In this document: in pieces, positions 1 to 5,412 of the stretch
Position numbering within the stretch: position 1 is the stretch's first letter
Layout of the letters: the number at the start of each line of letters is the position of its first letter
Source: Okeania sp.
Lineage (GTDB): Bacteria; Cyanobacteriota; Cyanobacteriia; Cyanobacteriales; Microcoleaceae
Direction: 5' to 3'
Length of the DNA stretch: 5,412 nt
Assembly: GCF_035285525.1 (NCBI RefSeq)
Contig: NZ_JAYKGW010000191.1
Location: forward strand, 1-5,412
Translations under genes and position numbers: made by a program
Notes under the pieces: model-generated
Told to the model about the DNA's origin: nothing
Database searches by the model: none
Seen by the model: only the letters and a program-made list of their open reading frames with translations

Positions 1-35
1 CAGGATTTATTTTAAAGATGAGTAAAATTTGGTAA
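1..35 (+). CDS. 3' end (10 codons plus TAA) of an upstream Uma2-family (DUF820) putative endonuclease gene, cut by the window edge
   Basis: Codons from nt 3 read GFILKMSKIW* (TAA 33-35). nt 1-38 match nt 559-596 with 3 mismatches by eye; that segment is the 3' end of the Uma2-like copy downstream (PGLVLNMSKIW*). The following spacer also matches (ttttaccaatg before each ATG). Confidence 0.45.
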   Translation, partial: GFILKMSKIW

Positions 36-76
36 ATAGGAGACAAAATATACTGGAAGAAACAATAATTTTACCA

Positions 77-593
77 ATGTCTCTAAGCTTAAAAATGACA
101 GAGGAACAATTTTTTAAATTCTGTCAAGTTAATCAAGATTTATGGATAGAAACTAATAAATTTGGAGAATTATTAATTATGTCTCCTGCTAGTTCCTAAA
201 TAGGAAATAGAGATGGCAGGAGTTTAGCTTTTAGTTCGAGTACAGAATTTACTCTTTCTACAGGAGCGAAAAAATCTCCCGATGCGCCTTAGATAAAATT
301 AGAAAGATGGAATAGTTTATCTCAAGAAGAAAAGGAAAAGTTTGCTCCAATTTGCCCAGATTTTGTAGTAGAATTAATGTCACCTTCTGATAGTCTAAAA
401 ACCTTACAGGAAAAAATGGAAGAATATATGGCAAAATCGGAAGTAAAATTAGGGAATGTTAATTGATATAAAGGAAAGAAAAGTTTATATTTATCGCCCT
501 GGAATGCCGAATGAATGTTTAGAAAATCCAGAGACTGTGAGTGGGGAAAAAGTATTGCCAGGACTTGTTTTAAATATGAGTAAAATTTGGTAA
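77..593 (+). pseudogene. Uma2-family (DUF820, PD-(D/E)xK-like putative restriction endonuclease) pseudogene
   Basis: From ATG 77 the translation is MSLSLKMTEEQFFKFCQVNQDLWIETNKFGELLIMSPASS*IGNRDGRSLAFSSSTEFTLSTGAKKSPDAP*IKLERWNSLSQEEKEKFAPICPDFVVELMSPSDSLKTLQEKMEEYMAKSEVKLG. A frame change near 452-460 leads into LIDIKERKVYIYRPGMPNECLENPETVSGEKVLPGLVLNMSKIW*. The motifs MSP..(G)NR, SPDA(S)WI and PDFVVE(L)SPS are typical of cyanobacterial Uma2 proteins. Lesions are an in-frame TAA at 197-199, an in-frame TAG at 290-292 (where family members have TGG/Trp), and a +1 frameshift near 455-459. It also looks about 15 codons short after GNR. Confidence 0.8.
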
Positions 594-644
594 ATAAGGA
601 GGAAAAATATAAATATGCTGGAATAAATAATAATAATTTTACCA

Positions 645-692
645 ATGCTTTCCAGCTTAAAGAGGAACAATTTCATAAATTTTATTGTATGA
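645..692 (+). pseudogene. 5' stub of a third Uma2-like copy
   Basis: nt 594-690 parallel nt 36-130: same spacer motif (aataattttaccaATG), then ATGctttccAGCTTAAAgAGGAACAATTTcatAAATT against ATGtctctaAGCTTAAAaatgacagAGGAACAATTTtttAAATT. A ~7-nt deletion shifts the frame and a TGA follows at 690-692. No recognisable Uma2 coding sequence follows. Confidence 0.45.
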
Positions 693-716
693 AAATTCAA
701 GGAAAATTAGTAGAAG

Positions 717-722
717 AAGGAG
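717..722 (+). promoter_or_regulatory. Shine-Dalgarno-like AAGGAG upstream of the TTG start of the DUF262 gene
   Basis: AAGGAG at 717-722 lies 10 nt before TTG 733. TAA at 730-732 closes the frame immediately upstream. There is no in-frame ATG, GTG or other TTG between 733 and the first conserved DUF262 motif, so TTG 733 is the only canonical start available. Confidence 0.45.
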
Positions 723-732
723 ATTTTTTTAA

Positions 733-2241
733 TTGAGTAATTTATTTTTACAAGCGGAATATTTTGAACGTATATTCAAAGAAAATCTAAAAATAGAGAC
801 TTATTCACAATCAATAGAAAGTCTATTTAGCGATCGCTTTTTAAGGCGTATTGATTATAAACCTTACTATCAAAGGAATTATGTTTGGGATGATGATAAA
901 GCTTCATATTTTATTGAAAGTATACTTCTAGGAACAGAAATACCTCCTTTAATATTCTTCAAGAATGGAGAACGAACAGAAGTTATTGATGGCAGGCAAA
1001 GATTTGAAACAATAGAAAGATTTAAGAATAGTAAATTTCAATTAACTAAAAAAGGTTTATTTGCTTTAAAACAACTCTCCAAAAATACATACAAAACCAT
1101 TTTTGATAATAAAGAAACTACTAGCATAATAGATTTGTTTTTAGAGGCAAAAATCAGAATAGTTGAATTTGCAATTGTTAATGAAACAAGGTTAAACTCT
1201 GTATTAGAAGATAAAATAAAAAAAGAAATATTTGCTAGATATAATTCTGGTATAACGCCTTTAAAGGCACCAGAAATTGACAATGCTGTTTATGATACCG
1301 ATCCAATTTATCAGTATTTTAAAAATCGTCTGAGGCAAGACCCAGATTTTGAACAATTAATGTATGATTTGTTCTTTAAGCCAAATAAGAATAGCACTAA
1401 AGAGAAAGATAGAGGAAAAATTTTACAATTTATTAGAAAAAATTTAGTCTTGAAAATGTTTCCGATTAAGTACTATTCTCGGAGTAATAATAGGACAGAA
1501 ACTTTAGGAAAATTATTTGAACATTTATCAGATAAAATTTCTGAACTAGAGGTAGAGCGACTATGTGAATCATTTATTGATAAAGTTAAAATTGTAGAAT
1601 CATTCAGGCAAATCTTTATAAGACTAAACTTAAAGCACAATAGGTTAATTTTTGAATGTTTATTATGGAGCCTACTAATCTTAGAAAATGAAAATGTGAA
1701 TTTATTGAAACTAAAACACAAGAGTTTACTAGATAAAATCAGTAAAAAAATATCAAATAACTTCCAAGAATATTTTGAAGAACAGACGATATTTTATAAG
1801 GCAATACAGGAGAGATATACTTTTACAGCGAAGTTATTTGAAGAAGAGTTTAAAATTAATTTAGAAGTCTATTATGCAGGAAGTGATGAAAAAAGAAAAG
1901 AACTGAGTAAACTACGACAAACAGATGATGAAGATACTATTACTAAACTTAACGAGCTTAAAGATTTAAGAGTAACTAAGCCAGAACCATCGCGAAATTC
2001 AATAGATGATATAACACGATTGATGGAACGTAAGAAATTTTTAGTTAGACCTTCTTATCAGAGATCGGAAGTAACTAATTTGTCTAAGGCATCCGCTATT
2101 ATAGAAAGTATTTTATTAGGTATTAATTTACCACCTATTTTTATCTTTAAACGTTCAGATGGAATTTCTGAAGTTATTGATGGTCAGCAAAGACTTTTAA
2201 CAATATTAGGATACCTGGGGAAAGAATATGTTGATGAATAA
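733..2241 (+). CDS. DUF262 (GmrS/ParB-like) domain protein: one complete DUF262 module, a helical region, and the N-terminal half of a second DUF262 module; ends at a premature-looking TAA
   Basis: Module A has YKPYYQRNYVW (approx nt 856-888), IESILLGTEIPPLIFF, VIDGRQR (DGRQR at 988-1002) and FARYNSGITPLKAPEIDNA (from nt 1231). Module B starts with VRPSYQRSEV, IESILLGINLPPIFIF and VIDGQQR (DGQQR at 2179-2193), 15 codons before the TAA at 2239-2241. These are the hallmark DUF262 motifs of GmrSD, BrxU and SspE-type proteins. Confidence 0.85.
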   Translation: MSNLFLQAEYFERIFKENLKIETYSQSIESLFSDRFLRRIDYKPYYQRNYVWDDDKASYFIESILLGTEIPPLIFFKNGERTEVIDGRQRFETIERFKNSKFQLTKKGLFALKQLSKNTYKTIFDNKETTSIIDLFLEAKIRIVEFAIVNETRLNSVLEDKIKKEIFARYNSGITPLKAPEIDNAVYDTDPIYQYFKNRLRQDPDFEQLMYDLFFKPNKNSTKEKDRGKILQFIRKNLVLKMFPIKYYSRSNNRTETLGKLFEHLSDKISELEVERLCESFIDKVKIVESFRQIFIRLNLKHNRLIFECLLWSLLILENENVNLLKLKHKSLLDKISKKISNNFQEYFEEQTIFYKAIQERYTFTAKLFEEEFKINLEVYYAGSDEKRKELSKLRQTDDEDTITKLNELKDLRVTKPEPSRNSIDDITRLMERKKFLVRPSYQRSEVTNLSKASAIIESILLGINLPPIFIFKRSDGISEVIDGQQRLLTILGYLGKEYVDE

Positions 2242-2475
2242 AATAAGAAATGTAGCACAAAAAAATCAAATTTTGCCCTGAAAAATTTACGGATTCTTAA
2301 GGAATTAAAAAATAAAAAATTCCAGGATTTAGAAGTTGCATTACAAGACAAAATATTAGATTTTCAATTATTTGTTGTTGAGATAGAAGAAAGTCTAAAT
2401 CTAGAATTTAATCCAGTAGACTTATTTGTTAGATTAAATAATAAGCCTTATCCTATTAAAGAAAATTCTTTTGAA

Positions 2476-3339
2476 ATGTGGAACTCTTGGGCTGAACGGG
2501 AAGTAATTACAAAAATTAAAGACAATGTTAATGAATATCGAGAATGGTTTCATCTAAAATTAGCCAAAGACCTTGACCGGATGGAAAATGAGGAATTATA
2601 TACATCTTTAGTATATTTTGAGTTTAAACAGCTTCAAGAACAAAACATAGAAAAAATTGTCAAAATATATAAACAAAATAATAGGATTAATGCCAGATTA
2701 GCGCCAATAAAAGGGGATATTAGTTCGGTATTGACAAAAGTTTCTGAACGTCAGGAAGATAAGGAACTATTTATGAATAGTATTATAAAGGTGGAAAAAT
2801 TTATCTCAAAAGTAAAATGTGTGTTGCTTGATGAAGATAAAGATAAAAATCACCTAGATATATATTTAAAAAATGAATTAGATTCTATCTATAAAGCTCG
2901 CAAGGAAAATCGTTATTTTAGAAGAACTAAACAAGATTTTTATATACTCTGGTATATACTAAATCCTCTGAATGATGAAATGCTAAGATATCATAGAAAA
3001 ACAATTAAAAAGGAACTAAAAAATTTATTCTATAAAATGAAAAATAGTGAAAATAGTAACTATGATGAACATAAATTTAAAAAAGAAATAGAAAAATTTC
3101 AAAATAAGTATAAGCAAGATAAAAGAAAGATAAAATTATCTGATTCAGAGAAGGAAATGTTAATCAAAAAACAAGGAAATAGATGCCCTATATCTGGAGA
3201 CCCTCTGTTTATGGGAGATGAAATAGAAGTAGATCATAAAAAACCATTAGCTATAGGAGGCTTAGATTCTATTGATAATTTACAAATTACTCATAAAAAC
3301 GCAAATAGGAGAAAAGGTACAAAATATAATAATTCTTAA
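2476..3339 (+). CDS. HNH endonuclease-domain protein as drawn from the first ATG; more likely the C-terminal part of the interrupted 733-3339 gene, with coding sense already present from 2242
   Basis: The C-terminus reads RCPISGDPLFMGDEIEVDHKKPLAIGGLDSIDNLQITHKNANRRKG (nt 3184-3318), an HNH/HNN His-Me finger (DH at 3232-3237, then N, then N). It is in the same frame as 733-2241. nt 2242-2475 are stop-free in that frame and encode the missing half of DUF262 module B (FALKNLRILKEL...DLFVRLNNKPYPIKENSFEMWNS). That stretch has no in-frame ATG, GTG or TTG. Confidence 0.8.
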   Translation: MWNSWAEREVITKIKDNVNEYREWFHLKLAKDLDRMENEELYTSLVYFEFKQLQEQNIEKIVKIYKQNNRINARLAPIKGDISSVLTKVSERQEDKELFMNSIIKVEKFISKVKCVLLDEDKDKNHLDIYLKNELDSIYKARKENRYFRRTKQDFYILWYILNPLNDEMLRYHRKTIKKELKNLFYKMKNSENSNYDEHKFKKEIEKFQNKYKQDKRKIKLSDSEKEMLIKKQGNRCPISGDPLFMGDEIEVDHKKPLAIGGLDSIDNLQITHKNANRRKGTKYNNS

Positions 3340-3344
3340 GTAGC

Positions 3345-3372
3345 TTGACGTGAATAAACGTCACTATATAAA
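3345..3372 (+). promoter_or_regulatory. sigma70-like promoter candidate (TTGACG, 16 nt, TATAAA) overlapping a 6-bp hairpin
   Basis: TTGACG is at 3345-3350 and TATAAA at 3367-3372, 16 nt apart. TGACGT (3346-3351) and ACGTCA (3358-3363) form an inverted repeat with a 6-nt loop. The hairpin could instead be a weak stem after the HNH gene stop at 3337-3339, but no T-tract follows it. Confidence 0.25.
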
Positions 3373-3700
3373 AAATGTTAAAGCAGTTAAAAGACTTGAA
3401 ATTGCTATCCTGACGGAATGCTGCGCAAACCTTCCACTCCGTTACACTCGCTGCGGACGTACTTGTAAATTTTTTTACCTATTGCCTCTCTCCACTAGGA
3501 AATTAATTCTGCATAACTACTTAGGGCTTGCTGATTAAAGATAAAAGCCTTTACAGATAAATCTTTTAGCGTTTTTAAGTAGGTCAAAAGTACCAGCTTT
3601 TAAGTCTTTAAAGCTAAAAAATCTAGGATATTCAGCTAATTATGGGAGAAAATCCAGGGATAATTCTTTGGACTACCTCTTCTGTAATTCTTATTCCTCC

Positions 3701-3723
3701 TGGATTCTGGATTCTGGATTCTG
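3701..3723. repeat. Heptanucleotide tandem repeat (TGGATTC)x3 plus a partial unit
   Basis: The direct reading is tggattc tggattc tggattc tg at 3701-3723. It is flanked by tcctcc on both sides (approx 3695-3700 and 3726-3731). Confidence 0.85.
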
Positions 3724-3772
3724 ACTCCTCCATCTACCATTCATACTTTTTCAGCAAACCCTACTTATAGTT

Positions 3773-3781
3773 TGTTATAAT
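3773..3781 (+). promoter_or_regulatory. Extended -10 element (TGtTATAAT) upstream of gor
   Basis: TG at 3773-3774, one nt, then TATAAT at 3776-3781, 42 nt before ATG 3824. A weak SD-like AAGGA lies at 3810-3814. I found no good -35 element. Confidence 0.3.
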
Positions 3782-3823
3782 TTTCTTAACAAAATCTTTA
3801 GAGCAGTTCAAGGATATTAAATT

Positions 3824-5167
3824 ATGGCATACGATTATGATTTATTTGTTATAGGTGCAGGTTCAGGAGGGTTAGCATCTTCAAAAAGAGCAGCATCTTA
3901 TGGAGCAAAAGTAGCGATCGCTGAAAATGATTTAGTTGGAGGAACCTGCGTCATTAGAGGATGTGTGCCTAAAAAATTGATGGTTTATGGTTCTAGATTT
4001 TCTCACTTTTATAAAGATGCGGTAGGTTATGGTTGGAGTGAAGTAGAACCAAGTTTTGATTTTCATAAATTATTAGATGCTGTCAATACAGAAGTTTTGC
4101 GGTTGAGTAAGCTACATATTAGTTTTCTAGAAAAAGCAGGGGTAGAATTAATAGAGGGATATGCTAAATTTATTGACAACCATACTGTAGAAGTAGGCGA
4201 TCGCCAAATTACAGCAGATAAAATTTTAATTGCTGTTGGTGGTAAACCAGAGAAAATAAATATTCCGGGAATTGAACATACTATTACTTCCCGTGAAATG
4301 TTCCACCTCAAGGAGCATCCCAAAAGAATGGCAGTTTGGGGAGGCGGTTATATCGGTGTCGAATTTGCTGGAATAATGAACGGACTTGGTACCGAAGTTA
4401 CTCAAATTATTCGCCGAGATTCAATTTTGCGGGGTTTTGATGCAGATATTTGTAGCAATATTCAGGAAGGAATGGTAAAACATGGCATTAATTTCCGCAC
4501 CAGAACTAATGTAGAAAAAATTGAGAAAGTACCAGAAGGATTAAAAGTTCACCTGAGTGGAGAAAACGCTGAACCTTTAATTGTCGATACATTCCTTTGT
4601 GCAACTGGTCGTAAACCAAACTTAGCAGGTTTAAATCTAGAAAATGCTGGTGTCGAAACAATCAATGGTGCAGTTGCCGTGAGTAATAACTGTCGCACAA
4701 CTCAACCAAATATTTATGCTGTCGGAGACTGTATAGATAAAGCAAATTTGACTCCAGTTGCTATTGCTCAAGGTCGCGCTTTTGCTGATACAGAATTTGG
4801 TAATATTCCTAGAGCTATTTCTCTAGAAAATATTCCAACTGCTATTTTCTCCAACCCAGAAGGAGGAACGGTAGGTTTGTCAGAAGCAGAAGCACGAGAA
4901 AAATTTGGTGACTCTGTTAAATGTTACCATGCCAAGTTTCGCCCCATGTACCACACCTTCACAGGTGCGGAAGAGAAAGTCATGGTGAAATTAGTGGTTG
5001 AAACTAATACTGACAAAGTTTTAGGAGTACATATAGTTGGTAAAGATGCTGGTGAGATTATTCAAGGAATGGCGATCGCTGTAAATATGGGAGCAACCAA
5101 AGCAGAGTTTGACCGAACCGTTGGTATTCATCCTTCTACTGCAGAAGAGTTTGTGACTTTACGTTAA
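3824..5167 (+). CDS. gor: Glutathione-disulfide reductase (FAD/NAD(P)H pyridine-nucleotide disulfide oxidoreductase, class I)
   Basis: 447 aa. The N-terminal FAD fold is YDYDLFVIGAGSGG. The redox-active disulfide is GGTCVIRGCVPKK (Cys codons at 3947 and 3962). The NADPH fold is VWGGGYIGVEFAG followed by RRDSILRGFD. The second FAD motif is IYAVGDC. The C-terminal His-Glu motif GIHPSTAEEFVTLR is diagnostic of glutathione reductases. Three HIP1 sites lie inside the gene. Confidence 0.93.
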   Translation: MAYDYDLFVIGAGSGGLASSKRAASYGAKVAIAENDLVGGTCVIRGCVPKKLMVYGSRFSHFYKDAVGYGWSEVEPSFDFHKLLDAVNTEVLRLSKLHISFLEKAGVELIEGYAKFIDNHTVEVGDRQITADKILIAVGGKPEKINIPGIEHTITSREMFHLKEHPKRMAVWGGGYIGVEFAGIMNGLGTEVTQIIRRDSILRGFDADICSNIQEGMVKHGINFRTRTNVEKIEKVPEGLKVHLSGENAEPLIVDTFLCATGRKPNLAGLNLENAGVETINGAVAVSNNCRTTQPNIYAVGDCIDKANLTPVAIAQGRAFADTEFGNIPRAISLENIPTAIFSNPEGGTVGLSEAEAREKFGDSVKCYHAKFRPMYHTFTGAEEKVMVKLVVETNTDKVLGVHIVGKDAGEIIQGMAIAVNMGATKAEFDRTVGIHPSTAEEFVTLR

Positions 5168-5173
5168 CTTAAG

Positions 5174-5218
5174 AAACCCGCCCCTACTGTTGATAAAAAA
5201 TGCTGTAGGGGCGGGTTT
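5174..5218 (+). terminator. Perfect 14-bp stem-loop 7 nt after the gor stop; likely terminator or mRNA-stabilising REP-like hairpin
   Basis: AAACCCGCCCCTAC (5174-5187) pairs with GTAGGGGCGGGTTT (5205-5218) around a 17-nt loop. The only U residues are the three closing the stem, so it is not a textbook intrinsic terminator. Confidence 0.55.
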
Positions 5219-5295
5219 GAACAGAGATTTATCTGCTGACTCTCAGATTTATGTAAACCCGCCATCATAGAAGGTGTTAGCTGTGTCTGTTTAAT

Positions 5296-5330
5296 GGTTT
5301 ATATCATATCATTGGGGGCGGGTTTATCTA
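5296..5330 (+). repeat. 35-nt direct repeat, copy 1 (ggtttatatcatatcattgggggcgggtttatcta)
   Basis: Identical by eye to 5378-5412, giving an 82-nt period. Confidence 0.85.
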
Positions 5331-5377
5331 AAAATTAGATGAGTTGTTAATTTAACTGAGAAACCCGCCCCTACTTA

Positions 5378-5412
5378 GGTTTATATCATATCATTGGGGG
5401 CGGGTTTATCTA
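5378..5412 (+). repeat. 35-nt direct repeat, copy 2; ends exactly at the window edge
   Basis: Identical to 5296-5330. The array may continue beyond the window. Confidence 0.85.

Follow-up and report, generated by a model that had tools for sequence, protein, structure and literature searches.

A tandem-DUF262 HNH nuclease family, interrupted by a stop codon in Okeania, as an uncharacterised variant of the GmrSD-like defence nucleases

The window, by which we mean the whole 5.4-kb contig that was analysed, from the marine filamentous cyanobacterium Okeania sp., contains an interrupted chromosomal nuclease gene at 733–3339 on the forward strand. Its features are as follows.

1–700 (+): degenerate remains of a tandem array of Uma2 (DUF820) genes; context, outside the nuclease gene.
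717–722 (+) and 733–735 (+): ribosome-binding site AAGGAG and TTG start; both elements, with the spacer between them, recur unchanged in L001 and L002, which are intact orthologues.
733–3339 (+): the interrupted nuclease gene in its full extent, 867 sense codons plus two stops, one internal (TAA) and one terminal.
778–1845 (+): module 1, an NsnA-like ParB-DUF262 domain (about aa 29–185; Pfam GmrSD_N aa 29–185; motifs QR 47–48, DGRQR 86–90 and FxRYN 167–171) followed by a helical domain resembling ParBDB (about aa 190–371).
1846–1995 (+): inter-module linker, about aa 372–421, modelled by AF2 with low confidence in places.
1996–3105 (+): module 2, again an NsnA-like ParB-DUF262 domain (second Pfam GmrSD_N stretch; motifs QR 443–444, DGQQR 483–487 and FxRLN 565–569) followed by a second helical domain (about aa 590–791).
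2239–2241 (+): in-frame TAA at codon 503, after ...EYVDE, within the DUF262 domain of module 2.
3190–3324 (+): C-terminal HNH (beta-beta-alpha-Me) domain, with D834-H835, N849 and N858.
3824–5167 (+): glutathione-disulfide reductase gene (NCBIfam TIGR01424, E = 2.4e-192, above cut-off).

The original prediction, made from the DNA letters, had described the frame at 733–3339 (+) as carrying two sets of DUF262 motifs and a terminal HNH finger, broken by one stop, and in these respects it was accurate. Of the 869 codons in the frame, 867 are sense codons, the remaining two being the internal TAA and, at 3337–3339, the terminal stop. The first set of motifs consists of YQRNYVW (aa 46–52, nt 868–888), IESILLG (aa 61–67), DGRQR (aa 86–90, nt 988–1002) and FARYNSG (aa 167–173), and the second of YQRSEV (aa 442–447), IESILLG (aa 457–463), DGQQR (aa 483–487, nt 2179–2193) and FVRLNNKPYP (aa 565–574), while EVDH (aa 832–835, nt 3226–3237), DNLQ (aa 848–851) and NANRRKG (aa 856–862) make up the HNH motifs. 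Profile searches agree: Pfam GmrSD_N (PF03235) matches in two stretches with E = 3.3e-20 and 73.5 bits (cut-off 33.2), and the C-terminus matches both HNH (PF01844, aa 828–863, 24.6 bits, cut-off 21.4) and HNH_4 (PF13395, aa 820–864, 24.0 bits, cut-off 22). Such a set of motifs and domains is far above chance level.

At the C-terminus are found the beta-beta-alpha-Me fold, the Asp-His pair and the Asn/Asn ligands of HNH endonucleases, and GmrSD_C (PF07510) was undetected by Pfam even at E ≤ 1, so that a classical HNH domain does stand in place of DUF1524 as had been proposed. To call this a swap of effector is fair as regards the replacement, but the change is a modest one, since DUF1524 is itself a His-Me finger nuclease domain. 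NCBIfam adds a weak, sub-threshold IscB match to the protein, attributable to the HNH domain. When the protein, by phmmer, and the family profile were compared with PDB sequences, only HNH-domain matches were returned, to a group II intron maturase and Cas9; BrxU and SspE were absent.

The two halves of the protein are clearly related to each other. Module 1 matches the PADLOC profile for NsnA at E = 2.9e-56 (aa 16–371 on profile positions 41–381 of 385) and module 2, using the C-terminal half alone, does so at E = 1.8e-26 (profile positions 51–363 of 385). Since both halves match this profile nearly end to end, the protein is a tandem repeat of a ParB-DUF262 plus helical module, followed by an HNH domain of the Cas9/IscB type. 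Direct comparison of the halves by blastp shows them to be homologous (E = 6e-18), the modules being 25–27% identical, and with hhalign on the family alignment module 1 matches module 2 with a probability of 99.0% and E = 4e-18 over 319 columns.

Structure models are most informative for the C-terminal part. The AF2 model of aa 582–868 has a pLDDT of 93 and a pTM of 0.89, and modelling packs the HNH domain against the second helical domain. The full-length model has a pTM of 0.44 and does not fix the domain arrangement or the DUF262–DUF262 contact; in the model of the relative P0001 the linker falls below a pLDDT of 50 at residues 396–398 and 408–416. In Foldseek searches with the full-length model the top PDB fold match is BrxU (7p9k; E = 6.7e-3, TM about 0.2), a whole-chain match whose weakness stems from the uncertain domain arrangement, and ParB–CDP structures and the Gme HNH come next. 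The HNH domain itself aligns with Cas9 HNH domains at an rmsd of 1.8–2.0 Å over some 65 columns (probability 1.0, E about 0.1) and further matches Gme HNH, McrA and ScoMcrA. None of the structure searches against the PDB gave a match at E ≤ 1e-3. With the confident C-terminal model only the HNH part was matched, the second helical domain finding no counterpart in the PDB, and the expected likeness of the helical domains to the middle domains of BrxU and SspE was not recovered by Foldseek.

The architecture turns out to be neither rare nor confined to the window. Of 185,579 species genomes, at least 251 encode intact DUF262-DUF262-HNH proteins of about 865 aa, each in a single ORF. The carriers range from cyanobacteria to DPANN archaea, and the proteins form a large, highly conserved family. 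Its description as uncharacterised holds for the fused form, in that we found no literature account of tandem DUF262 and HNH domains in one chain, but Makarova et al. 2013 (PMC3632139) had already drawn attention to the fusion of DUF262/COG1479 to HNH-type nucleases. The closest relatives of the window protein, at 84–89% identity, are Dapis and Okeania proteins: P0001 from Dapis sp. BLCC M229 and P0002 from Okeania sp. SIO1I7, both intact at 865 aa, and P0004 (733 aa, 89% identical), whose locus L003 is itself disrupted at its 5′ end. Across 77 homologues that are 50–90% identical, QR, DGRQR, FxRYN, QR, DGQQR, FxRLN and D-H...N...N are invariant. Taken with a dN/dS of 0.23 for the pair L001 and L002, both intact, and with the fact that 72 of 80 homologous loci are uninterrupted, this suggests that all three active sites are under selection.

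The phyletic distribution is sparse and crosses domains, with 41–60% identity between phyla, DPANN archaea included, which points to horizontal transfer. Within Okeania and Dapis, on the other hand, the gene is syntenic and would have been inherited vertically for some time. A phage collection yielded no full-length homologue and a plasmid collection only one homologue, of a form with a single module. Some family variants are longer, at about 970–1030 aa, with C-terminal domains whose matches to type I/type II specificity subunits are weak (E between about 1e-2 and 1e-3); this possible TRD-like domain is a lead rather than a finding.

The genomic surroundings of the gene are varied. The original prediction placed it among other nuclease-like Uma2 genes, which is true only upstream, where decayed remnants lie; the downstream gene is a glutathione-disulfide reductase and no nuclease. 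The remnants are directly repeated about every 560 nt (1–38 versus 559–596, 92%), are riddled with multiple stops and frameshifts, and are 76–85% identical by blastn to the Uma2 arrays of loci L001, L002, L018 and L019. The ORF at 456–593 is the only fragment to reach Pfam Uma2, at its C-terminus and below the gathering score (E = 1.9e-4). The glutathione-disulfide reductase gene also adjoins the nuclease gene at L001, L002 and L003 and is a syntenic housekeeping gene outside the system. Elsewhere in the window, TRF reported no tandem repeats, an Rfam scan of its whole length at E ≤ 1 gave no matches, and scans for promoter and terminator consensus sequences performed no better than on shuffled sequence.

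As had been predicted, no partner gene accompanies the nuclease: none is conserved in the window, in ten annotated homologous loci, whose contexts all differ, or in 80 further loci. Each neighbour family is limited to eight or fewer of the 80, and those seen most often are housekeeping genes of close relatives that share synteny. Having no conserved neighbour, the HNH form probably acts alone. Most of the genes beside it have housekeeping functions, VapBC, Uma2, Mrr and transposase genes occurring only occasionally, and it is not conspicuously located in defence islands.

A link to defence comes instead from relatives with tandem DUF262 modules but no HNH domain. At four loci, three in the mutually distant taxa Desulfospira, Anammoxibacter and Pseudoalteromonas and one in an unclassified bacterium, such genes lie at most about 24 nt downstream of putAbiC (PF16872, E = 1e-19), and in three distant taxa others adjoin a Schlafen/AlbA_2 gene. 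Downstream of a single HNH-less relative, L083, lies a gene for an NsnB-like ATPase (AAA_21/AAA_15). At three further HNH-less loci (L070, L079 and L081) the upstream partners have no Pfam match. One protein, P0133, has HNH fused with AlbA_2. The tight coupling of HNH-less relatives to AbiC-like or Schlafen/AlbA_2 genes supports a role in defence, and the defence function originally proposed is, on this indirect evidence, plausible.

DUF262 domains in BrxU, SspE, GmrSD, TgvAB and GrwAB bind and hydrolyse NTP, sense foreign or modified DNA and license a His-Me nuclease. By analogy with the behaviour of these enzymes, the tandem-DUF262 HNH proteins are most likely stand-alone anti-phage restriction enzymes of the GmrSD-like (ParB-DUF262) superfamily. 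The chain's two DUF262 modules, which are not identical, would act jointly, as a heterodimer within a single polypeptide, with NTP bound or hydrolysed at both DGxQR pockets and the helical domains recognising DNA; the NTP step and DNA recognition together would switch on the C-terminal HNH, which would then nick or cut invading, probably modified, DNA. Such a protein would be a type IV-like enzyme of innate defence, needing neither methyltransferase nor partner. Defence, NTP gating and modification dependence are properties that we infer for the family from homology, and an intramolecular pseudo-dimer may be supposed. In its complete form, namely a two-module, NTP-gated, HNH-bearing type IV-like enzyme whose copy in the window has been broken by a change of GAA to TAA, we consider this explanation probable, albeit by no means certain.

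One may go further, tentatively, and see in the tandem-DUF262 proteins an unnamed defence family in which an intramolecular, NTP-gated clamp or sensor of ParB type on DNA is combined with interchangeable effectors: HNH in cis, AbiC-like or Schlafen/AlbA_2 proteins in trans, an NsnB-like ATPase or a TRD-like C-terminal domain. This extension is possible, though we would not bet on it. The HNH form would then be the single-chain counterpart of the two-protein requirement in TgvAB and GrwAB, and a simpler system in which to ask why two DUF262 units are needed.

Returning to the restriction enzyme that we favour, the family might alternatively not restrict DNA directly. Its members could be abortive-infection or toxin effectors acting on the cell's own DNA, factors in some non-defence DNA transaction, such as a ParB-like repair or segregation factor, or selfish mobile nucleases. 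In many genomes the HNH form is solitary amid housekeeping genes, and this predominance of housekeeping neighbours, the vertical inheritance in Okeania and Dapis, and a cross-phylum identity of 50–60%, which is unusually high for a defence gene, all count against the defence reading. The AbiC-like membrane and Schlafen/AlbA_2 partners of the HNH-less relatives are, moreover, typical of abortive infection, not restriction; a programmed-cell-death role has been suggested for COG1479 fusions (Makarova et al. 2013, PMC3632139); and ParB CTPase structures are among the top fold matches. Against this, the characterised combinations of DUF262 and His-Me nuclease (GmrSD, BrxU, SspE, TgvB, GrwA and HEC-06) all defend against foreign DNA, and the patchy spread and frequent pseudogenisation seen here are typical of defence genes. 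Neither an HTH or parS-type DNA-binding domain of ParB nor a ParA or SMC partner is present here, and the gene does not sit in an intron or intein context. We regard these alternatives, taken together, as unlikely.

A different question is whether the gene still functions in Okeania. An uninterrupted reading frame is expected of a functional gene, and that of the window copy is broken by the TAA, which lies between motif II (DGQQR) and motif III (FxRLN) of the second DUF262 domain, where all the close relatives compared (L001, L002 and L003) have GAA, encoding Glu. As written, the possible product has 502 aa, without half of module 2 and without the nuclease. From such a sequence the full-length enzyme would not be made, and the proposal that the protein would act alone does not hold for this copy. 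The replacement of a conserved GAA by TAA inside the second DUF262 indicates that the copy is probably a recent pseudogene or, less likely, the subject of a base-call error. Decay of the gene is common in cyanobacteria, given that several loci are interrupted (eight of the 80 were flagged, one of them a self-match artefact), including that of the sister MAG Okeania SIO2F4.

Two routes could nevertheless lead to a functional gene. The TAA might be an artefact of assembly or base calling, or translation might restart and give an HNH-bearing C-terminal product that cooperates with the 502-aa N-terminal one in the manner of TgvAB and GrwAB. In favour of a functional gene, the contig comes from a metagenome-type assembly, the Shine–Dalgarno sequence and TTG start are intact and, the stop aside, the copy deviates from the family at just 3 of 206 conserved columns, a value within the range of intact homologues (control median 2). 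Two-protein DUF262 systems are also known. The retention of GAA in all three close relatives and the common decay of the gene argue otherwise, as does the raised ratio of nonsynonymous to synonymous changes on the window branch 3′ of the stop (29 against 13). For the two-piece version there are further difficulties: a split between DGQQR and FxRLN would ruin the second DUF262 rather than part the modules, and the nearest downstream in-frame ATG is at 2476, 78 codons past the TAA. A gene functional in Okeania by either route seems quite improbable. A clean division into subunits like TgvA and TgvB can be dismissed, because the stop falls within a domain, as can programmed read-through or recoding, given that the stop is a TAA, replaces an ordinary GAA of the relatives and has no conserved context. 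Since the Okeania copy would be recently broken, experiments call for an intact orthologue or a repaired allele.

It is, finally, very improbable indeed that the protein is the NsnA sensor subunit of Menshen (NsnABC), for although NsnA is the top PADLOC match for both modules, the nuclease is part of the protein itself, genes for an NsnB-like ABC ATPase or resembling NsnC are absent from the window and from the neighbourhoods of HNH-bearing homologues, and an NsnB-like ATPase adjoins only the one HNH-less relative mentioned above. Membership of the system was dismissed for want of NsnB and NsnC.

Sensors of the DUF262/ParB-like kind recur in anti-phage systems, among them GmrSD, BrxU, SspE, Menshen, Dazbog, PD-T4-2, TgvAB and GrwAB. 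If active, the preferred restriction enzyme would add to these a compact enzyme of defence or type IV restriction encoded by one gene, and a tractable model for asymmetric DUF262 pairing. Its relationship to Menshen lies at the level of the module. NsnA consists of ParB-DUF262 and ParBDB (Li et al. 2025, PMC12065111), and both modules here are of this type by the profile matches given above (E = 2.9e-56 and 1.8e-26), yet here, unlike in NsnA, two copies of the module are joined to a nuclease in the same chain, and the NsnB ABC-ATPase and NsnC effector of the Menshen operon are absent from the window, the 10 annotated loci and the clusters of the 80 loci.

The DUF262 motifs of the GmrSD family (QR, DGQQR and FxxxN; Machnicka et al. 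2015) occur twice in the present protein, whereas the DUF1524/GmrD domain of that family (PF07510, DHxxP-type) does not occur, an HNH being found instead. Like Eco94GmrSD, BrxU, SspE and HEC-06, the protein combines in one chain, encoded by a stand-alone gene, an N-terminal ParB/Srx-fold DUF262, a helical region and a C-terminal His-Me nuclease. It differs from them in having two tandem DUF262-plus-helical modules rather than one and a Cas9/IscB-like HNH (PF01844/PF13395) rather than DUF1524, and the BrxU and SspE chains have no detectable sequence match to the family. Known enzymes of the GmrSD family are homodimers, whereas here a pseudo-heterodimer could form within one chain. Related, and likewise uncharacterised, are proteins with a single DUF262 and an HNH domain, such as WP_016766023.1 from the Priestia megaterium plasmid pNCT2_2, annotated ‘HNH endonuclease’. 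These are colinear with family residues from about 233/300 to 863 at 37–47% identity, having the second module and the HNH in common but not the first DUF262.

The closest functional analogues, compared by description only, are TgvAB, from VPI-2 of V. cholerae, and GrwAB, from the WASA lineage. Each has two DUF262 units and the DGQQR of each unit is essential, both in TgvAB (PMC11014532; bioRxiv 10.1101/2024.04.04.588119) and in GrwAB (PMC12137116), so that a requirement for two DUF262 units was already known in trans. The present family likewise has two distinct DUF262 units with intact DGxQR (DGRQR and DGQQR) and one His-Me nuclease, but in one fused chain with HNH rather than in two co-required genes of which one carries DUF1524; TgvAB lies within a type I R-M locus, while the tandem-DUF262 HNH family is solitary. 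The family is an uncharacterised variant of the GmrSD-like defence nucleases, inactivated in the window: a variation within the known GmrSD-like enzymes rather than a separate kind.

Profile searches confirm the domain content that the original prediction had read from the sequence of the nuclease gene, whose frame and interruption are as follows.

733-3339, forward strand: reading frame of the nuclease gene, 867 sense codons plus one in-frame TAA and the terminal stop
2239-2241, forward strand: internal stop TAA, codon 503, directly 3' of ...GKEYVDE

The two sets of DUF262 motifs and the HNH motifs are all located where expected, and Pfam detects both kinds of domain far beyond chance. GmrSD_N/DUF262 (PF03235) matches two separate stretches of the protein (E = 3.3e-20), and HNH (PF01844) and HNH_4 (PF13395) score above their cut-offs, at 24.6 bits versus 21.4 and 24.0 bits versus 22, respectively. 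The replacement of the usual DUF1524 nuclease by an HNH domain also holds, GmrSD_C/DUF1524 giving no Pfam match in the window protein even at E ≤ 1.

The similarity extends beyond DUF262 itself. In the Menshen system the sensor is the subunit NsnA, in which a helical DNA-binding ‘ParBDB’ domain comes after a ParB-DUF262 domain (Li et al. 2025, PMC12065111). The PADLOC profile of NsnA covers residues 16-371 (positions 41-381 of 385, E = 2.9e-56) and also matches the C half alone over nearly the entire profile (positions 51-363 of 385, E = 1.8e-26). Homology between the two halves, spanning their DUF262 as well as their helical parts, is seen by blastp (E = 6e-18, 27% identity) and, after splitting the family alignment, by hhalign (probability 99.0%, E = 4e-18, 319 columns). 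Taken together, the NsnA matches and the mutual homology of the halves give an architecture of two successive DUF262-plus-helical units, then HNH.

Structural modelling was done with AlphaFold2 on the intact Dapis orthologue P0001, which shares 85% identity with the window protein, using an alignment of 77 sequences (mean pLDDT 80.7, pTM 0.44); individual domains are modelled confidently but their relative placement is not. BrxU (7p9k), the comparison proposed originally, ranks first among PDB folds (E = 6.7e-3, probability 0.97), ahead of ParB-CDP structures and of Gme HNH, a nicking enzyme, but neither it nor any other PDB fold reaches E ≤ 1e-3. The C-terminal 287 residues of the window protein, comprising the second helical domain and the HNH, form a single rigid unit (pLDDT 93, pTM 0.89). 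PDB fold relatives of this model were found for the HNH part only, none for the helical domain: Cas9 HNH at an rmsd of 1.8-2.0 Å and, further, Gme HNH, EcoKMcrA and ScoMcrA. Since Cas9 HNH is also the sole match of the family profile among PDB sequences, and an NCBIfam scan gives a weak IscB match and nothing else for the protein, the nuclease domain is a classical Cas9/IscB-type HNH.

Intact proteins of this kind, for which the original prediction had proposed a survey, are widespread. A first search retrieved 120 clusters, whose sources include cyanobacteria, Bacteroidota, Ignavibacteriota and the PVC group. Nearly all measure about 860-900 aa, with a full-length identity of 49% or more; a few members are shorter or incomplete (e.g. 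P0004, P0005, P0111). Their annotations go no further than ‘DUF262 domain-containing’, ‘GmrSD restriction endonuclease domain-containing’ or ‘uncharacterized protein with ParB-like and HNH nuclease domain’. A pattern scan of 185,579 species, one genome each, confirmed at least 251 loci. The best 80 of these 251, with 38-64% identity outside the Okeania/Dapis group, are distributed across Cyanobacteriota, Bacteroidota, Bacillota, Planctomycetota, Chloroflexota, Proteobacteria, Acidobacteriota, Thermotogota and Cloacimonadota, and include two DPANN archaea. The archaeal homologues (L068 and L069; Nanoarchaeia and Pacearchaeota) are full-length and found at 43% identity, which indicates that the gene has moved between domains of life. 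A search of 1.84 billion representatives (50% identity clusters) with the family-specific C-terminal 287 residues found 43 matches at E ≤ 1e-30, rising to 109 at E ≤ 1e-10. GC content is 0.25-0.30 in the nuclease gene versus 0.35-0.42 in the adjacent glutathione reductase gene gor (3824-5167), which is consistent with a foreign origin.

Among 77 homologues, both QR pairs, DGRQR and DGQQR, both FxR(Y/L)N motifs and the D-H, N and N of the HNH are invariant. There are thus three conserved catalytic or ligand sites, and neither DUF262 copy is a degenerate pseudo-domain.

The tandem-DUF262 core is common among relatives while the ends vary. P0133 adds a Schlafen/AlbA_2 domain C-terminal to the HNH, P0137 adds treble-clef zinc fingers at its N-terminus, and P0193 and P0227 (about 970-1030 aa) carry in place of the HNH a domain of about 200 aa weakly similar (E about 1e-2 to 1e-3) to the specificity (TRD) subunits of type I/type II restriction systems. 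Single-module DUF262-HNH proteins of 520-626 aa are colinear with residues ~233/300-863, at 37-47% identity; one of them, of 567 aa, is encoded in full on the Priestia megaterium plasmid pNCT2_2. Other relatives, of 764-799 aa, lack any nuclease. In Desulfospira, Anammoxibacter, Pseudoalteromonas and one further bacterium, putAbiC (PF16872, E = 1.2e-19), a putative AbiC-type abortive-infection membrane protein, is encoded at most about 24 nt upstream of the HNH-less gene, and in Petrotogaceae, Anaerolineaceae and Nitrosomonas a Schlafen/AlbA_2 gene adjoins it. The pairs are at loci L071, L085, L092 and L093 (about 4500-6000) and L054, L062 and L065. Conservation of gene pairs across unrelated phyla indicates a functional link, and they look like candidate two-gene defence systems; literature searches aimed at DUF262 architectures found no description of them. 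They are the best contextual evidence that the tandem core serves as a defence sensor whose effectors are exchangeable. In a single Cyclobacteriaceae genome (L083, 8517-10085) an NsnB-like AAA_21/AAA_15 ABC-type ATPase follows the HNH-less gene, which may be a Menshen variant with duplicated NsnA.

In Okeania and Dapis the HNH form is syntenic, flanked by a 2Fe-2S thioredoxin-like gene and the glutathione reductase gene, with an Mrr-type gene 4-6 kb downstream. In seven other annotated contexts the neighbours differ and are mostly housekeeping genes, with VapBC, Uma2 and transposase genes now and then; the Scytonema context has a classical GmrSD gene at a distance of 8 kb. When 809 flanking ORFs from 80 loci were compared all against all, no family occurred in more than 8 of the 80, and the recurrent ORFs closest to the nuclease gene belong to the housekeeping set of the syntenic Okeania/Dapis group. 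The HNH form thus lacks a conserved partner, which supports its description as ‘stand-alone’, but a location in defence islands was not demonstrated.

A decayed Uma2 array adjoins the nuclease gene in the window, with tandem Uma2 (DUF820) copies of period ~560 nt at 1-700. At L001, L002, L003 and L019 a PALP (cysteine-synthase-like) gene and the 2Fe-2S gene part the array from the nuclease gene; their absence from the window points to a deletion of ~1.5 kb that fused the Uma2 remnant to the upstream region. The 480-nt stretch between the nuclease gene and gor (3340-3823) has no Pfam or Rfam match; it weakly resembles (68-71%) intergenic sequences that lie inverted elsewhere in related genomes (L001 4884-5142, L019 10651-10822), and is therefore probably a dispersed repeat. 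Downstream of gor, at 5174-5412, short GC-rich palindromic repeats (AAACCCGCCCCTAC / GTAGGGGCGGGTTT) form a cluster that contains an exact 35-nt direct repeat (5296-5330 = 5378-5412) and looks like a cyanobacterial intergenic repeat element.

The closest homologues of the window protein, P0001 and P0002 (Okeania SIO1I7, 84%), are intact at 865 aa; P0003 is 80% identical (862 aa). At the position of the stop P0001-P0004 have Glu, encoded by GAA in L001, L002 and L003, so that a single G to T change gave the TAA. The window spans an entire contig, of 5,412 bp, from an Okeania sp. assembly. The gene in this Okeania (Microcoleaceae, Oscillatoriales) is most likely a recent pseudogene. Its AAGGAG Shine-Dalgarno and TTG start are conserved, and it deviates at 3 of 206 columns that are at least 95% conserved (intact homologues: median 2, range 0-13); but for the stop, it looks healthy. 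Nei-Gojobori dN/dS is 0.23 for an intact orthologue pair and 0.33-0.37 for the window copy versus relatives, and downstream of the stop the branch of the window copy has 29 nonsynonymous and 13 synonymous changes; these small numbers suggest mildly relaxed selection. Alternatively, the single-base TAA may be a base-call error. A clean split into two subunits is ruled out by the stop falling inside the second DUF262 domain, between motif II (DGQQR, 483-487) and motif III (FVRLN, 565-569). The first in-frame ATG past the stop is at 2476, and the N-terminal 502-aa ORF stands in the protein database as a separate entry, P0005. As to the pseudogene reading, decay is not confined to the window copy: elsewhere, 72 of 80 genomic loci are uninterrupted and about 7, chiefly cyanobacterial, are interrupted, among them that of the sister MAG Okeania SIO2F4, frameshifted at its 5' end. 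Upstream of the real start, L002 (7419-7872, Dapis) and L003 (1655-2565, Okeania SIO2F4) repeat in tandem, two to three times, the promoter-proximal region and first 130-175 nt of the gene (equivalent to window 690-865), present once in the window and L001. For L003, beside an N gap, TRF gives period 308, 2.9 copies and 87% match; slippage, recombination or assembly artefact could be responsible.

DUF262 in BrxU, SspE and GmrSD binds and hydrolyses NTP and controls a C-terminal His-Me nuclease, the targets being modified phage DNA. TgvAB (PMC11014532) and GrwAB (PMC12137116) need two different DUF262 proteins, and mutating either DGQQR motif abolishes defence. By analogy, the two modules here might pair as a heterodimer in one polypeptide, whose NTP state and DNA contacts would allow the HNH to nick or cleave foreign DNA. 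That the protein is a stand-alone GmrSD-like defence nuclease, inactivated in the window, we regard as reasonably probable; the intramolecular dimer is less likely and remains a tentative proposal.

The protein is predicted to work like the GmrSD family, but lacks one of the features that define it, the DUF1524 domain. It shares NsnA-like modules with Menshen, but identity with that system is rejected because NsnB and NsnC are lacking. COG1479 is among the widely transferred uncharacterised genes in a published list, and fusions of COG1479/DUF262 to HNH-type nucleases were already remarked on in general terms (Makarova et al. 2013, PMC3632139), while our literature search found no description or test of a DUF262-DUF262-HNH single chain. 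The architecture, broken in the window, is therefore real and widespread, but a new variant rather than a new principle.

Follow-up and report, generated by a model that had tools for sequence, protein, structure and literature searches.

Positions 733 to 3339 of the window (the whole stretch of 5412 nt that was analysed) very probably hold a real null allele, that is, a pseudogene, of a single-chain defence-type nuclease, an allele that would have arisen once and been spread by recombination. The window is an entire contig (C191) of a 6.5-Mb draft genome in 260 contigs, estimated to be 97% complete. Its features, all on the + strand, are as follows.

1..692, +, head-to-tail copies of a Uma2 gene (PF05685; E 6.4e-27)
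733..3339, +, the whole interrupted nuclease gene, a probable pseudogene allele (translation, Pfam, colinear homologue alignment)
733..2241, +, N-terminal ORF, 502 codons plus TAA (ORF list; PADLOC NsnA match)
817..1287, +, first DUF262/GmrSD_N domain, residues 29-185 (PF03235, profile positions 2-196 of 199)
2026..2445, +, second DUF262/GmrSD_N domain, residues ~432-571, with the stop inside it (PF03235, E 4.7e-12)
2239..2241, +, nonsense codon TAA, codon 503 (GAA in G004, G007, G008 and L018)
2242..2475, +, 78 open codons, second half of the second DUF262 domain (F.RLN....P motif)
2476..3339, +, C-terminal ORF, 287 aa, starting at Met582; helical region and HNH domain
3190..3324, +, HNH domain, residues 820-864 (Pfam HNH PF01844, 24.6 bits; HNH_4 PF13395, 24 bits)
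3824..5167, +, gor, intact glutathione-disulfide reductase gene (TIGR01424, 639 bits, above cut-off)

A nuclease frame with one internal stop

Translation of positions 733-3339 gives 868 sense codons and a single internal stop, the TAA at 2239-2241, while the two other frames of the gene contain 86 and 139 stops. The ORFs at 733-2241 and 2476-3339 share a reading frame (both starts are 1 mod 3), and the 78 codons between the stop and position 2476, where the next listed ORF begins, read exactly as the earlier note had written them, with neither a stop nor an ATG, GTG or TTG start codon. Given the base composition of the gene (A 0.43, T 0.30, G 0.16, C 0.11), the probability that a random codon is a stop is 0.097; the chance of finding 78 open codons is then 3.6e-4, and that of finding all 365 downstream codons open is 8e-17. 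The first start codon available after the TAA is that of Met582, a residue that is invariant across the nuclease family.

The read-through product has 868 residues, and the family consists of single chains of about 865 residues. Its architecture comprises two modules, each made of a ParB-like DUF262 domain and a helical region, followed by a C-terminal HNH domain; the DUF262 and HNH domains are matched by Pfam. The DGRQR and DGQQR motifs are present in the DUF262 domains. The first of these domains scores 74-93 bits against PF03235 (cut-off 33.2). The second scores 46.9 bits over profile positions 6-184 of 199 when the read-through segment is used, whereas the part preceding the stop matches positions 5-76 only. 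Since the match runs across the stop and the part before it is partial, the stop splits the second DUF262 domain, the missing half of which is encoded in the 78 open codons, as the earlier note had proposed. The N-terminal ORF encodes the complete NsnA-like first module and, of the second DUF262 domain, the first half, through the DGQQR motif.

More than 1500 homologues of the read-through product were found. Among the best 120, which come from phyla that include Cyanobacteria and Bacteroidota, nearly every one is a single chain of 860-890 aa, colinear over 98-100%. With more than 100 such chains the read-through product is colinear over 99-100%, which bears out the view that the two ORFs belong to a single interrupted gene. 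The nearest relatives are from Dapis sp. BLCC M229 (85%), Okeania sp. SIO1I7 (84%) and Okeania sp. SIO2F4 (89%, partial). At columns conserved in at least 95% of the family, the window sequence deviates at 3 of 216 positions, the stop aside, and its intact kin at 2 of 216. An AlphaFold model of the Dapis orthologue, built from an alignment of 75 sequences (pLDDT 82), shows the domain order ParB-like, helical, ParB-like, helical, HNH. Its best fold matches in the PDB are BrxU (7P9K, the top match; probability 0.96, E 5.7e-3), ParB CTPase domains and HNH domains, all of them globally weak because the protein is many-domained. A sequence search of the PDB with the family profile returned only a Cas9 HNH match, and no solved structure of the GmrSD family was matched.

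Around the lesion, the window reads GAT GAA TAA AAT, the orthologues GAT GAA GAA AAT and the G008 orthologue GAT GAG GAA AAT, with GAA at codon 503 in three syntenic congeners. Because the orthologues at the gor locus have GAA, the lesion is a G>T transversion and no indel is involved, in agreement with the substitution that had been deduced from the unchanged frame. In the model, the equivalent of codon 503 falls within the second ParB-like domain, in a loop that follows the DGQQR helix, and the corresponding alignment column is variable across the family (N/K/S/E/D/R). The G>T change would thus have replaced Glu503 (GAA) by TAA at a variable loop position directly behind that helix. Translation would end after 502 residues, and the product would be devoid of half of the second sensor domain and of the whole nuclease; the 365 codons downstream, with Met582 as their first start, give no sign of separate expression.

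The nuclease gene is AT-rich, with an overall G+C content of 27% (range 25-30% over 733-3339), as compared to 38% for gor (range 35-41% over 3824-5167). The Uma2 copies upstream recur every 558 nt or so. The one in the middle is disrupted by a TAA (197-199), by a TAG where a Trp is conserved (290-292) and by a frameshift near 455, and is therefore a second, older pseudogene adjoining the nuclease gene; the third copy ends abruptly at the start of the nuclease gene. The spacer before gor contains short tandem GGATTCT units at positions 3700-3725 (ggattctggattctggattctga). Downstream of gor, which itself ends in a TAA stop codon, positions 5172-5412 contain clustered AAACCCGCCCC(TAC) units of alternating orientation, and the 35 nt at 5296-5330 recur without mismatch, as a direct repeat, at 5378-5412, up to the contig end. 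This cluster is probably a dispersed hairpin repeat at which the assembly broke. A scan of the window against Rfam at E<=0.1 gave no match.

Alleles of the nuclease gene across Okeania and relatives

The nuclease gene is present in 4 of the 12 genus genomes searched (G000 included), in each case beside gor, and was not found in the other 8. gor is thus a conserved neighbour that marks the orthologous locus across relatives, and the Uma2 and gor neighbours are also seen at orthologous loci. The alleles sampled are the following.

Window allele: TAA503
L017 (metagenome contig JAAUYJ010150541.1): TAA503; upstream part outside the contig
L020 (JGI 3300019849): TAA503 and further lesions
G004 (Okeania SIO2F4): 5′ frameshifts; GAA503
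L018 (ENA ERZ23496902): 129-nt insertion; GAA503
G007 (Dapis M229, = P0002): intact; GAA503
G008 (= P0004): intact; GAA503
Okeania SIO1I7 (P0003): intact; known from the protein record only

Five of the eight alleles are broken, by at least four independent types of lesion. Since most alleles are broken in this way and 8 of 12 genomes searched yielded no copy of the gene, the nuclease gene is dispensable or costly in the Okeania group.

TAA at codon 503 is thus carried, besides the window, by L017 and L020, two independent assemblies from other projects. L017 was found by a DNA pattern scan and L020 via a search with the C-terminal ORF; no other 502-aa N-terminal ORF was found in exact-protein look-ups or in the first homologue search. 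The L017 contig sets in at window position 2218. It matches the window without a difference over 2221-2276 and is mosaic beyond that; past about position 2385 it resembles G008 (97-98%), its identity to the window being only 88%, and all its 365 codons downstream of the TAA are open. L020 is 87.6% identical to the window, and gor adjoins it. The gor genes of L017 and L020 are 88.4% and 88.8% identical to that of the window and 93.8% identical to each other, and the window gor is 87-89% identical to all other gor genes sampled. With the gor genes of the TAA lineages differing by 6-12%, the TAA carriers are different lineages.

The other lesions are of several kinds. G004 has two +1 insertions within its first 40 codons. 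L020 has, in addition to the TAA, a +1 insertion near codon 26, TTA>TGA at codon 258, and the changes DGQQR>DSQQR, R444K and E618K; the insertion near codon 26 is common to L020 and G004. L018 is the allele closest to the window (96.3% identical) and is instead broken at window position 2131/2132, where 129 nt are inserted. This insertion (L018:1924-2053) ends in ATTCATT heptamer repeats, and its heptamer part gives 231 short BLAST matches in the window's genome, one of them of 69 nt at 85%. The insertion may therefore be a small mobile or repeat element, judging by its sequence.

The 5′ region of the gene has a repeat history of its own. A 313-nt tandem array is found at L020:1419-2667 (4.0 copies, 90% matches), corresponding to window positions 690-865, and also in L015/L004 and L005; in these relatives, the array takes in both the promoter-proximal region and the start of the nuclease gene, over 130-175 nt. 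G004 has three extra array copies and G007 two, and in the window and L018 this stretch occurs just once, at the gene itself. The 5′ frameshift common to G004 and L020 could have come from gene conversion with decayed upstream copies as donors. A paralogue elsewhere in the window's genome was also considered as a donor for gene conversion and was rejected, the nuclease gene being single-copy there.

Selection, translation and probable spread of the interrupted allele

With four sequences only, the terminal-branch omega of the window allele was 0.31, as though the branch were under constraint. When L018 was added, the changes private to the window were 21 nonsynonymous to 6 synonymous, giving an omega of about 0.83 that is compatible with neutrality (p 0.63, 27 changes), as compared to 0.23-0.33 for the other alleles. 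The ratio of nonsynonymous to synonymous changes was higher than in the intact G007 and G008 alleles taken together (Fisher p 0.006), and 21 or more nonsynonymous changes out of 27 would arise under an omega of 0.25 with p 0.0045. The ratio was 13:4 upstream of the stop and 8:2 downstream. Being alike on both sides, these values indicate that neither half looks protected. Apart from the TAA, the 2.6 kb of the window allele contain no frame-breaking lesion. About 1.7 further stops, plus some indels, would be expected from 27 neutral changes, and the probability of seeing none is about 0.18, so the lack of a second lesion is unsurprising. Taken together, the data are suggestive of relaxed selection on the window allele, a signal that appears only with L018 and amounts to 27 changes. 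The occurrence of the TAA in three lineages shows that the nonsense change is not private to the strain, and the ratio among the window's private changes is already near neutral. The broader proposal of the earlier note, an inactivated defence gene or a strain polymorphism, belongs to the right family of explanations.

It is very unlikely, if somewhat less so than the alternatives taken up below, that the stop is tolerated, either because low-level readthrough of the TAA yields a dosed full-length nuclease or because two polypeptides are made, residues 1-502 and residues 582-868 from the ATG at 2476. Such tolerance would fit with the presence of the TAA in three lineages in which the window allele and the downstream part of L017 are otherwise open, with the variability of the loop position at codon 503, where any inserted residue would fit, and with the occurrence in other bacteria of 5′-truncated copies beginning near Met582. 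TAA, however, is the least leaky of the stop codons, and none of the 35 tRNAs predicted by ARAGORN in the 97%-complete genome has an anticodon to a stop codon (UUA, CUA or UCA). As for separate translation, 78 codons without a start separate the TAA from Met582, and a product initiated there would miss half a domain. The 16 promoter-like sites found are no more than chance would give (18.6 expected from shuffling), a single one of them lying ahead of the ATG at 2476 (2378-2407). Moreover, the private changes of the window are close to neutral before the stop as well as after it, and decay continued after the TAA in L020. The gain by L020 of further stops, a frameshift and DGQQR>DSQQR, together with the lack of a suppressor tRNA, argues against the dosed readthrough that the earlier note had entertained.

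A conserved split into two genes with their own starts was also sought in other taxa. The C-terminal 'proteins' of about 290 aa recorded there proved, once their contigs were read, to be contig-edge pieces, 5′-truncated remnants (L021, L023 and L024) or frameshift products (L019 and L022), and the remnants and frameshift products keep DUF262 sequence upstream of their Met. A natural two-gene form, which the earlier note had named as grounds for refuting its reading, was thus rejected. The L019 case (L019:2245-4873) comes from a complete 8.7-Mb genome (ENA ERZ21819995) and is a distant family member with 67% DNA identity, split into ORFs of 594 aa and 290 aa by a frameshift directly after an MWNSW motif; it adjoins a BrnT toxin gene and lies near a Uma2 gene.

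The distribution of neighbouring variants bears on how the three lineages came to carry the same stop. All three TAA alleles have AAG at codon 505 (A2245, 6 nt downstream), a codon otherwise found only in L018; the backgrounds surrounding the TAA alleles have CAG or AAT at this position. The TAA alleles agree fully with one another over short tracts only (38-56 nt). The nuclease gene is strongly mosaic in its segment-wise identities, a sign that recombination is at work. About 497 single-base changes could make a stop in the ORF. Considering this number and the linked AAG, a single origin followed by short-patch recombination is the economical explanation. The mutation would have arisen once, on a haplotype of the window/L018 type (AAT AAG), and short-patch homologous recombination would then have carried TAA503 to other lineages of Okeania, giving L017 and L020. 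This scenario is deduced from linkage in the sequences, over shared tracts that are short. In the comparison of the window with L018, the nuclease gene is 96% identical and gor only 87%, so the nuclease gene moves between lineages faster than gor.

The same G>T change could instead have occurred independently two or three times, at a mutational hotspot or under selection for the stop. We consider this slightly less probable still than a tolerated stop. The shortness of the identical tracts and the many nearby sites at which L020 differs from the window are in its favour, and G>T is a common change caused by oxidative damage. On the other hand, the stop would have been hit repeatedly among some 497 possible ones, and the other broken alleles use different lesions. 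Recurrence would also have to account for AAG accompanying the TAA in all three alleles, against backgrounds of CAG or AAT, in a gene whose visible mosaicism shows recombination acting. Finally, a sequencing or assembly error that masks a true GAA codon in an intact gene, as allowed for in the earlier note and as might be imagined from a 260-contig draft in which the rest of the gene is intact, is excluded for practical purposes, since two independent and divergent assemblies (L017 and L020), differing by about 12% elsewhere from the window, carry the same TAA with its neighbouring variants; the same substitution error at one site in three assemblies is not credible, and the private changes of the window are near neutral. 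For the window's own assembly, this backs the called base indirectly.

Relation to known defence systems and significance of the locus

The nuclease family shares several features with the type IV restriction nucleases GmrSD, BrxU and SspE, namely the DUF262/GmrSD_N domain with DGxQR and QR motifs (PF03235), a helical domain after DUF262, a C-terminal His-Me finger nuclease, and the organization as a single chain encoded by a stand-alone gene. By analogy with these systems, the intact protein probably senses foreign (e.g. modified) DNA via its DUF262 domains and cuts it via HNH. It differs from them in having two tandem modules of DUF262 and helical domain where they have one, and in that the nuclease is a classical HNH (PF01844/PF13395) and not DUF1524. 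No DUF1524 domain was reported by Pfam at the C-terminus, so the protein, GmrSD-like in design, is no member of GmrSD.

A second likeness is to the Menshen system, in which NsnA is the sensor, composed of ParB-DUF262 and ParBDB (Li et al. 2025, PMC12065111). Over residues 16-371, the protein matches PADLOC's model of NsnA, PDLC03877, end to end (3e-56, profile positions 41-381 of 385). Unlike in Menshen, the NsnA-like module is here fused to a second module and to a nuclease of its own, and neither NsnB (ABC ATPase) nor NsnC (effector) was found beside the nuclease gene, which is flanked by the Uma2 copies and gor. The locus was therefore rejected as a Menshen system.

As to the lesion itself, the window allele resembles the unitary nonsense pseudogenes of accessory and defence genes in genomes of the Okeania/Trichodesmium type in having one in-frame ochre codon, an otherwise open frame and orthologues with a sense codon, and in being an AT-rich accessory gene with a neighbouring pseudogene. 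It departs from them in that the null allele is common to three divergent lineages, and in that the locus is strongly recombining and repeatedly inactivated. The decay of the nuclease gene is ordinary defence-gene decay with a modest population-genetic twist. What is new here is the null allele common to divergent lineages; taken alone, the window allele would be one more nonsense pseudogene among genomes whose genes are known to decay.

There is a small chance, though one larger than that of either a tolerated stop or recurrent mutation, that TAA503 and intact alleles are kept together across Okeania lineages by balancing selection. If so, protection from phages would be traded off against the nuclease's cost or autoimmunity, short-patch recombination would flip lineages 'off' and 'on', and the polymorphism would outlive species splits.

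For annotation, both ORFs should be joined as one pseudogene of an uncharacterised GmrSD-like family with two DUF262 modules and HNH. With a single origin of TAA503, the locus would amount to a small natural experiment, in which one null mutation is placed in three divergent backgrounds and the same chromosomal site also holds intact alleles and alleles killed in other ways. It would show how alleles of defence genes, even dead ones, are exchanged by recombination among related marine cyanobacteria.
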